A stretch of DNA of 64,000 nucleotides from a virus (lineage: Duplodnaviria; Heunggongvirae; Uroviricota; Caudoviricetes). A program made the position numbers and the translations under genes. Positions 1-64,000 of this stretch are shown here, piece by piece. Positions within the stretch are counted from its first letter, which is position 1, and each line of letters begins with the position of its first letter. Location of the stretch: IMG/VR virus record IMGVR_UViG_2526164662_000021, positions 32,001 to 96,000 of that record; one strand, given 5' to 3'. Below the pieces are notes generated by a model. It searched no databases and had not been told where the DNA came from. It saw nothing but the letters and a program-made list of their open reading frames with translations.

Positions 1-11290: not shown

Positions 11291-11422
11291 TTAATAGTCA
11301 TTGATCGCAAAGGCGTAAACTTGCCAAAGGTATTTCGTATAATCGGTACAAATCTCCTTTACGCTTGATGCTGCATTAACAGTCCCAGCCATAAATAATA
11401 ACGATAGTAATAGTTTTCTCAT
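11291..11422 (-). CDS. Small secreted peptide (sim locus, 43 aa)
   Basis: ATG at 11420-11422 (reverse complement) with GGTGAGG RBS; translation MRKLLLSLLFMAGTVNAASS...; stop overlaps next start (TAATCCATG). Confidence 0.35.
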   Translation of the reverse strand: MRKLLLSLLFMAGTVNAASSVKEICTDYTKYLWQVYAFAINDY

Positions 11423-11518
11423 TATAACCTCACCTGCCTTATAACCCATTTAGGGTACATATTTTCGCCTTTAAAAAAAAGAGGTTATTAGATCCAATTG
11501 TGTATTTATTAAGCAGAT

Positions 11519-11535
11519 AATGCTCTAATAAATTT
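11519..11535 (+). promoter_or_regulatory. C1-repressor operator-like 17-mer (immI)
   Basis: AATGCTCTAATAAATTT, 16/17 to the P1 C1 operator consensus ATTGCTCTAATAAATTT. Confidence 0.65.
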
Positions 11536-11734
11536 GTATTTTTAAGTCACGAATGCTATCTTTTCGCATCATATTGACCTTTTAATCGTTCAGGCTTATA
11601 GTTCCGCCGTCGTAGCAAATTCTGCGACCGGGTTTAGCAGCCTGAATGATTGTGCGGACAGCCGCAGATATCCGATATTGCGGTATTTTTGTGTCCGTAA
11701 AACCGCGTTACGCCCAAATTATGGTGGGGCGTGA

Positions 11735-11795
11735 TGGGGAGGCTTCGGCCTGCTGGTTTCACAATCGCCAGTCTGCTAACCCCGTCACGTCCTGC
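11735..11795 (+). ncRNA. c4-like antisense RNA element (candidate)
   Basis: TTCACAATC (11758-11766) and CTGCTAACC (11773-11781) are reverse-complementary to GTTTAGCAG (11801-11809) and GATTGTGA (11832-11839, overlapping the icd RBS GAGG), in antiparallel order. Confidence 0.4.
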
Positions 11796-11849
11796 CACCT
11801 GTTTAGCAGCGGGTAGCAGGTTGTTAAACCTGATTGTGAGGCCGTAACT

Positions 11850-12071
11850 ATGGTTAATGCCAATCCTTGCGCACGCCCAGAATTCATCTGGCGTTTCTAT
11901 TCCTGTAAAAAACACCACTATCACTTCGTTATCGCAGCAACTGAAGACGAAGCACGCTCTCAATTGCCTGATGGCCCCTGCATTTTTACTGCCCGTTTTT
12001 CAACTAACTCGCGCAATTCACTTAGTTACTGGAGCCTCCCCTTCTCTGCCGACGTTCAGGGGGGTTTATGA
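11850..12071 (+). CDS. icd: Icd-like cell division inhibitor
   Basis: 73-aa ORF (PEFIWRFYSC...HYHFVIAATEDEARSQL); stop overlaps ant start (ATGA); paralogue at 61645-61866. Confidence 0.65.
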   Translation: MVNANPCARPEFIWRFYSCKKHHYHFVIAATEDEARSQLPDGPCIFTARFSTNSRNSLSYWSLPFSADVQGGL

Positions 12072-13111
12072 AAAAACCTCTCGTCACCCGTAATGACATA
12101 GCCGAAGCGATCGCCCTGCATACTGCCTGTATACCGACACGGGAGATCCCCGGCGCAATTGCCAACTATTTCATGATAACCAGGCGTTTTTATACCCGAA
12201 CAGATAAGGCTGTGATCAACAGGCTACTGATAGCCGAGATCAGGGATTATTTGATTGAACAAGGACGTCTACGTTACGCAACGGTGGCAGCAGAAATGAG
12301 AAAGGAGGCACATAGAATGACCAGTAATAATTTGAATGTTAAAAAACCAGCACCTGTTGCTTCAGCAACGCCAGCACCAGCCGTGAATGTCATCCCCACC
12401 ACCGGAGACACAATCGACAGCCTGACACTGTTAAAGATGGTCAATGAAGCGCGTAAGTTATGTGGGGAACCAGAGGTTCGGAACAACAAATTCATCGAAA
12501 AAATACTCGACGAATTAGAAGGTGAGGACGGTTACACAAAAAGTGCAACCGTGCCGCCAGGTGGCGGTACGCCTATGGTTGTCATAACCATGACCTACAA
12601 ACAAGCCCTGCGAGTCGCCGCGCGCGAATCGAAAGCGGTCCGCCGTTCGCTGATCGACAAACTGGAAGAATTGCAGCAGGCAAACTCCCCTACCCCATCG
12701 ATCCCCCAAACATTACCAGAAGCCCTACGCCTGGCTGCCGAGTTGGCAGAACAGAAATTGCAGCTGGAACAACAGCTGGTGGCCGCAGCCCCTAAAGTCG
12801 ATTTTGCCGACCGGGTATCAGTGGCTAATGGAATCCTGATCGGGAACTTTGCAAAGGTCGTTGGACTTAAGCAAAACGCCCTTTTCTCATGGTTGCGCCA
12901 GAACGGCATTCTCATGGCTTTTGGTGCGCGCAAAAACGTACCGCGCCAGCAGTACATTAACGCCGGGTATTTCACGGTGAAAGAAGTGGTGCTGGATGAT
13001 GAAAATGGCTACCAGATACGGCTGACGCCCCAATTAACGGGTAAAGGCCAGCAGTGGTTAACTCGCAAGCTACTTGATGCTGGTTTGTTAAAACCAGTAG
13101 CAATAGGTTAA
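12068..13111 (+). CDS. ant: Antirepressor Ant with C-terminal KilAC domain
   Basis: 347-aa ORF translationally coupled to icd; C-terminus AAAPKVDFADRVSVANGILIGNFAKVVGLKQNALF...GYFTVKEV... matches KilAC antirepressor domain. Confidence 0.7.
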   Translation: MKKPLVTRNDIAEAIALHTACIPTREIPGAIANYFMITRRFYTRTDKAVINRLLIAEIRDYLIEQGRLRYATVAAEMRKEAHRMTSNNLNVKKPAPVASATPAPAVNVIPTTGDTIDSLTLLKMVNEARKLCGEPEVRNNKFIEKILDELEGEDGYTKSATVPPGGGTPMVVITMTYKQALRVAARESKAVRRSLIDKLEELQQANSPTPSIPQTLPEALRLAAELAEQKLQLEQQLVAAAPKVDFADRVSVANGILIGNFAKVVGLKQNALFSWLRQNGILMAFGARKNVPRQQYINAGYFTVKEVVLDDENGYQIRLTPQLTGKGQQWLTRKLLDAGLLKPVAIG

Positions 13112-13118
13112 CAAAAGA

Positions 13119-13148
13119 AAAAACCTGCCAGCAAACTGGCAGGTTTCT
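13119..13148 (+). terminator. Rho-independent terminator after ant
   Basis: CCTGCCAG-caaa-CTGGCAGG hairpin followed by TTTCT. Confidence 0.55.
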
Positions 13149-13188
13149 GAGCAGATCGACCAACCCGATCTGGATCGAGTCAGAAAAA

Positions 13189-13205
13189 TTTGCTCTAATA
13201 AATTT
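13189..13205 (+). promoter_or_regulatory. C1 operator-like 17-mer upstream of kilA
   Basis: TTTGCTCTAATAAATTT (16/17). Confidence 0.65.
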
Positions 13206-13274
13206 CGTTTTCTAAGTGCAAAGAATCACCATTCCGAGCTGGTGATTGAAGGTTGATGCAAATTTGGAGAAAAA

Positions 13275-14075
13275 ATGCAACAAACATTCAATGCGGATAT
13301 GAATATATCAAACCTTCATCAAAATGTCGATCCTTCAACCACTCTGCCTGTTATTTGTGGTGTTGAAATTACGACCGACCGCGCTGGCCGTTACAACCTT
13401 AATGCTCTACACAGAGCGAGCGGACTCGGTGCCCATAAAGCGCCAGCTCAATGGCTAAGAACGCTGTCAGCCAAACAGCTCATCGAAGAGCTTGAAAAAG
13501 AAACTATGCAGAATTGCATAGTTTCGTTCGAAGGCCGTGGCGGCGGCACTTTTGCCCATGAATTGCTCGCTGTGGAGTACGCAGGCTGGATTTCTCCCGC
13601 GTTTCGGCTGAAGGTAAACCAGACATTTATCGACTATCGAGCCGGAAGATTACAACCTGCTATTCCGCAGAGTCTCCCTGAAGCTCTCCGTTTGGCTGCC
13701 GACCTGGCAGAGCAAAAGCAACGGCTGGAGCAAAAAATGCTTATGGATGCACCTAAAGTCGAATTCGCCGAACGCGTTGCTACCGCCAGCGGGGTTCTAA
13801 TCGGCAACTATGCCAAAGTGCTCGGCCTGGGCCAAAACTATCTCTTCACCTGGTTGCGTGATAACGGAATTCTGATCGCAACCGGTGAACGCAGGAACGT
13901 CCCCAAACAAGAATACATATCCCGTGGGTATTTCACCCTTAAAGAAACCGTGATCGATACAAGCAATGGAAGCAGGATTTCTTTCACGACTCGTATAACC
14001 GGCAAAGGTCAGCAGTGGCTTATGAAGCGATTGCTTGATGCTGGTGTGCTGGTGCCTGTCGCGGCGACGCGCTAA
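13275..14075 (+). CDS. kilA: KilA (KilA-N domain plus KilAC domain)
   Basis: 266 aa, same length as P1 KilA; N-terminal KilA-N-like segment (ICGVEITTDRAGRYNLNALHRASGL...LLAVEYAGWISPAFRL); C-terminal KilAC-like segment. Confidence 0.75.
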   Translation: MQQTFNADMNISNLHQNVDPSTTLPVICGVEITTDRAGRYNLNALHRASGLGAHKAPAQWLRTLSAKQLIEELEKETMQNCIVSFEGRGGGTFAHELLAVEYAGWISPAFRLKVNQTFIDYRAGRLQPAIPQSLPEALRLAADLAEQKQRLEQKMLMDAPKVEFAERVATASGVLIGNYAKVLGLGQNYLFTWLRDNGILIATGERRNVPKQEYISRGYFTLKETVIDTSNGSRISFTTRITGKGQQWLMKRLLDAGVLVPVAATR

Positions 14076-14104
14076 CAGACGTAGTAAGAACCACCAGCAT
14101 TGTA

Positions 14105-14950
14105 ATGCTGGCTAAAGTCACTTTCCTGAGCTGTATAACGATGAGCGATTTTACTTTTTCTGGCTATGAATTGGCCTGCTTTGTAACACACTCCGGTCTA
14201 TCCCGTAGCGCCGGGCATATCCTGTCGCAATGTGCAAATCTCGCGGCAACAACCAGTGAATACTTCATTCACAAGCCTCACCGCCTGCTCGCGGCAGAAA
14301 CTGGTTATAGCCAATCAACCGTCGTTCGTGCATTCCGTGAAGCTGTAAACAAAGGAATCCTGTCTGTAGAGATTGTTATCGGCGATCACCGTGAACGTCG
14401 CGCTAACCTGTACCGGTTTACACCATCCTTTTTGGCCTTCGCACAACAAGCCAAAAATGCGCTGATTGAAAGCAAATTAAAGATCTCTTCAGCGGCAACC
14501 AAGGTTAAAGCTGTTCTCGCTAAGACATTGGCTTTATTTAATTTTTTATCCACACCCCCATGTCAAAATGATACCCCCTCCCCCTGTCAGGATGACGTGG
14601 CAATAAAGAATAAGAAGTCACAAGTTAAAAAAACAAAAAGATCAGTTTCCGGCGGTGCCGGAACGACCAGACTCAAAAAATTGACTTCATGGATCGCTGA
14701 GGCAAAAGCAAAGGCTGACAATCTGCGGTTATCCAAAAAACGCGCTCAAAAACATGAGTTCAAGCAGAAAGTAGAGGCGGCAGCGCGGAAATATGCTTAC
14801 CTGAAGGACAAGCGTTCTCCTGATATTGGCGGGATATCAAACTTCGATAATCTGCCGCATTGCATGACGGTAAACGAAGCTCTTAATGCGGTTTTAGCCA
14901 AAAATAAAGATAACGAACAATGGGGTATACCGGCAGGATTCAGAGGGTGA
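14105..14950 (+). CDS. repL: Lytic replication protein RepL-like
   Basis: 281 aa, same length as P1 RepL; directly downstream of kilA; HTH-like region (YSQSTVVRAFREAVNKGIL). Confidence 0.65.
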   Translation: MLAKVTFLSCITMSDFTFSGYELACFVTHSGLSRSAGHILSQCANLAATTSEYFIHKPHRLLAAETGYSQSTVVRAFREAVNKGILSVEIVIGDHRERRANLYRFTPSFLAFAQQAKNALIESKLKISSAATKVKAVLAKTLALFNFLSTPPCQNDTPSPCQDDVAIKNKKSQVKKTKRSVSGGAGTTRLKKLTSWIAEAKAKADNLRLSKKRAQKHEFKQKVEAAARKYAYLKDKRSPDIGGISNFDNLPHCMTVNEALNAVLAKNKDNEQWGIPAGFRG

Positions 14951-15212
14951 TAGATTGCTCTAATCTGGAGTCACCTGGCGTTTTCAGTTTGAGGTCGGAG
15001 ATGCAATCTGATTTTTTACAGTTAGCGATCGCTTTTGCAGGGCATCTTTGAGACATATCCATATATAAAAACCCAAAGCCAGATCAAAACTTGTACTGAT
15101 AAAAACACAGCTAACCATCACAACTTGTAACGTTTATAATGAGTAAAAGAGTGATACATTGCTACTTTTACATATTTTTGACTCAATTCATGGATAGTAA
15201 TGGAGATGCATA

Positions 15213-16268
15213 ATGACTTATGCTGGCACACAAACAGCAGATAACGCCGGGGATACCATGAAATCGTATGCTATTTGGAATAATAAAGGTGGCGTAGGAA
15301 AGACCTACTTATCTTTCGCTATGGCCTGTGAATACGCAAGGCAAAATCCAGAAAAGCGTATTATTTTTGCAGATATGTGTCCGCAGGCTAACTTATCTGA
15401 AATATTGCTCGGCGGTAACGGTACTGGTGCTGCTAACCTCGCGAGCTTAATTCAACAACGAAAAACTGTCGGTGGGTACTTTGACAGAAGAACTCGCAGC
15501 CCCCACATGCTTACCGGTTCAGAAACAAGTTTCTTAATTCATGTCTCTGAAATTAACGGGCATGTCCCTGACAATGTATTTTTGATTGCAGGCGACCCAA
15601 GCCTGGAAGTTCAGGCGCAAGTAATCAATCAGTTAAGCAGCGTAAACTTACCAGTTGACTCATGGAAAAGCATCCACCTGTGGCTACGAGATTTGCTTGT
15701 TGCATGTGCACAACAACAAGGTATCGAAGAAACCATTTGCTTTATTGATTGCAACCCCAGTTTCTCTGCCTATACCGAACTATCACTGATAGCAGCAAAT
15801 GCAATTATAATACCTTGCTCAAGTGATGGTTCTTCGGCTCGAGCAGTGGATAACCTAAGCCAGTTGGTTTATGGCGTTGGAGTACAAAACGATTATCGTT
15901 CTGTTAACTTTTACGATCGGTGTCAACAGTTTGGTCTAGCGGTTCCTGTCATTCATTCTCTAGTTTTTAATCGTTCGACAGAGTATGACAAACGAGCAAG
16001 TAAAGCGTTTTCGGCAATGTTCGACGAAATCAGGGATAGAGCTGAAAATCTGCGGACGAATAAACCAACAGCGTTCCAAGGCGGAAATTTAAAAACGTTT
16101 ACTGTGCCAGATAACCATTCCGTAGCTATAGTATCTTCCCATCTAGGAAGACCTCTATTTGATATAAAACCCGGCAGATATCAGATCCATGACACTGAGC
16201 CACAAATCAATAATGAACCATTAGAAAGATATGGTGCAGCAATTGAACGTCTTGTTCAGAGTTTATAG
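15213..16268 (+). CDS. Orphan ParA/MinD-family P-loop ATPase
   Basis: Deviant Walker A AIWNNKGGVGKT; ParA-like FADMCPQAN and Walker B-like FIDCNPSFS; alternative start at 15258 (MKSYAIW...); no adjacent ParB. Confidence 0.6.
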   Translation: MTYAGTQTADNAGDTMKSYAIWNNKGGVGKTYLSFAMACEYARQNPEKRIIFADMCPQANLSEILLGGNGTGAANLASLIQQRKTVGGYFDRRTRSPHMLTGSETSFLIHVSEINGHVPDNVFLIAGDPSLEVQAQVINQLSSVNLPVDSWKSIHLWLRDLLVACAQQQGIEETICFIDCNPSFSAYTELSLIAANAIIIPCSSDGSSARAVDNLSQLVYGVGVQNDYRSVNFYDRCQQFGLAVPVIHSLVFNRSTEYDKRASKAFSAMFDEIRDRAENLRTNKPTAFQGGNLKTFTVPDNHSVAIVSSHLGRPLFDIKPGRYQIHDTEPQINNEPLERYGAAIERLVQSL

Positions 16269-16293
16269 TGGCTTATCTCAGTCATAATGGCTG

Positions 16294-16329
16294 AAAAAAG
16301 GCTGCAACAGAGGTTGCAGCCTTTTTTAT
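16294..16329. terminator. Bidirectional terminator between convergent genes
   Basis: AAAAAGGCTGCAAC-agag-GTTGCAGCCTTTTTT. Confidence 0.6.
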
Positions 16330-16338
16330 AAAATTACA

Positions 16339-16626
16339 TTAACAGATTGGTAGCGATAGTAAATTATTATTCCATCGATTGTCTGCATACGTTCTAATAA
16401 ACTGCCTTCCACCATTACCAGGATTAACGACCCCAACTTCTACACGATTACCTGCATTATCTGTTACATAGAATGTATGGAGATTATTATCAATAGCATT
16501 AATCACCTGCTCAACAGTCCATTTCCCATTGCCAGTATTAAATTGAGGACTTCCCACATGAGTAATATGCTCATGGATTGATTGCGAGCCGGAGAGGGTA
16601 ATGCAAGTAATGCGTACATCAGCCAT
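16339..16626 (-). CDS. DUF3892-like small protein
   Basis: Start MADVRITCI... with AAGGAAG RBS; motifs HITHVG, GKWTVEQVINAI, FYV, NNLLSLP recalled as DUF3892-like; the upstream extension in the ORF track is Cys-rich and probably spurious. Confidence 0.5.
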   Translation of the reverse strand: MADVRITCITLSGSQSIHEHITHVGSPQFNTGNGKWTVEQVINAIDNNLHTFYVTDNAGNRVEVGVVNPGNGGRQFIRTYADNRWNNNLLSLPIC

Positions 16627-16916
16627 ATATACTTCCTTTATTCTATAGATTATAGGAATTGTGCCGCCTAAAAAACAAACAGCACAATAACAATAAAGAA
16701 ACATACACACAACAAAAACTAACGCTATTTATTGATAGATTTGCCTGATGAATACTAGCTCTCTTTGCTACCTAGCACTCAAACAAATAACAGAAGAAAG
16801 CCCCAGATAACATTACGCGTCCGGCAAGACGCTTAACATTAATCTGAGGCCACATCTATGCTTAGCATACGTAGATTAACCCTCTCCCCTTTTAAGGGGT
16901 AAGGAATTTTTTACTG

Positions 16917-17549
16917 CTATGCCGCCTTTCCAGTTATGGATTCAGCGACCAGAACAACCCCATGCTTACTTCGATCTGGGTGTTCACTCCATATCTCGGA
17001 TTCAGGAATACTTACCCCGTCATAGCAAACACGTTCGCCGTCAAACGGGTAATACTGAGCGGCATCGGTGTCGAGGATAAACACTTTTAGCTCGGAAGAG
17101 CGACGGGCGATGTGTTGCCAAAGAGCTTTTCCACCTTCGTATTGCTCATTATCACTGAGCAAAACAACACCAGCTTTTGAGGCTACGGTTTCGTAAACAA
17201 AAGTAGCTAAACCTACATCCCGGACAGTTCCATCAACCACAATACCTTCAATCTGGGCAACATCGCTATCCTCCCAAAACTTCCTTACCAGTACGCCTTC
17301 AAGCTGCGGACGACGTTGAAGTTCAAGAGTAGCGACAACCTTATGGCGCATATCACCATCGATAACAGAAGGCGCAGCCTCTATTACAGCTGCAAATGGG
17401 GTTTTGGAATCCCATATAACCTGGTAAAGCACACCCTGGATGGTAACTCCGTCCAGGATCGAAAATCGACGAGCGACAGTACCCGGGGAGTACGACATTG
17501 GAATCACAGCCATTTTAGAGTCCCCCTTTAACAGTACAGGCACAAACAT
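16917..17549 (-). CDS. Hypothetical protein (possible baseplate/morphogenesis)
   Basis: 210-aa ORF; probable start at internal Met (MAVIPMSY...). Confidence 0.4.
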   Translation of the reverse strand: MFVPVLLKGDSKMAVIPMSYSPGTVARRFSILDGVTIQGVLYQVIWDSKTPFAAVIEAAPSVIDGDMRHKVVATLELQRRPQLEGVLVRKFWEDSDVAQIEGIVVDGTVRDVGLATFVYETVASKAGVVLLSDNEQYEGGKALWQHIARRSSELKVFILDTDAAQYYPFDGERVCYDGVSIPESEIWSEHPDRSKHGVVLVAESITGKAA

Positions 17550-17640
17550 CTACCTCAATAATTGTAGTTTATTAGAACATTAATAATCTAACATAAAACT
17601 CCAGACAATGTTATCGATGCATTTTTATATAAAATAGTTA

Positions 17641-17665
17641 TAAAAAAAGCTCCCGTAGGAGCTTT
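17641..17665 (-). terminator. Rho-independent terminator
   Basis: On the minus strand AGCTCC-tacg-GGAGCT followed by TTTTTTT, downstream of the gene ending at 17685. Confidence 0.55.
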
Positions 17666-17684
17666 AAAATACAAGGGATGACTC

Positions 17685-18194
17685 TTAATCCCAATCAATC
17701 CAGTTGTAGACGATACGAAGTGACGGGCGCACAGCGGCAGTCACATCTTCGGTACTAAAGTCGATTGCATCACTGTAGATTTTGCAGTCCAACATTTCAA
17801 TTGTTGTAGCAGCTTTTGTCACAGCGTTAACCCCGGAAGATTTGGATTCAGGGGTCGCAGCCATCGTGATATCAACATAGTCCTTCGCCGCAATGCGATC
17901 CTTAATGAACTGAAGAATATCACCTTCGATAGTCTCCACGCACTGGACCTGGATTTCCCCAGAGTTTCGAATTGGACCGTGCTGGTTGAACTTCACACCA
18001 TTCGGACCATAGTCCTCCACATCCTCGCGGGTCATTTCAGGGATTTGCGACGTGCGAACCAGTACGCTGATATCTTCATGGCCAGCAAAAGTGAGCTGGA
18101 ATTCAGAAGATACCAGTCGTTCACCTTTGGCCGCGTTGGCAGTATAGCGGCCCTTAATAAATTTACGGTTTCCCTTAGTGTTATTGTGCCCCAT
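17685..18194 (-). CDS. Virion structural protein (possible tail tube)
   Basis: 169-aa ORF, last gene of the head/sheath operon before a terminator. Confidence 0.35.
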   Translation of the reverse strand: MGHNNTKGNRKFIKGRYTANAAKGERLVSSEFQLTFAGHEDISVLVRTSQIPEMTREDVEDYGPNGVKFNQHGPIRNSGEIQVQCVETIEGDILQFIKDRIAAKDYVDITMAATPESKSSGVNAVTKAATTIEMLDCKIYSDAIDFSTEDVTAAVRPSLRIVYNWIDWD

Positions 18195-18205
18195 ATAAAA
18201 TCCTT

Positions 18206-18787
18206 TTACTGGAACGCCCGAACAATATCGGAGCTGTTATATATCGAAGAACCGGTCAACTGGAGGTTGACGGTGTTTTTCAGGAAATATCCATTACTGT
18301 CCCTTGGCGCATCGAGATCAAAACTTAAGTCCTGGATGGCGACATCGGTGATGTTGATCCGGCGACCAATGTTTAGCGTCACGCGCTCCGGGATTCGACC
18401 ACCAACATTGGCCGCTTTTAGTTCCGGGCTAATCATGGCTGTCAACGCGGCGATAGCGCCTGAAACTTCAATGAATGGATTGTTCAAAGCAATGAAAGTT
18501 ACAGGCAGCGTGAACGTCGGCGGAGTCCCCCCTTCCCAAACCATTAAGCTATTCCAACGGGCAACCGATGTTGTTTCAGTACCTACTTGCACAAAACCAC
18601 CCAGAGCACCAGAAACAGATCCCATGGACATACCGGTAAACGGCGCTTCCCAATTCTGGGCCATGTTCATTGCCGCTCCCTGGCTGATATATCCGGTAAC
18701 CTGGTACTGAGAGTTCGTTAAAGTAACTTTCAGATATGGCGATACACCGTCAGCCTGGCTGTAAACCCCATAAGGTATAGGTGCCAT
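18206..18787 (-). CDS. Virion structural protein (hypothetical)
   Basis: 193-aa ORF in the same operon. Confidence 0.4.
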   Translation of the reverse strand: MAPIPYGVYSQADGVSPYLKVTLTNSQYQVTGYISQGAAMNMAQNWEAPFTGMSMGSVSGALGGFVQVGTETTSVARWNSLMVWEGGTPPTFTLPVTFIALNNPFIEVSGAIAALTAMISPELKAANVGGRIPERVTLNIGRRINITDVAIQDLSFDLDAPRDSNGYFLKNTVNLQLTGSSIYNSSDIVRAFQ

Positions 18788-18822
18788 TCAAGTTAAAGGC
18801 CGGAGTTCTCCGGCCTCCTCCT

Positions 18823-19638
18823 TTAGCCAAGGCGCTTACGGCGCAGTTTCATTGACTTTTTGCGGGCAAGTTTTGCCGCGCCGGTCTGGGCTTTTCGACG
18901 CGCTTTTTTCAGCGCCGATTTTTGAGCCGCAGTCAGACGTTTTTTACGCAGGCGTTTACGGATGAGTTTGATCTCACCGTTACGAACAACCTTCTTAAAT
19001 GCTTCAGTCAGCATTTCATCAGAAGTGCCAGCAACAACAAACGCCGCTTCCAGTTCGTCACGGTCGTCGCTATCTAAACCAGCGATAGAGGCACCAACAT
19101 CAGCGGCTGCGTCGTCGTCTTCATCGTCAGCCAGTGCTTCGATCAGGTCATCATCTACACCGCATGCTGCGAGGAAGTCAGCAACATTTGCCCATGCTTC
19201 GTTATAGGCATCGTCCTGTTCTTCTGTAACTTCGGAGTCGTCGTCATCAGAGATACCAGCGATAGCCTGAACGAAACCATCAAGGGAGTCGAAAGTCAGA
19301 TCACCGCTATCAGCCCAGGCGAAAACGGCGTCGGCCGCATCACTCAACGCATTCTGCATAGCACTTCGATTTGCAGCTTCCAGAATCATCTGGTGCGCCT
19401 GTTCGACGGTCCATTCTTTACCGTCTTTCCCTTCCAGGATTTGCTCAGGAGCCGGGGCAGATGGAACGTTATCGTTAGTCTGTGCCGCCGGTTCCGGATT
19501 ATTATTAATAACCGGATCTGTTGGCGGTTCGGCGCTTGCTCGGGCAGACTCCATCAGCTGCACAGGATCAGAGTTCAAAGCGAAACGGGACAGTCCATTC
19601 CCCAAAAATGCCCCGGATTGAAAAAAGTTTTTGCTCAT
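18823..19638 (-). CDS. Acidic protein with highly basic C-terminal tail (hypothetical)
   Basis: 271-aa ORF; Asp/Glu-rich middle and Lys/Arg-rich C-terminus (KLIRKRLRKKRL...KLRRKRLG). Confidence 0.4.
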   Translation of the reverse strand: MSKNFFQSGAFLGNGLSRFALNSDPVQLMESARASAEPPTDPVINNNPEPAAQTNDNVPSAPAPEQILEGKDGKEWTVEQAHQMILEAANRSAMQNALSDAADAVFAWADSGDLTFDSLDGFVQAIAGISDDDDSEVTEEQDDAYNEAWANVADFLAACGVDDDLIEALADDEDDDAAADVGASIAGLDSDDRDELEAAFVVAGTSDEMLTEAFKKVVRNGEIKLIRKRLRKKRLTAAQKSALKKARRKAQTGAAKLARKKSMKLRRKRLG

Positions 19639-19647
19639 TGTATTCCC

Positions 19648-21237
19648 TTACTTAATAAGCAGCGGTACGCCCTGGATACGACGGGCTACGCCAGTCGGGC
19701 AGCAGGCCCAGACTACTTCCCATTTATCGAATTCCGCCTGCGTAACTTTCAGCACATACGGTTCTGTACCGTCAGCATCAGGATCACGAGGAGCCACCAG
19801 AGCGCCGGAGGCGACAAAGCGATCCAAAAGTTTGGTCATCCCTTTAGTCAGACCAGCGGCAGTAATACCGTCAGGGCTATGCTTCATCTGGCGGGCTAAC
19901 TGGACAAAGAAACGGCTGATTGCATTCATCAGGGATGGGACGTGCTGGAAGTGCAGATAGTTATCCTGCGTGCAGCAAGTTAAAGCATCGTCGATGATCA
20001 TCTGGCCAGAGGTGCCAACAGATACTTTATTGAGGCGGCCCTTAACCATTGCTTCTTCGTCCGGGGTATCTTCCGGATACAGCGGTTGAATTGACGCACG
20101 AGCAATGACGGCACGTTCTTCACCAGCCGGTGAGTAATGCCAACCGCCGACATCAGAGTTTTTCTTGACGCCACGAGCTTTCGCCGCATACGCCGCGCCA
20201 GACAGACCGAAGACCACACGGGATTGGGTCCATTTGTCTTTGCAGGAGAACGGGAAGTGATAGACAGCACAGCTTACATAATCGGTACCAAGTAAACCGG
20301 TATCTTCAACAGCAGAGAGCGCTTCCGTATACGTCAATGTCGGTTTGACATCAAAGAAGCCATCAATCAGGCGATCTGCACAGATTTTACCTAATGCGGT
20401 GATAGCCGCATTGTCATAGCAGCCCAGGCCGAGAACAGCGGTGTACATGTACGGCGCATTGTTCAGCACTTTCACCGCACGCAGGTAAGCAGCAGTGGAA
20501 ATGTTCGACTGATCGCCGTTGGTACCGCCAGTGAACGCCAGCGATTTTTTATTTGTTACTTTCGCCGTCGAAATCAGCTCTTCATTAACAACCGCGCGCA
20601 GATATTTAGAACGGGCTTCCAGAGCCGTAGGCAGATAACACAAGCGGCCCATGTCATCTTTCGCTTCTTCCGCCAAAGACACAGTGTGTGTCTCCAGGGT
20701 CGTTACCACGCCGAGCGAAGTCGTCTGGGTCAGTTTTAAGAGGAAGCGTTCATTACCCGCGCTGTCCGCTGTTGCCGTTTCGATGGTTAACTCACGGGTA
20801 GGTGAAATACACGGATCACCATCATCAACGTAGATAGCAAAGGCTTCGCCACTATCAAGTTCAATTTCAGAACCGTATGGCAACGCACTGTAAGCCGGTT
20901 CGCCTGATTCATCGAACATAATAATCGGGAACTTCGCATCATCCGGAACAGCACGAACAACATAACCTGACGTTTGCTGAATAGCTTCGTATACGTGGCG
21001 AATTGGTTCGAACTGTGAGCCGGAAGACGGCTTCAGCGGTTCGCCGAGAACATCTTCGTAATTGGACTCAGTAACCGCAAGAACAGTAAACGGCTTGCCA
21101 CGCGCAAATACGCCAATACCAGCCCACAAGCTGCTATTTAATGCAACACCGGTAGATAACGTCGCATCGGCATTGATCGGGCTAACAGCGACGCCGGATG
21201 CATTACCTAATGACTGTTGAATTGAATATTGAGACAT
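19648..21237 (-). CDS. Large virion structural protein (putative tail sheath)
   Basis: 529-aa ORF downstream of the putative capsid gene; assignment by size and operon position, not by motif. Confidence 0.45.
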   Translation of the reverse strand: MSQYSIQQSLGNASGVAVSPINADATLSTGVALNSSLWAGIGVFARGKPFTVLAVTESNYEDVLGEPLKPSSGSQFEPIRHVYEAIQQTSGYVVRAVPDDAKFPIIMFDESGEPAYSALPYGSEIELDSGEAFAIYVDDGDPCISPTRELTIETATADSAGNERFLLKLTQTTSLGVVTTLETHTVSLAEEAKDDMGRLCYLPTALEARSKYLRAVVNEELISTAKVTNKKSLAFTGGTNGDQSNISTAAYLRAVKVLNNAPYMYTAVLGLGCYDNAAITALGKICADRLIDGFFDVKPTLTYTEALSAVEDTGLLGTDYVSCAVYHFPFSCKDKWTQSRVVFGLSGAAYAAKARGVKKNSDVGGWHYSPAGEERAVIARASIQPLYPEDTPDEEAMVKGRLNKVSVGTSGQMIIDDALTCCTQDNYLHFQHVPSLMNAISRFFVQLARQMKHSPDGITAAGLTKGMTKLLDRFVASGALVAPRDPDADGTEPYVLKVTQAEFDKWEVVWACCPTGVARRIQGVPLLIK

Positions 21238-21297
21238 AACTTTCCCTGTTATGCGCCCCGCACGGGGGCGCTATGTTAAACGGAGAACTTCCCCTGA

Positions 21298-23007
21298 TTA
21301 CTCAGAGTCACCGGCATCAATCGTGTCGCCGCTTATAAAGTTAAGCCCGCCTTTTTTGGCCATTGTCAGCGTTACACGAGTGAAGTAATCAGCGCCGTTG
21401 CGTGGGTGCATATCGTTGATAGCCGAACCCCACAGCGTGGTACGGTTGACCAGCGCCGGAGTGGTCGGATGCTGGAACGGGATGGCCGGGACAGCATCAC
21501 CAGTCACGAAGCCTGCTTTACCCGGATTTTCATCACGGACGTAGCACAGCACATCCATCGAGCTGAACTGAATGTTCTCTGTCGTTAAGTTCTTACAAAT
21601 ACCAGCAGGTACTTCGTACACTTTCACGTTACCGAACAGGGTACCGATGTAGTGAACATACGGAGTCTGGATATAGTCTTCGGCTGGCTGGAAGAAATCC
21701 TTCGGCAACTGTTTGAAGAAAGATGCTGCATCAGCGCCAGCAAACATCCCCATCGCACCAGAAGATTTAACGCGCTCAATAATGTCGCGATATACAGTCT
21801 GGAATTTGCCACGAATGATGGTTGCCCATACATCAAAGGACTGGTTAACCGGCAGAGCGATGTCAAAGGTGTCGGTCGCAAGAGTACGCCAGATCATGAT
21901 GCGGAGACGCAACATATCCTGTTCATGGGACAGGTATTCTTTCAGGGTGCGGAACTGTAGGGAACCCAGGTCCAGACCAAATTCACGCTGTGCTTCATAC
22001 GCCGCCTGTACCGTGTGCTCAGCCGCGATAACGAACTGGCTTGGGAACAGGGTGTATTTCTTCATTTCGTGGTTGATCAGCGGGATCAGCTCAGGAGCGG
22101 CTTCAATATTGATTTCCGTCTCAATTGCGATCTCAGTGCCTTTATCCGGCGCTTTGGAGAACGACAGGGCAATCTGACCAATGTTGTAGTTCAGAGAGCA
22201 AGTAACAGTGATTTGCTCACCAGCAGCATTAGTAAACGAGTGAAGTAGGCTGCCGGAACCGTTATCAACAACAGACTTAATACGGTTAACGTAGATGTTA
22301 GTGCGACCTTTTCGGATTGGTACATTCTGGCCTTCGAAGTCTTCCATCTTGAAGGTTGCGGTTTTGCTGGTGCCATCGGAGCTTGCCACCAGCACATAGC
22401 GGCGGCGTAACTGGCTGTACACACCGACGGATTGCATGTCCAGAACATCACCAGCAGCATAAGAACCAAAAGAGGAACCTGCCACGTTAAAGACTTCATA
22501 GATGTCGGACTGGTCACGCGTAACCGGAATGAAGGTACACGCATCAGCGGTAGCTGCCCCCAACTGAACAGGCAGGATCATCGCGAGGAATAAAGGCAGA
22601 CGCATAACACCGTCAGAAACGCTCATCATCTCTGCTGCGACGGATTCCAGCATCGCTTTATTAGTGGCATCCATGCTATTGCGGGTGGACTCAATCAGGC
22701 AGTTTTCCAGCGTCTGGTGGCAGGAGGCCAGAATTTCCGGACGCGGCATAGATTTATGTGCTGCGGCGTAGTCAGCCAGTGAACTTGCCCACGCTGTAGC
22801 GATTTGAGCGGTGGCATTATCAGAGATACCCGCAAAAACCGGGTCTTTACGTGCAGCTTCAAGGATAGATGCGGCACGCGCGGCATCATCTTTAATGAAT
22901 TGGTTATCAGTACCGAACTGCGCAGTGCTTGCCCAGCCAAGCACAGCTTTAGAGCGTTTTGCGATATCTGCAATACGATTCTGGTATTCGCGTAAGTTAC
23001 TCAATTT
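21298..23007 (-). CDS. Large virion structural protein (putative major head protein)
   Basis: ORF open to 23025 with TTG codons at 23025 and 23007; AAGGAAG RBS favours the TTG at 23007; first gene downstream of a late-promoter-like motif. Confidence 0.45.
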   Translation of the reverse strand, partial: KLSNLREYQNRIADIAKRSKAVLGWASTAQFGTDNQFIKDDAARAASILEAARKDPVFAGISDNATAQIATAWASSLADYAAAHKSMPRPEILASCHQTLENCLIESTRNSMDATNKAMLESVAAEMMSVSDGVMRLPLFLAMILPVQLGAATADACTFIPVTRDQSDIYEVFNVAGSSFGSYAAGDVLDMQSVGVYSQLRRRYVLVASSDGTSKTATFKMEDFEGQNVPIRKGRTNIYVNRIKSVVDNGSGSLLHSFTNAAGEQITVTCSLNYNIGQIALSFSKAPDKGTEIAIETEINIEAAPELIPLINHEMKKYTLFPSQFVIAAEHTVQAAYEAQREFGLDLGSLQFRTLKEYLSHEQDMLRLRIMIWRTLATDTFDIALPVNQSFDVWATIIRGKFQTVYRDIIERVKSSGAMGMFAGADAASFFKQLPKDFFQPAEDYIQTPYVHYIGTLFGNVKVYEVPAGICKNLTTENIQFSSMDVLCYVRDENPGKAGFVTGDAVPAIPFQHPTTPALVNRTTLWGSAINDMHPRNGADYFTRVTLTMAKKGGLNFISGDTIDAGDSE

Positions 23008-23055
23008 ACTCTTCCTTAAACACAAGGCACTTGTGTGAATCCCTTTTCGGAAGAG

Positions 23056-23071
23056 ATTTTATTGAAAGTCA
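23056..23071 (-). promoter_or_regulatory. Late-promoter-like motif TGACT-N5-TAAAAT
   Basis: Minus-strand TGACTTTCAATAAAAT about 30 bp upstream of the ORF start; embedded in an inverted repeat GAAAGTCA-cttg-TTGACTTTC. Confidence 0.45.
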
Positions 23072-23139
23072 CTTGTTGACTTTCTCGTGACAAGCAATTT
23101 TTTTATTTTTTTCGGGAGTAGGGGAGGAAGGTAAAATCC

Positions 23140-23228
23140 AAGGTGAAATCGTGGCGATTTCACCTTGAAATTTTAGAGGGATTTACTTTAAAAACAGTAG
23201 TTTAATAGTGAAATTTGAATGGCGAAAG
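23140..23228. promoter_or_regulatory. parS partition site (P1-type box A/box B with A-T-rich IHF-like centre)
   Basis: Heptamers ATTTCAC and hexamers TCGCCA on both sides of an AT-rich spacer (GTGAAATCGTGGCGATTTCAC ... TAGTGAAATTTGAATGGCGA), directly downstream of parB. Confidence 0.75.
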
Positions 23229-23229
23229 T

Positions 23230-24231
23230 TTAAGGCTTCGGCTTTTTATCGAGGCTCTTTCTAAGGATATGCCCAATCATCCTGTCGAGTTCTTCCTGTA
23301 GCTCTTTTGAAAGTCGATTAAACTCATAAGAAAATGCACGGCCTTTCACGCGCTTCCTTGCAAAGCGATCCTTGTCCTCAAATTTCCATAATTCAGTAAC
23401 TACGGACTTATCTTTAGAACCTTTATCCGTGAGTAGTGAGGCTTCCTTTGTTATCAAGCGCAGGATTTTATTTTTAACTTCATCTTCGGCCATTTCTTCA
23501 ATGGATAAGATGTCGTTTATTTCCGGGGATATATTTTGAATAAGCTGATCAAACTCTAAATTCTTGTTCCCCATTTCGTCGCCAACAGCACAAAGCGTTT
23601 TGTAGTCCGAAAAGGTTAATTCCGACTGCACAGGGAAAAGGGCGACTAATTCTTCCGGAGCACTCGCTGCCTGGAGAGCACGCGTGACCTTCGCCTGAGA
23701 CAGCCCTTCTTTGGCTGCAATATCCTTCTGACTCATCCCATCATTTTTCATTCGCATCAAACGCAGACCTATTTCTCGAATGCTGTGCTGCAATGCTGTC
23801 TGAACGTCTTTCGCTAAATTTTGCGCTTCCTGAACGCTGATCTCCTGGTCCGTGACTAAAACCCGCAACCCTACGTTCTCTAAGATGGCAGAAGCTCGAC
23901 GCCGGGAACCATCCAAAATTTCAATTTTCCCTGTTGCCCGTCTAACACCTATTGCAGGGTAAAATTGCTGATGCTTAATAGTGCTTCGGATACTTTTTAA
24001 TGATTTTGGCGTAAGAGATGCCTGGTCACGCCCGTTGTTATGCTGATCAACAAAGGTATCGCTTTCTACCTGGTTCGGAGGTATTACCTCTTCAATAAAT
24101 GTGGCCTGGCGACCAGTTGATAACTTGAATACCTGCTCGACTCGATCGCCAGAGGCTGAAGAACTATCAAATCCGCTTAATATTGAAGGATTAAGGGTTC
24201 GCCCAATTGTTGGTCTGTTTTTCTTTGACAT
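23230..24231 (-). CDS. parB: Partition protein ParB
   Basis: 333-aa ORF (MSKKNRPTIGRTLNPS...), downstream of parA and upstream of parS; HTH region GLSQAKVTRALQ; length as recalled for P1 ParB. Confidence 0.9.
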   Translation of the reverse strand: MSKKNRPTIGRTLNPSILSGFDSSSASGDRVEQVFKLSTGRQATFIEEVIPPNQVESDTFVDQHNNGRDQASLTPKSLKSIRSTIKHQQFYPAIGVRRATGKIEILDGSRRRASAILENVGLRVLVTDQEISVQEAQNLAKDVQTALQHSIREIGLRLMRMKNDGMSQKDIAAKEGLSQAKVTRALQAASAPEELVALFPVQSELTFSDYKTLCAVGDEMGNKNLEFDQLIQNISPEINDILSIEEMAEDEVKNKILRLITKEASLLTDKGSKDKSVVTELWKFEDKDRFARKRVKGRAFSYEFNRLSKELQEELDRMIGHILRKSLDKKPKP

Positions 24232-24247
24232 GGGGGTTTCTTACTCC

Positions 24248-25444
24248 TCAGTTAGATCTGATAAATTCAATACGGTCAAAAACTGCTTTAGCAAAATCTT
24301 CCGCGGCAATTCGCGCGTTCTTCAATGCATCAGCACTACCAACATACGTTGCCGGGTTAGCTGAAATAACAGTGTCAAAAGACTCGCCGCAACGTTCAAA
24401 ACCGTCAAGGCGAGGGAGGACGACATCGAGCATATCCCCACCGAACACTTCTTTAGCCAGGCTATGGCAATACTTATGATCTGCCTTGTTACTCAACTTG
24501 GACATAAAACCAATGTTAGTCGCAAGCTGGCACTCGCAGCCTTCATCCGAAATGAGTTTCACCAACTCAGGAAGGCGGGCAACGTATTTAAGCGATGAGT
24601 GGAAATCGACAGTTGCTGGCGGCAGAGGTGTAAACAGTATATTGGCCGAGGCCAAAGCATTTTTCAGGAAGGCGTCAAGGTGAGGACCACTATCAACGAG
24701 GATAAAATCATAATCGCTCTTCAGCTTATCAATCACATTTTCTTTCAGGACAGCATGGATGTTCTGACCCGGTAGATGCTCATTGCACAGCTCTCTCCAA
24801 TCGGATGCAATAAAGGCATCGTCAATCGACGCAGGCATAACGTCAACCCCAGGTACAACAGAAGGAACAATAAACTCCTCTAACAGCTCTTCACGGCTTA
24901 CATTCTGCAACATAGCCTGTGCAGATGTTGCGTTTACGATACCAATAGAGTGTTTATGGCTTAAAAACATCGTTGCTGAAGATTGCGGATCAAGGTCAAT
25001 AACCAGAATCCTTAAATCTTCCATCAGAAGATGAGGGTGAGCACGCATTGCATGCGCCAGAGAAACCGTCGATACAGTTTTTGACACACCGCCTTTAAGA
25101 TTGGAGATGAAAATCACATACGCTTCGCTGTAGCGATCCCGGTATTTTGGCACTCCGCGATGTTCATATATGTCAATGATGTTCTGAATTGACATCGCAT
25201 ATTTCATTGAAGAGCCAGCAGGGCGCTTATCGAAAACATAACCCTTTTCTTCCATTTCACTTACAGCATAGTCAACGTTCGCTCGAGTCAGTAGAGGCAA
25301 TTTTGCCAGTGCCGCTTTCGCATAGACCTGGTAAAACTCGTTCGCGTGTAGCTCATCCTTTTGCAACTGTACTTGTTCAGTCAGAACATTGAGCATTCTG
25401 TTTGCTCTTTGAGCAACCTTGTGAAGCTGGCTGGAATCACTCAT
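24248..25444 (-). CDS. parA: Partition ATPase ParA
   Basis: 398-aa ORF (MSDSSQLHKVAQRANRMLNV...); Walker A NLKGGVSKT; N-terminal extension typical of type Ia ParA. Confidence 0.9.
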   Translation of the reverse strand: MSDSSQLHKVAQRANRMLNVLTEQVQLQKDELHANEFYQVYAKAALAKLPLLTRANVDYAVSEMEEKGYVFDKRPAGSSMKYAMSIQNIIDIYEHRGVPKYRDRYSEAYVIFISNLKGGVSKTVSTVSLAHAMRAHPHLLMEDLRILVIDLDPQSSATMFLSHKHSIGIVNATSAQAMLQNVSREELLEEFIVPSVVPGVDVMPASIDDAFIASDWRELCNEHLPGQNIHAVLKENVIDKLKSDYDFILVDSGPHLDAFLKNALASANILFTPLPPATVDFHSSLKYVARLPELVKLISDEGCECQLATNIGFMSKLSNKADHKYCHSLAKEVFGGDMLDVVLPRLDGFERCGESFDTVISANPATYVGSADALKNARIAAEDFAKAVFDRIEFIRSN

Positions 25445-25582
25445 CGAAAGTCATCCTTTATGCTGTATTTTTGAATTTAATTAAAAATGCTGCATAAAAT
25501 AATAATGTATGCGCAGATGCTTGTACATAGCATTCTCTGCATGTTTGATTCATTTTTCACGATTGAGAGTTGCAAGGCGGGC

Positions 25583-25606
25583 ACAAAAAAGCCCCGTTCA
25601 GGGGCA
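25583..25606 (-). terminator. Rho-independent terminator after the T5orf172-like gene
   Basis: Minus strand GCCCC-tgaac-GGGGC followed by TTTTTT. Confidence 0.6.
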
Positions 25607-25612
25607 TCAGTG

Positions 25613-26422
25613 TTATTTGTTAAGAGCTGCGAATAATCGTTCGAAATCGATAGTATATATAGCACGCGTAAGCGCCGGAAGTTCAGCCTCAAAGTACCCG
25701 TGTCGATCGTAAAAGAAGGGACCAAAGAGCGAGGAATGTTGGATTCTACTTCGCCCCAGCCCGGACACACAGTTAAGTCCATTACCGGATAAAAGGCTAA
25801 AAAACTTCTCTGGATTATCGTGGTAAAGCTGGGAATCAATGGTGGCAGTTAACTCTTCCATAGGGAAGCACACCCGCCCAGTCTCCCAGGAATATTTAGT
25901 CCGAAGCGTAAACATCGCTTTCAGCAATTCACATTGAGCGCGGATCGCGTCAGGTTCATAGCCAGATATGGAGACATAAGCCACATCCCTCATTCCTGCG
26001 TCATCTTTGAAAGTCACGATAGAAGTAACATCCAGTTCTTTTTCGAAAGAGCGAGCAGCATCTACTGGACGCTGAAGTAAATCATTCGACTTAATCCGCT
26101 CAAGAATCCCTCCCCACATATCATTTAGGTATTCGATATGAGCCAAAACCTTATCAAGACACTCTCGTGTAAACCATTCAGTATGCCCGCCACCGGCGCT
26201 TTTCTCCCACGGCGCATTCCAGGGGAAAAAGGTTGCGTGTAAAGCCCGCTCAAGATTAACCATTGCCAAACGCGTACCACGATAGACCCGTGAAAGCGCA
26301 AAATCGGGACTCACTTGTAGCCCTTTAAACCGTGCCAATGGACCACATGAAATGCCGATTTTAAAAGTATCTCCGTTCTCCGGCACCAGAACGTAGAGGT
26401 AGTGTTGTTTCTCTTCTTGCAT
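25613..26422 (-). CDS. T5orf172/GIY-YIG-like domain protein (hypothetical)
   Basis: N-terminus YLYVLVPENGDTFKIGIS...LERALHATF...GGHTEWF resembles the T5orf172 (GIY-YIG-like) fold; about 170-aa C-terminal region of unknown function; own terminator. Confidence 0.55.
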   Translation of the reverse strand: MQEEKQHYLYVLVPENGDTFKIGISCGPLARFKGLQVSPDFALSRVYRGTRLAMVNLERALHATFFPWNAPWEKSAGGGHTEWFTRECLDKVLAHIEYLNDMWGGILERIKSNDLLQRPVDAARSFEKELDVTSIVTFKDDAGMRDVAYVSISGYEPDAIRAQCELLKAMFTLRTKYSWETGRVCFPMEELTATIDSQLYHDNPEKFFSLLSGNGLNCVSGLGRSRIQHSSLFGPFFYDRHGYFEAELPALTRAIYTIDFERLFAALNK

Positions 26423-26439
26423 ATCAATACCACTGCTTG

Positions 26440-26720
26440 ATGAGAACCGCGCAAATGTTGACTATGCGCGAAAGTTAATGTGAATAGTTGACTATGCGCG
26501 ATGTGACTACAGTCAAAAGTTGACTGTAGTCGATTTAACTCCACCAAAAATCGACTATGTAAGATATTGTCGGGAGAAACGTTGACTATACGCGATGAAA
26601 TGACCCTAAAAGCCATCTCAATAGCGACTTGCAGAATATTGACGCCAGCAAAAATCCACCAGCGTCAACGAATGTCGCCTATAGTCAACTTCTCGCTATC
26701 GCATATAGTCAATATTATGG
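26440..26720. repeat. Iteron array downstream of repA (incA-like copy-control repeats)
   Basis: About nine copies in both orientations of a core near GTTGACTATGCGCGA / TCGCGTATAGTCAAC (e.g. 26450, 26480, 26512, 26582, 26670, 26695). Confidence 0.7.
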
Positions 26721-27656
26721 ATTGCGCTTATGGATCTGGAAGCCGATTTTCCTGCCGTTTTTTATCTCTGAAAATTTAAGATATTCAATAGCTTCCAAAT
26801 CTTTCATAGCTTTTCTGATAACGCTATTTTGCACGCTAACGGATGATTTGAGATTAAGCCTTGCTCTAAGGCGCTCAATGCTGACAGGTGCCGGGTTGGC
26901 GGGTAGAGCCTCAAAGAATGTATACAGCACCTTGGCCGTCTCTTTGCGCCCGAGCTTATCCAGCATCTTCAGCTTCAGGATTCGCTTATAGTCAACATAG
27001 TAAAGTTCAGATAGCTGTTTCTGCGGCTGGATCTCGATAACATCAAGCTCGGTATTCAGGCTGCTATATGCCAACAAGTTGACGTTAATGTTATTGAGAT
27101 GACCTTTTGCCGCCGGGAAGCGGAATTTGACAACTGTCTGCTGAATGCGTGTCAGAGAGTCATCAATACTTTTACGGAACGCCTTTGAAAGGCGCTTACG
27201 TGGATAGCCGCATCGATCGGCAAACTCGGAGAATGGCAGGGTGATTATGCCGTCATCATCAGGTGCGTAGTCAAACAACGCGGAGGTTATGCCCACCCAC
27301 ACCTTAAAATCAGTATCCATATCCAGGCGTGGACCATGTATTTCAATTCCCTCATAGCCTTCCTGCTCAACAATTTTGAGGCTTGATAGTTCTTCGGTTG
27401 CGTTCGTTGTGTTTGTAGTAACTGACGATCCGCGACGTAGTGCCACATTGGTAGATTTTAAGGTTGGCACAAACACACCTAAGCGCAACAAAGCGATTGG
27501 TTGTATAGTGCTATTGTTATTGGGTTTCAGGCTGTGGATTTCTCCTGTATTTCCTGCAACTTCTTCAACGCTAAGGAAGCCTTTATTTTCTTCCGGCATC
27601 GTGGTTTCTCCATATGTGGCGCGGCCTGGCGTCATCTGGATTGCAGTTATCAACAA
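26715..27656 (-). CDS. repA: Plasmid replication initiator RepA (iteron-binding)
   Basis: ORF flanked by iteron arrays on both sides; motifs PIALLRLGVFVP, GPRLDMDTDFK, YTF; probable start at an internal Met (MPEENKG...). Confidence 0.8.
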   Translation of the reverse strand: MLITAIQMTPGRATYGETTMPEENKGFLSVEEVAGNTGEIHSLKPNNNSTIQPIALLRLGVFVPTLKSTNVALRRGSSVTTNTTNATEELSSLKIVEQEGYEGIEIHGPRLDMDTDFKVWVGITSALFDYAPDDDGIITLPFSEFADRCGYPRKRLSKAFRKSIDDSLTRIQQTVVKFRFPAAKGHLNNINVNLLAYSSLNTELDVIEIQPQKQLSELYYVDYKRILKLKMLDKLGRKETAKVLYTFFEALPANPAPVSIERLRARLNLKSSVSVQNSVIRKAMKDLEAIEYLKFSEIKNGRKIGFQIHKRNP

Positions 27657-27659
27657 CTG

Positions 27660-27890
27660 TGAATAGTCAGGCTCTAAAATCGCGTACAGTCAATGTTTCT
27701 GTCGCGTATAGTCAACAATAAATCGCGTGCAGTCAACAATAAATCGTGCACAGTCAACATAAAATCGCGTATAGTCAATGTTGATCCCATTTCAGGCCAG
27801 AAATGGCGCGGCTTACAGCGATCCGGGATCTTCTTTGGATCTTCCTAGGTTCTCTTTAGGATCTGTTTATTGGATCTATGCTGTGGATAA
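27660..27890. promoter_or_regulatory. Plasmid origin oriR-like: five direct iterons, GATC cluster and DnaA box
   Basis: Five direct repeats ATCGCGTATAGTCAAC-like with ~21-bp period (27675-27780); six GATC sites in heptamer-like repeats (27783-27876); DnaA box TGTGGATAA at 27882-27890. Confidence 0.65.
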
Positions 27891-27933
27891 GTTGAATAAA
27901 CCGGCCAATAAAGCCGGTTGGAAGGAAGCCGTA

Positions 27934-28326
27934 TTATTCTACGCTCTCGATAAGAAGACCATGTTCATAACATTTAAGCTCATCGCCTTCGTACAGGAAT
28001 TGGTATCCAACACCACCATCTTCATGGACATTAGGGAATAACTCATAACTCACTGAAGAGCAAATCACACCAATGCAGCGATCAACTCCTTCTCGTTCTT
28101 CAGTGCAGAAAAAATCCTCTTCGGTAAGAACATGAGTACATTGCTCATCAGCATAGGTCGGAAATACATGCTCAATGCAATCCGGGTGTTTTAAACCAAG
28201 CTGATCGGCAAGCTCGAAAGCACGACGGTATTGTTCAGATCCTGGCTTGCCAACAGTGATTTGCTCAATTTTGTAGATTGAAGTCGCTTTGTTGATAGTT
28301 TGCTTTACTGTTACTTTATCAGACAT
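27934..28326 (-). CDS. Hypothetical protein
   Basis: 130-aa ORF, Cys/His-rich; last gene of a minus-strand cluster. Confidence 0.4.
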   Translation of the reverse strand: MSDKVTVKQTINKATSIYKIEQITVGKPGSEQYRRAFELADQLGLKHPDCIEHVFPTYADEQCTHVLTEEDFFCTEEREGVDRCIGVICSSVSYELFPNVHEDGGVGYQFLYEGDELKCYEHGLLIESVE

Positions 28327-28337
28327 AAAAATCCCTT

Positions 28338-28670
28338 TTAGTTACCGCTGATAGCGCGGTTGTAATCATTAACGTTGCGATTCTTCCTGTTAATCCCCAT
28401 CAGCATCGTTTCTGTATCAAGGATATAGGCTGGCAGATCATCAAAATATTCACTGCTAAACTCTGGCATCCTGCACATAAATGCACTTTTGGGGGCAGGG
28501 TGATTAACCTTTGTCGGCGTCGGCGTTAAATTCGCTGATCGACTCCCGGAGCAACCGCTGAGTGTCAACAGGAATGCGCTGGCGAACACTACCCGACGCA
28601 ACCAGTTGTTTCTGAACTTCAGCTTTTCGTTCCATTTGTCTGTCTGCATACTTCGCTTGTTCTGATTCAT
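28338..28670 (-). CDS. Outer-membrane lipoprotein, o-spanin (Rz1)-like, overlapping the upstream gene in another frame
   Basis: Lipobox LLTLSGC followed by Pro-rich segment (TPTPTKVNHPAP); starts inside the Rz-like gene (28504-28926) in a different frame; start codon uncertain. Confidence 0.4.
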   Translation of the reverse strand: MNQNKRSMQTDKWNEKLKFRNNWLRRVVFASAFLLTLSGCSGSRSANLTPTPTKVNHPAPKSAFMCRMPEFSSEYFDDLPAYILDTETMLMGINRKNRNVNDYNRAISGN

Positions 28671-28926
28671 TTTTCACTTCCTGGCTGTGAAAATGTTGAT
28701 CCGCTTTATTCATCGTCTCAATGGTCTGGTTAAGATCAATGATTGACTTATCGCGCTCCTTAACAGCCTGATCAAGGCTGCCAATTTTTTCCAAGGCTTG
28801 CTTTAACTGATAACGTTCCCATGCAAACCCAGCACCAACAAGTGCGCAAATCAGGACAAGAACACCAGTAACAGCAAGTTTCTCCTTCAAAGACAAAGCT
28901 GTTTTTAACGTTGAAAAAAACGACAT
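28504..28926 (-). CDS. Inner-membrane spanin (Rz)-like protein
   Basis: 140 aa; N-terminal TM segment (LAVTGVLVLICALVGAGFAW) then charged coiled-coil-like periplasmic domain. Confidence 0.45.
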   Translation of the reverse strand: MSFFSTLKTALSLKEKLAVTGVLVLICALVGAGFAWERYQLKQALEKIGSLDQAVKERDKSIIDLNQTIETMNKADQHFHSQEVKNESEQAKYADRQMERKAEVQKQLVASGSVRQRIPVDTQRLLRESISEFNADADKG

Positions 28927-28965
28927 TTCTTCCTCCTGAAGAAAAATTATCTGTGAAGTCCTTTG

Positions 28966-29811
28966 TTAAAGTGTCGCCTTGTTTAATTCATCAAGAACAG
29001 AATCAGGAACCAAAGCTGCGACTGCGCTGGCGGTGCTGGCCTTATTTGCTGATGCTTCCGCCAGCGCGGTTCCGATAGCATGGTTATAAGCAGTTATGGC
29101 TACGCTGGCGCTTTCCTTCGCTCGTTCATACTGCTGTTGCAATGCTGCTACCGGTACTGTTGTCTGGTCGAAAAAAGCACCAAATTGTTCAGTAGCTTCC
29201 TTCAGTGCTTCAACTTGTTGTTCTGTCAGTGCTGGTGGGGGAGTGACTGCGCCGCCACCTGAATCAGAGCCTGACGAGCTTCCTGAGCCTGTGTTAAGGG
29301 TCTGGTTAACGTCCCCCATAGCAGCGACTAAACTCGACGCATTAAGCGCATTTACAGCGTCCTCAAGCGATTTCGTTGTAGTCGCGTCACCAATGGCAAT
29401 AGAGATCGGCAGTTCTGAAACTTCTCGCTCATTAGCACGACAGTAAACATCCCAACCAATATCGAGTTGAAGGAGCATTGACAGATCAGCATAACCAGCC
29501 AACAGGTCCGCGTGCTGAGTTGCCAGCCCTCCAATATTCGTTAAACCGGTTGCGGTTGTTCTGATCGTTGAAACATAGCTGGTAATAGTGTCGGGATAGA
29601 CAATTGTATCCAGAATTAATCCGGTCAATTCTTCTGCAAGCAGTTTTGCTGTGTTAGCACTGTTTCGTGCCGATGTTATGGCACCAGGTGTTTTCATCCC
29701 ACCGGCGGCGGCCAATTTTTTATATGCGGATAACTGGTAGACTTTTTCCAGCATGATATCTCCTAACTTACCTGAACCAGGCCGTCTCCGGACGCTACGG
29801 TAGATCCGCAT
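28966..29811 (-). CDS. Hypothetical protein
   Basis: ORF, probable start at internal Met near 29754 (MLEKVYQL...); Ser/Gly-rich linker. Confidence 0.4.
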   Translation of the reverse strand: MRIYRSVRRRPGSGKLGDIMLEKVYQLSAYKKLAAAGGMKTPGAITSARNSANTAKLLAEELTGLILDTIVYPDTITSYVSTIRTTATGLTNIGGLATQHADLLAGYADLSMLLQLDIGWDVYCRANEREVSELPISIAIGDATTTKSLEDAVNALNASSLVAAMGDVNQTLNTGSGSSSGSDSGGGAVTPPPALTEQQVEALKEATEQFGAFFDQTTVPVAALQQQYERAKESASVAITAYNHAIGTALAEASANKASTASAVAALVPDSVLDELNKATL

Positions 29812-30047
29812 GAAACAGGGTCACCAACGCATACGATCCCTTTACCATTGACGGTAAACCATGCCCTGGTTGATATAGCTTGCCCACCGTGCGTACTGTT
29901 TCCATCGGTATGCTGTGCATATTGCTTACCATCAACTAACACTTCGACTCCGTTGACTTTAAGTAGTGGTTCACTCTCTACAGGAGGCCTGGATGGGAAT
30001 CCTCCGTGCCCCGAACAAATGCTGTCTTTTGTTGCAATACTTGCCAC
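29763..30047 (-). CDS. PAAR-like spike-tip protein
   Basis: 94 aa; SGHGGFP ... VNG ... H..DG..HGG ... VNGKGIVCVGDPVSCGSTVASGDGLVQV resembles PAAR repeat proteins. Confidence 0.5.
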   Translation of the reverse strand: MASIATKDSICSGHGGFPSRPPVESEPLLKVNGVEVLVDGKQYAQHTDGNSTHGGQAISTRAWFTVNGKGIVCVGDPVSCGSTVASGDGLVQVS

Positions 30048-30128
30048 GTCATCACCAATTATTTGCTCTGATTTTCGTTATTTTAACTCAGGTTGTTTGT
30101 GGTCTACATGGAGTTCAACTATTGCAAA

Positions 30129-30145
30129 ATTGCTCTAATAAATAT
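30129..30145 (+). promoter_or_regulatory. C1 operator-like 17-mer upstream of uhr-hrdC-dmt
   Basis: ATTGCTCTAATAAATAT (16/17). Confidence 0.6.
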
Positions 30146-30216
30146 TGTTTTTTATGTCGTATTTTCGGTACCATTCAGCCATCGCCCTTCAATGGGCATT
30201 TGTTTGGAGTCGTCAG

Positions 30217-30501
30217 ATGCAGATGGAGCTAATAAGCCGCAAAGAGTTCGATAGCCGTGTAACCAGCGGTGAACTCGACAACTTGCAGGCTATCAAGGTG
30301 AAAGAAGGCTTTTGCCTCATTGGGAATCAGAGCGGAACAAATCGCGTTTTTATGCTTCGCCGTACGGATTTGAAGCCATTTGTCTGGAAGAACGAAATTG
30401 GTCCCAGCTCATACGCTCAAACGAGGGGGTGCCACAACCTGGCCTTTTTCTACAAAGACGAGCTTTCTGTGGTTGATATTCAAGGGTTACAACATGTTTA
30501 A
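30217..30501 (+). CDS. Small hypothetical protein upstream of hrdC
   Basis: ORF from internal Met ([11 protein letters not shown]...); stop overlaps the hrdC start region. Confidence 0.35.
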
Positions 30502-31399
30502 GCACTGGAAAAACATTACTATTTATAAACTTTCTCGTGAGGCGGATCTGACCGACTTAGAAGATAAAAAGAAAATGATCCTTTTCACGCCATGCGGTAG
30601 TCAGGATATGGCCAAGTTCGGTTTTGTATCTCCATTTGGTGATAATTCCGAAGTTATCGCTATGCATGGAAATGGTTTTATCCTTGTTGAAGCAAAGCGC
30701 GAAACAAAAATTCTTCCCCCGCCGGTTATCCAGCGAGCTATTCAAGAAAAAATTGAAAAACTTGAGCAAGAACAAGCGCGTAAACTGAAGAAAACAGAGA
30801 AGGACTCCCTGAAAGACGAAGTTCTGCATTCTCTTCTGCCACGGGCTTTTTCAAAGTTTTCTGTTATCCAGGCGATCTACGACGGTTCAACTAAACGTAT
30901 CTATATCAATGCCAGCGCGCGGCAGGCAGAGGATATGCTCGCGCTTATGCGTAAGTCTCTGGGTTCTCTTCCTGTTGTTCCCCTGAGTGTTGAAAATCCC
31001 ATTGAATTAACGCTGACCGACTGGGTACGTGATGGTAGTGCTCCACAGGGATTTCAAATGGGGGATGCGGCAGAACTTAAGGCAGTGCTTGAGGATGGCG
31101 GTATTGCCCGAGTGAAAAAGCAGGATTTGGGAAGCGATGAAATTTCCACACACCTGGAAGCTGGCAAGCTCGTCACTAAGTTGGCACTCGACTGGCAGAA
31201 CCGCATTAAATTTACACTGGACCATAACTTCAGCCTTACCAGCGTCAAATTTGCGGATGAATTGCTTGATCAGAACTCTGATATTGATAGTGAAGATGTA
31301 GCGCAGCGACTGGACGCAGATTTCTTCCTGTTGACCAGTGAAATTTCGTGCCTGGTTGATGCTCTGGTAAATGCCCTTGGTGGAGAGGCTAAGCAGTGA
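30494..31399 (+). CDS. hrdC: RdgC-like recombination-associated protein
   Basis: Start [13 protein letters not shown]...; strong similarity by eye to E. coli RdgC ([67 protein letters not shown]). Confidence 0.75.
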
Positions 31400-33660
31400 A
31401 AGAGCTGTGCTATGGATCTGTTTGCAGTGGAATTGAAGCCGCGAGTATTGCCTGGGAACCGTTGGGTATGCGTCCGGCGTGGTTTGCTGAAATCGAGCCT
31501 TTTCCATCTGCCGTTCTTGCGCACCGCTGGCCCCATGTCGCCAACCTTGGCGACATGACAAAACTTGCCAAAAAAGTCCTGGCTGGGGAAATCGAATCCC
31601 CTGATGTGCTCGTCGGGGGAACACCTTGTCAGGCATTCAGTATCGCTGGATTACGTGGTGGGCTTGATGATGAGCGTGGCGCGCTAACTTTAAAGTATGT
31701 GGAGCTTGCAAATGCAATTGACGACAAACGGGCTGAGTCATTTCTCAAACCGACAGTTATCGTCTGGGAAAATGTCCCAGGAGTCCTGTCATCGGCAGAT
31801 AACGCCTTCGGATGTTTCCTTGCCGGATTGGCTGGAGAAGATGCGCCATTTGAACCAGGTGATCGACCTGAATCAGGAAAAAGTAACGCGTTCTGGCGGT
31901 GGGATGGCAAAACCGGTTGCCATGCTCCAAAGTGGCCGCAGTGTGGTTGTATTTATGGACCGCAGCGAAAGGTGGCCTGGAGAATCCTTGATGCCCAATA
32001 CTTCGGAGTGGCACAACGACGCCGACGCGTGTTTGTTGTCGCAAGTGCTCGAACAGACCTCGATCCCGCAACGGTACTTTTTGAGTTCGAAGGCGTGCGC
32101 CGGAATATTGCGCCGAGCCGAAAAAAGAAGGAAATCGCTTCCGCCATTATTGCAAATGGCGCTGCAATCAGTGGCGAAAGCCTAAATCCATGCCTACACG
32201 CTGACATGCCACCCGGTATGAAATCGACGAAAGCCGTAAACGCTTTCAGGATGGCAGCATTTGGGGAATATATTGACGATGAAACCGCATCGACAGTAAA
32301 GGCAAGAGATTTTAAAGATGCCACTGACCTTGCCGTTTTTAGCAGCACAGGAGCAGGTTTTTGGTCAGAAGGGCATGGTACATTGCGGGCACGTGAGCAA
32401 GAAAGCCATGAGCATCTTGTTACATTGGCTTTTCCTGAGCGTATGAGCGGTACACAACATGCTGCAACTAAGAATACTTCACCATCTCTGATGGCTAAAA
32501 ATCCAACAGCTGTTTGCTATGAAGTAAGAAACGCAGAAGTAGCTGTCCGCCGTCTTACCCCTGTCGAATGTGAAAGGCTGCAAGGTTTTCCTGATGGGCA
32601 TACGTTGATCCCGACGGAAAAGCGTAAAAAAGTTAATTCAGATGAACTGGCATATCTTCGCAATCACTATCCAGATTTAAGCGAAGAAGAGGCCGCGATG
32701 CTTGCAGCTGACGGACCGCGTTACAAAGCGATCGGCAATAGTATGGCAATACCAGTAATGCGCTGGATTGGCGATCGGATTACTAAGGCCGTATGTCGGC
32801 AGAAAGAAGGAAGTGAAACAAAAGAGCGAAAAGTTAAACCAGCGGCAGAATTCGAACGGTCCATATTCAAATGGGCTGGTGGAAAATTTGGTGTTCTGGA
32901 ACAAATCTTTCGCTATTTGCCAGAAGGGAAGCGCCTGATCGAACCTTTTGTCGGTGGCGGAGCTGTCTTCACGAATGCCGGATACCAGGAAAATCTGCTA
33001 AATGATGTGAATGCTGACCTGATTAACTTTTACAAGACTCTGCAACGCGAGGCGCATTCACTTATCACACTGGCGCATCGGTTTTTCCAGGACTACAACA
33101 CACAGGAAGGATACCTGGCAGTACGGAATGCGTTTAACAAACAAGTCTATGATGATTTACATCGCGCAGCGGCGTTTTTGTTCCTGAACCGACATTGTTT
33201 TAACGGATTGACGCGTTACAACCAGGCCGGTGAGTTCAATGTCGGTTATGGGAAGTATAAAACTCCGTATTTCCCATTACAGGAGATGGAAGCCTTCCTC
33301 GGTGCGGAAGGGCGTTCTGAGTTTGTATGTGGTGATTTTGCTGCGGTGATTGAAGCTGCCGGAGAAGGAGATGTCATCTTCTGTGATCCGCCGTATGAAC
33401 CGCTTCCAAATACAGAGGGATTCACGAACTATTCCGGTCATGACTTTAAGTTTGAAGAGCAAAAACGCCTGGTGTCTCTGTTGACGGATGCTCATCGCCG
33501 AGGTGCAAAGGTTCTCATTACTAACAGTGGCGCGCCAAACATCAGAGAGCTTTATCATGACAATGGCTTCAGAGTGGAACCTCTTTTTGCCAGACGTTCT
33601 GTGTCTTGTAAGGGGGACACTCGAGGTGTTGCTCATGACGTCTTAGGCATATTGCTCTAA
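31396..33660 (+). CDS. dmt: Bifunctional DNA methyltransferase (C5-cytosine N-terminal half, Dam-like N6-adenine C-terminal half)
   Basis: 754 aa; PCQ motif [12 protein letters not shown] (C5-MTase); [18 protein letters not shown] and DPPY (CDPPYEP) in the C-terminal half (Dam family); same length as P1 Dmt as recalled. Confidence 0.85.
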
Positions 33661-33679
33661 TAAATTTATTAGTGTAATA
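33651..33679. promoter_or_regulatory. Two overlapping inverted C1 operator-like 17-mers
   Basis: ATTGCTCTAATAAATTT (33651-33667, 17/17) overlapping the reverse-orientation ATTACACTAATAAATTT (33663-33679). Confidence 0.6.
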
Positions 33680-34049
33680 TCGTCTCAATGAATCGTGATT
33701 TATAGAGCGATTTAGCTGTTAGCCGCGACAGGCGCGGCGGTAAGCATGGCTGGGCCTAGTCCTCCCAGACAAACCACCGAGTTGCCAGGTTGACCATGCG
33801 CCTAAGTGGCAACGCCGAAGTGCGTTACGAGCTTCCAGTTTGCCCATCTTCGGGTGGGCGTTTTTTTCAGGGTTTTCGTCATGGTTAGCGACTTTGCGGC
33901 GGTTTAGAAACTGACCATTAAAGTAAATGCAAACGATGATCTGATGATGGTAGCGGCCTAAGAAGCCAGACGCCACGGGGTATGAGTCGTCCCCCGTCAA
34001 AAAATCGACCGCAGAGTGTCCCCGTCTGTGTATTAGGGAACGGGGAGGC

Positions 34050-34129
34050 ACAACAGGTAAGGGCGCTGGTGTGATTAACCAGATGAACGAGAAGGGGCCA
34101 TCTGTTGGTCAGCGTCCTTTCCTGTTGCG
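34050..34129 (+). ncRNA. Structured element A (long imperfect inverted repeat, tRNA-associated family)
   Basis: 5-prime arm CAACAGGTAAGGG (34051-34063) pairs with CCTTTCCTGTTGCG (34116-34129), enclosing internal hairpins; arm motif shared with elements at 34487 and 35391. Confidence 0.3.
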
Positions 34130-34332
34130 TCTTCTTTTCAGCGTAACAGCGGTGCTTAACAGCACTTTGGGTACAGTTCCACGAATTTACGGGTATATCC
34201 CGTCATGCTGAAAGCGCTAATCACGCTGGAAGCCAGGGTTATGCATCCCCTGTTACCGAATTGCAGCCAGGGCGCGGTGCGCCGAAAAGCATACGGAGGT
34301 GGAAGCCCTCGCCGGAGACGTACCCGGCAAGT

Positions 34333-34408
34333 GATGGTGTAGCTCAGCGGTTAGAGCGGTTGACTGTTAATCAACGGGTCGATGGTTCAAATCCATCCAC
34401 CATCGCCA
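34333..34408 (+). tRNA. tRNA-Asn (anticodon GTT)
   Basis: Manual cloverleaf: acceptor GATGGTG/CACCATC, D-stem GCTC/GAGC, anticodon stem GTTGA/TCAAC, loop CTGTTAA, T-arm GATGG-TTCAAAT-CCATC, encoded CCA. Confidence 0.85.
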
Positions 34409-34410
34409 AT

Positions 34411-34486
34411 GCCGGTTTAGCTCAGTTGGTAGAGCGCCTGCCTTGTAAGCAGGATGTCAGCGGTTCGAGTCCGTTAACCGGCACCA
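34411..34486 (+). tRNA. tRNA-Thr (anticodon TGT)
   Basis: Manual cloverleaf: acceptor GCCGGTT/AACCGGC, anticodon stem CCTGC/GCAGG, loop CTTGTAA, T-loop TTCGAGT, encoded CCA. Confidence 0.85.
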
Positions 34487-34574
34487 ACACAACAGGTAAG
34501 GGTATTTTGCGACGTCGGAGATCGCCGTGCTTGGCAGAGGGTTCGAATCCCTACGAAGTACCCTTACCGTTGTG
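34487..34574 (+). ncRNA. tRNA-like structured element B abutting tRNA-Thr
   Basis: 16-bp stem CACAACAGGTAAGGGTA / TACCCTTACCGTTGTG encloses a canonical T-arm (AGGG-TTCGAAT-CCCT) but no standard acceptor/CCA or anticodon arm. Confidence 0.3.
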
Positions 34575-34710
34575 ATGAAGTGCAGCTCTTAGAAGCAACC
34601 AGAAGATAAGCATCTGGCTTCACAACATAAACCGCAGGAACGACCAATAAACGGTAGTCCGTATGGAGAACACCCCGTTGAGGAAGAGGCCTGGCCGGAA
34701 CCGTAACCGG

Positions 34711-34816
34711 CACTACAACGTTGAGAACACTGGCGTAACGGGGTCATATCCCAATCTACGAATAAATGTTGCGTTGCAGCGTGACAACCAGTGTTCTCAA
34801 CGTTGTGGTGAATGCA
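34711..34816 (+). ncRNA. Structured element C (23-bp inverted repeat with T-arm-like core)
   Basis: CACTACAACGTTGAGAACACTGG (34711-34733) pairs 22/23 with CCAGTGTTCTCAACGTTGTGGTG (34788-34810); core GTAACGGGGTCATATCCCAATCTAC and trailing TGAATGC shared with element D. Confidence 0.3.
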
Positions 34817-34923
34817 CAGGCTGATGTGCCGCAACTACAGTAGTGCGCGCTTTGCGGGGCTTGCTACAACCCTGTGTCGGAGTTCAGCACCGACCATCAC
34901 AATTTATTTAGAAACTGTCACCC

Positions 34924-35337
34924 ATGAGTGCGAGAACGGTAATTATGCAGAAAGAGCAGTTTGTTATTTCTTTAGTGGTTAGCACCAGTTATCAGGTCGA
35001 TAAAGTTTCGAAAGAAGATGCATCTGAAATTGATGTTGTAGATGTGTTCGGTAACGAACTCAAAATACCACTTCGTGAATTTAATGAAATAGCAGCTCCG
35101 TTGGGCAAAATTGACGGCTTGGAGGAATACCACAAGCGAATGATTATCGAACGTGCTCAGCTATGCCAGCGCATAAATAAGCTTGTTCGATTCATTGGAA
35201 CAGATAAATTCCTCACTATAGACCAGTGCAAGCAGTTGGATTTGGAAATTCAGCTCGGAAGCATGATTGATTATCGAAAAGCTCTTGATGCTCGCTTGGT
35301 CCAATTAACCAAAAACTATCCGTCAGCAAGCAGCTAA
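34924..35337 (+). CDS. Hypothetical protein
   Basis: 137-aa ORF between the structured elements; no recognisable motif. Confidence 0.4.
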   Translation: MSARTVIMQKEQFVISLVVSTSYQVDKVSKEDASEIDVVDVFGNELKIPLREFNEIAAPLGKIDGLEEYHKRMIIERAQLCQRINKLVRFIGTDKFLTIDQCKQLDLEIQLGSMIDYRKALDARLVQLTKNYPSASS

Positions 35338-35390
35338 TTATAAATTTGGGGCGGATGGTTAGTCCGCCGTTAACTCCATGAAACGGAGTA

Positions 35391-35477
35391 CGCAACAGGT
35401 AAGAGCATTCTCCTGTAACGGGTTCATATCCCAATCTACAGGTCCACCAAGAATGCTCTTTCCGTTGCGGTGAATGC
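35391..35477 (+). ncRNA. Structured element D (combines the arm motif of A/B with the core motif of C)
   Basis: CGCAACAGGTAAGAGCATTCTC pairs with GAATGCTCTTTCCGTTGCGG; core GTAACGGGTTCATATCCCAATCTAC; trailing TGAATGC. Confidence 0.3.
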
Positions 35478-35619
35478 GGCTAAGCGCACGCGGGGAAATG
35501 GTTATATCAGTCCATTCATTTCTCCTTGTTTCCCCGTCCACGGTGGATAACCAGCCAAAGGACACCGGGAGGCACCCAGCACCGCAGCTTTTTTATTCGT
35601 TAAATAATGGAGTGAGAGG

Positions 35620-35856
35620 ATGCAGAACAATCCGAACAAATGTCGAACGCTATGGGTGCGGTTATATATTTATGCCGTCCTCTGTTTGATTGTGTCACTG
35701 GTTCTGTATGTTTGGCTTTTGCCAAATATGATCTCATCTAACAGCACAATACTTGTATTGTTGGGAGTCCTTCTTGCGCTCATTTACCCGGCTTTCGCAG
35801 TAGTCTTTTTTCGTGAAAAAACCAGGAAATTAATTAATGAAAAAAACGTTGATTAG
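35620..35856 (+). CDS. Small two-TM membrane protein
   Basis: 78 aa with two hydrophobic segments; 3-prime end overlaps the start of the SPFH lipoprotein gene. Confidence 0.45.
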   Translation: MQNNPNKCRTLWVRLYIYAVLCLIVSLVLYVWLLPNMISSNSTILVLLGVLLALIYPAFAVVFFREKTRKLINEKNVD

Positions 35857-36664
35857 TGCAGCGATTATTTTGGGTTCTTTATGCCTGACCGGATGCGATC
35901 GGGTAGAGCCAGGTAACGTAGGGATCAAAGTAAATAAGCTGGGGGATGATAAAGGTATCGGTGAAGTAGTTGGCGTTGGTCGCTACTGGACAGGCTTGAA
36001 TACTGAAGTTTATATCTTCCCGACCTTTAAGCAAATGAAGACATACGATGAGCCGTTCAGCTTCCAGATGAGCGACGGAACAACCATTGGTTACCACATC
36101 GGCGTAGCCTACAAGGTTGATCCAGCAAAAGTCACAACGGTATTTCAGACCTATCGCAAAGGTGTAGATGATATTACTGATACCGATCTACGCCAGAAGG
36201 TTGCAGATGCTCTGAACCGGTTAGCCAGCAAAATGACCACCGACAAATTTATCGACGGTGGCAAATCTGAATTGCTTGATGCAGCCCTTAAAGACATTCA
36301 GGAAGAAATGACGCCAATCGGCATTCAGGTGATGAGCCTCTCTTATGTAGGTAAGCCAGAATACCCGCCAACAGTTATTGACAGTATTAACGCCAAAGTC
36401 ACGGCAAACCAAAAAACCCTGCAACGCGAGCAAGAGGTCAAACAACGTGAAGCAGAGGCCAACATGCTGCGCGCGGAAGCTGCCGGACAGGCTGATGCTA
36501 TTCGCACAAAAGCCCAGGCCGAAGCTGATGCCATTCGTTTACGTGGTGAAGCTCTGCGCCAGAACCCCGGTGTTATGGAGTTGGAAGCGATCAACAAATG
36601 GAACGGTACATTACCGCAGTATATGACCAGTAATGCCGCTGTTCCGTTTGTTCCGGTGAAATAA
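35837..36664 (+). CDS. SPFH/band-7 (prohibitin-like) domain lipoprotein
   Basis: Lipobox LCLTGC after signal peptide; SPFH-like core and C-terminal Ala/Glu-rich coiled region (QREQEVKQREAEANMLRAEAAGQADAIR). Confidence 0.6.
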   Translation: MKKTLISAAIILGSLCLTGCDRVEPGNVGIKVNKLGDDKGIGEVVGVGRYWTGLNTEVYIFPTFKQMKTYDEPFSFQMSDGTTIGYHIGVAYKVDPAKVTTVFQTYRKGVDDITDTDLRQKVADALNRLASKMTTDKFIDGGKSELLDAALKDIQEEMTPIGIQVMSLSYVGKPEYPPTVIDSINAKVTANQKTLQREQEVKQREAEANMLRAEAAGQADAIRTKAQAEADAIRLRGEALRQNPGVMELEAINKWNGTLPQYMTSNAAVPFVPVK

Positions 36665-36691
36665 AAGCGTAAGCAAAATTGGCAGTAATCC

Positions 36692-36767
36692 GGCCCTTTA
36701 GCTCAGTGGTTAGAGCTGGCGACTCATAATCGCACGGTCACCGGTTCAAGTCCGGTAGGGGCCACCA
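36692..36767 (+). tRNA. tRNA with CAT anticodon (Ile2-lysidine type or Met)
   Basis: Manual cloverleaf: acceptor GGCCCTT/AGGGGCC, D-arm GCTC-AGTGGTTA-GAGC, anticodon loop CTCATAA, T-arm ACCGG-TTCAAGT-CCGGT, encoded CCA. Confidence 0.8.
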
Positions 36768-37047
36768 TATTTGGTTGTAACACGGCGTCTGGCACATGCG
36801 TCGTTAGCGGTCTGGTGACGTTAAAAGGGGGGAACCTTGCCCCTAGCTCAGGCAACGAACCAGGTAGCCGGAATGTGCAAGCCACCGTTTGTTGTTTCTC
36901 GGGTAAAGGGATTCACCATCCTGGCGATTCGGTGTGACAGCCGGGAAGAGTCCGGCGCATTAATCCTGATTTTCTGGTGATGACTCATATCGTTAGGAGT
37001 GATTTGAGTATGCCGATTATATCTGACATTCAGCACGCCTGGGTGGA

Positions 37048-38418
37048 GTGCTAATGTCTGCATCCCCTCTTGAATCCATGCCAAATTCCCTTAGTGCAGA
37101 ACAAGCTGTACTTGGTGGCTTAATGCTTGATAACTGCCGCTGGGATGAAGTTGCAGATCGTATAGTTGCTGATGATTTTTATACCAGTGCTCATCGTGAA
37201 ATTTTCAGTGAGATGGAGAGGTTATTAAGTCATGGCAAACCGATTGATTTGATAACACTTGCTGAAGCACTTGAACAGAACGGTAAATTAGAACGCGCCG
37301 GTGGTTTTGCGTACCTTGCGGAGATGTCAAAGAACACGCCCAGCGCGGCAAATATTTGTGCTTATGCGGATATCGTTCGTGAACGCGCGGTTGTTCGTGA
37401 AATGATTTCCGTCGCAAATGAAATAGCCGAAGCTGGATATGCGCAGGATGGCAGGGGCAGCAATGAATTGCTGGATATGGCCGAGCGCCGCGTTTTTGAA
37501 ATAGCTGAAAAACGACAAAAGAGCGGTAGTGGTCCAAAAGATATCGCCAGCATTCTCGATGCAACGGTATCTCGCATAGAAGAGTTGTTTCAGCGACCAC
37601 ATGATGGTGTAACGGGGCTTGATACGGGATTTACCGATCTCAATAAGAAGACGGCAGGGCTTCAGCCGTCCGATCTCATCATTGTCGCCGCCCGCCCATC
37701 TATGGGGAAGACCACGTTTGCGATGAATCTCGTCGAAAATGCCGCAGTCCGTAACTATAAGCCCGTATTGGTTTTTAGCCTTGAGATGCCGAGCCACCAG
37801 CTGATGATGCGCTCACTGGCTTCTCTTGCACGCGTTGATCAGACTCGTATTCGAACAGGGCAACTTAACGACGAGGATTGGGCGCGGGTTTCTGGCGCAA
37901 TGGGTATTCTGTTGGACAAGCAGAATATTTTTATTGATGACTCAAGCGCCCTGACGCCGACAGAGCTACGTTCCCGCGCTCGTCGTGTTTATAAAGAAAA
38001 TGGTGGTTTGAGCATGATTATGATCGACTACCTGCAACTTATGAGCGTCCCCGAGCTGCAAGATAACCGAACGCTGGAAATTGCCGAGATTTCTCGCTCA
38101 CTGAAGGCGTTGGCGAAGGAATTACAAGTACCGGTGGTGGCATTGTCACAACTTAATCGATCGCTTGAACAGCGTGCGGACAAACGACCGGTAAATTCAG
38201 ATTTACGTGAATCAGGAGCAATTGAGCAGGACGCAGACCTGATCATGTTTCTGTATCGCGACGAAGTTTATCACCCGGATAGCGAAATGAAGGGCATTGC
38301 CGAGGTAATTATCGGAAAGCAACGAAATGGCCCAATTGGCACGGTGAGATTGGCTTTTAACGGCCAATACTCACGGTTTGATAACTATGCTGGTGCTGAC
38401 TGGCAAGAGGATTATTAA
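37048..38418 (+). CDS. ban: DnaB-family replicative DNA helicase (P1 Ban-like)
   Basis: 456-aa ORF; Walker A ARPSMGKTTFA, Walker B-like MIMIDYLQLM, DnaB motifs (SLEMP, ALSQLNRSLEQR). Confidence 0.85.
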   Translation: MLMSASPLESMPNSLSAEQAVLGGLMLDNCRWDEVADRIVADDFYTSAHREIFSEMERLLSHGKPIDLITLAEALEQNGKLERAGGFAYLAEMSKNTPSAANICAYADIVRERAVVREMISVANEIAEAGYAQDGRGSNELLDMAERRVFEIAEKRQKSGSGPKDIASILDATVSRIEELFQRPHDGVTGLDTGFTDLNKKTAGLQPSDLIIVAARPSMGKTTFAMNLVENAAVRNYKPVLVFSLEMPSHQLMMRSLASLARVDQTRIRTGQLNDEDWARVSGAMGILLDKQNIFIDDSSALTPTELRSRARRVYKENGGLSMIMIDYLQLMSVPELQDNRTLEIAEISRSLKALAKELQVPVVALSQLNRSLEQRADKRPVNSDLRESGAIEQDADLIMFLYRDEVYHPDSEMKGIAEVIIGKQRNGPIGTVRLAFNGQYSRFDNYAGADWQEDY

Positions 38419-51087: not shown

Positions 51088-51793
51088 CTATCAGGCACTG
51101 CGTGGGGCGGCAGAGCAGGCAATGCATGACGACTGGGGATTTGACGCGGACCTTTTCCATGAGCTGGTAACACCATCGATTGTGCTGGAACTGCTGGATG
51201 AACGGGAAAGAAACCAGCAATACATCAAACGCCGCGACCAGGAGAACGAGGAAATTGCGCTAACGGTGGGGAAACTGCGTGTTGAGCTTGAGGAGACAAA
51301 ATCAAAACTCAACGAGCAGCGTGAGTATTACGAGGGAGTAATCGCGGGCATAGCAGAGTTGAAGACAAAATCTGCACCAGATTCATTTGGCATCATCGGT
51401 GAAAATATTCGAACACAGGATAATCGAATAACGTCAGAACCTATGTTTTGTGTGTATCAAAAGCGCGAAATCGTTGTTGATTCTGATTATGACTATGACC
51501 GGATTGTCTGGGTTGATGAAGATGGCAATGAAGCCAATAAACGCCAAAGTCGTCGTCTCAAACTACTTCACGAAAACTTTCGAGAGCCACCAGAAAAATG
51601 GCGGCGCGTTGCTGTGAAAGATATTGATGAATTCGTTACCTGCTGTTTCACCGAACAGGGTTGTAAAGACTACCTGGCAGCCAATGGTCACAATCTTCGC
51701 TTGCCATTTATATATGTAAAAAGCGGTTTCAGGAACGCTGAATATATCGGCATAAGAAACTGGCTTGCTGGCATTCGCATCAAAGGAGAGTGA
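51074..51793 (+). CDS. Ea22-like phage protein (hypothetical)
   Basis: N-terminus DYQALRGAAEQA resembles ead/Ea22-like prophage proteins; central charged coiled region. Confidence 0.4.
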   Translation: MGKIDYQALRGAAEQAMHDDWGFDADLFHELVTPSIVLELLDERERNQQYIKRRDQENEEIALTVGKLRVELEETKSKLNEQREYYEGVIAGIAELKTKSAPDSFGIIGENIRTQDNRITSEPMFCVYQKREIVVDSDYDYDRIVWVDEDGNEANKRQSRRLKLLHENFREPPEKWRRVAVKDIDEFVTCCFTEQGCKDYLAANGHNLRLPFIYVKSGFRNAEYIGIRNWLAGIRIKGE

Positions 51794-51794
51794 T

Positions 51795-52340
51795 ATGACC
51801 ACTATTACCAATAAAAAACAGTATCCCAGCGAGCAATATCTTAATGAGCTGATCACCAACATAGAGTTTGCTGCAAGGGCACCAGTTGAAGTCGTGAGAG
51901 CAATAGCAGTAGAGCTACAGAAGCGGCGCGAAGCTGATAGTGCAGAACCTGTAAGCCAAACTTACAAGTTGCCAGTTAATACACCTTGCCAAGATGCGCC
52001 AGCCCATATCTGGCTGCAAACGGCTGGAGTATGGCCAGAAGATGGCGAGTTAAGCGAATTAACGTGGTGCAGCCACAATCAGCACCATGATGACACGCTA
52101 TATGTTCGAGCTGACCTTGTGAATGGCAACTATCCGGTAACTCCGGATGGTTGGATAAGCTGTAGTGAGCGGATTCCCGCTCAAGACGATTGGGTTTTAA
52201 TTTATTCAAAGCACGGCGAGTATATGGCAGGACAGGTACAAGGGGAATACGTGGAGTTGAACGACGGCACTTTATCGTGGTTAGGGAACGCCTTGTTCTG
52301 GATGCTGCTACCAGAACCTCCCCAGGAGGCAGGTCAATGA
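51795..52340 (+). CDS. DUF551-like protein
   Basis: ATG at 51795 with AAAGGAGAG RBS; C-terminus WISCSERIPAQDDWVLIY...WMLLPEPP resembles DUF551. Confidence 0.45.
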   Translation: MTTITNKKQYPSEQYLNELITNIEFAARAPVEVVRAIAVELQKRREADSAEPVSQTYKLPVNTPCQDAPAHIWLQTAGVWPEDGELSELTWCSHNQHHDDTLYVRADLVNGNYPVTPDGWISCSERIPAQDDWVLIYSKHGEYMAGQVQGEYVELNDGTLSWLGNALFWMLLPEPPQEAGQ

Positions 52341-52420
52341 ACTGGCCTGAAGCATTCGCAACGGTAGGAATTGTGATGGCGGCAGCACTGGGTTTGTATT
52401 CAATTTGTCGCTGGTGGTAA
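52337..52420 (+). CDS. Small hydrophobic peptide (27 aa)
   Basis: MNWPEAFATVGIVMAAALGLYSICRWW; start overlaps upstream stop (ATGA). Confidence 0.25.
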   Translation: MNWPEAFATVGIVMAAALGLYSICRWW

Positions 52421-52656
52421 CGATGGGAAAATTAACTTTTGTTGTTGAATTTGAGGATGGTAAAGAGCCACCTGTTAGCGCCAATCTTGATGTTGCTGGT
52501 GGCAGGCTTGTTTCGGTTCTATTTGGTGACTACCGAGATGATTTCTTCCAACCAGAAGAAGTTGATGTAGTGCGAGAAGCATTAAATGAGCTAAGTGTTG
52601 ACAACGATGATGCTCATGCGGAAATCATCCAAAAAATGGAACTGCTAACTCACTAA
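52405..52656 (+). CDS. Small acidic protein (hypothetical)
   Basis: 83-aa ORF. Confidence 0.3.
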   Translation: MSLVVTMGKLTFVVEFEDGKEPPVSANLDVAGGRLVSVLFGDYRDDFFQPEEVDVVREALNELSVDNDDAHAEIIQKMELLTH

Positions 52657-52704
52657 ATTATCAATTATGGTGCTATCACCTACGACAACGAGAGAAATTT
52701 TATA

Positions 52705-52827
52705 ATGTCAAAAGTAAATGTTTTGATTTTTTCAGTAATTGTAGGTTTTGGTTTTTCTGCTGGAGTGCATATTTATATTACGTGGGGAAAAATCATCAAC
52801 TACGTATGGAGTTGTTTTATTAAGTGA
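52705..52827 (+). CDS. Small hydrophobic peptide (40 aa), AT-rich
   Basis: MSKVNVLIFSVIVGFGFSAGVHIYITWGKIINYVWSCFIK; single predicted TM helix; not in the supplied ORF track (below size cut-off). Confidence 0.3.
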   Translation: MSKVNVLIFSVIVGFGFSAGVHIYITWGKIINYVWSCFIK

Positions 52828-52835
52828 GGTAAGTA

Positions 52836-53128
52836 TGTGGAGAGGTAATAGTCATGGCAGAAGCCAGATGATACTTACCGAATATCATTTCGACCACAAA
52901 ACCAATAAATCACGCTCAGTATATTTGCTCCGACACAATAGCCGCGTAAGGAATACCGTGCTGGAGCAAAATCTGACCGTTGAAATGGATAATTACGGTG
53001 GCTTCAAGCCAACAATTTCGCTTGATGATTTTCCTCGTGGTTTAAGCGAAAGAGAAGCAATGCTGAAATTAGCAGAATGGCTACAAAGATTAAGCATTGC
53101 TATTGAAGATAACTGGTCTGAACCTTAA
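52836..53128 (+). CDS. Hypothetical protein
   Basis: ATG at 52836 preceded by GAGGTAAGT RBS; the ORF-track start at 52748 is probably an over-extension. Confidence 0.4.
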
Positions 53129-53134
53129 ATTCAT

Positions 53135-53494
53135 ATGATGACATTCAAACATTTTCTTGACCGCCCATTATGGGCGGCAGCCGCAGGCTATAACTTTAAT
53201 TATATGGATTGCATGTCTTATACCGCCAATGCATACGACCATTCGTTCAGCCTGCTGTTTAATTCTTTAAGAATATTGCCGCAAACAGAAGTTGGAGAGC
53301 TTCATTTATGGCTATTGGGCTTTATCGCGGCTGTCGTTGGTGTTGCTGTATGGCCTTTTATTTTTTGGCTGGTGGCTGTTGTAGTGTGGTTTAAGTGCAA
53401 GGCATACCGGAAAAAGTATTTCTTAGGTGATGGAATGACTGATATTGCCAAAATAAACATTGAAAAATGGACTAAGGAATGTGAAAAGAAATGA
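53135..53494 (+). CDS. Membrane protein (hypothetical)
   Basis: 119 aa with hydrophobic segment LWLLGFIAAVVGVAVWPFIFWLVAVVVWF. Confidence 0.4.
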   Translation: MMTFKHFLDRPLWAAAAGYNFNYMDCMSYTANAYDHSFSLLFNSLRILPQTEVGELHLWLLGFIAAVVGVAVWPFIFWLVAVVVWFKCKAYRKKYFLGDGMTDIAKINIEKWTKECEKK

Positions 53495-53973
53495 CCAGAA
53501 TCACTGAAGAACGCATATCGGAGATTATCGCCCGTATTGAAATGTATGGTCACGGTGCTGGATATACGGCAGATAAAGTATTGGAAATAGCCCAGCAGAT
53601 GCTGGCCTTGAGACAAAAAGAGCAACATGAAAGTAATACATGTAGATTGAATTTTGAGCAGTGGCTGGAACAGCAACGCGGAAAAATCGATGTGGACTGT
53701 GGTTGTGTGTCCACTGAAACATTCATGCACTGGTTGCGGGTAGCTTACGAGGCTGGCAACTATCCGGATAGTTCGGAGCAAGCGCCAGGAAATGGCGTCC
53801 CCGGCGAACGTATACGAATTAAGCCGCATGTTTACCGCGAACTGGTTAACCGTCTCCACGATACAGCTATCAAGTGTGCTGGCACCCAGCAATTACGAGA
53901 AAGAATTAGCCGTGTTTTGGGCGACGTTATTACGCCAGATCATCATAAACAAGCCGAGAAAAGTGGCCTGTAA
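53491..53973 (+). CDS. Hypothetical protein
   Basis: 160-aa ORF coupled to the upstream gene. Confidence 0.4.
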   Translation: MTRITEERISEIIARIEMYGHGAGYTADKVLEIAQQMLALRQKEQHESNTCRLNFEQWLEQQRGKIDVDCGCVSTETFMHWLRVAYEAGNYPDSSEQAPGNGVPGERIRIKPHVYRELVNRLHDTAIKCAGTQQLRERISRVLGDVITPDHHKQAEKSGL

Positions 53974-54180
53974 AGGTGTCACCTTGAGGCGGCATTAAAC
54001 ATTAACCCGGGGCATACGCTTGGCATTATTGATGCACTATTGGTTCATAAGATGGCCAGGGCTTTATTGCCGCTGGTAGGGGGCAATGACAACTAGGAAA
54101 AAATCGCATTACTGGTGGCAAAGCCATAACTACTGATACAATATTTCTAGGTTAAAGATCTGGCATTAGGTAGAGATAGC

Positions 54181-54645
54181 ATGTTTCTTCATATCAATCC
54201 CGATTGGGCATCAGCTATTGCGGCATTTGGGTCAGCAATAGCTGCTTTTATTAGTTTGCGCACAAGTAAAAAGCTTGGATTATTCGATAAGGAAAAATTT
54301 TATAGTGAAGCATTGATAAACTTTGCTGATAGGGCAAATAAAATAGCAACAGGAAAAGCTGGATCAGACTGGGATGTTAATGACGCAAGTAATATAATTC
54401 TTTCACTAAATGCCGCAAAAGAAACTATTGAAAGTGCGCCAAAACCTATTCGAGAGCAACTAAAACAATATTACAAACATAATCTTTGCCATGAGATCAT
54501 AACCGAATTAGAGGCTCACTCTCCCCCAGATTCAGTAATTGTAAGAGAACCATCAGAGTATGAAGGCAAGATCATGGGATTGTGGGATGAGATTAAAATA
54601 TTTCTGGGTTATACAGTGGTATCAGAAGCAGACCTTGAAGATTAA
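54181..54645 (+). CDS. AT-rich membrane-anchored protein (hypothetical)
   Basis: 154 aa; N-terminal TM helix (WASAIAAFGSAIAAFISL); markedly lower GC than flanks; directly upstream of phd-doc. Confidence 0.45.
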   Translation: MFLHINPDWASAIAAFGSAIAAFISLRTSKKLGLFDKEKFYSEALINFADRANKIATGKAGSDWDVNDASNIILSLNAAKETIESAPKPIREQLKQYYKHNLCHEIITELEAHSPPDSVIVREPSEYEGKIMGLWDEIKIFLGYTVVSEADLED

Positions 54646-54789
54646 AGTTTGGTGTGACCACATCATTTCATCAATGATGCCCGAAGTGGGGAGTTTGACG
54701 ATTGTCCGGTGATTTAAGCTGCAAAGTGCTGGTGCTTTATGCTTGTGAAGTTTATAATTGTGTACACATAACGAGTACACGAGGTGTTT

Positions 54790-55011
54790 ATGCAATCCAT
54801 TAACTTCCGTACCGCACGCGGCAACCTTAGCGAAGTGCTCAATAATGTCGAAGCAGGGGAAGAGGTTGAAATCACCCGCAGAGGCCGTGAATCAGCCGTA
54901 ATTGTCAGCAAGGCCACTTTCGAAGCCTATAAAAAAGCGGCGCTGGATGCCGAATTTGCATCCCTGTTTGACACTCTGGACTCCACTAACAAGGAACTGG
55001 TTAACCGATAA
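54790..55011 (+). CDS. phd: Antitoxin Phd (Phd/YefM family)
   Basis: [34 protein letters not shown]...STNKELVNR; 73 aa; stop overlaps doc start. Confidence 0.9.
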
Positions 55012-55391
55012 TGAGGCATATATCACCGGAAGAACTTATTGCGCTTCATGATGCGAATATAAGCCGCTACGGCGGCCTGCCGGGCATGTCAGATCCGGGC
55101 AGGGCAGAAGCCATTATCGGGAGAGTTCAGGCCAGAGTTGCCTACGAAGAGATCACCGACCTTTTCGAAGTCTCCGCCACCTACCTAGTGGCTACAGCGA
55201 GAGGGCATATATTCAATGATGCCAATAAGCGTACCGCGCTAAACAGCGCGCTGCTATTTCTACGCCGTAACGGGGTGCAGGTATTTGATTCACCTGAACT
55301 GGCAGACCTTACTGTAGGGGCTGCGACTGGCGAGATATCTGTATCTTCTGTCGCCGACACGTTACGTAGATTGTATGGTTCTGCGGAGTAG
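55011..55391 (+). CDS. doc: Toxin Doc (Fic-fold kinase)
   Basis: 126 aa; Fic-like motif [11 protein letters not shown]. Confidence 0.9.
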
Positions 55392-55395
55392 ATTA

Positions 55396-55575
55396 ATGGC
55401 ACGCAAATACAACAAATTGTCCCGTGAAGCGTTAAAGATGCTTCTTGATGGCGTGAGTCGCCGCGAGGTAAAGCAATACCTGGTTGGTAAGCAAATTGGA
55501 GCCAGGACTGCTATTGCTGTGTTATGCCGTCAGGAAATGGTTGTGCTTAAACAGAGAATGCCGGGCAGCAGATAA
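55396..55575 (+). CDS. Small basic protein (possible HTH regulator)
   Basis: ATG at 55396 (MARKYNKLSREALKMLLDGVSRREVKQ...). Confidence 0.35.
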   Translation: MARKYNKLSREALKMLLDGVSRREVKQYLVGKQIGARTAIAVLCRQEMVVLKQRMPGSR

Positions 55576-55602
55576 AGCCCAATCAGTGATGAAAGGTGTG
55601 AT

Positions 55603-56646
55603 GTGAAAGCCGTAATTACTCCCTTTGTACAAAAAGAGCTTGGCGTCGCCACATTCAAAGTGGATCAGGAAGTCAGAAAGCTGGTGGAGGCTGGCCGTAA
55701 ATTTATTATGGAGCCGGTGCCGCGTGAGTTAATCGAGCACATGGACGACGGCCTCGTTGTTTCCGAGCAAACTATGGCAACAAATGAGGCGTTGCAGCCG
55801 TTTTTTAACAGCGATGAACTGTTTCGCCGTATTGGTGGAATTGACGCGCTGGTGGCGTGGTTGCGCAGGAAAGAGGGGAAATGCCAGGCCGCAGATCGTA
55901 GCTGGTGTGACAACCATATTGTCCACGCAGAACGAGACAATAGCGCGGTGTTGTTGTGCTGGCATCACGATAACCATTACCGGATGCGTAGTTTTAATGA
56001 GCTGAAAGAAACGCTGCATAATAATCGCGTTAACTGGATACTGGATGTCGCCCGTCAGGAAATGGGGCTTTCAGATGGCCATGATTTAAGTATTCAGGAA
56101 CTGTGCTGGTGGGCTTTCATGCGCGACATGATGCACCTGATGCCGGAAGAAGTCTGCCGTATATCAATAAATAAGATTAAGGCTGCAACGCAGGATAGCG
56201 GACCTATGAAAGAGGCGGATATTCGCCCGTATGACGATCGCGCTACAGCATATGTTCAGATGATGGAAGAACGCGCCGCGCCGATGCGTGCAAAAGTATG
56301 CCCTGTGGATGTTGACTCCGACCCTGGCATGGCGCATTTCAAAATACCAAAACTGCAATCGCTAAAATTACCTGAGTACATGGACTTTGTTGCTTCCCGT
56401 CCATGCTGTGGGTGTGGAGCTGCGGGAGCTGGCGCTCACATTACGCCTTATATCGTTCGTCATAGTCGATTATGCGCGCATGACATTTACGCAATTCCTC
56501 TGTGCCAGTCATGCCAGCGTGATATTGAGCGTGACCGCGATAATTGGGAGAAGACGCACGGTAGGCTGGCGATGCATCAACGATTGTTCTTTGATTACGC
56601 GCTTGGAGTCGGCGCTATCACAAGTCACTCGTCGAGTGTTAGATAA
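55603..56646 (+). CDS. Cys/His-rich protein (hypothetical)
   Basis: 347-aa ORF with several Cys/His clusters (CWHHDNH, CCGCG, CQSCQ); non-ATG start likely. Confidence 0.45.
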
Positions 56647-56647
56647 A

Positions 56648-56664
56648 ATTGCTCTAATGTATTG
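56648..56664 (+). promoter_or_regulatory. Weak C1 operator-like 17-mer upstream of lpa-like gene
   Basis: ATTGCTCTAATGTATTG (13/17). Confidence 0.35.
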
Positions 56665-56734
56665 CTATTTCTTTAATCGAGGGTATTATATTCCACGTTG
56701 ATTAGTTGACATGGGCTAATCAGTAGGTGACAGG

Positions 56735-57187
56735 ATGTTACTTAACTGGCAGGGACGCCACTTCATGGAAATAAATCACTCACGAATAACATCGTACGAG
56801 ATTGCGGATTACATGATCCGCACTAAATCTCTTCTATCAGCGAAAGAACTCGCAGCAATTCTTGAAAAGGAATACCCGCATCTGGATGTCGATAAGCGCG
56901 ATGTTTATCTGCGCTTAAAGGCTATTGCTGTGTCTAAGTATTCGTCTGTTTTGATTGATGACAGTACACGCCCACGTAGATTTCAGATCCACTCTCTGAA
57001 TCCTGAATTCTTTCGCCGTAGCCGCGCTCCGCGCCGGTTTGATGAAAAACTCCAGAACGAACTCTATATGACGCAGGACGAAAAGGAACGCCGGGAGCAC
57101 CAGCCTTGGGTAATGGCGCGTCAACTTTTCAATAAGGTGGCCCGTCAGCACCGTCATTACGGTAATGCCACATCCGCACGTATGTGA
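56735..57187 (+). CDS. lpa: Late promoter activator Lpa-like protein
   Basis: 150-aa ORF between phd-doc region and pacA, preceded by a C1 operator-like site; assignment by position and size as recalled for P1, not by motif. Confidence 0.4.
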   Translation: MLLNWQGRHFMEINHSRITSYEIADYMIRTKSLLSAKELAAILEKEYPHLDVDKRDVYLRLKAIAVSKYSSVLIDDSTRPRRFQIHSLNPEFFRRSRAPRRFDEKLQNELYMTQDEKERREHQPWVMARQLFNKVARQHRHYGNATSARM

Positions 57188-57189
57188 CT

Positions 57190-58510
57190 GCTCCCCGCCC
57201 GGTTGGGCGAGGCTTCCCACATCTCAGGCCGCAACCGTCTGTACGACGGATTTACGCTGGCCTCCATGGGCAGAGACGACGAGTCCCGCCGCCTTTAGTT
57301 CCAGTATCCCTTTTTGCCGGATGTTGAGTGCCGCATTGATATCGCGGTCATGCTCTGCTTCACATTCAGGGCATCGCCAGATGCGTTTATGAAGCGGCAT
57401 TTCCGGCATTTTGTAACCACAACAATGGCACGTTTTCGAACTGGCAAACCACTGGTCGAGTTTTACCAGGTGAACGCCTTTTTCCGCTGCCTTGTACTCC
57501 AGCTTTGTGATGAAGCTATGCCAGCCTGCATCACCTATTGCTCTTGCCAGATTGTGGTTTTTCATCATGTTGGCTGTTTTCAGCGTCTCGACAATTACCG
57601 CTTGGTTTTCGTCAACAATTGTACGAGAAAGTTTATGTTGAAAATCAGCACGGGCATTCGCTACCCGTTCGTGTATGGCCGCAAGACGGATTCTGGCCTT
57701 TTTACGATTCGCGCTTCCCTTTTGCTTGCGGGATAGCGCTTTTTGTTTGCGTCGCAGATTACGGCTGGCATTGATGAGATGGCGGGGATTCGCAATTTTT
57801 GCCCGGTCAGACCTGATGGCATAGTGCTCAAGTCCCATATCCACACCAGTAATCTTTTCTTCCTCCAGATACGCAGGTTTCGCTGGTGTGGGAATACCGT
57901 CTTCACAAAGGATGGATGCGTAGTATTTCCCGGTGGCACTGCGAGTGATTGTTATGCTCGTCACTTTTCCCGTCATTACACGGTGTATACGCGCTTCTAT
58001 CGGTGCCAGCTTAGGAATTTTGATGGCATTCTCCAGTACTTTAATCCCGACACAATGGTAGCTCGATTGTTTCCCATGTTTACGTTTAAACGTCGGGAAC
58101 CGGGCTTTCAGCTTCGGATTAAAAAAGTTGGAAAACGCCACATCAAGATTAATCACCGCCTGTTGCAATGCCATTGAATCAAATTCTTTAAGCCAGGCAT
58201 ACTTACGGGACTTCTTCGCCACAGACAACAACGGTTTTAAATCTTTACGCGGACTTAAATTCACTCCGTGTCGCTGGTAAGCGTGTTTTTTGATGTGAAG
58301 AGCTTTGTTGTACGCAAAACGCACGGCGCCGAACTGGGCGTTGAGATACTCAGCCTGTTTAGTGGTTGGATAGATGCGTACTTTTGTCGCTCTTAACATA
58401 GTCACCGCTCATTGATACAGGTTTTTATGCTAACACCGTAATGATTTTTTTTTAAAGCCCTGTGGGCTTTCCCGCCTTTCCTCCCCGCCCGCATTGGGCG
58501 AGGGTTCTCG
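57190..58510 (-). mobile_element. IS200/IS605-family tnpB-only element
   Basis: tnpB flanked by direct copies of a hairpin-containing ~23-bp sequence: CTCCCCGCCCGGTTGGGCGAGG (57191-57212) and CTCCCCGCCCGCATTGGGCGAGG (58481-58503); no tnpA. Confidence 0.6.
57224..58405 (-). CDS. tnpB: TnpB (IS605 OrfB family, RuvC-like nuclease with C-terminal zinc finger)
   Basis: 393 aa; N-terminal MLRATKVRIYPTTKQ; C-terminal CHCCG...CPEC zinc finger and DRDINAALNI RuvC-III-like motif. Confidence 0.8.
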   Translation of the reverse strand: MTMLRATKVRIYPTTKQAEYLNAQFGAVRFAYNKALHIKKHAYQRHGVNLSPRKDLKPLLSVAKKSRKYAWLKEFDSMALQQAVINLDVAFSNFFNPKLKARFPTFKRKHGKQSSYHCVGIKVLENAIKIPKLAPIEARIHRVMTGKVTSITITRSATGKYYASILCEDGIPTPAKPAYLEEEKITGVDMGLEHYAIRSDRAKIANPRHLINASRNLRRKQKALSRKQKGSANRKKARIRLAAIHERVANARADFQHKLSRTIVDENQAVIVETLKTANMMKNHNLARAIGDAGWHSFITKLEYKAAEKGVHLVKLDQWFASSKTCHCCGYKMPEMPLHKRIWRCPECEAEHDRDINAALNIRQKGILELKAAGLVVSAHGGQRKSVVQTVAA

Positions 58511-58606
58511 GCGGTTGTTTGCTGATTGCTTGCCCGTTCCGGGCCTTTTGACATGTGACTTTCGTTACCCTCGCGTCAAAAAGAGTTTTTACGAAAGGAA
58601 GCATAA

Positions 58607-59800
58607 GTGACCTGGGACGATCACAAGAAGAATTTTGCTCGCCTGGCGCGAGATGGTGGTTACACCATCGCACAGTATGCCGCCGAGTTTAATCTTAACC
58701 CTAATACCGCACGTCGTTATCTCCGTGCCTTCAAAGAAGACACCAGGACTGCGGACAGCCGCAAGCCAAATAAGCCAGTCAGGAAGCCACTAAAAAGCAT
58801 GATCATTGATCACTCTAATGATCAACATGCAGGTGATCATATTGCGGCTGAAATAGCGGAAAAACAAAGAGTTAATGCCGTTGTCAGTGCCGCAGTCGAG
58901 AATGCGAAGCGCCAAAATAAGCGCATAAATGATCGTTCAGATGATCATGACGTGATCACCCGCGCCCACCGGACCTTACGTGATCGCCTGGAACGCGACA
59001 CCCTGGATGATGATGGTGAACGCTTTGAATTCGAAGCTGGCGATTACCTGATAGATAACGTTGAAGCGCGGAAGGCCGCGCGCGCTATGTTGCGTCGGTC
59101 CGGGGCCGATGTTCTGGAAACCACTCTTCTTGAAAAGTCTCTTTCTCATCTCCTTATGCTGGAGAACGCCAGGGATACGTGTATTCGCCTGGTGCAGGAA
59201 ATGCGCGATCAGCAAAAAGACGATGATGAAGGTACTCCGCCTGAATACCGTATCGCGAGCATGCTAAACAGCTGTTCCGCGCAGATAAGCAGCCTGATCA
59301 ACACCATTTACAGCATCCGGAATAACTATCGAAAAGAAAGCCGGGAGGCGGAAAAGCACGCTTTGTCTATGGGGCAAGCTGGCATTGTTAAGCTGGCATA
59401 CGAACGAAAGCGTGAAAATAACTGGTCAGTGCTGGAAGCGGCTGAATTCATCGAGGCGCATGGAGGAAAAGTGCCGCCCCTGATGCTGGAGCAAATCAAA
59501 GCCGATCTGCGTGCTCCTAAGACCAATACCGATGACGAGGAAAACCAAACAGCATCTGGCGCTCCATCACTTGAAGATCTGGATAAAATCGCGCGAGAAC
59601 GGGCCGCCAGCCGCCGCGCTGATGCCGCATTGTGGATTGAGCATCGTAGAGAAGAAATTGCCGATATCGTCGATACAGGCGGTTATGGTGATGTCGATGC
59701 GGAAGGCATATCAAACGAAGCATGGCTTGAACAGGATCTGGACGAAGACGAGGAGGAAGACGAAGAAGTTACCCGCAAACTGTACGGGGATGATGATTAA
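58607..59800 (+). CDS. pacA: Terminase/pacase small subunit PacA
   Basis: GTG start with AAAGGAAG RBS; 397 aa ([10 protein letters not shown]...); contains the pac site; acidic C-terminus. Confidence 0.85.
58800..58986. promoter_or_regulatory. pac packaging site (clustered TGATCA/G hexamers with GATC Dam sites)
   Basis: Four TGATCA at 58800, 58808, 58819, 58834 and TGATCG/TGATCA at 58930, 58942, 58953, 58981, inside pacA. Confidence 0.75.
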
Positions 59801-61284
59801 TGGCCAGAAGTTGCGTAACGGACCCACGTTGGCGCGAGCTGGTGGCGCTATATCGTTATGACTGGATTGCGGCCGCTGATGTGTTGTTTGGGAAGACACC
59901 AACCTGGCAGCAGGATGAGATCATTGAGTCCACGCAGCAGGACGGCAGTTGGACAAGTGTGACCTCCGGCCATGGTACTGGTAAGTCGGATATGACGAGT
60001 ATTATTGCAATACTCTTCATCATGTTTTTCCCCGGCGCTCGCGTCATTCTGGTCGCTAACAAAAGACAGCAAGTCCTTGATGGTATTTTCAAATACATAA
60101 AGAGCAATTGGGCTACTGCTGTTAGCAGATTCCCGTGGTTGTCGAAGTATTTCATTCTTACAGAAACGTCTTTTTTTGAGGTGACTGGCAAGGGTGTTTG
60201 GACAATATTGATAAAGTCCTGTCGCCCCGGAAATGAGGAGGCGTTGGCTGGTGAACACGCCGATCATCTCTTGTATATCATCGACGAAGCGTCGGGTGTG
60301 AGTGATAAAGCATTCAGTGTGATAACAGGTGCGCTGACCGGTAAGGATAACCGTATTCTGCTTCTTTCCCAGCCTACGCGACCTTCAGGCTATTTCTACG
60401 ATTCACACCACAGACTAGCTATTCGCCCGGGAAATCCTGATGGATTGTTTACTGCGATAATACTGAATAGTGAAGAATCTCCGCTTGTAGATGCAAAATT
60501 TATACGAGCAAAACTTGCGGAGTATGGCGGTCGTGATAACCCCATGTACATGATCAAAGTACGTGGTGAATTTCCCAAATCGCAAGATGGCTTTCTTCTT
60601 GGTCGTGATGAGGTTGAGCGGGCGACGCGGCGAAAGGTCAAGATTGCCAAAGGATGGGGCTGGGTTGCATGTGTTGACGTTGCTGGTGGCACAGGACGAG
60701 ATAAGTCCGTTATTAATATCATGATGGTGTCCGGCCAGCGAAATAAACGCCGTGTAATCAACTATCGTATGCTGGAATACACAGACGTTACAGAAACGCA
60801 GTTAGCCGCCAAGATTTTCGCAGAATGTAACCCAGAACGGTTCCCGAACATAACCATAGCTATTGATGGCGATGGCTTGGGGAAATCGACGGCTGATCTG
60901 ATGTACGAACGCTATGGTATTACCGTCCAGCGTATCCGCTGGGGTAAAAAGATGCACAGCCGTGAAGATAAAAGCCTTTATTTCGATATGCGCGCTTTCG
61001 CGAATATTCAGGCGGCAGAAGCTGTAAAATCAGGGCGTATGCGGCTTGATAAGGGGGCTGCGACTATAGAGGAAGCATCAAAGATACCGGTCGGGATAAA
61101 TTCCGCAGGTCAATGGAAGGTGATGTCAAAGGAAGATATGAAGAAAAAACTCAACCTGCACTCACCGGACCATTGGGATACATATTGTTTCGCTATGTTG
61201 GCGAACTATGTTCCCCAAGATGAAGTGCTTAGCGTCGAAGACGAAGCGCAGGTTGATGAAGCTCTGGCATGGCTTAATGAGTAA
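59800..61284 (+). CDS. pacB: Terminase/pacase large subunit PacB
   Basis: 494 aa; start overlaps pacA stop (TAATG); Walker A-like GHGTGKS and Walker B-like [11 protein letters not shown]. Confidence 0.85.
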
Positions 61285-61288
61285 AAAA

Positions 61289-61305
61289 CTTGCTCTAATA
61301 AATTG
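61289..61305 (+). promoter_or_regulatory. C1 operator-like 17-mer upstream of second icd-ant module
   Basis: CTTGCTCTAATAAATTG (15/17). Confidence 0.55.
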
Positions 61306-61436
61306 TGTTTTTTGACTGCCGATGTTACATTGAACCTGACCTCTTGCGCCTTGAGGCATTTTCGGTTTATGCTTATCAGGCACCTCATTAAAACGGGTGC
61401 CGGGATTGGAACCCCGGATAATGTCAAAGGCGACAC

Positions 61437-61460
61437 AGACGCCAAAAGCGTCTTTTTTTG
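61437..61460 (+). terminator. Terminator/attenuator-like hairpin in leader
   Basis: AGACGC-caaaa-GCGTCT followed by TTTTTTT; an analogous hairpin plus T-run sits in the first module leader at 11662-11690. Confidence 0.45.
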
Positions 61461-61534
61461 TGTCATGCCATCGCACGGCCATACGTAGCGTTTAGCTCAG
61501 AGATCAATGGTAGTGCTGGCTGGGCTGCCGAAAG

Positions 61535-61592
61535 GCAGGCCGGTTCCCTTTGACGCCGGTAGTTCCAACCCAGTCAGTGCTACCGCCATTGA
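61535..61592 (+). ncRNA. c4-like antisense RNA element of second module (candidate)
   Basis: CCTTTGAC (61548-61555) is reverse-complementary to GTCAAAGG (61626-61633, overlapping the icd2 RBS AAGGAGG); GCTACCGC (61578-61585) pairs with GCGGTAGC (61608-61615). Confidence 0.35.
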
Positions 61593-61644
61593 GATTGGAA
61601 CCTCACGCGGTAGCTCCTTAACTTAGTCAAAGGAGGCTGCCATT

Positions 61645-61866
61645 ATGGCTACTATCCCTACCCCAACTCATCCTGAATTTATCTGGCGCTTTTACTCCTG
61701 CCAGAAACGTCACTATCACTTCGTTATTGCACCGACAGAAGATGAGGCTCGCTCTCAGCTTCCTGATGCACCCTGTATTTTCTCCGCCCGTTTTTCTACT
61801 GATTCGCGCAATTCTCTCAGTTACTGGTGCCTCCCTGTTAACGCTTCTGCTCAGGAGGGACTATGA
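61645..61866 (+). CDS. icd: Icd-like protein, second copy
   Basis: 73 aa (PEFIWRFYSCQKRHYHFVIAPTEDEARSQL), about 75 percent identical by eye to the copy at 11850; coupled to downstream ant-like gene. Confidence 0.6.
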   Translation: MATIPTPTHPEFIWRFYSCQKRHYHFVIAPTEDEARSQLPDAPCIFSARFSTDSRNSLSYWCLPVNASAQEGL

Positions 61867-62975
61867 GAACGTCATTAGTCACCCGTGAAGAGATGATTGA
61901 GGCAATTGAACAGCACACTGCCTGTATCAGTACCAGGGATATACCAGGCGTTATGGCCAACTACTTCATGATCACCAAACAACTTTACCGGAGAAAGGAC
62001 AAGAACGCTGTTCACCGCATTCTGTTGTCTGATATCCGCGAATACCTGCTCGAACAGGGTCATCTGAATTACGCAACCGTCGCAGCCGAAGCACGCAAGG
62101 AGGCACACAGAATGAAAGCAACTAACGTTAAATCAGAAAAAATTCATGCACCTTCAGTTCAGGAATCGGAGCTGGTGGTTGTTCAGAATCAGTCTGATGA
62201 AATTCCCGTTCTGGAATGGCTGGGAGTGCGTGTAGTGACAACTGAGACTCTTGCTAAAGGGTATGGGACCGATGAAGCGAATATTCGTAAAAATTTGTCT
62301 CGCAACCCCGATCGCTTTGAAGAAGGTAAGCATTACTATCTCTTAACTGGTTCAAAATTAAAGGAATTTAAAATGCTAGTGACTATTAGTCACTTGGTTA
62401 GCAAATATACAAGTCAGGTAATTCTCTGGGCCGAGCGCGGAGCGGCACGCATGTCTAAGATCGTGGACACAAATGAAGCGTGGGCATTCTTTGAAAAACT
62501 GGAAGACAGCTACTTCCGACAAAAAGAACAGCAACCGATCGCAATCCCCCAGACGCTTCCAGAAGCTCTGCGCCTGGCTGCCGAACTGGCTGAACAAAAG
62601 CAGCTTCTGGAACAGAAAGCCCACCAGCTAAATCAGCAGCTGGTGGCCGCCGCTCCTAAAGTCGATTTTGCCGACCGGGTATCAGTAGCTAAAGGGATCC
62701 TGATTGGGAATTTTGCAAAGGTTGTTGGACTTAAGCAAAACGCGCTGTTTGCCTGGTTACGGGAGAACGGCATCCTGATAGCGTCCGGTGGACGTAAAAA
62801 TGTGCCGTTCCAGCAGTACATCAATGCGGGGTATTTCACGGTGAAAGAAGTGGTGCTGGATGATGAAGATGGCTACCAGATACGGTTGACGCCTCAATTA
62901 ACGGGTAAAGGCCAGCAGTGGTTGACGCGTAAACTGCTCGATGCTGGCTTGTTAAAACCGGTGGCGGCTGAATAA
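61863..62975 (+). CDS. ant: Antirepressor Ant-like protein with KilAC domain, second copy
   Basis: 370 aa; N-terminus parallels Ant at 12068 (HTACI.TR.IPG..ANYFMIT); C-terminal KilAC domain nearly identical to Ant1; extra central insert. Confidence 0.65.
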   Translation: MRTSLVTREEMIEAIEQHTACISTRDIPGVMANYFMITKQLYRRKDKNAVHRILLSDIREYLLEQGHLNYATVAAEARKEAHRMKATNVKSEKIHAPSVQESELVVVQNQSDEIPVLEWLGVRVVTTETLAKGYGTDEANIRKNLSRNPDRFEEGKHYYLLTGSKLKEFKMLVTISHLVSKYTSQVILWAERGAARMSKIVDTNEAWAFFEKLEDSYFRQKEQQPIAIPQTLPEALRLAAELAEQKQLLEQKAHQLNQQLVAAAPKVDFADRVSVAKGILIGNFAKVVGLKQNALFAWLRENGILIASGGRKNVPFQQYINAGYFTVKEVVLDDEDGYQIRLTPQLTGKGQQWLTRKLLDAGLLKPVAAE

Positions 62976-62980
62976 TGGAA

Positions 62981-63010
62981 GAATGCCCGGTTGATGCCGG
63001 GCATAATTTA
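62981..63010. terminator. Bidirectional terminator between ant2 and c1
   Basis: ATGCCCGG-ttgat-GCCGGGCAT hairpin with flanking A/T runs. Confidence 0.5.
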
Positions 63011-63859
63011 TTGCGCGCTTTCGGGGTTGTCGTTTACTGGCTGCCCCTTCTTGGTTTTACGGCTGCGTGTAACTGATGCGGCTGACTTAACCTTTTTCTC
63101 TTCGCGAGTGATGGCAATTTGTTTTTTTACATTTTCAATATCTGCCAGGCGATATATTTTTGCTTGCGGCCAGCGGTCGCAGATGATCGGTTCTATAGAG
63201 TCATAAAGGCTAAATTTTGCTTTCTCGAATTCACCGTTGATGATAATTCCATCACGGAGAGTTTCATCGCAGATAAACACACCACATAGCGGCACATGGT
63301 AACTAACTGATTTACCATCATTGTAGTTAGGGCTACTAGAAATGTAATGGACGCGCAGCATTGTTTCGCTAAAGCCGTGTACGCGCATACGGAATTTTTC
63401 ATCCTCCGGGTACTGCTTCATTAGCTCTTTTGTTGCTTCCAGGTTCTCTATGTATTTCGCACTGTGCTCATTGATCCCCGCGCTTTTCTGGATGCGAATG
63501 TCCTTATCAATCAGATGAATAATGCGGCCAGCGGTCATGTTGACGCTGTTCACAGCTTCTGTCTGATAAGTCGTAACCTTACGCACACCGCGAAGGATGT
63601 TAGGCACTGGATATAAAATAGTCTTTGGGATATTGAGGTCTGGGTACTGTTCCAGTTCCCGCGCCATTAAAGTCCATTTATCAATTTCAGCCTGAATGCT
63701 GTCCGTTTCTTTGAACGGCAGAACGACAACCGGGCGAACAGGACGACCGTCGCTGGCGGCATCAACGTGTTGGGCGCGTGCAACAGCTTTTTTTAGAAAG
63801 AGATCCCTGAAGCTGACGAACTCCTGGTACAGTTGTTCGCCGTAGACATAATTTATCAT
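63008..63859 (-). CDS. c1: C1 repressor of lysis (P1 C1-like)
   Basis: 283 aa (MINYVYGEQLYQEFVSFRDLFLKK...); GGAGGAGG RBS; operator-like 17-mer upstream; matching operator-like sites across the window. Confidence 0.85.
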   Translation of the reverse strand: MINYVYGEQLYQEFVSFRDLFLKKAVARAQHVDAASDGRPVRPVVVLPFKETDSIQAEIDKWTLMARELEQYPDLNIPKTILYPVPNILRGVRKVTTYQTEAVNSVNMTAGRIIHLIDKDIRIQKSAGINEHSAKYIENLEATKELMKQYPEDEKFRMRVHGFSETMLRVHYISSSPNYNDGKSVSYHVPLCGVFICDETLRDGIIINGEFEKAKFSLYDSIEPIICDRWPQAKIYRLADIENVKKQIAITREEKKVKSAASVTRSRKTKKGQPVNDNPESAQ

Positions 63860-63953
63860 TGATCCTCCTCCAGAATTGACATGGCCAACAACTCACAGCG
63901 GATTACACTGGGAGTTGTTGGCAACCATTATAGAAGGATCCAACGAAAATAAT

Positions 63954-63970
63954 AGATTTATTAGTGCATT
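63954..63970 (-). promoter_or_regulatory. C1 operator-like 17-mer upstream of c1 (autoregulatory region)
   Basis: Reverse complement AATGCACTAATAAATCT (14/17). Confidence 0.5.
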
Positions 63971-64000
63971 TATTGTGAGTCTGGCTGGTTAGTGGCCATG

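What the first reader, a model, noticed from the sequence alone, without database searches (positions are those of the whole stretch)
11519..11850. c4-type antisense logic readable in the immI leader
TTCACAATC (11758-11766) and CTGCTAACC (11773-11781) are reverse complements of GTTTAGCAG (11801-11809) and GATTGTGA (11832-11839), in antiparallel order. The last target overlaps the icd Shine-Dalgarno (GAGG at 11837-11840). This is the arrangement expected if a processed upstream RNA pairs with and occludes the icd RBS, as described for P1 c4.
Basis: partly seen in the sequence, partly recalled or inferred. Interest (0 to 1): 0.45.

Follow-up and report, generated by a model that had tools for sequence, protein, structure and literature searches.

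The report
P7-type c4 antisense RNA switch

Summary
The window is a P1/P7-like phage-plasmid. Rfam's C4 model hits 11717-11802 (69.6 bits, cut-off 45) and its a1/b1 target model hits 11596-11648 (55.5 bits, cut-off 46.7). From the C1 operator to the icd start, the leader (11521-11860) is base-for-base identical to phage P7. P1 differs at exactly the six specificity boxes, always with compensatory changes. Across 28 distinct public leaders there are two 'a' alleles and five 'b' alleles. In every leader a1 = a2 = reverse complement of a', and b1 = b2 = reverse complement of b'. All cells in these helices are paired, and 6 of 8 b'-b2 pairs and 2 of 7 a'-a2 pairs change on both sides. Three small corrections apply. 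The a'/a2 9-mers match at 8 of 9 positions, with an exact core of 7 nt. The b'/b2 exact match is 8 nt. The Shine-Dalgarno GAGG lies at 11838-11841, not 11837-11840. Seen in passing: a second, orthogonal c4-icd-ant module at 61289-62975 that P1 and P7 lack, and a terminator-like hairpin between b1 and c4 that resembles the IsrK leader. Novelty: already known. Interest is low.

The parts
11519..11535 (+). C1 repressor operator Oc4 (formerly Op51), AATGCTCTAATAAATTT
   Evidence: Transferred from the P1 annotation through alignment A1. P7 annotates a C1 operator at the same place.
11534..11562 (+). Promoter P2c4 (formerly P51a)
   Evidence: Transferred from the P1 annotation. Identical to P1 here apart from one base (11549).
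11574..11602 (+). Promoter P1c4 (formerly P51b): TTGACC, 17 nt spacer, TATAGT
   Evidence: Found independently by the promoter scan, 10 of 12 matches, at the position of P1c4 in the P1 annotation.
11609..11628 (+). First leader hairpin; probable 5' end of the P1c4 transcript
   Evidence: Paired in the Rfam c4-a1b1 and isrK alignments. 100% of cells paired across 28 leaders (helix 1).
11634..11640 (+). a1 target box TTAGCAG, presented in the loop of hairpin 11629-11644
   Evidence: P1 annotation, Rfam RF03163 alignment and covariation with a' (helix 3).
11648..11654 (+). b1 target box GATTGTG
   Evidence: P1 annotation. Covariation with b': 6 of 7 pairs change on both sides (helix 4).
11661..11690 (+). 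Hairpin (11661-11684) followed by a run of five U (11686-11690); terminator-like and aligned to the IsrK terminator
   Evidence: isrK model alignment (43.7 bits, below the cut-off of 50), RNAfold and 92.5% of cells paired (helix 6). The simple terminator scan did not call it. Its function is inferred.
11723..11799 (+). Mature c4 antisense RNA, 77 nt, P7 specificity type
   Evidence: Rfam C4 hit at 11717-11802, 69.6 bits. Ends transferred from the P1 and P7 misc_RNA annotation. Fold of -45.3 kcal/mol, z = -5.6. The 5' end reads GGU, matching the GGW motif reported at the RNase P site (PMC5320573).
11759..11766 (+). b' specificity box TCACAATC, in the loop of the second c4 hairpin
   Evidence: (I9, I13).
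11773..11779 (+). a' specificity box CTGCTAA, in the single-stranded joint of c4
   Evidence: (I15).
11803..11809 (+). a2 target box TTAGCAG
   Evidence: P1 annotation. 100% paired with a', with 2 of 7 pairs changed on both sides (helix 5).
11832..11839 (+). b2 target box GATTGTGA, overlapping the icd Shine-Dalgarno
   Evidence: P1 annotation. 100% paired with b', with 6 of 8 pairs changed on both sides (helix 4).
11838..11841 (+). icd Shine-Dalgarno GAGG
   Evidence: Read directly from the sequence. It lies 8 nt before the ATG at 11850.
11850..12071 (+). icd (73 aa); its translation is the step c4 blocks
   Evidence: ORF list, annotated as icd in P1 and P7. Its stop overlaps the ant1 start (ATGA).
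12068..13111 (+). ant1 (347 aa), with the in-frame ant2 start at 12317; the antirepressor that c4 ultimately controls
   Evidence: ORF list, Pfam ANT/KilAC at 1.3e-30 and the P1/P7 annotation.

Best explanation
This is the immI leader of a P1/P7-like phage-plasmid, carrying the c4 antisense RNA gene in its P7 specificity version. The operon is transcribed from the C1-controlled promoters P2c4 and P1c4. The 77-nt c4 RNA (11723-11799) is cut out of the leader; in P1 and P7 RNase P makes the 5' cut. c4 folds into a long closing stem with two hairpins, which leaves b' (11759-11766) in a loop and a' (11773-11779) single-stranded. In trans, these two boxes pair with a2 (11803-11809) and b2 (11832-11839) on the same operon's mRNA. 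The b'-b2 duplex covers part of the icd Shine-Dalgarno, so icd is not translated. Because ant expression depends on icd translation, the antirepressor Ant is not made and C1 repression (lysogeny and superinfection immunity) holds. The box sequences set the immunity specificity. This element should be homoimmune with P7 and heteroimmune with P1 at immI. Shown here: the sequence, fold, family membership, context and covariation. Taken from published work on P1 and P7: processing, action in trans, and the coupling of ant to icd.
For: Rfam hits above the gathering score: C4 69.6 bits (cut-off 45) at 11717-11802 and c4-a1b1 55.5 bits (cut-off 46.7) at 11596-11648. The fold exposes a' and b' (z = -5.6, 0 of 200 shuffles as stable). 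The leader is identical to P7 from the operator to icd, while P1 differs at exactly a1, b1, b', a', a2 and b2 with compensatory changes. The P1 and P7 records annotate operator, promoters, a1, b1, c4, a2, b2, icd and ant at the corresponding positions. Twenty-eight distinct public leaders carry 2 a-alleles and 5 b-alleles in 8 combinations, and the three copies always match. All cells in the four intermolecular helices are paired; 6 of 8 b'-b2 pairs and 2 of 7 a'-a2 pairs change on both sides; 0 of 500 shuffles reach the observed values; sliding the partners by 1-3 columns gives 0-1 such pairs. The c4 stems are almost invariant, so variation is concentrated in the specificity boxes. A second, divergent module in the same window repeats the logic with different boxes, and its variants also covary. 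Literature: c4 is a ~77-nt RNA processed by RNase P; b' partly occludes the RBS; four nucleotide differences separate P1 and P7 specificity (summarised in PMC5320573, citing Citron & Schuster 1990 and 1992 and Hartmann 1995). c4 represses Ant synthesis (PMC8546580, PMC8198154).
Against: Nothing in the data contradicts it. There are three limits. No RNA ends, processing or repression were measured for this element. Covariation cannot tell pairing in trans from pairing in cis within an unprocessed leader. The a'-a2 duplex is only 7 contiguous base pairs, and the b'-b2 duplex covers only the first 2-3 nt of the SD, so occlusion depends on the combined two-site complex, as reported for P1.
Confidence: 0.95

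Rival explanations
1. The pairing acts in cis. In the unprocessed leader, a'/b' pair with a2/b2 of the same molecule to form a long-range structure that sequesters the icd RBS, and no free small RNA is needed.
For: All boxes lie on one transcript within 120 nt. Covariation fits cis or trans pairing equally well.
Against: In the fold of 11730-11850 the c4 domain closes on itself and does not pair with a2/b2. The c4 domain matches a family of processed stand-alone RNAs and starts with the GGU reported at the RNase P site (PMC5320573). Published genetics show c4 acting in trans, and that P1/P7 heteroimmunity depends on it (cited in PMC5320573 and PMC6906374). A purely cis structure would not explain the a1/b1 copies.
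Confidence: 0.03
2. The complementarities are chance inverted repeats in a GC-rich structured leader and have no regulatory meaning.
For: A nested 8+7 nt inverted-repeat pair is seen in 21 of 1596 tiles of this window and 28 of 5000 shuffles, so such patterns do arise by chance somewhere in 64 kb.
Against: Three-way covariation across 28 leaders with no unpaired cell. Rfam hits above the cut-off. Identity with the experimentally studied P7 locus.
Confidence: 0.005
3. Translational occlusion at a2/b2 is only part of the mechanism. The main or an additional site of c4 action is a1/b1, just upstream of the hairpin and U-run at 11661-11690. Either c4 binding there promotes termination, as for P4 CI RNA, or a short terminated a1/b1 RNA titrates c4, as for IsrK in Gifsy-1.
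For: The a1 and b1 boxes covary with c4 as strictly as a2 and b2 do, so they are under selection to pair. The leader aligns to the isrK model, terminator included (43.7 bits, E = 4e-8). The second module has a full isrK hit and a scanned terminator at the same relative place. IsrK is made by termination at that site and carries sequences complementary to the downstream processed RNA (PMC4825925).
Against: The isrK score for this leader is below the gathering cut-off. The simple terminator scan did not call the hairpin. c4 lies downstream, so substantial read-through must occur. No published P1 or P7 data for such a short RNA were found in the searchable library.
Confidence: 0.3

Closest known systems
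c4 antisense RNA and immI leader of phage P7 (AF503408; Rfam RF01695 and RF03163)
   Same: The sequence is identical from the C1 operator through the icd start (window 11521-11860), so the a'/b' boxes and all four targets are the same. The region 11521-12100 is 99.3% identical. The order operator, c4, icd, ant1/2, kilA is the same.
   Different: The upstream flank differs. The window has P1-type simA/B/C on the minus strand (10165-11449), where P7 has upf50.0 and upf50.5. The switch from P1-like to P7-like sequence falls at the operator.
c4 antisense RNA of phage P1 (NC_005856, c4 at 48343-48419)
   Same: Same architecture, promoters, fold, 77-nt length, target layout and downstream genes; 95.9% identity over 651 bp.
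   Different: Each of the six boxes differs by two bases, always compensatory: a is GACAG/CTGTC in P1 and AGCAG/CTGCT here; b is GTTAGTG/CACTAAC in P1 and GATTGTG/CACAATC here. This is the published basis of P1/P7 heteroimmunity.
IsrK / STnc1160 / AnrP locus of Salmonella prophage Gifsy-1 (Rfam RF01394; PMC4825925)
   Same: A leader RNA with two hairpins and a terminator that carries copies of the target sequences, followed by a processed ~80-nt RNA, a short ORF and a translationally coupled antirepressor gene. The window's leader aligns to the isrK model over its full length.
   Different: The score is below the family cut-off for this leader (43.7 against 50). The published IsrK model is activation of antirepressor translation by the short RNA, not repression by the processed RNA. 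The short ORF here is the conserved Icd protein.
CI RNA immunity of satellite phage P4 (seqA, seqB, seqC)
   Same: A processed leader-derived antisense RNA with complementary sites both upstream and downstream of itself (as described in PMC4825925).
   Different: The P4 CI RNA acts by causing premature transcription termination rather than by blocking an RBS. P4 sequences were not compared here.

Membership tests
C4 antisense RNA (Rfam RF01695; P1/P7 immI c4) | Covariance-model score at or above the curated gathering score | tested here: met
   69.6 bits against a cut-off of 45, covering the full model 1-87, at 11717-11802.
C4 antisense RNA (Rfam RF01695; P1/P7 immI c4) | Fold with a long closing stem and two hairpins, b' in a hairpin loop and a' in a single-stranded joint | tested here: met
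   The minimum-free-energy and centroid structures are identical at -45.3 kcal/mol, z = -5.6. All stem cells are paired in 28 leaders (helices 1-3).
C4 antisense RNA (Rfam RF01695; P1/P7 immI c4) | Two boxes complementary to two downstream targets, the distal one overlapping the RBS of icd | tested here: met
   a'/a2 is 7 nt exact and b'/b2 is 8 nt exact. b2 (11832-11839) overlaps GAGG (11838-11841), and the ATG is at 11850.
C4 antisense RNA (Rfam RF01695; P1/P7 immI c4) | A second copy of both targets (a1, b1) upstream of c4 (Rfam RF03163) | tested here: met
   RF03163 scores 55.5 bits against a cut-off of 46.7 at 11596-11648. a1 is at 11634-11640 and b1 at 11648-11654.
C4 antisense RNA (Rfam RF01695; P1/P7 immI c4) | Compensatory covariation between the boxes and their targets among relatives (the basis of heteroimmunity) | tested here: met
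   All cells are paired. Pairs changed on both sides: 6 of 8 (b'-b2), 6 of 7 (b'-b1) and 2 of 7 (each a helix). 0 of 500 shuffles reach the observed values, and slid controls give 0-1 such pairs.
C4 antisense RNA (Rfam RF01695; P1/P7 immI c4) | Operon context: C1 operator and sigma-70 promoters upstream, icd then ant1/ant2 downstream with overlapping stop and start | tested here: met
C4 antisense RNA (Rfam RF01695; P1/P7 immI c4) | Processing of a precursor to about 77 nt, with RNase P making the 5' cut | not testable with these tools
   Only consistent features are visible: a GGU 5' end and a GCCACC 3' end at the positions annotated in P1 and P7 (PMC5320573).
C4 antisense RNA (Rfam RF01695; P1/P7 immI c4) | Repression of icd translation, and thereby of ant expression, in trans | not testable with these tools
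   Known for P1 and P7 from the literature (cited in PMC5320573, PMC8546580 and PMC8198154). Inferred here from sequence identity with P7.
isrK Hfq-binding RNA (Rfam RF01394) | Covariance-model score at or above the gathering score for the 5' leader | tested here: not met
   43.7 bits against a cut-off of 50 at 11609-11690 (E = 4e-8). The second module's leader at 61380-61458 does meet it, at 62.6 bits.
isrK Hfq-binding RNA (Rfam RF01394) | Intrinsic terminator that ends a short RNA upstream of the processed RNA | tested here: inconclusive
   A hairpin at 11661-11684 plus a run of five U is present and conserved, but the terminator scan does not call it. No RNA 3' ends are available.

The most novel reading that the evidence does not exclude
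The immI leader of P1/P7-type phages may be a three-RNA circuit rather than a simple antisense switch. Transcripts from P1c4 that stop at the hairpin and U-run (11661-11690) would give a short IsrK-like RNA carrying a1/b1, which titrates c4. Alternatively, c4 bound at a1/b1 would drive termination there and so regulate its own synthesis. This phage would then carry two orthogonal copies of such a circuit (11519-13111 and 61289-62975), each with its own specificity drawn from a combinatorial pool of a and b alleles.
Probability: 0.2. Interest if true: 0.4.

Novelty: already known. Interest (0 to 1): 0.1.

Why it matters
For the finding itself, the value is annotation. It identifies the immI immunity type of this phage-plasmid as P7-type, which predicts which related phages it excludes or coexists with. 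The system has been a classic example of antisense control since 1990. Two wider points are worth noting. The specificity boxes are the most variable part of an otherwise nearly invariant leader, and they reassort (2 a-alleles, 5 b-alleles), as expected for selection to escape or keep immunity. Some P1-like elements, this one included, carry a second, non-cross-reacting module. Neither point changes the mechanism.

Tried and rejected
RNA duplexfold of the whole c4 against the flanking leader gave meaningless full-length duplexes because it ignores the c4 fold. It was replaced by box-level duplex energies. That small hairpin is not conserved in leaders with other b alleles, so no claim is made for it. 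The simple terminator scan did not call the hairpin at 11661-11684. The icd-based genome scan found only 7 loci, and the viral scan returned only close relatives, all at least 95% identical in Icd, so diversity comes from box alleles rather than from distant homologues. The Morganella locus L010 has an icd-like ORF but no similar leader, and it was not pursued. The primary papers (Citron & Schuster 1992, Heinrich 1994, Lobocka 2004, Gilcrease & Casjens 2018) are not held in the library. The mechanism is therefore cited through open-access papers that summarise them. I could not check whether the allele combinatorics or the leader terminator have been described before. Pfam has no model for Icd or C1.

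Full report
**Observation.** TTCACAATC is at 11758-11766, CTGCTAACC at 11773-11781, GTTTAGCAG at 11801-11809 and GATTGTGA at 11832-11839. They are nested in the order b' a' | a2 b2.

Three details need correcting. The a'/a2 9-mers are complementary at 8 of 9 positions, with an exact core of 7 nt (CTGCTAA with TTAGCAG; I15). The b'/b2 match is exact over 8 nt (I9). The icd ATG is at 11850.

A nested exact 8+7 nt inverted-repeat pair arises in 28 of 5000 dinucleotide-preserving shuffles of 11700-11860 and in 21 of 1596 tiles of the window. The bare pattern would therefore not be convincing on its own in 64 kb.

**What it is.** An Rfam scan of the whole window gives a C4 antisense RNA hit at 11717-11802 (69.6 bits, cut-off 45). 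It also gives a hit to the model of the a1/b1 targets of C4 at 11596-11648 (55.5 bits, cut-off 46.7).

BLAST against phage genomes shows the window is a P1/P7-like punavirus. The closest plasmid record is an E. coli phage-plasmid from pig faeces, 99.6% identical over 9000-16000.

I aligned the leader with the annotated P1 and P7 records. From the C1 operator to the icd start, the window (11521-11860) is identical to P7. P1 differs at exactly the six specificity boxes, two bases in each, always compensatory:
- a1/a2: GACAG in P1, AGCAG here.
- a': CTGTC in P1, CTGCT here.
- b1/b2: GTTAGTG in P1, GATTGTG here.
- b': CACTAAC in P1, CACAATC here.

Transferring the P1 annotation gives these window coordinates:

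| Feature | Coordinates |
|---|---|
| Oc4 operator | 11519-11535 |
| P2c4 promoter | 11534-11562 |
| P1c4 promoter | 11574-11602 |
| a1 | 11634-11640 |
| b1 | 11648-11654 |
| c4 RNA | 11723-11799 |
| a2 | 11803-11809 |
| b2 | 11832-11839 |
| icd | 11850-12071 |
| ant1 | 12068-13111 |
| ant2 start | 12317 |

The promoter scan found P1c4 independently as TTGACC-17-TATAGT. The 77-nt RNA folds into a long closing stem with two hairpins, at -45.3 kcal/mol and z = -5.6. This leaves b' in a loop and a' in a single-stranded joint.

I collected icd-linked leaders from one-genome-per-species contigs and IMG/VR viral contigs, and added P1, P7 and Ro157c2YLVW. The 88 leaders collapse to 28 distinct module-1 sequences.

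These carry two a-alleles (AGCAG, GACAG) and five b-alleles (GATTGTG, GTTAGTG, ACTTACG, ACGAATG, ACTTGTG) in eight combinations. In every one, a1 = a2 = reverse complement of a' and b1 = b2 = reverse complement of b'.

The pair-counting tool gives the following:
- All cells are paired in the a'-a2, b'-b2, a'-a1 and b'-b1 helices.
- Pairs changed on both sides: 6 of 8 for b'-b2, 6 of 7 for b'-b1, and 2 of 7 for each a helix.
- 0 of 500 shuffles reach the observed paired fraction or covariation score.
- Sliding the partners by 1-3 columns leaves 0-1 such pairs.

The c4 stems hardly vary, so variation is concentrated in the specificity boxes.

**Mechanism.** What is shown here is sequence, fold, family membership, operon context and covariation. 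The rest comes from published work on P1 and P7:
- c4 is cut from the leader to about 77 nt, with RNase P making the 5' cut at a GGW motif. The window has GGU at 11723.
- The a' and b' loops then pair with the mRNA. The b' duplex partly occludes the RBS, and four nucleotide differences are enough to separate P1 from P7 (PMC5320573, summarising Citron & Schuster 1990 and 1992, Hartmann 1995 and Heinrich 1995).
- c4 thereby prevents synthesis of the Ant antirepressor (PMC8546580, PMC8198154).

By identity with P7, this element should be homoimmune with P7 and heteroimmune with P1 at immI. Pairing in cis cannot be excluded by covariation. It is unlikely because the c4 domain closes on itself in the longer fold and because published genetics show action in trans.

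**Seen outside the finding.**

1. *A second module.* The window has a second complete module between pacB (59800-61284) and c1 (63008-63859, minus strand). Its parts, in order:
   - A C1-operator-like site at 61289-61305.
   - An isrK hit above the cut-off at 61380-61458, with a scanned terminator at 61437-61453.
   - A C4 hit at 61503-61590 (77.1 bits).
   - An icd paralogue at 61645-61866, 73% identical to the first.
   - A 370-aa antirepressor with ORF6N and KilAC domains.

   Its boxes are quite different: a is TTGGAAC/GTTCCAA and b is GTCAAAGG/CCTTTGAC. They are laid out the same way, with b2 running into the AGGAGG SD, and variants of this module covary too. Box-level duplex energies are -9.7 to -15.3 kcal/mol for cognate pairs and -5.0 to -9.0 for cross-module pairs, so the two modules look orthogonal. 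P1 and P7 lack this module. RCS47 and JL22 have it at about 95% identity, without any RNA annotation. The gene insertion has been noted before (PMC6906374), as has a second c4/icd region in D6-like elements (PMC6799933).

2. *An IsrK-like leader.* Between b1 and c4 there is a conserved hairpin (11661-11684) followed by UUUUU. The leader from 11609 aligns over the full isrK model, terminator included, although below the cut-off (43.7 against 50 bits). In Gifsy-1 the homologous short RNA, IsrK, is made by termination at that site and is complementary to the downstream processed RNA (PMC4825925). The strict covariation of a1 and b1 shows they are selected to pair with c4. Whether they act as a decoy or as a termination control is open.

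3. *A mosaic junction.* The sim genes upstream are P1-like while the leader is P7-type, with the switch at the operator.

**Verdict.** The feature is the already-known P7-type c4 antisense switch. Interest is low, and the side observations are modest leads.

Noticed in passing
window 61289-62975 (+), between pacB (59800-61284) and c1 (63008-63859, minus strand): A second complete c4-icd-ant module. It has a C1-operator-like site (61289-61305), an isrK hit (61380-61458, 62.6 bits) with a terminator, a C4 hit (61503-61590, 77.1 bits), icd2 (61645-61866) and a 370-aa ORF6N+KilAC antirepressor (61863-62975). Its a and b boxes differ from module 1 and appear not to cross-react with it. P1 and P7 lack it. 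RCS47 and JL22 have it without any RNA annotation.
   Followed up: partly
window 11609-11690 (+): The part of the leader upstream of c4 looks like an IsrK-type short RNA: a probable start just after P1c4, two hairpins, a1 in a loop, b1, then a conserved hairpin with a U-run. It scores 43.7 bits on the isrK model, below the cut-off of 50. It may end a short a1/b1-bearing RNA or be a site of c4-controlled termination.
   Followed up: partly
window 10165-11535: Mosaic junction. The simC/B/A homologues on the minus strand (10165-11449) and the sequence up to the operator are P1-like, while everything from the operator onward is identical to P7. P7 has different genes (upf50.0, upf50.5) upstream.
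   Followed up: partly
loci L001-L090, leaders aligned as A3 (window 11590-11860): Public P1-like elements carry 2 a-alleles and 5 b-alleles of the c4 specificity boxes in 8 combinations. This suggests reassortment of the two boxes and many more immI immunity types than the classical P1 and P7. I could not check whether this has been described.
   Followed up: partly
L004 and L009 (JAFAFU010000019.1 and JAFAFU010000035.1): Two short contigs labelled 'MAG: Bacillota bacterium' carry icd modules. L004 is 99% identical to the window's first icd and L009 is a module-2-type locus. They are most likely mis-binned Escherichia phage-plasmid fragments.
   Followed up: no
L010 (Morganella psychrotolerans, match at 1201-1329): An icd-like ORF (65% identity over 41 residues) whose upstream region has no BLAST similarity to either c4 leader. 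It may be regulated differently.
   Followed up: no
window 34333-34405, 34411-34483 and 36692-36764 (+): Three tRNA genes (Rfam tRNA, 64.7-74.9 bits), as expected for a P1-like genome.
   Followed up: no
window 11783, and alignment A3 columns 148/195: A C/U polymorphism in the 3' strand of the c4 closing stem (G-C in 16 leaders, G-U in 12) is completely linked to the a-allele: C goes with CTGCT and T with CTGTC.
   Followed up: no

What the first reader, a model, noticed from the sequence alone, without database searches (positions are those of the whole stretch)
15213..16626. Orphan ParA-like ATPase and convergent DUF3892 gene next to the lytic replicon
A ParA/MinD-family ATPase (KGGVGKT, ParA-like DPQ and Walker B motifs) lies directly downstream of kilA-repL with no ParB or centromere partner. 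The genuine parAB-parS system is 8 kb away. It converges on a small DUF3892-like gene across a bidirectional terminator. By position these may be the poorly characterised replication-linked genes of P1, whose functions are not established.
Basis: partly seen in the sequence, partly recalled or inferred. Interest (0 to 1): 0.45.

Follow-up and report, generated by a model that had tools for sequence, protein, structure and literature searches.

The report
Phage-defence cargo cassette in P1 plasmid
The two genes are real, but they are not P1's replication-linked genes nor a broken partition system: they are a swapped-in 1.75-kb cargo cassette whose ParA-like ATPase is a distant relative of a single-gene anti-phage protein (GiPD474) described in 2025, beside an unrelated small DUF3892 gene of unknown function.

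Summary
A 351-aa ParA/MinD-fold ORF (15213-16268, +) and a 95-aa DUF3892 ORF (16339-16626, -) converge on a strong bidirectional terminator, just after kilA-repL of a P1-like phage-plasmid. The true parA/parB lie about 7-9 kb away.

The genes occupy the rlfA/rlfB position but are not homologous to RlfA or RlfB. This slot varies between P1-like plasmids. It holds rlfAB in about 100 plasmids, a short hok/mok-type filler in about 300, an IS in RCS47, and this cassette in 42.

The "DPQ" motif is actually D-M-C-P-Q. An invariant Cys replaces the catalytic Asp of Soj/MinD/ParA, and this marks the whole clade.

The clade is partner-less. In 80 genomic loci there was no ParB, no ParG-like gene, no DUF3892 and no centromere repeats. 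It travels as solitary cargo:
- directly downstream of cI in lambdoid prophages
- as a passenger in IS1595-family elements
- on small plasmids

The protein is 36% identical end to end (E 7e-78) to GiPD474, a Gifsy-1 single-gene defence against Felix O1, T4 and Alf5. Its mechanism is unknown.

DUF3892 is an independent neighbour. P1's RlfA/RlfB themselves match the PADLOC defence candidate PDC-M04. Verdict: a new member of a recently described kind, of moderate interest.

The parts
14954..14970 (+). C1 repressor operator (equivalent of P1 Orlf/Op55) just after the repL stop codon. It belongs to the conserved P1 backbone, not to the cassette.
   Evidence: The core ATTGCTCTAAT occurs 6 times in the window against 0.05 expected. 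It aligns with the annotated Orlf operator of NC_005856.
15053..16797 (.). The 1.75-kb accessory cassette as a whole, occupying the variable slot between repL and the pmgF-like/bplB genes.
   Evidence: Homology to cassette-less P1 relatives ends near 15053 and resumes near 16798. The whole unit recurs at 98.7-99.9% identity in 38-39 E. coli genomes, always on P1-like plasmids and never on a chromosome.
15083..15129 (+). Two copies of a 13-nt direct repeat ATCA[A/C]AACTTGTA, 34 nt apart, followed by a perfect -10 hexamer TATAAT (15137-15142). This may be the promoter/operator region of the ATPase gene.
   Evidence: Repeat found; sequence read. The consensus promoter scan found nothing here, so the assignment is inference only.
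15213..16268 (+). Solitary ParA/MinD-fold ATPase of the GiPD474 family (351 aa). It has the deviant Walker A KGGVGKT (residues 25-31), D-M-C-P-Q (54-58) with Cys56 at the catalytic-Asp position, and Walker B FIDCNPS (177-183).
   Evidence: The start at 15213 is supported by a conserved GGAG Shine-Dalgarno sequence and ATG shared with the 85-90% relatives. Most distant homologues start at the equivalent of Met16 (15258).
16294..16327 (.). Bidirectional intrinsic terminator shared by the two convergent genes.
16339..16626 (-). Stand-alone DUF3892 protein (95 aa). Invariant residues are C8, H23, D82, N88-L89-L90 and C95. Function unknown; others have predicted a link to defence.
   Evidence: Pfam hit. 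112 homologues, all ~90-99 aa single-domain. Alignment A8. The model (pLDDT 84) has no significant solved structural neighbour.
16633..16658 (.). Palindrome TTCCTTTATTCTATAGA/TCTATAGATTATAGGAA just upstream of the DUF3892 start. On the minus strand it contains TATAAT, so it may be a promoter/operator.
   Evidence: and the sequence. Function is inferred.
16798..16886 (+). Remnant of the 5' part of a hok/mok/sok-type locus. It marks the right-hand junction of the cassette.
   Evidence: 88-99% identical to mok/mokW regions of P1-like and Stx phages. Aligns to MH422554 upstream of mokW. Only a sub-threshold Rfam sok hit (20 bits against 59).

Best explanation
The region is a 1.75-kb cargo cassette that replaces rlfA/rlfB in the variable slot downstream of repL in a P1-like phage-plasmid. 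It holds two independent genes, apparently each with its own promoter, that share a bidirectional terminator.

The ParA-like gene belongs to a widely mobile clade of solitary ParA/MinD-fold ATPases that includes GiPD474, a Gifsy-1 prophage protein. GiPD474 alone blocks Felix O1, T4 and Alf5. The window's protein most likely does the same kind of job: expressed from the resident plasmid prophage, it protects the lysogen, and so the plasmid, against some incoming phages.

Proposed mechanism (inferred, not shown): the protein binds ATP through its deviant Walker A motif and forms the nucleotide-sandwich dimer typical of the fold. The water-activating Asp is replaced by an invariant Cys, and no ParB-like activator exists. 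It therefore probably does not cycle like a partition ATPase. It may instead act as a slowly hydrolysing ATP-dependent switch or clamp that engages a phage-specific target after DNA entry.

The DUF3892 gene is a separate accessory gene of unknown function. It is possibly also conflict-related and is linked to the ATPase only by one shared acquisition.
For: Cassette and slot:
- Homology breakpoints lie at ~15053 and ~16798.
- Alternative occupants of the slot are rlfAB (~100 plasmids), a short hok/mok-type filler (~300), an IS in RCS47, and this cassette (42 plasmids).
- The cassette is in 39 of 5426 E. coli genomes, on plasmids only.
- P1 RlfA/RlfB match the PADLOC candidate system PDC-M04A/B (1e-95, 1.3e-51). 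The slot is thus used for defence-type cargo.

Family membership:
- 36% identity and 59% positives over 342 aa with GiPD474, E 7e-78, colinear end to end.
- GiPD474 was identified as P0400. Both knockout-primer arms translate to its N- and C-termini. Its length (361 aa) and GGVGKT at residues 29-34 match the paper.

Shown function of GiPD474 (PMC12724215):
- Deletion restores Felix O1 plating.
- Expression in E. coli K-12 gives ~5-log drops for T4 and Alf5.
- The gene is highly transcribed in the lysogen.

Shared context:
- Relatives 85% (Serratia), 87% (metagenomic contig) and 71% (Pseudomonas phi297) identical to the window protein lie directly downstream of cI on the same strand.
- So do the Klebsiella phage homologue, the Salmonella homologue and GiPD474 itself.

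Solitary nature:
- In 80 genomic loci from many bacterial phyla and archaea there is no DUF3892.
- No recurrent small partner was found among 133 flanking small ORFs; the largest family spans 3 loci.
- Neighbours are heterogeneous, and ParB was not among the recurrent families listed in the Pfam census.
- DNA homology with the closest relatives covers only the ORF plus ~40 nt of leader.

Mobility as a single gene:
- Three identical 2272-bp copies occur in one genome. They have 23-bp terminal inverted repeats, an 8-bp target duplication and a convergent IS1595-family transposase.
- About 10 loci lie next to IS1595-type transposases and about 7 next to IS1-like ones.

Cys hallmark:
- The query's ADMCPQAN aligns with wild-type Soj VDLDPQGN and with the hydrolysis-dead D-to-A mutants crystallised with ATP.
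- D-x-C-P-Q is present in 119/120 close homologues, 80/80 loci and 87/93 parsable cluster representatives, and also in GiPD474.
Against: - Identity to GiPD474 is only 36%, and the two belong to different subclades. Transferring the function is an inference. No member of the window's own subclade has been tested.
- In the window the gene is not next to a repressor gene, and a C1 operator lies 259 bp upstream. It might therefore be expressed in lytic growth rather than in the lysogen.
- No strong sigma-70 consensus promoter was found upstream.
- GiPD474's mechanism is unknown, and its authors' ATPase assignment rests on prediction only.
- My reading of Cys56 rests on alignment to Soj mutants, not on biochemistry. 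A thiolate could still support hydrolysis.
- Known defence genes are only modestly frequent among the genomic neighbours (roughly 5-7 of 61 downstream neighbours). Many loci lie among housekeeping genes.
- PADLOC 2023 has no model for either cassette gene.
Confidence: 0.6

Rival explanations
1. The ATPase is a plasmid-competition (incompatibility) factor like ParI of Pseudomonas putida. It would be an orphan ParA that poisons the ParABS partition machines of rival plasmids or phage-plasmids, rather than blocking lytic phage infection.
For: ParI is an orphan ParA on a genomic island. It destabilises IncP-7 plasmids and needs its Walker A motif to do so (reviewed in PMC9178275; PMC8544851). The window protein is orphan, sits on a partition-dependent low-copy plasmid, and carries a Cys where D-to-A mutants of ParA-type proteins are hydrolysis-dead. 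That change is what one would expect of a dominant-negative ParA.
Against: The only tested family member acts against virulent phages T4, Felix O1 and Alf5, which have no ParABS. Similarity to P1's own ParA is confined to the Walker A region (30% over 69 aa). Most family members sit in integrated prophages, IS elements or chromosomes of very diverse phyla and archaea. The ParI sequence could not be retrieved, so relatedness is untested.
Confidence: 0.12
2. The ParA-like and DUF3892 proteins form a two-gene system, as sensor and effector or as regulator and ATPase, and need each other.
For: They are always together in P1-like plasmids (42 records each at >=95% identity). The unit is conserved at 98.7-99.9% identity. 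They share a terminator. DUF3892 has been predicted by others to be defence-associated and fused to effectors.
Against: All P1 copies trace to one acquisition, so their co-occurrence counts as a single event. DUF3892 was absent from 80 genomic ParA-like loci and from the five contexts examined for close relatives. GiPD474 works alone in E. coli. Homology with the nearest relatives ends at the ATPase stop codon. DUF3892 homologues sit in other contexts: next to an FRG-domain gene matching PDC-S15 in Salmonella, and at a satellite/prophage junction in E. coli. The genes are convergent, not an operon.
Confidence: 0.1
3. The genes are replication-linked or partition functions of the P1 lytic or plasmid replicon. 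The ATPase would be a back-up or specialised segregation ATPase acting on the repL replicon.
For: Position immediately after kilA-repL and a C1 operator. ParA/Soj fold with an intact deviant Walker A and Walker B.
Against: No adaptor gene and no centromere repeats. The catalytic Asp is replaced. The cassette is absent from about 94% of P1-like plasmids that share the flanks, and from all P1-type phage records searched. There is no homology to RlfA/RlfB. The same gene occurs in integrated prophages and IS elements, which need no partition.
Confidence: 0.04
4. The ATPase is an accessory factor of transposition, a target-selection or regulatory ATPase like IstB, TnsC or MuB, that has been carried into phages and plasmids.
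For: It lies inside the inverted repeats of an IS1595-family element present in three identical copies. It is also adjacent to IS1595- or IS1-type transposases in about 17 of 80 loci. Two loci show the gene alone between inverted repeats.
Against: Most loci, and all phage and P1 contexts, lack any transposase. No flanking inverted repeats occur in the window. Its orientation is convergent with the transposase, so it is not in its operon. GiPD474 confers phage resistance by itself.
Confidence: 0.06

Closest known systems
GiPD474 (STM474_RS13505), the Gifsy-1 prophage single-gene phage-defence protein of Salmonella Typhimurium 4/74 (Bosma, Noireaux & Bowden, Appl Environ Microbiol 2025, PMC12724215)
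   Same: End-to-end homology (36% identity, E 7e-78). Similar size (351 against 361 aa). Same ParA/MinD fold, KGGVGKT and D-x-C-P-Q hallmark. Same solitary, partner-less organisation. The window protein's closest relatives share GiPD474's position directly behind the prophage repressor gene.
   Different: It belongs to a different subclade: the window's clade is 55-60% conserved across phyla, against ~35% to GiPD474. It is carried by a P1-like phage-plasmid in the rlf slot rather than in a lambdoid immunity region. It has a DUF3892 neighbour. Its function is untested. The published survey covered only homologues of >=70% identity in Enterobacteriaceae and did not include this clade.
Partition and positioning ATPases of the ParA/MinD family (Soj, P1 ParA, McdA, MinD)
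   Same: Fold, deviant Walker A with signature lysine, and Walker B. ATP-sandwich dimerisation is expected by homology.
   Different: No ParB, ParG or McdB-type activator and no centromere. The catalytic Asp is replaced by an invariant Cys. There are about 90 extra residues. Sequence identity is 14-20% to solved structures, and similarity to P1 ParA is limited to the Walker A region.
ParI, the orphan ParA of a Pseudomonas putida KT2440 genomic island (Miyakoshi et al. 2012, as reviewed in PMC9178275)
   Same: An orphan ParA-family protein on horizontally acquired DNA that acts against another mobile element and needs its Walker A motif.
   Different: ParI targets plasmid partition, not phage infection. 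Its sequence relationship could not be tested here.
P1 rlfA/rlfB ('replication-linked functions'), which match PADLOC candidate system PDC-M04
   Same: Same genomic slot immediately after repL and the Orlf operator. Both are accessory, swappable cargo.
   Different: No sequence or domain similarity: DUF3800 plus an unassigned protein, against ParA-like plus DUF3892.
IS1595-family insertion sequences that carry passenger genes. My recollection that ISfinder lists such an ISNwi1 subgroup was not checked here.
   Same: Homologues of the ATPase are passengers inside such an element, with 23-bp inverted repeats beginning GGnGATTAT and an 8-bp duplication.
   Different: The window copy has no transposase and no flanking inverted repeats.

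Membership tests
GiPD474-type solitary ParA-like defence ATPases | Full-length sequence homology to GiPD474 | tested here: met
   36% identity and 59% positives over 342 of 351 aa, E 7e-78. Colinear in alignment A9. GiPD474's identity as P0400 was verified from primer arms, length and motif position.
GiPD474-type solitary ParA-like defence ATPases | ParA/MinD/Soj fold with Walker A GGVGKT near the N-terminus | tested here: met
   KGGVGKT at residues 25-31. Foldseek best hits are ParA/Soj/McdA, E ~1e-11.
GiPD474-type solitary ParA-like defence ATPases | D-x-C-P-Q: Cys at the catalytic-Asp position. This hallmark is proposed here, not by the paper's authors. | tested here: met
   Window has DMCPQ and GiPD474 has DACPQ. 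Present in 119/120, 80/80 and 87/93 family members.
GiPD474-type solitary ParA-like defence ATPases | Single gene with no conserved partner | tested here: met
   Homology with the nearest relatives is limited to the ORF.
GiPD474-type solitary ParA-like defence ATPases | Location in a prophage immunity region beside cII/cro/repressor | tested here: not met
   In the window the gene follows repL in a P1-like plasmid. Its 85% and 87% relatives do meet this feature.
GiPD474-type solitary ParA-like defence ATPases | Confers resistance to phages when expressed alone | not testable with these tools
   Shown only for GiPD474 (PMC12724215).
ParABS/type I partition ATPase | Cognate centromere-binding adaptor (ParB or ParG-like) encoded alongside | tested here: not met
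   Downstream lies a terminator, then a convergent DUF3892 gene. No recurrent small or ParB-like neighbour was found in 80 loci.
ParABS/type I partition ATPase | Centromere-like iterated repeats nearby | tested here: not met
   Only one two-copy 13-nt repeat in 14900-17000.
ParABS/type I partition ATPase | Catalytic Asp in the D-x-D-P-Q (switch I / Walker A') motif | tested here: not met
   Cys56 aligns with Soj D44. P1 ParA in the same window has IDLDPQ.
ParABS/type I partition ATPase | Deviant Walker A KGGxxK[ST] with signature lysine | tested here: met
   NNKGGVGKT, invariant across the family.
P1 RlfA/RlfB | Sequence homology to RlfA (DUF3800) and RlfB | tested here: not met
   BLASTP E 0.54, and no alignment. 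The Pfam families differ.
P1 RlfA/RlfB | Position between repL/Orlf operator and pmgF-bplB | tested here: met
DUF3892 (PF13031) | Match to the Pfam model above its gathering score over the full domain | tested here: met
   57.3 bits against 22.3, covering model positions 1-71 of 71. 112 homologues all carry PF13031.
DUF3892 (PF13031) | dsRBD/HPF-like fold, as stated in bioRxiv 10.1101/2025.01.14.632903 | tested here: inconclusive
IS1595-family passenger-carrying IS | Terminal inverted repeats and target duplication flanking the gene, with a DDE_Tnp_IS1595 transposase | tested here: not met
   The window has none; the best inverted repeat is 8 nt. The feature is met in L069-L071.
ParI-type orphan ParA incompatibility factor | Sequence relatedness to ParI and destabilisation of ParABS plasmids | not tested
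Only its Walker A (KGGVGKS) is quoted in PMC9178275.

The most novel reading that the evidence does not exclude
The D-x-C-P-Q clade is a universal, self-sufficient one-protein immune module found across bacterial phyla and in archaea. Its members would be naturally hydrolysis-attenuated ParA dimers that, on meeting a phage-specific cue, lock onto DNA or a replication or packaging complex. IS1595/IS1-type elements, prophage immunity regions, small plasmids and P1-like plasmids would spread the module as single-gene cargo. In that reading the repL-proximal 'rlf' slot of P1 is a dedicated defence-swap site, and the 20-year-old 'replication-linked' label of rlfA/rlfB is a misnomer.
Probability: 0.25. 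Interest if true: 0.7.

Novelty: new member of a known kind. Interest (0 to 1): 0.42.

Why it matters
- It removes a tempting but wrong reading, that of an orphan partition or replication gene, from a much-used model phage-plasmid family.
- It places the gene in a defence family first shown experimentally in late 2025, whose mechanism is still open.
- Three observations go beyond the GiPD474 paper as read here:
  1. The family reaches far beyond Enterobacteriaceae prophages, into many phyla, archaea, IS passengers and small plasmids.
  2. An invariant Cys at the catalytic-Asp position gives a direct mechanistic handle (C-to-D and Walker A mutants).
  3. The P1 slot behind repL exchanges defence-type cargo, with P1's own rlfA/rlfB matching the candidate system PDC-M04.
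- P1-like plasmids are common in clinical and livestock E. coli. Their cargo may therefore affect phage susceptibility and phage-therapy outcomes.

Tried and rejected
- PADLOC (2023) and NCBIfam scans of both cassette proteins gave no defence model and only sub-threshold ParA-type hits.
- A search for a conserved partner failed. phmmer with DUF3892 against all ORFs of 85 loci found nothing. BLAST and phmmer clustering of neighbours found only transposases recurring. Pfam and PADLOC censuses of 193 neighbours showed heterogeneous housekeeping, restriction-modification and IS genes.
- A search for informative domain fusions found none. Ten longer family members (449-595 aa) carry no extra Pfam domain.
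- A search for inverted repeats around the window gene found none, so I rejected a transposon origin for this copy.
- tblastn of DUF3892 against phage records found no match.
- Rfam over 14000-18000 gave only sub-threshold hits.
- The consensus promoter scan found no convincing promoter for either gene.
- Literature searches for ParA passengers in IS1595 elements and for defence hotspots in P1-like plasmids turned up nothing specific.
- Co-folding of the two proteins was not attempted. The structure tool takes one chain, and the genomic evidence already argued against an obligate pair.
Full report
**What is there.** The window is a P1-like phage-plasmid. It is 100% identical over the region to E. 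coli and E. fergusonii plasmids such as NZ_CP080229. Downstream of ant1-like, kilA (13275-14075) and repL (14105-14950) lie two convergent ORFs.
- The first (15213-16268, +, 351 aa) hits Pfam AAA_31 and CbiA, and PHROG 164 'ParA-like partition protein'.
- The second (16339-16626, -, 95 aa) is a full-length DUF3892 domain.
- Between them sits a perfect A6-stem-T6 hairpin, strongly stable on both strands.
- P1-type parB and parA are at 23230-25444.

One correction is needed: the 'DPQ' motif is D-M-C-P-Q.

**Not rlfA/rlfB, but a swap at their slot.** Reference P1 has RlfA (DUF3800) and RlfB between repL/Orlf and pmgF. Neither aligns with the cassette proteins. Homology to other P1 relatives runs through the C1 operator (core at 14954; 6 copies in the window against 0.05 expected). 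It ends near 15053 and resumes near 16798 in a remnant of a hok/mok locus.

Alternative occupants of the slot:

| Occupant | Where found |
|---|---|
| rlfAB | ~100 PLSDB plasmids |
| short hok/mok-type filler | ~300 PLSDB plasmids |
| an IS | phage RCS47 |
| this cassette | 42 PLSDB plasmids |

The cassette occurs in 39 of 5426 complete E. coli genomes. It is always whole, always on ~95-100-kb plasmids and never chromosomal. No record in the phage collection carries it. P1 RlfA and RlfB match the PADLOC candidate system PDC-M04A/B (1e-95 and 1.3e-51). The slot therefore looks like a site for defence-type cargo, not for replication functions.

**The ATPase family.** Homologues number in the thousands. 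They are unusually conserved, at 55-60% identity, across Proteobacteria, Acidobacteriota, Planctomycetota, Chloroflexota, Cyanobacteria, Spirochaetota, Patescibacteria and several archaea. The AlphaFold model (pLDDT 88) is a ParA/Soj/McdA fold with about 90 extra residues.

HMMER alignments place the query's ADMCPQAN on wild-type Soj VDLDPQGN. They also place it on the D-to-A mutants that were crystallised as ATP complexes: 2bek, H. pylori Soj D41A, and 8ray. The McdA D38A-ATP complex was among the Foldseek hits. Cys56 thus occupies the catalytic-Asp position. D-x-C-P-Q holds in 119/120 close homologues, 80/80 genomic loci and 87/93 parsable 50%-cluster representatives. P1's own ParA keeps IDLDPQ and resembles the orphan only around Walker A.

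**It is solitary cargo.** In 80 genomic loci no DUF3892 is present. Neighbours are heterogeneous: housekeeping genes, restriction-modification genes and transposases. No small ParG/ParB-like partner recurs. Longer family members have no added domains. The gene moves by itself in three ways.
- **In IS elements.** One Vicinamibacterales genome has three identical 2272-bp copies. Each is bounded by 23-bp inverted repeats and an 8-bp duplication, and contains the ATPase gene plus a convergent IS1595-family transposase. About 10 loci adjoin IS1595-type transposases and about 7 adjoin IS1-like ones. Two loci show the gene alone between inverted repeats.
- **In lambdoid prophages.** The gene lies directly behind cI on the same strand in Pseudomonas phi297 (71% identity), a Serratia prophage (85%), a metagenomic contig (87%), Klebsiella phage ST11-VIM1phi8.2 and a Salmonella element.
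- **On small plasmids.** It is cargo on 3-5-kb plasmids such as the ColE1-type (ColRNAI) Klebsiella plasmid examined.

DNA homology between the window and its closest relatives covers only the ORF and ~40 nt of leader. This includes a conserved GGAG-ATG that supports the 15213 start.

**Link to a tested protein.** A full-text search for AAA_31 plus defence found Bosma, Noireaux & Bowden 2025 (PMC12724215). GiPD474 is a 361-aa ParA/MinD/Soj-like protein with GGVGKT at residues 29-34. It lies in the Gifsy-1 immunity region next to cII, cro and the repressor. The paper reports:
- Its deletion restores Felix O1 plating.
- In E. coli K-12 it reduces T4 and Alf5 plating by about 5 logs.
- T7, SP6, LPST153, Jbel, VpaE1 and S16 are unaffected.
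- It is highly transcribed in the lysogen.
- Its mechanism is unknown.

I identified GiPD474 as P0400. The two lambda-Red primer arms translate to its N-terminus (DNGRVEATDRPTE) and C-terminus (ALESDVSTVVKC), and both length and motif position fit. Its context is cro-like, CI-like, then the gene. The window protein aligns with it end to end at 36% identity, E 7e-78, and GiPD474 also has D-A-C-P-Q. The published homologue survey used a >=70% identity cut-off within Enterobacteriaceae, so the window's subclade lies outside it.

**DUF3892.** Homologues are ~90-99-aa stand-alone proteins with invariant C8, H23, D82, NLL and C95.
- The 73% E. coli homologue sits at a junction between a satellite-like block and a lambdoid tail module.
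- The 68% Salmonella homologue precedes an FRG-domain gene that matches PADLOC PDC-S15, in an island with a large helicase and a DUF4917 gene.
- Others have predicted DUF3892 to be conflict-related.
- The model (pLDDT 84) has no significant solved neighbour.

Its link to the ATPase rests on a single acquisition in the P1 lineage.

**How it most likely works.**
- Shown: fold, motifs, orphan status, mobility, homology to GiPD474, and GiPD474's phenotype.
- Inferred: the window protein protects its lysogen against some phages.
- Further inferred: it acts as an ATP-bound sandwich dimer. With Cys in place of the water-activating Asp and no activator protein, it would turn over slowly and act as a switch or clamp on a phage-specific target after adsorption. 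GiPD474's authors also suspect a post-adsorption step.

The narrow and patchy phage range, with T4 blocked but not S16 or Jbel, argues for recognition of particular phage factors. Rivals are listed with their tests: ParI-like plasmid incompatibility, an obligate ParA-DUF3892 pair, a replication or partition role, and a transposition helper.

**Verdict.** This is a real feature that was partly misread. It is a new, distant member of a recently described single-gene defence family, placed in a P1 cargo slot next to an uncharacterised DUF3892 gene. Interest is moderate. The protein kind is already published, but three leads remain testable: the Cys hallmark, the pan-phylum and IS-borne spread, and the reinterpretation of the rlf slot.

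Noticed in passing
L004 (NC_005856.1 51740-52908; P1 rlfA-rlfB): Reference P1's 'replication-linked' RlfA and RlfB match the PADLOC phage-defence candidate PDC-M04A (1e-95) and PDC-M04B (1.3e-51). Their long-standing functional label may be wrong.
   Followed up: partly
window 25613-26422 (-): A 269-aa ORF between parA and the repA region is annotated as a GIY-YIG nuclease family protein in the identical plasmid NZ_CP080229. It may be a homing-endonuclease-type insertion in the plasmid maintenance region.
   Followed up: no
window 16917-17549 (-): A 210-aa ORF (PHROG 7522). Only residues 16-78 resemble P1 PmgF (43%); the rest has no assigned family. It replaces the 98-aa PmgF of reference P1.
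   Followed up: partly
window 16798-16886: A truncated remnant of the 5' region of a hok/mok/sok-type locus. It is 88-99% identical to mok regions of P1-like and Stx phages, but the hok reading frame is missing. It is evidence of successive replacements at this slot.
   Followed up: partly
L069, L070, L071 positions 5883-8154 (Vicinamibacterales MAG OZ250139.1): Three identical copies of a 2272-bp IS1595-family element. Each carries the ParA-like gene as passenger, has 23-bp inverted repeats starting GGnGATTAT, and is flanked by an 8-bp target duplication (ATCGGAAA).
   Followed up: yes
L039 (~5784-7350) and L079 (~5760-7700): The ParA-like gene alone is bracketed by a perfect 20-bp (L039) or a 42-bp (L079) inverted repeat with no transposase inside. 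These may be non-autonomous mobile units.
   Followed up: no
L093-L096 positions 5001-6357 (Salmonella enterica contigs): A DUF3892 homologue (68% identity) is followed on the same strand by an FRG-domain gene matching PADLOC PDC-S15. The pair lies in an island with a 1020-aa DEAD/ResIII helicase, a DUF4917 gene and TrbL, and may be a two-gene unit.
   Followed up: partly
L088-L092 (E. coli contigs), gene at 5001-5288 in L088: A DUF3892 homologue (73% identity) lies between a truncated lambda-type major capsid gene with a tail module and a block encoding its own capsid E, decoration protein, AlpA, SSB and D5_N primase. This looks like a capsid-encoding satellite inserted into a prophage.
   Followed up: no
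window 12068-13111 and 13275-14075: Two adjacent KilA-C/ANT-domain genes, ant1-like and kilA. Only kilA has the KilA-N domain, as in P1.
   Followed up: no
L098 (NZ_CP079191.1, 4991-bp ColRNAI plasmid of Klebsiella): A 38%-identical ParA-like gene is cargo on a small high-copy ColE1-type plasmid, together with DUF6530 and DUF2251 genes. Such a plasmid has no need for partition.
   Followed up: partly

What the first reader, a model, noticed from the sequence alone, without database searches (positions are those of the whole stretch)
25583..26422. T5orf172/GIY-YIG-like gene with its own terminator between incA iterons and the par promoter
A 269-aa ORF with an N-terminal T5orf172-type motif (YLYVL...KIGIS...ALHATF...HTEWF) and an unassigned ~170-aa C-terminal domain sits between the repA iterons and parA. 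In the classical P1 maintenance region as I recall it, incA and par are adjacent. The gene is followed by a clean rho-independent terminator (25583-25606), so it looks like an inserted, separately transcribed moron. T5orf172-domain proteins occur as homing-endonuclease-like or defence-associated accessory genes.
Basis: partly seen in the sequence, partly recalled or inferred. Interest (0 to 1): 0.55.

Follow-up and report, generated by a model that had tools for sequence, protein, structure and literature searches.

The report
Nuclease gene riding the p0111 replicon
A real 269-aa T5orf172/GIY-YIG-type nuclease gene sits between the replication iterons and the partition promoter of this P1-like phage-plasmid, but it belongs to the whole swapped-in "p0111" replication cassette rather than being a separate insertion, and it looks like a selfish homing-endonuclease-like passenger of unknown target.

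Summary
ORF 25613-26422(-) encodes 269 aa with an N-terminal T5orf172 domain above Pfam's cutoff and a conserved hairpin+T6 terminator directly after the stop. P1 has no such gene.

The "moron inserted into the P1 incA-par interval" reading is only partly right. The whole segment 25547-27795 replaces P1's IncY replicon. It holds the origin iterons, a RepFIB-like repA', incA-like iterons, this ORF and the terminator. This is the known p0111 replicon, and about 400 plasmids carry repA' and the ORF together.

Only three distant full-length relatives exist in billions of proteins. All lie in the same repA-parA slot of P1-like elements, next to three different RepA types, and always inside the exchanged cassette.

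The ORF evolves far faster than its neighbours, is under relaxed purifying selection, and is knocked out independently in about 20% of copies. It is therefore dispensable.

The model shows a GIY-YIG fold plus a lower-confidence winged-helix C-domain whose best PDB matches are iteron-binding initiators.

Best reading: a homing-endonuclease-like, possibly Odn-like, site-specific nuclease. No defence-system match was found. The gene is already annotated but uncharacterised.

The parts
25613..26422 (-). ORF269: T5orf172/GIY-YIG-family nuclease gene (269 aa, stop included)
   Evidence: ORF list. Pfam T5orf172 E=4.6e-6, above cutoff. Full-length match to PHROG 2876, function unknown, and to phrog_681 'endonuclease' at 5e-9. 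dN/dS is 0.12-0.4.
26108..26422 (-). N-terminal nuclease domain (aa 1-105); candidate catalytic residues Y10, R31, E82 (K21, G23, E58 also invariant; H62 >=90%)
25616..26107 (-). C-terminal domain (aa 106-269): no sequence family; predicted winged-helix-type DNA-binding fold with an extended beta-sheet
   Evidence: No Pfam hit. No relatives outside the 4-member family in 1.84 billion representatives. pLDDT is 55-85. Best PDB matches are RctB domains 2-3, Rep WH1 domains, RepE54 and TcpK.
25583..25605 (-). Intrinsic terminator (GCCCC-TGAAC-GGGGC + T6) ending the ORF, or repA'-ORF, transcript just upstream of Ppar
   Evidence: Found by the scan. Invariant in 6 copies. An equivalent hairpin+T-run follows the homologue in L005. 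It is weak or absent in L003 and L004.
26453..26713 (.). incA-like iteron array between repA' and the ORF: two copies in repA orientation (26677-26689, 26697-26713) and four in the opposite orientation (26457-26469, 26487-26499, 26519-26531, 26581-26593); the last ends 34 bp before the ORF ATG
26715..27599 (-). repA' (p0111 / RepFIB-like Rep3-family initiator, 294 aa from the ATG used in RCS47)
   Evidence: Pfam Rep3_C and Rep3_N. 42.7% identical to P1 RepA. At least 99% identical in 394 plasmids. Annotated in RCS47.
27682..27779 (-). Five origin iterons at 21-bp spacing (incC equivalent)
25547..27795 (.). The exchanged replicon cassette: the stretch with no P1 homology, flanked by P1-like Ppar/parA (99.2% identity) and by the DnaA-box/GATC part of oriR plus upfA (95%)
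   Evidence: blastn of the window against P1. The junction lies ~15 bp upstream of the Ppar -35. The same boundaries separate L003 and L004.
25499..25527 (-). Ppar (P1-type par promoter), immediately downstream of the cassette
   Evidence: Promoter scan and P1 annotation.

Best explanation
ORF269 is a two-domain, site-specific DNA endonuclease of the T5orf172 branch of the GIY-YIG superfamily. It has an N-terminal catalytic domain and a fast-evolving C-terminal winged-helix-type DNA-binding domain. It lives as a selfish, dispensable passenger at the par-proximal edge of the exchangeable plasmid-replicon cassette of P1-like phage-plasmids.

Shown:
- The domain identity and the conservation of the candidate active-site residues.
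- Linkage to the p0111 cassette.
- The same repA-parA slot in every detectable family member, beside three RepA types.
- A position inside the exchanged cassette, at its par-proximal edge, wherever a breakpoint could be mapped.
- Relaxed purifying selection and recurrent knock-outs.

Inferred:
- It is made at a low level in the plasmid state. Transcription would come by read-through from the RepA-autoregulated repA' promoter, or from a weak promoter overlapped by iterons. The RBS is weak, and the transcript ends at the conserved terminator that insulates Ppar.
- It cuts DNA of related elements that do not carry its own cassette, most likely in or near their replicon region, because the flanks it shares with P1 are essentially identical and would otherwise be self-targets.
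- The break either destroys the rival or is repaired from the nuclease-carrying element through the conserved flanks (Ppar/parA on one side, the DnaA-box part of oriR and upfA on the other). Repair of that kind would copy the whole cassette, as a homing or marker-exclusion drive does.
For: - Domain: Pfam T5orf172 scores above its cutoff. Y10, K21, G23, R31, E58 and E82 are invariant across 55 relatives.
- Nuclease precedent: T5orf172 proteins are documented nucleases or HEG-like genes. Odn's activity depends on the equivalent Glu (PMC8263062), and HEG signatures are listed in PMC10448857.
- C-domain: it is predicted as winged helix, and its top PDB matches are DNA-binding initiators.
- Architecture: the nearest N-domain relatives are also ~200-340-aa proteins, some with MarR/HTH or Rep3_N C-terminal DNA-binding domains.
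- HEG-like population signatures:
  - Presence and absence vary among close relatives at one locus. P1 lacks the gene, while L004, whose RepA is 83% identical to P1's, has it.
  - It sits at the edge of the recombination tract in two independent backbone pairs.
  - It is 43% identical between the window and L003, against 84% for RepA and 89% for ParA. The C-domain is only 30% identical.
  - dN/dS is 0.12-0.4, against <=0.03 for repA'.
  - At least four independent knock-outs occur in 44 sampled copies: S112* in pO111_2, stops at codons 68 and 228, and a 1.76-kb insertion. Many further truncated forms exist.
  - The literature reports frequent replicon-type switching among P1-like phage-plasmids (PMC11165635).
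- Transcription: the scan found no terminator or promoter consensus between repA' and the ORF, and the terminator after the ORF is conserved.
Against: - No activity, target site or transcript has been observed.
- No 'empty-site' allele of the p0111 cassette exists among ~400 plasmids. P1's 190-bp spacer shows no remnant of the gene. A homing site therefore cannot be defined, and the linkage could be plain hitch-hiking with a successful replicon.
- The C-domain model has modest confidence (pLDDT 55-85), and its alignment is shallow.
- All common p0111 copies sit beside the same P1-type parAB, so evidence for cassette movement comes from few backbone comparisons.
- Purifying selection in most copies would also fit a function that benefits the host or the element.
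Confidence: 0.45

Rival explanations
1. Odn-like origin-directed nuclease. The C-terminal domain is a diverged replication-initiator (Rep WH1-type) DNA-binding domain that recognises the iterons or origin of a competing replicon, such as a rival phage-plasmid, plasmid or satellite. The T5orf172 domain then cuts there, enforcing displacement of the competitor without any homing.
For: - The top Foldseek PDB hits of the whole model are iteron-binding initiators: RctB domains 2-3 (E=1.6e-3, prob 0.99), MSBI1.176 Rep WH1 (E=0.034), RepE54 and pPS10 RepA.
- P0018, a relative sharing the N-domain, carries a Pfam Rep3_N WH1 domain at E=8e-7.
- There is a precedent: ICP1 Odn is a T5orf172 domain plus a RepA_N domain and cuts PLE iterons (PMC8263062, PMC10448857).
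- The gene is encoded directly beside an iteron array in all four cassettes.
Against: - The C-domain shows no sequence similarity to any RepA of these elements (hhalign probability 0.15%) or to the Rep3_N domain of P0018 (3.5%).
- The structural scores are marginal and the model region is of modest confidence. Winged helices are very common.
- The window and L003 share the same iteron consensus and 84% RepA identity, yet their C-domains are only 30% identical. The domain therefore does not track its own iterons.
Confidence: 0.2
2. Anti-phage defence or accessory 'moron' nuclease that protects the lysogen against unrelated lytic phages. An example would be recognition of modified or foreign DNA, as with the GIY-YIG enzyme PD-T4-3.
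For: - P1-like elements carry defence genes in variable regions (general knowledge; PMC9603915 lists the variable regions).
- The gene encodes a GIY-YIG-type nuclease.
- Relaxed selection and frequent loss are also typical of defence genes.
Against: - No PADLOC model matches.
- The protein is a single small one with no partner genes.
- Every family member lies strictly in the repA-parA slot and never in known defence hot spots or other genomic contexts.
Confidence: 0.1
3. Replication or partition accessory, or a domesticated DNA-binding regulator in the manner of CapR. The protein would bind near incA or Ppar, or bind RepA itself through a WH1-like interface, and so tune copy number, handcuffing or par expression. 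Cleavage would be irrelevant or limited to nicking.
For: - The position between the copy-control iterons and Ppar is constant across three replicon types.
- Co-transcription with repA' is likely.
- A WH/Rep-like fold is predicted.
- PLE CapR is a precedent for a regulator derived from a T5orf172 HEG (PMC10448857).
Against: - The candidate catalytic residues are strictly conserved in all family members.
- The gene carries a nonsense mutation, frameshift or insertion in stably maintained plasmids and in the phage SJ46, so replication and maintenance do not need it.
- It diverges several times faster than RepA or ParA.
Confidence: 0.12
4. Functionless relic: a decaying homing endonuclease gene that merely hitch-hikes with a successful replicon.
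For: About 20% of sampled copies are disrupted. There are many truncated database forms. dN/dS approaches 0.9 in the closest pair.
Against: - Most pairwise dN/dS values are 0.12-0.4.
- The N-domain motifs are invariant across family members that are only 28-43% identical overall.
- 35 of 44 copies are intact.
Confidence: 0.08

Closest known systems
The same gene as already deposited: 'GIY-YIG nuclease family protein' / 'T5orf172 domain-containing protein' of p0111-type P1-like phage-plasmids (RCS47 gp090, JL22 'gp57', SJ46, pO111_2, ~400 PLSDB plasmids)
   Same: 90-99% identical protein in the identical position repA'-iterons-ORF-terminator-Ppar. JL22's authors note an unknown gene accompanying the p0111 repA' (PMC9603915).
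   Different: This window carries a rarer allele: only 2 of 401 plasmid records are >=99% identical. It has a patch of substitutions in the C-terminal half (16/495 nt, against 1/879 in repA', relative to its closest cassette). No held paper assigns a function.
Free-standing GIY-YIG/T5orf172 homing endonuclease genes of phages (T4 Seg proteins and I-TevI; ICP1 T5orf172 HEGs)
   Same: - Small two-domain protein with an N-terminal GIY-YIG-type nuclease and a C-terminal DNA-binding module.
- Intergenic position next to essential genes.
- Variable presence among relatives.
- Frequent frameshifts and stops.
- Location at boundaries of exchanged DNA (PMC10448857).
   Different: It sits in the plasmid-maintenance region of a temperate phage-plasmid, not among lytic-cycle genes. 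It occurs as a single copy. The C-domain is unrelated in sequence to the known Zn-finger, CapR or AP2 modules. No empty target site is identifiable. Homing is untested.
ICP1 Odn (Gp88), origin-directed nuclease
   Same: It has a T5orf172 nuclease domain: Foldseek hits ICP1 ORF88 and the Glu of the TEWF motif is conserved. It may have an initiator-like DNA-binding domain. It is tied to iteron replicons and replicon-module exchange (PMC8263062).
   Different: - The domain order is reversed, with Odn's DNA-binding domain at the N-terminus.
- Odn's DNA-binding domain is 42% identical to PLE RepA_N, whereas here no sequence similarity to any RepA is detectable.
- Odn is encoded by a lytic phage against a satellite, whereas this gene lies inside the replicon cassette itself.
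SLX1 / UvrC-N / UPF0213 GIY-YIG domains (solved structures)
   Different: The similarity is at fold level only (9-17% identity), and the partners and biology are different.

Membership tests
T5orf172 (PF10544) / GIY-YIG superfamily | Match to the family HMM above the curated threshold | tested here: met
   27.5 bits against a gathering score of 20, E=4.6e-6, residues 8-85. 53 of 55 aligned relatives also match.
T5orf172 (PF10544) / GIY-YIG superfamily | Conserved motif residues (Tyr of 'GIY', Gly of 'YIG', Arg, catalytic Glu) | tested here: met
   Y10, K21, G23, R31, E58 and E82 are invariant; H62, G79, T81, W83 and F84 are >=90% conserved in 55 sequences. They are also invariant in the four full-length family members. 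Equating E82 with the catalytic Glu of Odn/I-TevI is an inference from the motif, not from a structural superposition.
T5orf172 (PF10544) / GIY-YIG superfamily | GIY-YIG alpha/beta fold | tested here: met
T5orf172 (PF10544) / GIY-YIG superfamily | Metal-dependent nuclease activity | not testable with these tools
   This needs purified protein, wild type against E82A.
Free-standing homing endonuclease gene | Nuclease domain plus a separate sequence-specific DNA-binding domain | tested here: inconclusive
Free-standing homing endonuclease gene | Sporadic presence or absence at one locus among close relatives, at borders of exchanged DNA | tested here: met
   Absent in P1 and present in L004, which has an IncY-like RepA 83% identical to P1's. 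The cassette edge lies 36 bp beyond the terminator in the window-P1 comparison, and the same edges separate L003 and L004.
Free-standing homing endonuclease gene | Recurrent degeneration (frameshifts, stops, deletions) | tested here: met
   35 of 44 copies are intact. Disruptions are S112* (x5, one lineage), stops at codons 68 and 228, and a 1.76-kb insertion with a 230-bp deletion; one further copy is cut by a contig end and is uninformative. There is also a frameshift in pATCC10729_02 and many truncated forms.
Free-standing homing endonuclease gene | An otherwise identical HEG-less allele whose junction is the cleavage (homing) site | tested here: not met
   All ~400 p0111 cassettes carry the ORF or remnants of it. 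P1's spacer is unrelated, with no remnant.
Free-standing homing endonuclease gene | Cleavage-dependent unidirectional transfer into the HEG-less allele | not testable with these tools
   This requires co-infection or co-residence crosses.
Odn-like origin-directed nuclease | DNA-binding domain homologous to a replication initiator's DNA-binding domain | tested here: inconclusive
Odn-like origin-directed nuclease | Iteron-dependent cleavage of a target origin | not testable with these tools
   This needs an in-vitro nuclease assay on origin fragments with and without iterons.
Known anti-phage defence systems (PADLOC-DB 2.0) | Match to a defence-protein HMM | tested here: not met
   0 families at E<=1.
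p0111 replicon cassette of P1-like phage-plasmids | Near-identical repA' and iterons replacing the IncY repA/incA/incC of P1 between Ppar and the DnaA-box part of oriR | tested here: met
   One search gives the breakpoints at 25546/25547 and 27795/27796. There are 404 plasmid records at 95-99% identity, including pO111_2. RepA' is >=99% identical in 394 records. See also PMC9603915 and PMC11165635.

The most novel reading that the evidence does not exclude
Each exchangeable replicon cassette of P1-like phage-plasmids carries its own 'replicon-warfare' nuclease. This would be a T5orf172 endonuclease whose rapidly diversifying, Rep-WH1-like C-domain recognises the origin or iteron region of rival cassettes. 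Cleavage would either eliminate the rival or convert it by recombinational repair through the conserved Ppar and oriR-DnaA flanks. If so, plasmid incompatibility type in this family would be driven by a gene-drive-like nuclease and not only by passive iteron titration.
Probability: 0.2. Interest if true: 0.75.

Novelty: new member of a known kind. Interest (0 to 1): 0.45.

Why it matters
The p0111 replicon is one of the two replicon types used to recognise and type P1-like phage-plasmids, which spread ESBL and mcr genes in Enterobacteriaceae. Yet the second gene of that replicon cassette has never been studied.

Suppose the nuclease attacks rival cassettes or drives cassette conversion. That would explain the reported frequent switching of replicon type among otherwise similar P1-like elements. 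It would also add a plasmid-borne counterpart to the phage Odn/HEG paradigm, and it would make replicon competition directly testable with a simple E82A allele.

If the gene is only a decaying passenger, the finding is ordinary annotation clean-up.

Tried and rejected
- PADLOC and NCBIfam scans of the protein gave no hit.
- A Pfam scan of the four C-terminal domains gave no hit.
- A PDB sequence search gave only a marginal GIY-YIG match.
- I tested whether the C-domain is a sequence homologue of the neighbouring or P1 RepA, as in an Odn-style chimera. BLASTP and hhalign were negative. The comparison with the Rep3_N domain of relative P0018 was also negative.
- I looked for a remnant of the ORF in P1's incA-Ppar spacer by blastn-short and tblastn and found none.
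- I looked for a sigma-70 promoter, or a terminator, between repA' and the ORF. The consensus scan found none. By eye, only weak (C/T)ATAGT -10-like hexamers inside the iterons.
- Rfam found nothing credible in 24500-28500.
- I searched the window for paralogues of the nuclease domain and found none.
- The genome-contig scan returned one p0111 copy plus one unrelated weak hit. The phage and plasmid collections contain no P0009-type homologue.
- The afdb50 fold library was unavailable.
- The first AF2 run, on a 3-sequence alignment, was too poor to use (pLDDT 56.9).
- I considered a toxin-antitoxin reading, prompted by a Tox-URI2 hit at E=0.23. I dropped it because there is no partner ORF and the hit is weak.
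Full report
**1. The observation**

The minus strand of 25613-26422 carries an ATG-initiated 269-codon ORF containing the quoted motifs. Pfam T5orf172 matches residues 8-85 above its gathering score (27.5 against 20 bits, E=4.6e-6). MUG113 and Tox-URI2, other members of the GIY-YIG/URI group, score below threshold. The protein matches PHROG 2876 (function unknown) over its full length and the nuclease part of phrog_681 'endonuclease'. It has no NCBIfam or PADLOC match.

Seven bases after the TAA stop lies GCCCC-TGAAC-GGGGC followed by T6, at 25605-25585. Terminator-like patterns are not enriched in the region as a whole. This one, however, is invariant in six independent copies while the next ~40 bp vary.

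**2. What surrounds the gene**

Upstream on the same strand lies a Rep3-family initiator gene at 26715-27599. Five origin iterons at 21-bp spacing lie at 27682-27779. A second iteron array at 26453-26713 lies between repA and the ORF. Its last iteron ends 34 bp before the ORF's ATG. Downstream lie Ppar, parA and parB, which are 99.7-100% identical in protein to P1's.

This RepA is only 42.7% identical to P1 RepA. A blastn of the window against P1 shows homology up to 25546 (99.2%) and again from 27796 (95%). Everything in between, 2.25 kb, replaces 1.49 kb of P1, namely incA, repA and the incC iterons. The DnaA-box/GATC half of oriR is shared.

So the ORF was not inserted into P1's incA-par interval. 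It is one component of a different replicon cassette. That cassette is the known 'p0111' replicon:
- 404 PLSDB plasmids, including pO111_2, and 12 phage records (RCS47, SJ46, JL22, phi456 and others) carry it at 95-99% identity.
- 401 of those plasmids carry the ORF, always at >=90% protein identity.

**3. How wide the family is**

The family is very narrow. A word-indexed search of 5.8 billion proteins and a full HMMER search of 1.84 billion representatives found only three diverged full-length relatives: P0004, P0009 and P0011, at 43%, 28% and 31% identity. The other ~160 hits share just the N-terminal ~100 residues.

All three relatives are encoded between repA and parA of P1-like elements:
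- L003 has a p0111-like RepA (84% identical).
- L004 has an IncY/P1-like RepA (83% identical to P1 RepA).
- L005 has a third RepA type (43-49% identical to either).

The iteron sequences differ accordingly. In all four cassettes the distal iterons are inverted and end 24-34 bp before the ORF's start.

L003 and L004 have 96-98.6% identical backbones, but the block from the origin iterons to the end of the ORF is exchanged. These are the same edges as in the window-P1 comparison. The gene is therefore an old, syntenic resident of the exchangeable cassette and always sits at its par-proximal edge. P1's own 190-bp spacer holds no remnant of it.

**4. Evolutionary behaviour**

Between the window and L003, the ORF is 43% identical (N-domain 64%, C-domain 30%). 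RepA is 84% and ParA 89% identical over the same comparison. Within the p0111 group, dN/dS is 0.12-0.4 for the ORF and <=0.03 for repA'. The ORF is thus constrained, but roughly ten times more loosely than repA'.

The window's allele differs from its nearest cassette (L006) at 16/495 nt in the C-terminal half, against 1/879 nt in repA'. This suggests a recombination patch.

Of 44 sampled p0111 copies, 35 are intact. The rest break down as follows:
- Five share the S112* mutation, the pO111_2 lineage.
- One stops at codon 68.
- One, from SJ46, stops at codon 228.
- One is split by a 1.76-kb insertion with a 230-bp deletion.
- One is cut by a contig end and is uninformative.

pATCC10729_02 has a frameshift near codon 249, and the protein database holds many different truncated forms on long contigs. 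The gene is therefore dispensable for replication and maintenance and is lost repeatedly.

**5. Structure**

With a 55-sequence alignment, AlphaFold2 gives pLDDT >90 for most of residues 10-110 and 55-85 for the C-domain. The residues invariant across the 55 relatives are Y10, K21, G23, R31, E58 and E82, with H62, G79, T81, W83 and F84 at >=90%. This is the T5orf172 version of the GIY-YIG active-site constellation.

The N-domain matches known nucleases:
- Foldseek against viral models gives T5orf172 proteins, CapR-homology proteins, a Hef-like HEG and ICP1 ORF88, which is Odn.

The C-domain has the alpha-beta-alpha-alpha-beta-beta order of a winged helix, followed by two more strands. Its PDB matches are DNA-binding winged-helix proteins, conspicuously iteron-binding initiators:
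- Foldseek's top hits for the whole model are RctB domains 2-3 (E=1.6e-3), MSBI1.176 Rep WH1 (E=0.034), RepE54 and pPS10 RepA.

These scores are marginal. Sequence comparison with the RepAs of these elements is negative. I treat the Rep-like nature of the C-domain as a lead and not as a result.

One supporting detail: P0018, one of the 55 closest N-domain relatives, is a T5orf172 + Pfam Rep3_N (WH1) fusion (E=8e-7). Others carry MarR/HTH domains. Nuclease plus DNA-binding module is therefore the norm in this subfamily.

**6. Expression**

On the ORF's strand the consensus scan finds only Ppar. It finds no promoter and no terminator between repA' and the ORF. The region before the ATG has at best a weak GTGGT Shine-Dalgarno, present in both the window and L003. 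The simplest reading is a repA'-ORF transcript, or a weak promoter overlapped by iterons, ended by the conserved terminator that shields Ppar. This is inference. L003 and L004 lack an obvious terminator.

**7. Mechanism**

T5orf172 proteins are an experimentally supported nuclease class. ICP1 Odn cuts PLE origins in an iteron- and Glu-dependent way (PMC8263062). ICP1's many T5orf172 genes show the population signatures of homing endonuclease genes and sit at borders of exchanged DNA (PMC10448857).

ORF269 shows the same signatures: two-domain architecture, variable presence at one locus, a position at a recombination edge, fast divergence of the putative DNA-binding half, and recurrent knock-outs.

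The flanks it shares with P1 are essentially identical, so any target must lie in the non-shared cassette of rivals or elsewhere. I therefore favour a selfish site-specific nuclease that cuts related elements lacking its cassette, with destruction or cassette conversion as the outcome (confidence 0.45). The reported frequent switching of replicon type among P1-like phage-plasmids (PMC11165635) fits this model but does not prove it.

The rival readings are:
- an Odn-like origin-directed nuclease in the strict sense (0.2);
- anti-phage defence (0.1);
- a replication/partition accessory or domesticated regulator (0.12);
- a decaying relic (0.08).

The main weaknesses of the favoured model are that no empty-site allele exists, that no target is known, and that linkage to a successful replicon could be hitch-hiking.

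**8. Comparison and novelty**

The gene is already in databases as 'GIY-YIG nuclease family protein' or 'T5orf172 domain-containing protein', and it has been noted as an unknown gene in JL22. No paper in the held library assigns it a function.

It is a member of the T5orf172/GIY-YIG family: the HMM, motif and fold tests are all met. It works like a free-standing HEG on several population criteria, but one defining feature, an identifiable HEG-less homing site, was tested and not met. Activity could not be tested.

What this analysis adds:
- the gene belongs to the cassette and is not a P1-specific insertion;
- the family exists only in the repA-parA slot, across three replicon types;
- it is dispensable and evolves fast;
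- its C-domain is probably a winged helix with initiator-like matches.

Verdict: a real, ordinary-to-moderately interesting feature and a new member of a known kind. Interest 0.45.

Noticed in passing
L003:4831-7019 vs L004:4656-6944: Two Logan contigs (ERR2144811, SRR6505940) have 96-98.6% identical P1-like backbones with a non-P1 par type (ParB 67% identical to P1's). Their replicon cassettes have been exchanged wholesale. One has a p0111-like repA with a P0004-type nuclease. The other has an IncY-like repA with a P0009-type nuclease.
   Followed up: partly
window 26984-26996 (inside repA'), 25264-25276 (inside parA), 33789-33801: There are iteron-like 13-mers outside the two arrays, three in total against ~0.7 matches expected by chance for the whole window. 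The one inside repA' (GTTGACTATAAGC, encoding YVDYKR) is also present in L003's repA.
   Followed up: no
L007 (NC_013370.1, pO111_2) 1565-2374: In pO111_2, one of the p0111-type plasmids matched here, the nuclease gene is a pseudogene (S112* nonsense, annotated as two ORFs). SJ46 has a stop at codon 228.
   Followed up: yes
L006-L010 (PLSDB typing lines): MOB-suite, as reported by PLSDB, types these p0111/P1-like plasmids as 'IncHI1B', which looks like a mistyping. Phage phi456 (OR339795) annotates the nuclease ORF as 'terminase small subunit'.
   Followed up: no
P0018 (338 aa, metagenomic representative): A relative of the nuclease domain is fused to a bona fide Pfam Rep3_N (WH1) domain at residues 199-338 (E=8e-7). 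This is an Odn-like architecture built with a Rep3-type rather than a RepA_N-type initiator domain. Its genomic context could not be looked up.
   Followed up: partly
L053:3794-5557: In one IMG/VR p0111 copy the nuclease ORF is interrupted after nt 293 by a 1.76-kb insertion accompanied by a 230-bp deletion. The inserted element was not identified.
   Followed up: no
window 25613-26131: Relative to the otherwise almost identical cassette of NZ_CP104510 (L006), the window's substitutions are concentrated in the C-terminal half of the ORF and the spacer after the terminator. The counts are 16/495 and 4/66 nt, against 1/879 in repA' and 0/292 in the iteron region. This suggests a short recombination patch at the cassette edge.
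   Followed up: partly

What the first reader, a model, noticed from the sequence alone, without database searches (positions are those of the whole stretch)
34050..35477. Family of repeated long-stem structured elements around the tRNA genes
Four elements (34050-34129, 34487-34574, 34711-34816, 35391-35477) form long imperfect hairpins with 12-23-bp stems and share modules. The arm CAACAGGTAAG(G/A)G occurs in three. The core GTAACGGG(G/T)TCATATCCCAATCTAC followed by TGAATGC occurs in two. One element combines both. They carry T-arm-like GGG-TTCAWAT-CCC cores but are not canonical tRNAs. The only ORFs called over them are short, lie antisense or in inconsistent frames, and are probably spurious.
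Basis: seen in the sequence. Interest (0 to 1): 0.55.

Follow-up and report, generated by a model that had tools for sequence, protein, structure and literature searches.

The report
Modular RNA hairpins punctuating phage transcripts
The four hairpins around the P1 tRNA genes are real and belong to a widespread, unannotated family of RNA hairpins, also present in phage lambda, that most likely mark RNase III cutting points in long untranslated phage transcripts and often carry tRNA-like pieces in their loops.

Summary
Four long imperfect hairpins lie at the stated coordinates on the + strand and share the stated motifs. They sit in the untranslated leader of the C1-controlled ban operon of a P1-like phage.

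They are not a P1 oddity. They belong to a family with three parts:
- a 12-24 bp basal helix, usually ACA-CAAC...GUUG-UGU
- a hypervariable structured "cargo" of 15-85 nt
- a conserved 3' tail, GGUGAAUGCGCAGGCUGAUGCGC

The family occurs in more than 290 viral contigs, 216 phage records and at least 628 of 5,426 complete E. coli genomes, across Enterobacterales. It is found in SSU5-like phage-plasmids and in phage lambda just after tR'. Rfam 15 does not match it and RefSeq annotates nothing there.

The stems differ in sequence but stay paired. G.U pairs outnumber A.C mismatches 144 to 6, so the structure is selected in RNA on the transcribed strand. Cargo is enriched for tRNA parts. In the window, el2 has a D-arm plus T-arm, and el3 and el4 have an initiator-tRNA-like anticodon arm rather than a T-arm.

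Best explanation, inferred: these are RNase III processing or "punctuation" hairpins. This is a known kind of element, but the modular architecture appears undescribed.

Noticed in passing: a tmRNA-tag-like template, ANDDLMMVAA*, just upstream of el1.

The parts
34046..34132 (+). el1: long hairpin. Basal helix CAACAGG(U)AAGGGCGCUG / CAGCGUCCUU(U)CCUGUUG, cargo of about 41 nt, no canonical tail.
   Evidence: -47.3 kcal/mol, z -5.96. Orthologues show C-G to U-A exchange at the basal pair and G.U to G-C changes. It occupies the same position, about 85 nt after the tag-like segment, as the frame hairpins of lambdoid contigs and SSU5-like plasmids.
34487..34576 (+). el2: hairpin starting 1 nt after the tRNA-Thr CCA. 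It has a 19-pair stem with one bulged A. The cargo is tRNA-like: a D-arm-like GCGA-CGUCGGAGA-UCGC plus a canonical T-arm AGGG-UUCGAAU-CCCU, with no anticodon arm.
   Evidence: The same frame carries unrelated cargo at the same position in L002, L008, L004, L009, L006 and L010. The T-arm class is enriched in the family.
34711..34810 (+). el3: hairpin with a 23-bp perfect stem. The cargo has a 4-5-bp helix enclosing GGG-GUCAUAU-CCC (anticodon-arm-like, CAU) and a second small hairpin.
   Evidence: -55.4 kcal/mol, z -7.16. Orthologue in the SSU5-like plasmid L005 has U.G-compatible changes in the 5' arm. The motif class is quantified.
34807..34829 (+). Tail of el3: GGUGAAUGCACAGGCUGAUGUGC, containing the small hairpin GCACA-GGCUGA-UGUGC.
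   Evidence: It matches the family tail GGTGAATGCGCAGGCTGATGCGC, with a compensatory GCGCA/UGCGC to GCACA/UGUGC change.
35390..35470 (+). el4: hairpin with the frame CAACAGGUAAGAGCAUUCU / AGAAUGCUCUUUCCGUUG. Cargo is CCUGUA-AC-GGG-UUCAUAU-CCC-AAUC-UACAGG.
   Evidence: -37 kcal/mol, z -4.67. The same frame has a precise deletion of the GGG...CCC hairpin in L002, and different cargo in D6, L007, L008 and L005.
35469..35590 (+). Tail of el4 and the downstream domain, closed by a helix between UUGCGGUG (35464-35472) and CACCGCAG (about 35580-35588). The domain resembles STnc100.
   Evidence: Rfam STnc100 scores 30.4 bits, below the gathering threshold of 47. The fold is -53.3 kcal/mol with z -4.2 and includes that closing helix. 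Complementarity covaries across the family.
34333..34486 (+). tRNA-Asn (GTT) at 34333-34408 and tRNA-Thr (TGT) at 34411-34486, flanked by el1 and el2.
33635..33680 (+). Pban promoters and the C1 operator Op72 (inverted repeat ATTGCTCTAATAAA / TTTATTAG...). This is the promoter that should transcribe all the elements.
   Evidence: Mapped from the P1 NC_005856 annotation. The inverted repeat is I5.
33775..33876 (+). dicF-like region with an intrinsic terminator-like hairpin and U-tract, upstream of the elements.
   Evidence: P1 annotation and sequence.
33929..33961 (+). tmRNA-tag-like template GCAAACGATGATCTGATGATGGTAGCGGCCTAA, reading ANDDLMMVAA*. It belongs to the conserved module that precedes el1.
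   Evidence: Rfam tmRNA_permuted scores 24.1 bits, below the threshold of 47. 64 homologous 10-codon tags occur in the fetched loci. The E. coli tag is ANDENYALAA.
36593..36652 (+). Possible fifth member: a 15-bp helix AACAAAUGGAACGGU / GCUGUUCCGUUUGUU followed by CCGGUGAAAU. It overlaps the 3' end of the SPFH lipoprotein ORF, 40 nt before tRNA-Met (CAT).
   Evidence: The z-score is only -2.3, so membership is uncertain.

Best explanation
The four elements are copies of a modular RNA hairpin found in the transcripts of temperate enterobacterial phages.

Each unit has three parts:
- a long basal helix of about two helical turns, with a conserved base ACA...UGU and a defect 5-8 bp up
- an exchangeable, structured cargo
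- usually a 3' tail, GGUGAAU plus a small hairpin

In this P1-like genome they are transcribed from the C1-repressed Pban promoter as part of a leader of about 3.4 kb. That leader is mostly untranslated and holds, in order:
- the dicF-like RNA
- the tag-like module
- el1
- tRNA-Asn and tRNA-Thr
- el2
- el3
- a moron ORF
- el4
- two moron ORFs
- tRNA-Met
- ban

Proposed mechanism (inferred, not shown): host RNase III cuts both strands of each basal helix. This has four consequences.
1. The polycistronic RNA is split into separate tRNA, sRNA and mRNA segments. For el2, the cut frees the 3' side of tRNA-Thr for exonucleolytic trimming. Where a tRNA follows an element, RNase P then has a short leader to remove.
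2. The capped upper stem plus cargo is released as a small stable RNA.
3. The freed 3'-arm remnant, GUUGYGGUG, re-pairs with a complementary CACCRCAAC segment 45-155 nt downstream. This closes a structured 5' domain that would protect the downstream RNA.
4. Cargo is free to vary and is exchanged between phages by recombination within the conserved arms.

Shown here: the structure, the strand, the family, the distribution and the cargo classes. Inferred: RNase III cleavage, refolding and stabilisation.
For: Structure and strand:
- z-scores of -4.7 to -7.2 for the four elements.
- In a tail-anchored set that does not pre-select stems, 93 of 141 tails are preceded by a hairpin of at least 12 pairs. 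The 82 distinct hairpins have median 17 pairs (range 12-24) and about 40 different 5'-arm sequences.
- G.U pairs 144 against A.C mismatches 6.
- The basal five pairs show compensatory double changes in 1-11 of 39 sequences.
- All 72 elements with a tRNA within 2 kb are on the same strand as it. Downstream ORFs are co-directional 193 to 71.
- Element lengths are not multiples of 3.

Context:
- 29 of 308 elements lie within 10 nt of a tRNA gene.
- Others lie right after the late terminator tR' in lambdoid phages, including lambda 44,790-44,861.
- Others lie at the head of early-left operons and moron transcripts.

Helix length of about 20 bp fits the RNase III requirement (established knowledge).

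Precedents, known here only from titles:
- Daniels et al. [quoted passage not shown] Downstream closing helix:
- Runs of at least 9 bp in 111 of 196 contexts, against 52 in shuffled and 62 in upstream controls.
- Covarying pairs include GUGGUG/CACCAC, GUGCUG/CAGCAC and GUGAUG/CAUCAC.
- It is predicted in the minimum-energy fold of the isolated downstream modules of el2, el3 and el4.
- It corresponds to the outer helix of the Rfam STnc100 model.

Cargo exchange with breakpoints inside the arms.

The region is dispensable for P1 plaque formation in the laboratory (PMC10695390). That fits an accessory RNA-processing role.
Against: - No cleavage data were available. I could not read Daniels 1988, so I cannot confirm that the lambda RNase III sites map to this hairpin.
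- RNase III has little sequence specificity. It does not explain why the arm sequence CAACAGGUAAGAGCAUUG / CAGUGCUCUUUCCGUUG and the tail are nearly identical across unrelated phages. That may instead reflect horizontal spread or another sequence-specific partner.
- If cargo were irrelevant, it should often shrink to a tetraloop. Yet every member keeps a structured cargo of at least 15 nt, and tRNA-like parts are enriched 38- to 67-fold over shuffles.
- The closing-helix statistic has a high background, because the G/U-rich probe pairs promiscuously.
- Two of the three isolated downstream modules are not more stable than shuffles, with z about -1.
- About 15% of elements appear antisense to both flanking ORFs in a crude ORF-based test.
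Confidence: 0.5

Rival explanations
1. The cargo is the functional part. The hairpins are scaffolds that present or release mimics of tRNA parts: an initiator-tRNA anticodon arm in el3 and el4, and a D-arm plus T-arm elbow in el2. These would act as decoys or competitors for proteins that bind or cut tRNAs, such as anticodon nucleases (for example VapC, which cleaves tRNA-fMet), colicins, or modification and processing enzymes. The arrangement would resemble bacterial Y-RNA-like YrlA RNAs.
For: - T-arm-like hairpins occur in 33 of 271 distinct cargos against 0.87 expected. fMet-like anticodon arms occur in 16 of 271 against 0.24 expected.
- L132 cargo shares 14 identical nucleotides with the metZ anticodon arm.
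- GGG/CCC covaries with GGC/GCC around the CAU loop.
- Cargo is hypervariable between close relatives, as expected in an arms race.
- The elements co-occur with real phage tRNA genes and a tmRNA-tag-like segment.
Against: - About 80% of cargos show no recognisable tRNA part.
- The position of the T-arm relative to the stem is not fixed.
- The GGG...CCC hairpin is cleanly deleted in one el4 orthologue.
- The Rfam YrlA and tRNA models do not match the elements.
- The VapC link rests on memory of the literature, not on any test here.
Confidence: 0.17
2. The elements act at the DNA level. They would be conserved inverted-repeat 'linker' or mobile elements (MITE-like or integron attC-like) that promote the exchange of gene or tRNA cassettes between phages. 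The RNA hairpin would be a by-product.
For: - They sit at module boundaries: Q/lysis, repressor/early-left, between tRNAs and morons.
- Cargo and neighbouring cassettes differ between otherwise near-identical genomes, with breakpoints inside the arms.
- The base (R)CACAAC...GTTGTG(R) loosely resembles attC R''/R' (RYYYAAC/GTTRRRY) with one bulged base.
- A site-specific integrase lies 1.5-2 kb away in the SSU5-like plasmids.
Against: - G.U to A.C asymmetry of 144 to 6 and strict co-orientation with tRNAs, 72 of 72. Both point to selection on the transcript.
- The arms of different members differ in sequence yet stay paired. That is unlike the terminal repeats recognised by a single transposase.
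- The attC consensus fails at 1-2 of the 4 degenerate positions on each side.
- Most phages carry a single copy and no integron integrase. No target-site duplication was seen.
- The conserved tail lies on one side only.
Confidence: 0.1
3. The elements are cis-acting antitermination or anti-Rho signals for long untranslated leaders. They would be put-like RNAs acting on RNA polymerase, or nut/rrn-like signals (a boxA-like UGCUCUUU plus a small hairpin).
For: - They lie immediately downstream of terminators or at the start of long operons: lambda tR', the P1 dicF-like terminator, early-left leaders.
- The 3' arm of the commonest frame contains UGCUCUU(U/A), identical to the core of boxA as I recall it, followed 14 nt later by a 5-bp hairpin.
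- A leader of more than 1.3 kb without translation should need protection from Rho.
Against: - The boxA-like octamer is buried in a 20-bp helix. Many family members with other stem sequences lack it.
- Elements also occur between tRNA genes and next to head or terminase genes.
- The lambda late operon already uses Q.
- I made no comparison with real put sequences.
Confidence: 0.08
4. The elements are decayed tRNA genes (pseudo-tRNAs) left over from a larger tRNA array.
For: - el2 has a T-arm and a D-arm-like hairpin and sits in the array directly after tRNA-Thr.
- Relatives carry extra tRNAs at neighbouring positions, tRNA-Tyr and a tRNA-Ser-like gene.
Against: - The long stems, not the tRNA-like parts, are what is conserved.
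- Only 12% of cargos have a T-arm.
- None of 68 long-cargo members is called a tRNA by ARAGORN.
- The same frame occurs in phages with no tRNA genes nearby.
Confidence: 0.03

Closest known systems
RNase III processing sites of the phage lambda late transcript (Daniels, Subbarao, Blattner and Lozeron 1988, Virology 167:568; title only, cited in PMC7547250)
   Same: Lambda carries a member of this family (44,790-44,861) 5-10 nt downstream of tR' in the Q-dependent late leader. It is the only helix of about 20 bp in that leader. It is in the same transcript in which RNase III sites were reported.
   Different: I could not read the paper, so identity of the sites with this hairpin is unverified. 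As far as I could find, nothing in that work treats the hairpin as a member of a multi-phage family with exchangeable cargo and a conserved tail.
T7/T3 early-region RNase III sites (R0.3-R1.3) and the rRNA-operon processing stalks
   Same: Both are repeated hairpins or long helices that punctuate a polycistronic transcript. They share short sequence motifs and are cut by host RNase III into discrete stable RNAs (established knowledge).
   Different: T7 sites are shorter two-part stems with an internal loop and a small apical loop. Here the helices are about 17-24 bp with a large, variable, structured cargo and a conserved single-sided tail. No sequence similarity was tested.
RNase III hairpin downstream of metY (tRNA-fMet2) in the E. 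coli metY-nusA-infB operon (Regnier and Grunberg-Manago 1989; title cited in PMC5371410)
   Same: A tRNA gene at the head of an mRNA operon is followed by an RNase III-cleaved hairpin that releases the tRNA. This matches the geometry of tRNA-Thr and el2.
   Different: It is a host, single-copy element. No sequence relationship was examined.
STnc100 / PasD prophage sRNAs (Rfam RF02076; bioRxiv 10.64898/2026.05.13.724894)
   Same: Window 35466-35586 starts in the 3' arm and tail of el4 and aligns to STnc100 model positions 31-147, including the outer helix UGGUG/CACCA and the CGGGAGGCACCC hairpin. Both are prophage leader-derived RNAs.
   Different: The score of 30.4 bits is below the gathering threshold of 47. 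The hairpins themselves are not part of the match. STnc100 was not found next to other family members that were tested.
Bacterial Y-RNA-like YrlA RNAs
   Same: Both have a long stem formed by the two ends, with a conserved bulge, plus a variable domain that mimics tRNA (T-arm, D-arm). Both are found near tRNA genes and in phages (from memory of Chen et al. 2014).
   Different: Rfam YrlA gives no match on the elements; its 19.9-bit hit lies over the real tRNAs. The order of tRNA parts differs. E. coli lacks the Ro/Rsr partner. Most cargos are not tRNA-like.
Integron attC sites
   Same: Both are imperfect palindromes of 55-140 nt with conserved ends (...AAC / GTT...), a bulged base and a variable centre. 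Both flank exchangeable cassettes.
   Different: The consensus is not met, there is no IntI, and most phages carry single copies. The strand asymmetry fits RNA, and the conserved tail lies on one side only.

Membership tests
RNase III substrate / processing hairpin | A double-stranded helix of about two turns (roughly 20 bp or more) in a transcript | tested here: met
   Outer helices have 16-23 pairs in el1-el4. Family median is 17, range 12-24. They lie on the strand co-oriented with the tRNAs and with Pban.
RNase III substrate / processing hairpin | Staggered double-strand cleavage in vivo or in vitro that depends on rnc | not testable with these tools
   Only the titles of Daniels 1988 (lambda late RNA) and Regnier 1989 (metY) were accessible.
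RNase III substrate / processing hairpin | Absence of antideterminant base pairs in the proximal and distal boxes | not tested
   The cleavage positions are unknown, so the boxes cannot be placed.
tRNA / tRNA pseudogene | A cloverleaf with acceptor, D, anticodon and T arms, recognised by tRNA models | tested here: not met
   ARAGORN and Rfam RF00005 find only Asn, Thr and Met in the window. None of 68 long-cargo members is called a tRNA.
Rfam families (any of 4,227, including YrlA, STnc100, tmRNA, C4) | A score at or above the curated gathering threshold | tested here: not met
   No hit above threshold on any hairpin in the window or in 13 other loci. Sub-threshold hits are miRNA-precursor models, that is, generic long hairpins.
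REP / ERIC / IS-derived repeats | Many dispersed chromosomal copies outside mobile elements, or similarity to an IS end | tested here: not met
   There are 1-3 places per E. coli genome (median 1) in 628 of 5,426 genomes, in prophage contexts. None was found in the two K-12 prophage regions inspected, Qin and CPS-53. IS ends were not compared explicitly.
Integron attC | R'' RYYYAAC and R' GTTRRRY boxes, L boxes with extrahelical bases, arrays of cassettes, and an IntI integrase | tested here: not met
   GCACAAC/GTTGTGG fails at 1-2 degenerate positions. Most phages have single copies. No IntI is nearby in P1. The G.U bias indicates RNA. The SSU5 integrase type was not examined.
nut / rrn antitermination site | Single-stranded boxA (YGCUCUUUA...) next to a boxB hairpin, acting with Nus factors or N | tested here: inconclusive
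   UGCUCUU(U/A) is present in the commonest 3' arm, but it is base-paired there and absent from many members. The boxA consensus is recalled from memory.
tmRNA (for the neighbouring tag-like segment) | A tRNA-like domain with an alanine-accepting stem plus a tag reading frame with a resume codon | tested here: not met
   ARAGORN finds no tmRNA. Rfam tmRNA models score 14-24 bits, below threshold, and cover only the tag region. nhmmer similarity to E. coli ssrA is limited to about 50 nt, E 0.1-0.9. Only the tag-like frame is present.

The most novel reading that the evidence does not exclude
The leaders of temperate enterobacterial phages (P1, SSU5-like, lambdoid) may encode a toolkit of translation-RNA mimics, carried on a common hairpin scaffold and released by RNase III. 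The toolkit would include initiator-tRNA anticodon arms, tRNA elbows (D-arm plus T-arm), and a tmRNA-like tag template (AN[DE][DE]xx[LM][AV][AV]A*). These would act as decoys against tRNA-targeting toxins and defence nucleases, or would manipulate trans-translation and ClpXP. The hypervariable cargo would be the record of an arms race.
Probability: 0.12. Interest if true: 0.85.

Novelty: new variant of a known kind. Interest (0 to 1): 0.6.

Why it matters
If the reading is right:
- P1's ban leader, and the textbook lambda late leader, contain an unannotated, conserved RNA module.
- This module organises how long phage transcripts are cut into tRNAs, small RNAs and mRNAs.
- The annotated P1 genes plp and upl are probably not genes.
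- The family gives a handle on how moron and tRNA cassettes are exchanged between unrelated phages.
- Its frequent tRNA-part cargos, and the neighbouring tmRNA-tag-like segment, make testable the idea that phages deploy RNA mimics of the translation apparatus.
- It would be a straightforward new entry for Rfam and would remove spurious ORF calls from hundreds of phage and prophage annotations.

Tried and rejected
- **Coding.** The conserved arm and tail could read QQVRAL.../...QCSFRCGECAG*. However, element lengths fall in all three frames, and the tail-hairpin covariation changes the amino acids. Rejected.
- **Antisense targets.** No cargo of el1-el4 has a complementary or direct match in the 64-kb window longer than shuffled controls give. 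The only exception is the shared el3/el4 core.
- **Known RNA families.** Rfam at gathering and E-value thresholds gave only generic miRNA-precursor look-alikes.
- **Literature by sequence.** No paper prints the arm, the tail or the tag peptides. P1-specific searches found only that the region is non-essential. The P1 genome paper and Daniels 1988 are not held.
- **K-12 copies.** The Qin and CPS-53 prophage regions of MG1655 lack the element, so K-12 transcriptome resources cannot be used.
- **Whole tRNAs inside the frame.** A scan for longer cargos found 68 more members but no tRNA.
- **Hammerhead-like reading** of CUGAUG...GAAA in the tail. There is no stem II and no Rfam ribozyme hit. Rejected.
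- **RNAalifold on cargo-trimmed arms.** It recovered only the basal pairs, because members differ in bulge register. I therefore relied on per-sequence folds.
- **Covariance model.** I did not build one, because variable cargo and register shifts make a single consensus structure unreliable.
Full report
**Where we are.** The window is a P1-like (Punavirus) genome. The region 33,600-37,050 aligns at 94-99% to P1, P7, D6, RCS47 and many P1-like plasmids.

In the P1 reference annotation this stretch is the leader of the ban operon. In order, it contains:
- the stop codon of dmt
- the C1-controlled Pban promoters and operator Op72 (window about 33,635-33,680)
- a 'dicF-like region' (33,775-33,876)
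- trnA (Asn) and trnT (Thr)
- two reverse-strand ORFs, plp and upl
- accessory genes
- trnI (CAT)
- ban

ARAGORN and Rfam find tRNA-Asn at 34,333-34,408, tRNA-Thr at 34,411-34,486 and tRNA-Met(CAT) at 36,692-36,767. Everything discussed here lies on the + strand, downstream of Pban and upstream of ban at 37,048.

| Element | Coordinates | Energy (kcal/mol) | z-score |
|---|---|---|---|
| el1 | 34,046-34,132 | -47.3 | -5.96 |
| el2 | 34,487-34,576 | -41.7 | -5.35 |
| el3 | 34,711-34,810 | -55.4 | -7.16 |
| el4 | 35,390-35,470 | -37.0 | -4.67 |

- The energies and z-scores are for the + strand folded as RNA. None of 200 dinucleotide shuffles folds as well for any of the four. The reverse strand folds worse for el1 to el3.
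- CAACAGGTAAG occurs exactly three times, with 0.84 hits expected even allowing one mismatch.
- The 25-nt core occurs twice.
- GTTGYGGTGAATGC follows the 3' arms of el3 and el4.
- Short 12-bp helices alone would not be remarkable in this window. The full helices and shared motifs are.

**The overlapping ORFs are not maintained.** The P1 plp frame has an internal stop here, and upl is split by an insertion. Neither has a Pfam or PHROG match. The + strand ORF at 34,924-35,337 between el3 and el4 is a genuine phage protein family (phrog_15270, PF21825).

**The elements are a family, and a very large one.** Every P1-like genome examined has the same set of hairpins. So do the unrelated SSU5-like phage-plasmids of about 110 kb, which carry 4-6 of them in their own tRNA region.

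A pattern built from the commonest arm pair (CAACAGGTAAG...CTTWCCGTTG) gave:
- 68 more loci with longer interiors
- hits in Serratia, Klebsiella, Pectobacterium, Pantoea, Rahnella, Kluyvera, Citrobacter, Erwinia, Enterobacter, Brenneria and other Enterobacterales

A 41-nt probe for the 3' arm plus tail hit 628 of 5,426 complete E. coli genomes. Almost all hits are chromosomal, the median is one copy per genome, and RefSeq annotates nothing under the matches. A 99-nt probe hit 216 GenBank phage records, again annotated as 'none' or 'hypothetical protein'.

Phage lambda itself carries a copy at 44,790-44,861, beginning 5-10 nt after the U-tract of the late terminator tR'. Several 'non-enterobacterial' genome hits are 48.4-48.5-kb low-coverage contigs and look like lambda contamination.

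No Rfam family reaches threshold on any member. No paper in the library prints the arm, tail or tag sequences.

**Anatomy of a unit.**
- The base is usually (A/G)CA-CAAC...GUUG-UG(U/G).
- A defect lies 5-8 bp up: a bulged A, a U.U, or a C.A.
- The helix continues to a total of 12-24 pairs, median 17.
- The interior ('cargo') is 15-85 nt and usually contains its own small hairpins.
- After the 3' arm comes (G)GUGAAU and a 5-bp hairpin, GCGCA-GGCUGA-UGCGC. el3 has the covarying version GCACA/UGUGC. el4 has GCG-GCUAAG-CGC.

To avoid circularity, I collected members by the tail alone. 93 of 141 tails are directly preceded by a long hairpin. The 82 distinct hairpins use about 40 different 5'-arm sequences, for example ACACATGAGAGCGC..., AACAAGAAAGGGTT..., ACAGGAGGGGCGAT... 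and ATCATAAAATAGCC..., each with a matching 3' arm.

In these helices there are 144 G.U pairs against 6 A.C mismatches. A DNA-level palindrome would show the two in similar numbers. The five basal pairs show double, pair-preserving changes in 1-11 of 39 sequences.

Among P1-type orthologues of el1, the basal C-G is replaced by U-A, with U.G and C.A intermediates. A G.U also becomes G-C.

All 72 elements with a tRNA within 2 kb share its strand. Downstream ORFs are co-directional 193 to 71 in a crude test. Lengths fall in all three reading frames.

I conclude that a structure in the transcript of the tail-bearing strand is under selection.

**Context.** Members occur in these places:
- directly abutting tRNA genes. 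el2 starts 1 nt after the CCA of tRNA-Thr, and in L016 and L076 a tRNA-Arg starts 1-2 nt after GUUGUG. In all, 29 of 308 lie within 10 nt of a tRNA.
- immediately after the late terminator, between Q and the holin gene, in lambdoid phages
- at the head of early-left operons downstream of the repressor gene
- in the 5' leaders of moron genes that have their own promoter
- near head and terminase genes

The leaders are mosaics of a small set of recurring RNA modules. The stretch after tRNA-Met in the window (about 36,770-36,950) recurs upstream of frame hairpins in other phages.

**Cargo.** Cargo is exchanged between close relatives, with the breakpoints inside the arms.
- el2 has tRNA-like cargo in the window, P1, D6 and L007. 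It has five other unrelated cargos at the same position in L002/L008, L004/L009, L006 and L010.
- el4 has its GGG...CCC hairpin precisely deleted in L002. It has different cargo in D6, L007, L008 and L005.
- The D6 cargo is a sequence that in lambda lies just downstream of the element.

Among 271 distinct members:
- 33 contain a hairpin of at least 4 bp closed over a T-loop consensus (UYCRANN), against 0.87 in shuffles.
- 16 contain three G/C pairs closed over N-Y-CAU-R-N, against 0.24 in shuffles.

The second class includes el3 (GGG-GUCAUAU-CCC) and el4 (GGG-UUCAUAU-CCC). A relative (L132) shares 14 contiguous nucleotides, CGGGCUCAUAACCC, with the anticodon arm of E. coli initiator tRNA metZ. 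The three G-C pairs next to a CAU loop are the hallmark of initiator tRNA (established knowledge). Variants covary, for example GGC-YUCAUAA-GCC.

el2 does contain a canonical T-arm (AGGG-UUCGAAU-CCCU), preceded by a D-arm-like hairpin, with no anticodon arm. About four cargos in five show no tRNA-like part. No cargo of el1-el4 has a complementary target elsewhere in the window.

**What it most likely does.** A near-perfect helix of about 20 bp in an E. coli transcript is a substrate for RNase III (established knowledge). Repeated, motif-sharing RNase III hairpins that punctuate a polycistronic phage RNA are classical in T7.

Two titles in reference lists bear directly on this family:
- Daniels et al. 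[quoted passage not shown] In the lambda late leader, this element is the only helix of that length.
- Regnier and Grunberg-Manago 1989 reported that RNase III cleavage in the metY-nusA-infB transcript 'releases the tRNA'. That is the same geometry as tRNA-Thr and el2.

I could read neither paper, so the identification of the lambda sites with the hairpin is a lead, not a result.

A further feature fits a processing model. The end of the 3' arm plus the start of the tail (GUUGYGGUG) is complementary to a segment 45-155 nt downstream (CACCRCAAC), with covariation (GG/CC, CU/AG, AU/AU).
- Runs of at least 9 bp occur in 111 of 196 contexts, against 52-62 in controls.
- When the downstream modules of el2, el3 and el4 are folded without the 5' arm, this closing helix is in the minimum-energy structure.
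- It is the outer helix of the Rfam STnc100 model, to which the region after el4 aligns weakly.

My proposed sequence of events is therefore:
1. The hairpin forms co-transcriptionally.
2. RNase III cuts it.
3. The cap plus cargo is released.
4. The 3' remnant re-pairs downstream and sequesters the new 5' end.
5. Upstream tRNAs are trimmed.

All five steps are inferred.

**What this does not explain.** RNase III does not need the near-identical arm and tail sequences seen across unrelated phages. A neutral cargo should often be lost. The enrichment of tRNA parts is strong. I therefore keep several rivals:
- Cargo function, as tRNA-part decoys or mimics on a Y-RNA-like scaffold. This is the main rival.
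- DNA-level linker or mobile elements. This is weakened by the G.U asymmetry and the variable arms.
- Antitermination signals. The boxA-like UGCUCUUU is buried in the helix and absent from many members.
- Decayed tRNAs. The family data argue strongly against this.

P1 CRISPRi data list trnT, plp, upl, tciABC, trnI and ban as non-essential for plaque formation (PMC10695390). So any function is accessory under laboratory conditions.

**Noticed on the way.** About 85 nt upstream of el1 lies GCAAACGATGATCTGATGATGGTAGCGGCCTAA (33,929-33,961), which reads ANDDLMMVAA*. The E. coli tmRNA tag is ANDENYALAA.
- Rfam's permuted-tmRNA model aligns to it at 24 bits, below threshold.
- There is no canonical start codon in frame.
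- 64 homologous 10-codon versions occur in the fetched loci, in P1-like, SSU5-like and lambdoid genomes. Examples are ANEEMYLAVA, ANEEVYLAVA, ANDEQFLAVA, ANDNQYLAVA and ANDDLMLAAA.
- These versions show some synonymous differences and always lie about 85 nt upstream of a frame hairpin.
- No tRNA-like domain of a tmRNA is detectable. An overlapping +2 frame with AUG/GUG also exists.
- Whether this is a relic, a mimic or a coincidence is open.

**Verdict.** The finding is real and larger than reported. It is a new, apparently undescribed variant (frame, cargo and tail module) of a known kind of element, the phage RNase III processing hairpin. There is a modest chance that the cargo and the tag-like neighbour point to something more unusual.

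Noticed in passing
window 33929-33961 (module about 33880-34045): A tmRNA-tag-like template, ANDDLMMVAA*, with no canonical start codon. It gets a sub-threshold Rfam tmRNA_permuted hit. 64 homologous 10-codon tags (AN[DE][DE]xx[LM][AV][AV]A*) occur in P1-like, SSU5-like and lambdoid loci, always about 85 nt upstream of a frame hairpin. No tRNA-like domain was found.
   Followed up: partly
window 35466-35586: A domain resembling the prophage sRNA STnc100 (30.4 bits, gathering threshold 47). It starts in the 3' arm and tail of el4 and ends just before the moron ORF at 35620. It contains a CCGGGAGGCACCC hairpin. The motif GGAGGCAC also precedes el1 (34044-34051).
   Followed up: partly
window 34802-34903, 35464-35588, 34569-34626: The end of each 3' arm plus the tail start (GUUGYGRUG) is complementary to a segment 45-125 nt downstream. 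This pairing excludes the basal pairs of the hairpin and covaries across the family. It may be a refolding or switch element.
   Followed up: partly
window 36593-36652: A 15-bp hairpin with the family-like base AACAA.../...UUGUU, followed by CCGGUGAAAU. It overlaps the last codons of the SPFH/Band-7 lipoprotein ORF (35837-36664) just upstream of tRNA-Met(CAT). It may be a fifth member.
   Followed up: partly
window 36770-36950; L132 3250-3400: The leader between tRNA-Met and ban shares a module (UUUGGUUGUAACACGGCG...GUAGCCGGAAUGUGCAAGCC...GGUGUGACA..GGGAAGAG) with the early-left leaders of e14/CPS-53-like prophages. The same module lies upstream of frame hairpins in many viral contigs.
   Followed up: no
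window 11596-11802 and 61380-61590: Two C4 antisense RNA genes (77 and 70 bits). One is preceded by its a1/b1 target element and the other by an isrK-like RNA. This means two immunity-type antisense RNA loci in one 64-kb window.
   Followed up: no
window 34457-34834 (- strand) and 34835-35390: The P1 genes plp and upl are annotated antisense over trnT, el2, el3 and the spacer. plp has an internal stop in this window and upl is interrupted. They are probably annotation artefacts in P1 as well.
   Followed up: yes
window 34924-36664 compared with P1 (L001 2930-3815): Relative to P1, this genome has an extra ORF between el3 and el4 (137 aa, phrog_15270, crAss001_48-related). It also has a small membrane protein plus an SPFH lipoprotein in place of tciABC. 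So cassettes between the hairpins differ between relatives.
   Followed up: partly
3' arms of el4 (35451-35463) and of most family members; window 34587-34596: UGCUCUU(U/A) in the 3' arm is identical to the core of boxA of rrn/lambda nut sites, as I recall it. An AGCUCUUAG also lies single-stranded just after el2. Any significance is untested.
   Followed up: no
Genome-contig loci L312, L345, L356, L335, L342 and others: Hits in Pseudomonas, Shewanella, Oceanobacillus, Neobacillus and similar assemblies lie on 48.4-48.5-kb or tiny low-coverage contigs at lambda-like coordinates. These contigs are almost certainly phage lambda contamination in those assemblies.
   Followed up: no
L003 (D6) 2607-2693; L004-L006, L014: An 87-nt type-II tRNA with anticodon UGA ('tRNA-Ser', not called by tRNAscan according to the D6 record) recurs in D6 and SSU5-like genomes. 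It is preceded by CCACCACAAC and followed directly by a family hairpin.
   Followed up: no

What the first reader, a model, noticed from the sequence alone, without database searches (positions are those of the whole stretch)
54181..54645. AT-rich membrane-anchored gene immediately upstream of phd-doc
A 154-aa ORF with an N-terminal TM helix has clearly lower GC than its surroundings and sits where I recall P1 carrying humD, directly before the phd-doc addiction module. Low-GC single genes with membrane anchors next to toxin-antitoxin loci are often abortive-infection or exclusion determinants.
Basis: partly seen in the sequence, partly recalled or inferred. Interest (0 to 1): 0.45.

Follow-up and report, generated by a model that had tools for sequence, protein, structure and literature searches.

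The report
Orphan membrane gene replacing P1 humD
A small AT-rich gene for a membrane-tethered helical protein of unknown function has replaced the hot-lxr-humD genes just upstream of phd-doc in this P1-like phage-plasmid; it is a real, mobile accessory gene of temperate phages and a fair but untested candidate for phage exclusion.

Summary
ORF 54181-54645 (154 aa) is real and AT-poor in GC (0.37, GC3 0.25; window 0.47). It sits where P1 carries humD.

It lies in a 570-bp cassette (54078-54647). The cassette replaced hot-lxr-humD and left 17 humD codons.

Only about 1% of phd-bearing plasmids or E. coli genomes carry it. All carriers seen are P1-like, within the published "variable region 8".

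The protein is WP_001697568.1, "hypothetical", and matches phrog_1779 (unknown function). The family is small and confined to Enterobacterales, and every examined context is a temperate phage or prophage.

Relatives sit in early-operon accessory regions: the nin region (sometimes 14 nt after hot), the PL region near int, and this P1 slot. None of the relatives examined is next to phd-doc, so that adjacency is incidental.

Family features:
- an Ala/Gly/Ser-rich N-terminal transmembrane helix, marginal in this copy;
- charge bias indicating N-out/C-in topology;
- a confidently modelled cytoplasmic helical domain with no informative fold, Pfam, NCBIfam, PDB or PADLOC match.

Function is unknown. 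My best guess is membrane-level exclusion or abortive infection (about 0.35). The main rival is an early lytic host-takeover or anti-defence role (about 0.28).

The parts
54078..54647 (+). 570-bp variable cassette. It contains the last 6 codons plus stop of the upstream gene, an 84-bp spacer and the 154-aa ORF, and it ends 2 nt after the ORF stop. It is absent from P1, P7, RCS47, pUTAK-13-1 and p99_1145-4.
   Evidence: blastn breakpoints at 54077/54648 against five related loci; alignment of the left junction; present at >=99% identity in only 9 of 1189 plasmid records and 10 of 1149 E. coli genomes that match the flank.
54115..54142 (+). Sigma-70-like promoter candidate inside the cassette: GTGGCA, 16-nt spacer, TACAAT with a TG-extended -10. 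The predicted start is about 30 nt before the ATG.
   Evidence: Consensus scan. The number of such sites in the region (2) is not above the shuffle expectation (4.0), so this is a candidate only.
54168..54176 (+). Purine-rich Shine-Dalgarno-like stretch AGGTAGAGA, 5-13 nt before the ATG.
   Evidence: Read directly from the sequence.
54181..54645 (+). 154-aa ORF. It differs at K31N and Q93K from WP_001697568.1 'hypothetical protein' of pS51_2, and it is a member of phrog_1779.
   Evidence: phrog_1779 E 4.7e-63 over residues 1-154; AlphaFold2 pLDDT 87.7, pTM 0.74.
54205..54258 (+). Residues 9-26, WASAIAAFGSAIAAFISL: a weakly hydrophobic helix rich in Ala/Gly/Ser (imperfect heptad duplication SAIAAFG/SAIAAFI). 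It is the putative N-out/C-in transmembrane anchor.
   Evidence: KD 1.44-1.49 here and mean 1.91 in 38 relatives; 54% Ala/Gly/Ser; K+R 0.21 in the N flank versus 3.68 in the C flank; A19, A22 and S25 nearly invariant; P0012 carries three extra TM segments whose charge pattern fits the same orientation.
54259..54642 (+). Residues 27-154: predicted cytoplasmic all-helical domain with an acidic tail (SEADLED). Conserved positions are RAN (51-53), invariant W64, W135 and F141. No catalytic-looking motif.
   Evidence: DSSP helices 7-56, 66-85, 88-101, 104-111, 126-142, 149-153, with pLDDT 87-98 over residues 31-120 and 75-94 beyond; conservation; no significant fold match.
54648..54716 (+). 3' remnant of humD (codons 113-129 of 129), where homology with P1 resumes.
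   Evidence: tblastn of P1 HumD gives only 54664-54714 at 94% identity; blastn junction. A second plasmid, pUTAK-13-1, has a chimeric ORF ending in HumD 98-129.
53491..54096 (+). Upstream pmgT/pmgU-like gene. In this window it is cut short by a GAA>TAA change at 53971-53973; intact versions end at TAG 54094-54096, inside the cassette.
54730..54758 (+). phd promoter region retained from the P1 backbone (TATAAT at 54753-54758). No terminator-like site lies between the ORF and phd.
   Evidence: Position transferred from the annotated Pphd of P1 through the alignment; sequence; terminator scan.
54790..55391 (+). phd-doc addiction module (phd 54790-55011, doc 55011-55391). It is a neighbour on the conserved backbone, not part of the cassette.
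50051..50067 (+). C1-operator-like site (ATTGCACTAATAAATAT) at the head of the co-oriented pmgT-like gene string that ends with the ORF. It marks a possible early, C1-repressed route of transcription.
   Evidence: 2 mismatches to the C1 operator sequence; 13 sites in the window versus 0.39 expected; matches OpmgT of P1 by position; pmgT homology begins at 50246.

Best explanation
Shown (confidence about 0.9): this is a real, horizontally exchanged single-gene accessory cassette. It replaced hot-lxr-humD in the hypervariable region just upstream of phd-doc in a P1-like phage-plasmid. It encodes a member of an uncharacterised, Enterobacterales-restricted family (phrog_1779) whose members, in every context examined, lie in temperate phages or prophages. 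The architecture is a short acidic N-terminus, one Ala/Gly/Ser-rich transmembrane helix, and a compact helical domain of about 125 residues with no enzyme motif.

Inferred topology: N-terminus in the periplasm, helical domain in the cytoplasm.

Inferred function (confidence about 0.35): the protein works without catalysis at the cytoplasmic face of the inner membrane. The conserved small-residue face of its membrane helix would pack against itself or against a host inner-membrane protein. The helical domain would bind a partner. The net effect would be to block or abort infection by other phages, either by superinfection exclusion at genome entry or by membrane-level abortive infection. Expression would come from the cassette's own promoter in the lysogen. 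The adjacency to phd-doc is positional only.
For: Gene reality and family:
- Relatives at 25-41% identity share a conserved pattern.
- phrog_1779 matches full length at E 4.7e-63.
- The AlphaFold2 model has pLDDT 87.7.

Replacement of humD:
- Breakpoints lie at 54077/54648, with a 17-codon humD remnant; hot, lxr and upfMNO are absent from the whole window.

Patchy distribution and foreign composition:
- About 1% of phd-bearing plasmids or genomes carry it.
- GC is 0.37 and GC3 0.25. In 8 of the 9 relative loci measured the gene is also below its surroundings; in L006 it is equal.
- The cassette is nucleotide-identical on backbones whose flanks differ.

Temperate-phage accessory regions only:
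-.

Membrane anchor and topology:
-.
- TM residues A19, A22 and S25 are nearly invariant, which argues for specific helix packing rather than mere anchoring.

Possible autonomous expression:
- A promoter-like site with an extended -10 lies inside the cassette.
- A strong intrinsic terminator lies 18 nt after the Cronobacter homologue.

Background knowledge, not tested here: many prophage exclusion and Abi proteins are small membrane proteins encoded by AT-rich morons.
Against: - No match to any PADLOC-DB defence model for this protein or its relatives, beyond scattered single-member noise.
- No defence-related Pfam or NCBIfam hit.
- No literature.
- In every context the gene is co-oriented with early lytic operons. 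In four lambdoid loci it starts 14 nt after hot, which suggests co-transcription with lytic genes rather than lysogenic expression.
- The promoter-like site is not above chance, and no terminator follows the gene here.
- A cytoplasmic bulk domain is less typical of injection blockers than a periplasmic one.
- The TM helix of this particular copy is only marginally hydrophobic.
Confidence: 0.35

Rival explanations
1. Early lytic-cycle accessory protein. It would be transcribed by read-through from early promoters (the C1-repressed pmgT-like promoter here; PR or PL in lambdoids). It would act at the inner membrane to help the phage itself, for example by neutralising a membrane-associated host defence or by modulating a host membrane process during replication.
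For: - The gene is always co-oriented within early operons. In L023-L026 it starts 14 nt after hot, downstream of Ead_Ea22 and DUF551 genes, the same gene set as the P1 region it occupies.
- A C1-operator-like site heads the co-oriented string at 50051.
- It replaces genes (hot, humD) that serve phage DNA metabolism.
- The patchy distribution fits counter-defence as well as defence.
Against: - There is no similarity to any known anti-defence protein or fold.
- The cassette carries a promoter-like site of its own.
- A terminator follows the Cronobacter homologue.
- No transcript data are available.
Confidence: 0.28
2. Lysogenic-conversion factor unrelated to phage conflict, for example one that changes envelope physiology, stress tolerance or plasmid-prophage maintenance of the host.
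For: The gene is moron-like: compositionally foreign, optional, and with a possible own promoter. It is membrane-located. It is carried in E. coli, E. albertii and E. marmotae from gut, food and water sources.
Against: There is no similarity to transporters, virulence or stress proteins. The family was found only in phages or prophages in every context examined, never in core chromosomal settings.
Confidence: 0.1
3. Lysis-timing component (holin- or antiholin-like, or a membrane-helix oligomer forming a small pore). This exploits the weakly hydrophobic, small-residue-rich helix, which is reminiscent of pinholin and SAR segments.
For: The helix is 54-58% Ala/Gly/Ser, with bulky residues confined to one stripe and marginal hydrophobicity. 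P1 uses a SAR endolysin (my knowledge).
Against: - The gene is never in a lysis cassette, and prophages carrying it have their own holin, lysozyme and Rz genes elsewhere.
- The charge bias gives the opposite orientation to SAR and i-spanin anchors.
- There are no holin or Phage_lysis Pfam hits.
Confidence: 0.07
4. Functional partner of phd-doc, such as a third component or regulator of the addiction module.
For: It lies immediately upstream with no terminator in between, so transcripts could run into phd-doc.
Against: About 99% of phd-doc loci lack it and carry humD instead. None of the family members examined outside P1-like elements has phd-doc next to it. The phd promoter region of P1 is retained intact.
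Confidence: 0.03
5. Passenger with no current function: a relic carried along by recombination in a hypervariable region.
For: It is rare. The neighbouring gene in this window carries a nonsense mutation.
Against: The reading frame is intact in every carrier seen. Among the copies compared at nucleotide level, only 3 differences in 465 nt were found (pS51_2), and the 8 contigs retrieved by exact protein identity are also nucleotide-identical. Family-wide conserved residues and a confident fold indicate purifying selection.
Confidence: 0.05

Closest known systems
PHROG family phrog_1779 (unknown function)
   Same: Full-length profile match, E 4.7e-63, residues 1-154 against profile positions 1-169 of 169. 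The protein is a member.
   Different: The family has no assigned function or category, so membership explains nothing about mechanism.
P1 humD / hot-lxr-humD interval ('variable region 8' of P1-like phage-plasmids, PMC9603915)
   Same: Same slot between the pmgU-like gene and phd, on the same strand. A humD 3' remnant marks the replacement. The region is described as highly variable and low in G+C.
   Different: There is no sequence similarity to HumD, Lxr, Hot or other occupants of the slot. There is no Peptidase_S24 domain. No LexA box lies nearby.
Morons of temperate phages (extra genes with their own promoter and terminator and deviant composition; Hendrix/Juhala concept, from my knowledge)
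   Same: It is an optional single gene between conserved neighbours, with deviant GC, a promoter-like site inside the cassette, and a terminator after one homologue.
   Different: The promoter is not validated or above chance. No terminator follows the gene in this window. Some homologues are tightly coupled to the upstream hot gene.
Small membrane-anchored prophage exclusion / abortive-infection proteins (e.g. HK97 gp15, lactococcal Sie2009, AbiP, lambda/P22 SieB, T4 Imm; recalled, not tested)
   Same: It is a small, prophage-encoded, single gene with an N-terminal membrane anchor and a non-enzymatic look.
   Different: No sequence or profile similarity was found. Pfam models at E<=0.1 returned only a sub-threshold, unrelated hit (Ribosomal_L12, E 0.025) and no exclusion-protein family; PADLOC gave nothing. 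The bulk of the protein is predicted to be cytoplasmic. No phenotype is known.
SAR / pinholin-type weakly hydrophobic membrane helices (e.g. P1 Lyz; recalled)
   Same: The membrane helix is dominated by Ala, Gly and Ser and has marginal hydrophobicity.
   Different: The charge distribution predicts N-out/C-in, the opposite orientation. There is no muralytic or holin domain, and the gene is not in a lysis cassette.

Membership tests
phrog_1779 | Significant full-length match to the family profile | tested here: met
   E 4.7e-63, 213 bits, residues 1-154 versus profile 1-169/169.
HumD / UmuD-like S24 peptidase (the usual occupant of the slot) | Peptidase_S24 domain or similarity to HumD | tested here: not met
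   No Pfam hit. blastp of the ORF against P1 HumD, Lxr, Hot and other slot proteins gives nothing at E<=10. Only a 17-codon humD remnant lies downstream.
Known anti-phage defence / Abi proteins (PADLOC-DB v2.0.0) | Match to a defence-protein HMM | tested here: not met
   0 families at E<=1 for the ORF. Across 21 family members there are only scattered weak hits, each matched by one or two members.
Moron | Present or absent between conserved neighbours in otherwise collinear relatives | tested here: met
   Breakpoints at 54077/54648; present in about 1% of relatives.
Moron | Base composition unlike the flanks | tested here: met
   GC 0.37 and GC3 0.25 versus window 0.47; 2.4th percentile.
Moron | Own promoter | tested here: inconclusive
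   GTGGCA-16-TGaTACAAT at 54115-54142, but site counts are not above shuffles. No transcript data.
Moron | Own terminator | tested here: not met
   No terminator-like site between 54645 and phd. One is present after the Cronobacter homologue, L009 8540-8557.
Single-pass inner-membrane protein (N-out/C-in) | Hydrophobic segment of about 19 residues above the usual threshold, with positive-inside charge bias | tested here: inconclusive
   This copy: KD 1.44-1.49, below 1.6. Family: mean 1.91. K+R is 0.21 in the N flank versus 3.68 in the C flank. The P0012 fusion is consistent. No dedicated TM predictor or experiment was available.
Superinfection-exclusion families in Pfam (SieB, Imm and similar) | Profile match | tested here: not met
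   hmmscan of Pfam-A at E<=0.1 returned no exclusion-protein family for the ORF or its relatives.
Superinfection exclusion / abortive infection (functional class) | Reduced plating or aborted infection of challenger phages | not testable with these tools
   Needs plaque and growth assays.
HeLo / Helo-like N membrane-disrupting domains | Profile or fold similarity | tested here: not met
i-spanin (Rz-like) | Phage_lysis profile, type II (N-in/C-out) anchor, location in a lysis cassette | tested here: not met
   No Pfam hit. The charge bias is opposite. Host prophages have a separate Phage_lysis gene.
phd-doc module (as an extra component) | Conserved co-occurrence with phd-doc | tested here: not met
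   It is absent from about 99% of phd-doc loci. Relatives in lambdoid phages lack phd-doc neighbours.

The most novel reading that the evidence does not exclude
phrog_1779 could be an unrecognised single-gene, non-enzymatic phage-exclusion or abortive-infection family of temperate Enterobacterales phages. Its conserved small-residue transmembrane helix would self-assemble or dock onto a host inner-membrane component used for genome entry. Its cytoplasmic helical domain would sense or block the incoming phage.
Probability: 0.3. Interest if true: 0.55.

Novelty: new member of a known kind. Interest (0 to 1): 0.3.

Why it matters
P1-like phage-plasmids are common in Escherichia and spread resistance genes. 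Their few variable regions are where new cargo arrives.

This work shows that the humD slot can be taken over by a mobile one-gene cassette. The same family is found in lambdoid prophages, where four loci place it right behind the hot gene, among the Ead/DUF551 genes that also fill this P1 region. That is a concrete example of module exchange between phage-plasmids and integrative phages.

If the protein proves to be an exclusion or defence factor, it would add a compact, structurally unassigned, membrane-acting family to the defence catalogue. It would also be easy to test, being 465 bp with no partner gene. If it does not, it remains one more uncharacterised accessory gene.

Tried and rejected
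Ideas tested and dropped:
- HeLo/MLKL-like pore former. This was prompted by a UniRef name on a Hafnia relative. It was rejected because Pfam gives no hit even at E<=10 and the fold searches give no such neighbours.
- i-spanin or holin. Rejected on location, topology and lack of profile hits.
- Third component of phd-doc. Rejected on distribution.
- 13-nt inverted repeat 54022-54034 / 54669-54681 as cassette ends. Both arms lie in backbone sequence shared with P1 (the pmgU-like gene and the humD remnant), outside the breakpoints, so it is probably chance.
- LexA control inherited from the lxr/humD slot. No LexA box lies within 2 kb.
- RNA element in the spacer. Only a sub-threshold snoRNA hit, which is noise.
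- Other occupants of the slot as known defence genes. None matches PADLOC.

Searches that gave nothing:
- Sequence searches stayed within a small family with no informative fusions, apart from one protein with extra TM segments.
- Profile searches of PDB sequences were empty.
- The search for related loci with the alignment failed for lack of conserved words.
- Literature look-ups for the accession, the PHROG id, the PhiR phages and the DefensePredictor supplements found nothing. The Brenes & Laub 2025 paper that described the PhiR phages is not in the library.

Full report
**What is there**

The ORF is at 54181-54645 on the + strand and encodes 154 aa. Next come phd (54790-55011) and doc (55011-55391), then pdcA- and pdcB-like genes and lpa. 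All are confirmed by Pfam hits and by 96-97% nucleotide identity to P1, P7 and RCS47.

The window is therefore a P1-like phage-plasmid. It also contains 13 C1-operator-like sites, against 0.39 expected by chance.

The ORF has GC 0.370 and GC3 0.252, against a window mean of 0.472. Only 2.4% of 465-bp windows are lower. phd and doc have GC3 of 0.53 and 0.51.

**The slot**

Homology with P1, P7, RCS47 and two other P1-like plasmids stops at 54077 and resumes at 54648.
- The left break is inside the 3' end of the pmgU-like gene. Each variant supplies its own last few codons there.
- The right break is inside humD. Only codons 113-129 remain, at 54664-54714.
- hot, lxr, upfM/N/O and pmgV are absent from the whole 64-kb window.

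A 570-bp cassette (54078-54647) has therefore replaced the P1 interval that ends with hot-lxr-humD.

Another plasmid, pUTAK-13-1, carries a different pair of small genes in the same place. One of them is a chimera ending in HumD residues 98-129. The humD 3' end is thus a recurrent recombination junction.

This interval is one of eight "highly variable regions" already described for P1-like phage-plasmids, and it was noted as low in G+C (PMC9603915).

The cassette is rare.
- 9 of 1189 plasmid records that match the flank carry it at >=99% identity.
- 10 of 1149 E. coli genomes with a match carry it.
- The plasmid and complete-genome carriers are 93-100 kb plasmids of E. coli, E. albertii and E. 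marmotae.

The exact protein is nevertheless indexed in 81 blocks of public assemblies. In every locus shown it sits next to phd-doc in P1-like surroundings.

In eight such contigs the ORF and its upstream spacer are nucleotide-identical to the window. The phd-doc flank differs by up to about 9% in an ungapped comparison. These loci were selected by protein identity, so this is only a hint of recent exchange between backbones.

**The protein family**

RefSeq annotates the pS51_2 copy, which differs from the window's protein at two residues (K31N, Q93K), as WP_001697568.1, "hypothetical protein".

It matches phrog_1779 (unknown function) over its full length at E 4.7e-63. Nothing meaningful turns up in Pfam, NCBIfam or PADLOC, either for this protein or for 20 relatives.

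An exhaustive HMMER scan of 1.84 billion representatives found only 21 relatives at E<=1e-3, with 29-41% identity. Profile searches added a few more clusters but no new architectures.

Named members come from Escherichia, Cronobacter, Enterobacter, Klebsiella, Raoultella, Citrobacter, Kluyvera, Hafnia, Pantoea and an Erwinia phage.

The alignment shows:
- a conserved N-terminal hydrophobic helix, with A19, A22 and S25 nearly invariant;
- an RAN motif and an invariant W64;
- conserved W135 and F141, and in one subgroup an acidic D-x-D-L-x-D tail.

There is no pattern suggestive of catalysis.

**Membrane anchor and topology**

In this protein the best 19-residue window scores Kyte-Doolittle 1.49, just under the classical 1.6. 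Across 38 relatives the equivalent segment averages 1.91, and about 54% of its residues are Ala, Gly or Ser.

The residues before the helix carry on average 0.21 Lys+Arg. The 15 residues after it carry 3.68. By the positive-inside rule this puts the short N-terminus outside and the helical domain in the cytoplasm.

One relative, P0012, has three additional hydrophobic segments in front. Their loop charges fit the same orientation.

In the window's protein the bulky residues (I13, F16, I20, F23, I24) form one stripe and the rest of the helix surface is small residues. I read this as a helix built for tight packing with itself or with another membrane helix. That is inference.

**Structure**

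AlphaFold2 with the 21-sequence alignment gives mean pLDDT 87.7 and pTM 0.74. The model has one long helix (residues 7-56) running from the membrane segment into a compact helical domain.
- Foldseek against the PDB and against BFVD gives nothing at E<=1e-3.
- Profile searches of PDB sequences are empty.
- The AlphaFold-database library was unavailable.

**Genomic contexts of relatives**

All relatives examined are in temperate phages or prophages, in accessory stretches of early operons and co-oriented with them.
- Escherichia phages PhiR26_1 and PhiR5_1: between rha and ninB.
- Enterobacter and Kluyvera prophages: between the replication genes O/P and the nin genes (ninE/ninG).
- Klebsiella-type prophages: in the nin region, 14 nt after a hot homologue (DNA_pol3_theta). 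In three of the four loci Ead_Ea22 and/or DUF551 genes lie upstream. This is the same gene set that fills the P1 variable region in this window and in RCS47.
- Cronobacter prophages and Erwinia phage 49: in the leftward early operon, between the recombination genes and xis/int.

None of these relatives has phd-doc beside it, and no partner gene is conserved across contexts.

In 8 of the 9 loci measured the relative is more AT-rich than its surroundings, at GC 0.41-0.44 versus 0.47-0.53; in PhiR26_1 (L006) the two are equal at 0.445 versus 0.447.

**Expression signals**

The cassette contains a sigma-70-like site with a TG-extended -10 at 54115-54142, about 40 nt before the ATG. The number of such sites in the region is not above the shuffle expectation.

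No terminator separates the ORF from phd. No LexA box is nearby. Rfam finds nothing real.

The gene also ends a 4.6-kb string of co-oriented genes that starts at a C1-operator-like site at 50051-50067.

A clean intrinsic terminator follows the Cronobacter homologue. The other homologue contexts show no consistent promoter.

Sequence alone therefore cannot say whether the gene is expressed in the lysogen, in the lytic cycle, or in both.

**Interpretation**

Firmly supported: this is a real, mobile, single-gene accessory cassette of temperate Enterobacterales phages. It displaced hot-lxr-humD and encodes a probably N-out/C-in membrane-tethered helical protein with no enzyme signature. Its position next to phd-doc is inherited from the backbone.

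Not established: what it does.

I rank a membrane-level exclusion or abortive-infection role first, at about 0.35. The reasons are its moron-like properties, patchy distribution, membrane location, stand-alone nature and conserved packing face on the helix.

An early lytic host-takeover or anti-defence role comes second, at about 0.28. The reason is the tight embedding in early operons and the coupling to hot.

Smaller shares go to lysogenic conversion, lysis timing, a phd-doc partner and a functionless passenger.

Its functional guess is plausible but untested, and its toxin-antitoxin adjacency argument is not valid.

**Novelty and score**

The gene is already in databases as a hypothetical protein and as a PHROG of unknown function. 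The hypervariable region is published.

New here are the exact anatomy of the replacement, the topology inference and the cross-phage context, including the shared Ead-DUF551-hot module. That makes it a new member of a known kind (optional accessory or moron cargo in a known hotspot), with moderate-to-low interest (0.3). It is worth a simple plating experiment because the test is cheap.

Noticed in passing
window 53971-53973: A GAA>TAA nonsense change truncates the pmgT/pmgU-like ORF (53491-53973) by 41 codons relative to pS51_2, RCS47 and P1. Intact versions end at TAG 54094-54096. Sibling contigs L016, L019 and L021 show the same 160-aa call.
   Followed up: partly
window 57224-58405 (- strand): An IS200/IS605-type TnpB gene (HTH_OrfB_IS605, OrfB_IS605, Cas12f1-like_TNB domains; 393 aa) is inserted between lpa and pacA, where P1 has the late promoter LPpac. 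It is present in some sibling plasmids (L015-L018, L021) and absent from others (L019, L022, pS51_2).
   Followed up: partly
L004 (pUTAK-13-1) 3406-3747: WP_072148937 (113 aa) is a chimera whose last 32 residues are HumD 98-129. This is a second, independent replacement with its breakpoint inside humD.
   Followed up: partly
L023, L025 and L026 about 6728-7483; L024 3291-4043: In Klebsiella/Enterobacter-type lambdoid prophages a hot (DNA_pol3_theta) gene is followed after 14 nt by a family member. In L023, L025 and L026, Ead_Ea22 and/or DUF551 genes lie upstream. This is the same gene set as P1 variable region 8, suggesting a module shared between lambdoid nin regions and P1-like elements.
   Followed up: partly
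window 50051-50067 and 56648-56664 (and 11 further sites): There are 13 C1-operator-like sites in the window versus 0.39 expected by chance. These two correspond by position to OpmgT (Op88) and Olpa (Op94) of P1.
   Followed up: no
L020 5292-8465: One carrier has the same ORF-phd-doc block followed by a different right-hand backbone (Tad2-like/DUF2829, dUTPase, integrase on the opposite strand) instead of pdcA-pdcB-lpa, as in p99_1145-4.
   Followed up: no
window 52361-53176 and other segments (9791-11736, 14821-16946, 22941-23636): These are further stretches with GC below 0.39. The one at 52.4-53.2 kb covers small genes of unknown function (phrog_1258, phrog_2638) just upstream in the same variable region.
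   Followed up: no
L006 (PhiR26_1) 2740-4242: A gene annotated PD-lambda-1 (the membrane-bound nuclease SNIPE of PMC13190303) lies about 1.7 kb from the family member, on the opposite strand and separated from it by rha. There is no sign of linkage.
   Followed up: no

What the first reader, a model, noticed from the sequence alone, without database searches (positions are those of the whole stretch)
57190..58510. Solo IS200/IS605-type tnpB element between lpa and pacA
A 393-aa TnpB with RuvC-like and zinc-finger motifs is flanked by direct copies of a ~23-bp hairpin-forming sequence (57191-57212 and 58481-58503), with no tnpA. Such elements encode an RNA from the tnpB 3-prime end/right end that guides TnpB as a programmable nuclease. 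The insertion separates the lpa-like gene from pacA, and the intact TGACT-N5-TAGAAT late motif seen before three other operons is absent upstream of pacA.
Basis: partly seen in the sequence, partly recalled or inferred. Interest (0 to 1): 0.5.

Follow-up and report, generated by a model that had tools for sequence, protein, structure and literature searches.

The report
Retargeted solo tnpB insertion sequence in P1-like plasmid
A 1.3-kb jumping gene that has lost its own transposase but keeps an RNA-guided nuclease (TnpB) sits between lpa and pacA of a P1-like phage-plasmid; this is ordinary in kind, except that its lineage has switched its four-base landing site from TTAG to TCAG through matching changes in its own end sequence.

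Summary
Window 57184-58521 (minus strand, 1338 bp) is a non-autonomous IS200/IS605 element of the ISEc46 family. It has an intact 391-aa TnpB, no tnpA, and left- and right-end hairpins in direct orientation. P1, P7 and about 590 P1-like plasmids lack it. It inserted without duplication 3' of TCAG, which overlaps the lpa stop codon. The element's own end supplies a new stop, changing Lpa I150 to M.

The pacA late promoter LPpac (58553-58571) is identical to P1's, so the hint that pacA lost its promoter is wrong.

A structured RNA overlapping the tnpB 3' end and right end has strong covariation support. Its predicted guide, ATACGTGCGGATGTGG, matches the empty lpa site of IS-free P1 relatives.

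The new point concerns the landing site. More than 55 independent relatives, including full ISEc46, sit after TTAG and carry left-end guide AAAC. This element and 14 other independent insertions sit after TCAG and carry GAAC plus a changed base at the hairpin foot. That is the IS608 cleavage-site/guide pairing rule, reset in nature. One of only three TnpB positions diagnostic of this clade (I/L76 to M) aligns with a known TAM-contact residue.

The kind is ordinary; the variant is modestly interesting.

The parts
57184..58521 (-). The whole element, 1338 bp: a non-autonomous (tnpA-deleted) IS200/IS605 element of the ISEc46 family, TCAG-targeting lineage.
   Evidence: The junctions with the P1 empty site are defined to the base. 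The ends coincide with the points where more than 70 related copies diverge from their flanks. The element aligns with the full-length L148 element apart from a ~451-bp tnpA deletion.
58522..58525 (-). TCAG: the target tetranucleotide (left cleavage site CL, and presumed TAM). It is flank-derived and not duplicated. On the + strand it reads CTGA and overlaps the ancestral lpa stop codon.
   Evidence: The P1 empty site reads ...CGTAT^CTGA.... All 15 independent insertions with this type of left end follow TCAG.
58440..58521 (-). Left end. GL guide GAAC at 58507-58504; hairpin IPL at 58503-58483 (CCTCGCCC-AATGC-GGGCGGGG); foot bases AG at 58482-58481; a second small hairpin GAAAGCCC-ACA-GGGCTTT; and about 14 nt remaining from the tnpA 3' end.
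   Evidence: Coordinates verified. Folding. Conservation. Deletion junction relative to L148.
57224..58399 (-). tnpB, 391 aa plus stop. RuvC triad D187/E271/D353 and zinc finger intact.
   Evidence: dN/dS is 0.07-0.19 among solo copies.
57184..57216 (-). Right end core. GR guide GAAG at 57216-57213; hairpin IPR at 57212-57193 (CCTCGCCC-AACC-GGGCGGGG); foot bases AG at 57192-57191; CR TCAC at 57187-57184. On the + strand GTGAC supplies the new last-codon base and the TGA stop of lpa.
57184..57294 (-). Predicted omega-RNA scaffold: five helices overlapping the last ~70 nt of tnpB and the right end. The 5' end is not determined.
   Evidence: Of 29 pairs, 18 show compensatory double changes. 98.1% of cells are paired, against 35-56% when partners are slid by 1-3 columns; 0 of 500 shuffles reach the observed values. 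The same helices appear in the single-sequence fold.
57168..57183 (-). Predicted 16-nt guide, ATACGTGCGGATGTGG. This is flanking DNA, antisense to the last codons of lpa.
   Evidence: The position follows from the ISDra2 rule: the guide is the 16 nt 3' of the right end (PMC10097598). The sequence is unique in the window. It is identical in P1, where TCAG precedes it.
56735..57187 (+). lpa (late promoter activator), 150 aa. The last codon changed from ATC (Ile) to ATG (Met), and the stop TGA now comes from the element.
58553..58571 (+). LPpac, the late promoter of pacA. It is identical to P1, lies 31 bp beyond the element's left end and ends 35 bp before the pacA start at 58607.

Best explanation
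This is a non-autonomous insertion sequence of the IS200/IS605 family, and its closest named relative is ISEc46.

Origin and insertion. It derives from a full-length element (divergent tnpA and tnpB) by a ~450-bp internal deletion of tnpA. A Y1 transposase supplied in trans moved it as single-stranded DNA ('peel and paste'). It landed exactly 3' of TCAG on the minus strand, with no duplication. The TCAG overlaps the lpa stop codon.

Target choice. The site is chosen by DNA-DNA pairing between four bases 5' of the left-end hairpin (GL = GAAC) and the target (TCAG). In the parent family GL is AAAC and the target is TTAG. This lineage therefore carries a natural reset of the target, with a matching change in the foot base that forms a triple with GL.

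RNA-guided function. The element expresses TnpB and an omega RNA made from the tnpB 3' end plus the right end. The guide is the 16 nt of lpa sequence just beyond the right end. The complex should cut P1-type DNA that carries TCAG directly followed by that sequence. That describes the empty site, either after excision or in an IS-free sibling phage-plasmid, and cutting there would favour retention or homing of the element.

Effect on the host replicon. The effect is minimal: Lpa I150M, stop codon preserved, LPpac untouched.

Shown here: anatomy, insertion site, target/guide covariation, RNA covariation, intact catalytic residues, purifying selection. Inferred: transcription of the RNA, nuclease activity, which TAM TnpB accepts, and the source of TnpA.
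For: - Empty versus filled site resolved to the base against P1 and E. albertii p2RM9973. The same insertion occurs in 7 plasmids.
- TnpB domains and triad; E = 1e-78 to the solved ISDra2 TnpB.
- No tnpA in the window. Full-length relatives with tnpA: ISEc46 in L088-L090, and the TCAG-type L148, with the deletion mapped. Copies identical to L148 occur in two complete E. coli genomes.
- Ends: the right end ...GAAG-CCTCGCC..GGCGGGG-AG-CAG-TCAC is conserved across 67 loci.
- Left ends: more than 55 independent TTAG/AAAC/AT sites, against 15 independent TCAG/GAAC/AG sites with no exception.
- The pattern matches IS608: CL TTAC with GL AAAG and foot AT; CR TCAA with GR GAAT and foot AG (PMC3201880, PMC5934647).
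- Omega-RNA covariation.
- dN/dS of 0.07-0.19.
- Guide unique in the window and present next to TCAG in P1.
Against: - No expression or activity data exist.
- Rfam has no family that matches the RNA, and no sigma-70-like promoter for tnpB passed the simple scan.
- Whether TnpB accepts TCAG is unknown. The RCS47 copy combines a TCAG-type left end with a TnpB essentially identical to that of TTAG-type ISEc46. So protein and DNA specificities may be uncoupled, or TnpB may tolerate either pyrimidine.
- The position-by-position pairing scheme (C1-G2, C2-G1, C4-G4) is my inference from five cleavage-site/guide sets. I did not read it from a structure.
- Only 7 of about 600 P1-like plasmids carry the insertion, so any homing drive is weak or recent.
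Confidence: 0.85

Rival explanations
1. Domesticated TnpB: the phage-plasmid keeps the gene for its own benefit, either as an RNA-guided weapon against competing P1-like genomes or as a TldR-like repressor, and the gene is no longer part of a mobile element.
For: The guide matches the lpa 3' end of IS-free P1 relatives, next to TCAG. tnpB is under purifying selection although tnpA is absent. Copies of this lineage lie mostly on plasmids and phage-plasmids.
Against: Both ends are complete and conserved, with guide and cleavage sequences intact. The lineage occupies at least 15 different sites, so it still moves. The insertion is in only 7 of about 600 P1-like plasmids. The catalytic triad is intact, so this is not a nuclease-dead TldR. 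Targeting the empty donor site is what any TnpB element does.
Confidence: 0.08
2. Inert relic: a dead insertion whose TnpB and RNA no longer function, kept only because it is neutral.
For: There is no tnpA in the window. No promoter was detected by the simple scan. Some related metagenome copies carry frameshifted or truncated tnpB (L127, L135, L136, L140, L143). Collapsed 47-nt remnants exist.
Against: The ORF is full length, and the triad and zinc finger are intact. dN/dS is about 0.1-0.16 against other solo copies. All five RNA helices are intact in this copy. The ends are intact.
Confidence: 0.07
3. The insertion matters mainly as a regulatory lesion: it uncouples pacA from its late promoter or from lpa read-through.
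For: 1338 bp of antisense-oriented DNA now lies between lpa and pacA. No TGACT-N5-TAGAAT motif lies upstream of pacA.
Against: LPpac is identical to P1 and lies between the element and pacA. P1's own LPpac also has TACCCT rather than TAGAAT. The lpa ORF is kept, with one conservative C-terminal change. The same insertion persists in 7 plasmids from E. albertii and E. coli, so it is compatible with maintenance of the plasmid. Whether they still form phage was not tested.
Confidence: 0.05

Closest known systems
ISEc46 (IS200/IS605 family; E. coli chromosomal copies, so named in the RefSeq and RCS47 annotations)
   Same: Same architecture of ends. The IPL and IPR stems are identical (CCTCGCCC/GGGCGGGG). 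The right end is the same...GAAG-hairpin-AG-CAG-TCAC. TnpB is 83-84% identical in protein and about 79% in DNA. The omega-RNA helices are the same.
   Different: ISEc46 carries a divergent tnpA, which this element lacks. ISEc46 has GL AAAC, foot AT and target TTAG; here they are GAAC, AG and TCAG. At TnpB position 76, ISEc46 has I and this element has M. At 79% DNA identity it would count as a different IS under the usual ISfinder convention (from memory). I could not query ISfinder.
Full-length TCAG-type element (L148, metagenome contig SKEU01000445.1; identical copies in E. coli GF60 plasmid NZ_CP172188 and TUM9803 chromosome NZ_CP135671)
   Same: Same left-end type (TCAG/GAAC/AG). About 91% DNA identity over both aligned segments. 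TnpB is 92% identical, with S59 and M76.
   Different: It has an intact tnpA (141 aa, 87% identical to ISEc46 TnpA). The window element has lost about 451 bp that include tnpA.
IS608 of Helicobacter pylori (the mechanistic paradigm for IS200/IS605)
   Same: The cleavage sites are read by 4-nt guides 5' of each hairpin. The third base of the site is an A. The foot bases co-vary with the first guide base (AA.. with AT; GA.. with AG). Insertion is 3' of a tetranucleotide without duplication. Spacing is similar: 18 nt from CL to the IPL foot here against 19 in IS608, and 9-10 nt from the IPR foot to the cut (PMC3201880, PMC5934647).
   Different: The sequences and targets differ (TTAC in IS608), and tnpA and tnpB are co-oriented in IS608. 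Target resetting in IS608 was done by engineering. Here it appears to have happened naturally within one lineage.
ISDra2 TnpB-omega RNA (PDB 8EXA, 8BF8, 8H1J)
   Same: 41% identity over 383 aligned residues (E = 1e-78). Same domain order and same D-E-D triad. The RNA comes from the tnpB 3' end plus the right end, and the conserved core is about 110-116 nt (PMC10097598).
   Different: The TAM is TTGAT in ISDra2 against TTAG or TCAG here. Several TAM-contact residues differ: Y52 to R, S56 to K, K76 to S, F77 to M, T123 to H, N124 to C; Q80 is kept. No activity data exist for this protein.

Membership tests
IS200/IS605 insertion sequences | Subterminal imperfect palindromes at both ends in the same orientation, with no terminal inverted repeats | tested here: met
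   IPL is at 58503-58483 and IPR at 57212-57193, both on the minus strand with the same stem. They are conserved at the ends of more than 70 relatives.
IS200/IS605 insertion sequences | Insertion 3' of a specific tetra- or pentanucleotide, without target-site duplication | tested here: met
   The empty sites in P1 and p2RM9973 carry one TCAG. The filled site has TCAG only at the left end, and no bases are gained or lost at the junction.
IS200/IS605 insertion sequences | Cleavage sites complementary to guide tetranucleotides 5' of each hairpin | tested here: met
   CL TCAG with GL GAAC, and CR TCAC with GR GAAG, fit the same scheme as IS608 TTAC/AAAG and TCAA/GAAT. There are 15 TCAG/GAAC sites and more than 55 TTAG/AAAC sites with no mixed case (PMC3201880, PMC5934647).
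IS200/IS605 insertion sequences | Encodes a Y1 HUH transposase, TnpA | tested here: not met
   There is no tnpA in the element or anywhere in the 64-kb window. tnpA is present in full-length relatives, and the deletion is mapped. The element is therefore a non-autonomous derivative, not an autonomous IS.
TnpB (OMEGA) RNA-guided nucleases | RuvC D-E-D triad and a zinc finger in the TNB domain | tested here: met
   D187, E271 and D353 align with ISDra2 D191, E278 and D361. CHCC...CPEC is present. Three Pfam domains match, and NCBIfam guided_TnpB is above its cut-off.
TnpB (OMEGA) RNA-guided nucleases | A structured RNA overlapping the tnpB 3' end and right end, followed by a flank-derived guide | tested here: met
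   The structure is supported by covariation: 18 of 29 pairs have double changes, and 98% of cells are paired. The transcript itself was not observed.
TnpB (OMEGA) RNA-guided nucleases | TAM-dependent, guide-dependent DNA cleavage | not testable with these tools
   This needs an interference or in vitro cleavage assay.
TldR (nuclease-dead TnpB-derived repressors) | Loss of RuvC catalytic residues, and loss of association with transposon ends | tested here: not met
   The triad is intact and both ends are intact.
Rfam RNA families | A match to a curated covariance model | tested here: not met
   Nothing relevant matched in 56500-59000 at E <= 1. The RNA is supported only by the alignment built here.

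The most novel reading that the evidence does not exclude
In this lineage the two independent readers of the landing site changed together. The DNA guide used by TnpA went from AAAC to GAAC, with the foot base going from T to G. The TAM-reading surface of TnpB changed from I/L76 to M, at the position equivalent to ISDra2 F77. Both would then recognise TCAG instead of TTAG. That would be a natural, coordinated retargeting of a transposon and its RNA-guided nuclease. It would also mean this copy is armed against the lpa end of every IS-free P1-like phage-plasmid and could home into them.
Probability: 0.3. Interest if true: 0.6.

Novelty: new variant of a known kind. Interest (0 to 1): 0.35.

Why it matters
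As an annotation the result is routine. RefSeq already labels the near-identical copies 'RNA-guided endonuclease TnpB family protein'.

The useful part is the comparison. It gives a clean natural example, with 15 independent insertions, of the target-resetting rule that was shown by engineering in IS608. It also provides closely related TnpB proteins (89-93% identical, and in one chimera essentially identical) attached to TTAG-type and TCAG-type ends. Together these form a ready-made test of how tightly TnpB's protein-read TAM must track TnpA's DNA-read target, and of which residue does the tracking (candidate: I76M).

For P1 biology there are two points. The insertion leaves lpa and LPpac functional on paper. 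And the plasmid carries a nuclease whose guide matches its IS-free relatives.

Tried and rejected
- Rfam search of 56500-59000 at E <= 1: only a chance snoRNA hit, and no omega-RNA family.
- Search for TnpB positions fixed-different between all TCAG-type and all TTAG-type copies: none, because the RCS47 copy is chimeric. With that copy moved to the other group, three positions emerge. One of three falling on one of seven known TAM contacts has roughly a 5% chance expectation. I treat this as a lead only. The TCAG clade is a single lineage, so these could simply be clade markers.
- The 4-bp difference between the P1 junction and the window junction first looked like a deletion caused by the insertion. 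It is a TTGA/TTGC repeat-number polymorphism that is also seen in IS-free plasmids.
- Promoter scan: it finds Plpa but nothing convincing for tnpB.
- Literature: no paper combines TnpB, TAM and TTAG. ISEc46 appears only in resistance-genomics surveys. Nothing specific links TnpB with P1-like phage-plasmids.
- The gapless repeat finder recovers only 14 nt of the hairpin repeat, because the loops differ in length.
- Other hairpin-like matches in the window (CCTCGCCC at 3060; CCCCGCCC at 1720 and 3123) are not element ends.
- Three of the 10 viral hits to the 17-mer were chance matches in unrelated sequence (L093, L097, L101).

Full report
**What the window is.** The region carries phd/doc, pdcA/pdcB, lpa, pacA and pacB in P1 order, and is 99.4-99.5% identical to P1 and P7 on both sides of the finding. 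Over 56700-59000 it is 99.9% identical to P1-like plasmids of Escherichia albertii from cranes.

**Checking the observation.**
- The ORF at 57224..58405 (-) exists. The conserved start is the ATG at 58399, giving 391 aa, as RefSeq annotates the related copies.
- Pfam finds HTH_OrfB_IS605, OrfB_IS605 and Cas12f1-like_TNB. NCBIfam guided_TnpB scores 347 bits against a cut-off of 100.
- The best solved relative is ISDra2 TnpB (E = 1e-78; 41% identity over 383 residues). The RuvC triad aligns as D187/E271/D353, and the CxxC...CxxC finger is present.
Each is an 8-bp stem, CCTCGCCC/GGGCGGGG, with a loop of 4 or 5 nt.
- tblastn with ISEc46 TnpA finds no tnpA anywhere in the 64 kb.

**Exact insertion.**
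- P1 reads ...CCGCACGTAT^CTGATTGATTGCTTGCCC... The window reads ...CCGCACGTAT[57184 GTGACTGC ... GGTTGTTTG 58521]CTGATTGCTTGCCC....
- Read on the tnpB strand, the element lies immediately 3' of TCAG, and nothing is duplicated.
- The 4-bp difference further on is a repeat-number polymorphism: P1 has CTGA-TTGA-TTGC-TTGC, E. albertii p2RM9973 has CTGA-TTGA-TTGC, and the window has CTGA-TTGC-TTGC. It also occurs in IS-free plasmids.
- The TCAG overlaps the lpa stop (ATC TGA). The right-end terminus, GTGAC on the + strand, turns this into ATG TGA. Lpa therefore keeps its length, with I150M.
- The annotated late promoter LPpac (ATGTGACTTTCGTTACCCT) is present unchanged at 58553-58571, between the element and pacA. 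Its -10 is TACCCT in P1 as well. pacA has not lost a promoter.
- Seven plasmids share this insertion (4 E. albertii, 3 E. coli) with intact tnpB. About 590 other P1-like plasmids in PLSDB carry the empty site.

**Family and ends.** A protein-guided scan returned 80 loci with 57-82% identical TnpB across Gammaproteobacteria.
- Downstream of tnpB, all complete copies end in ...GAAG-CCTCGCC(loop)GGCGGGG-AG-CAG-TCAC and diverge immediately after it. This fixes the right end at window 57184.
- Upstream, the flanks diverge 5' of a conserved TTAG, followed by CAAAA..CGCCGTAAAC-CCTCGCCC-loop-GGGCGGGG-ATATAAGGCG.
- E. coli chromosomal copies, annotated ISEc46, have a divergent tnpA between the left end and tnpB. 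They too follow TTAG.
- The window element is about 79% identical in DNA to these, and about 91% identical to solo copies on IncI1 and other plasmids.

**The target reset.**
- The window's left end differs from the family consensus in a coordinated way. The flank tetranucleotide is TCAG instead of TTAG. The four bases 5' of the hairpin foot are GAAC instead of AAAC. The two bases 3' of the foot are AG instead of AT.
- I collected every copy of this left-end type that I could reach: phage RCS47, E. coli plasmids, IMG/VR contigs and metagenome contigs.
- This gave 15 independent insertion sites. All follow TCAG. More than 55 independent AAAC-type sites all follow TTAG. No mixed case was found.
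- In IS608 the cleavage sites are read by pairing with guide tetranucleotides 5' of each hairpin: CL TTAC with GL AAAG, and CR TCAA with GR GAAT. The third site base (A) is unpaired. Two bases 3' of the hairpin foot form triples with the first two guide bases: AG at the right end, with A+42/T+43 the equivalents at the left end. Changing GL redirects integration (PMC3201880, PMC5934647).
- A single scheme (site base 1 with guide base 2, site base 2 with guide base 1, site base 4 with guide base 4) fits the two IS608 sets, this family's TTAG/AAAC and TCAC/GAAG, and the variant TCAG/GAAC. The foot bases follow the same AA-to-AT and GA-to-AG pattern. The scheme is my inference from these five sets. 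The principle comes from the cited papers.
- The lineage is therefore a natural instance of target resetting.
- A full-length TCAG-type element with its own tnpA exists. It is L148, whose TnpA is 87% identical to ISEc46 TnpA. Identical copies occur in two complete E. coli genomes.
- The window element equals the L148 element minus about 451 bp.

**TnpB and the TAM.**
- TnpB reads its TAM through protein contacts. In ISDra2 these are Y52, S56, K76, F77, Q80, T123 and N124 (PMC10097598).
- No residue separates all TCAG-type copies from all TTAG-type copies. This is because the RCS47 copy is chimeric: it has a TCAG-type left end and a TnpB essentially identical to that of ISEc46.
- With that copy set aside, only three of about 391 positions are diagnostic of the TCAG clade. 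The comparison includes L086, a TTAG-type solo copy that is 89-93% identical.
- One of the three is position 76 (I/L to M), which aligns with ISDra2 F77.
- All 15 non-chimeric TCAG-type sites have M76, and none of 23 TTAG-type sites does.
- This suggests co-adaptation but is weak evidence. The clade is a single lineage, the chance expectation is about 5%, and K76, the ISDra2 reader of position -3, is a serine throughout this family, which may mean that position -3 is read loosely.
- dN/dS of 0.07-0.19 among solo copies shows that tnpB is maintained by selection without tnpA.

**The RNA.**
- I aligned the last 230 nt (tnpB 3' end to the right-end terminus) of 54 copies. The alignment gives five helices spanning columns 123-251, which correspond to window 57294-57193. 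The scaffold as reported runs on to the right-end terminus at 57184.
- Of 29 pairs, 18 show changes on both sides. 98.1% of cells are paired, against 35-56% when partners are slid. None of 500 shuffles reaches the observed values.
- Much of this lies inside the coding sequence, so protein constraint alone does not explain it.
- The window copy forms all five helices.
- By the ISDra2 rule the guide is the next 16 nt, ATACGTGCGGATGTGG (57183-57168). It is unique in the window.
- In P1 the same 16 nt directly follow TCAG. The empty site is therefore the predicted target, while the filled site has TCAC in place of the TAM.

**Verdict.** The hint about the promoter is wrong. The element is an ordinary kind of thing that public pipelines already annotate. 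What is worth keeping is the naturally reset target (TTAG to TCAG) with its matched DNA changes, and a candidate matched TnpB change.

Noticed in passing
L095 1334-2661 versus L100 45-95 (IMG/VR contigs); also L106, L107 (two copies), L109-L111, L114, L119, L120, L123: The same flanks carry either a full solo element (L095) or a 47-nt remnant (L100). The remnant consists of the left-end 5' part, one hairpin and the right-end tail (TCAG|CAAACAACCGCCGAGAAC-hairpin-AGCAGTCAC). The two hairpin direct repeats therefore recombine and collapse the element. TTAG-type 46-47-nt versions occur at several sites and may be mobilisable miniature elements.
   Followed up: partly
L002 (phage RCS47, FO818745.1 56139-57472); also L096, L098, L099: The RCS47 copy is chimeric. 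Its left end is TCAG-type (GAAC/AG) and it sits after TCAG, but its TnpB is essentially identical to chromosomal ISEc46 TnpB (I76, A59), which belongs to TTAG-type elements.
   Followed up: partly
window 58522-58535; L001 1985-2002; L091 660-675: The lpa-pacA spacer contains a short TTGA/TTGC repeat tract whose copy number differs among P1-like genomes: four units in P1, and three (in different combinations) in the window and in p2RM9973.
   Followed up: yes
window 58472-58513 (minus strand) and the same region of L003-L082: An outer helix encloses the guide, hairpin and foot bases of the left end, and it co-varies among relatives: CGCC...GGCG, CCGC...GCGG, CCCC...GGGG.
   Followed up: no
L083 (IncI1 plasmid pMTY10828, between ardA and psiA) and 11 metagenome contigs with the same flank: The commonest TCAG-type solo copy sits in the leading region of IncI1 plasmids, the part that enters recipients as single-stranded DNA. 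That would suit an element that transposes through single-stranded DNA.
   Followed up: no
L127, L135, L140, L136, L143 (metagenome contigs): Some TCAG-type copies have frameshifted or truncated tnpB, so decay does occur in the lineage even though the average shows purifying selection.
   Followed up: no
window 1715-1745: A GC-rich hairpin, CACCCCGCCC-TGCGGA-CGGGGTG, turned up in the motif search. It is unrelated to the element ends and is probably a terminator-like structure.
   Followed up: no
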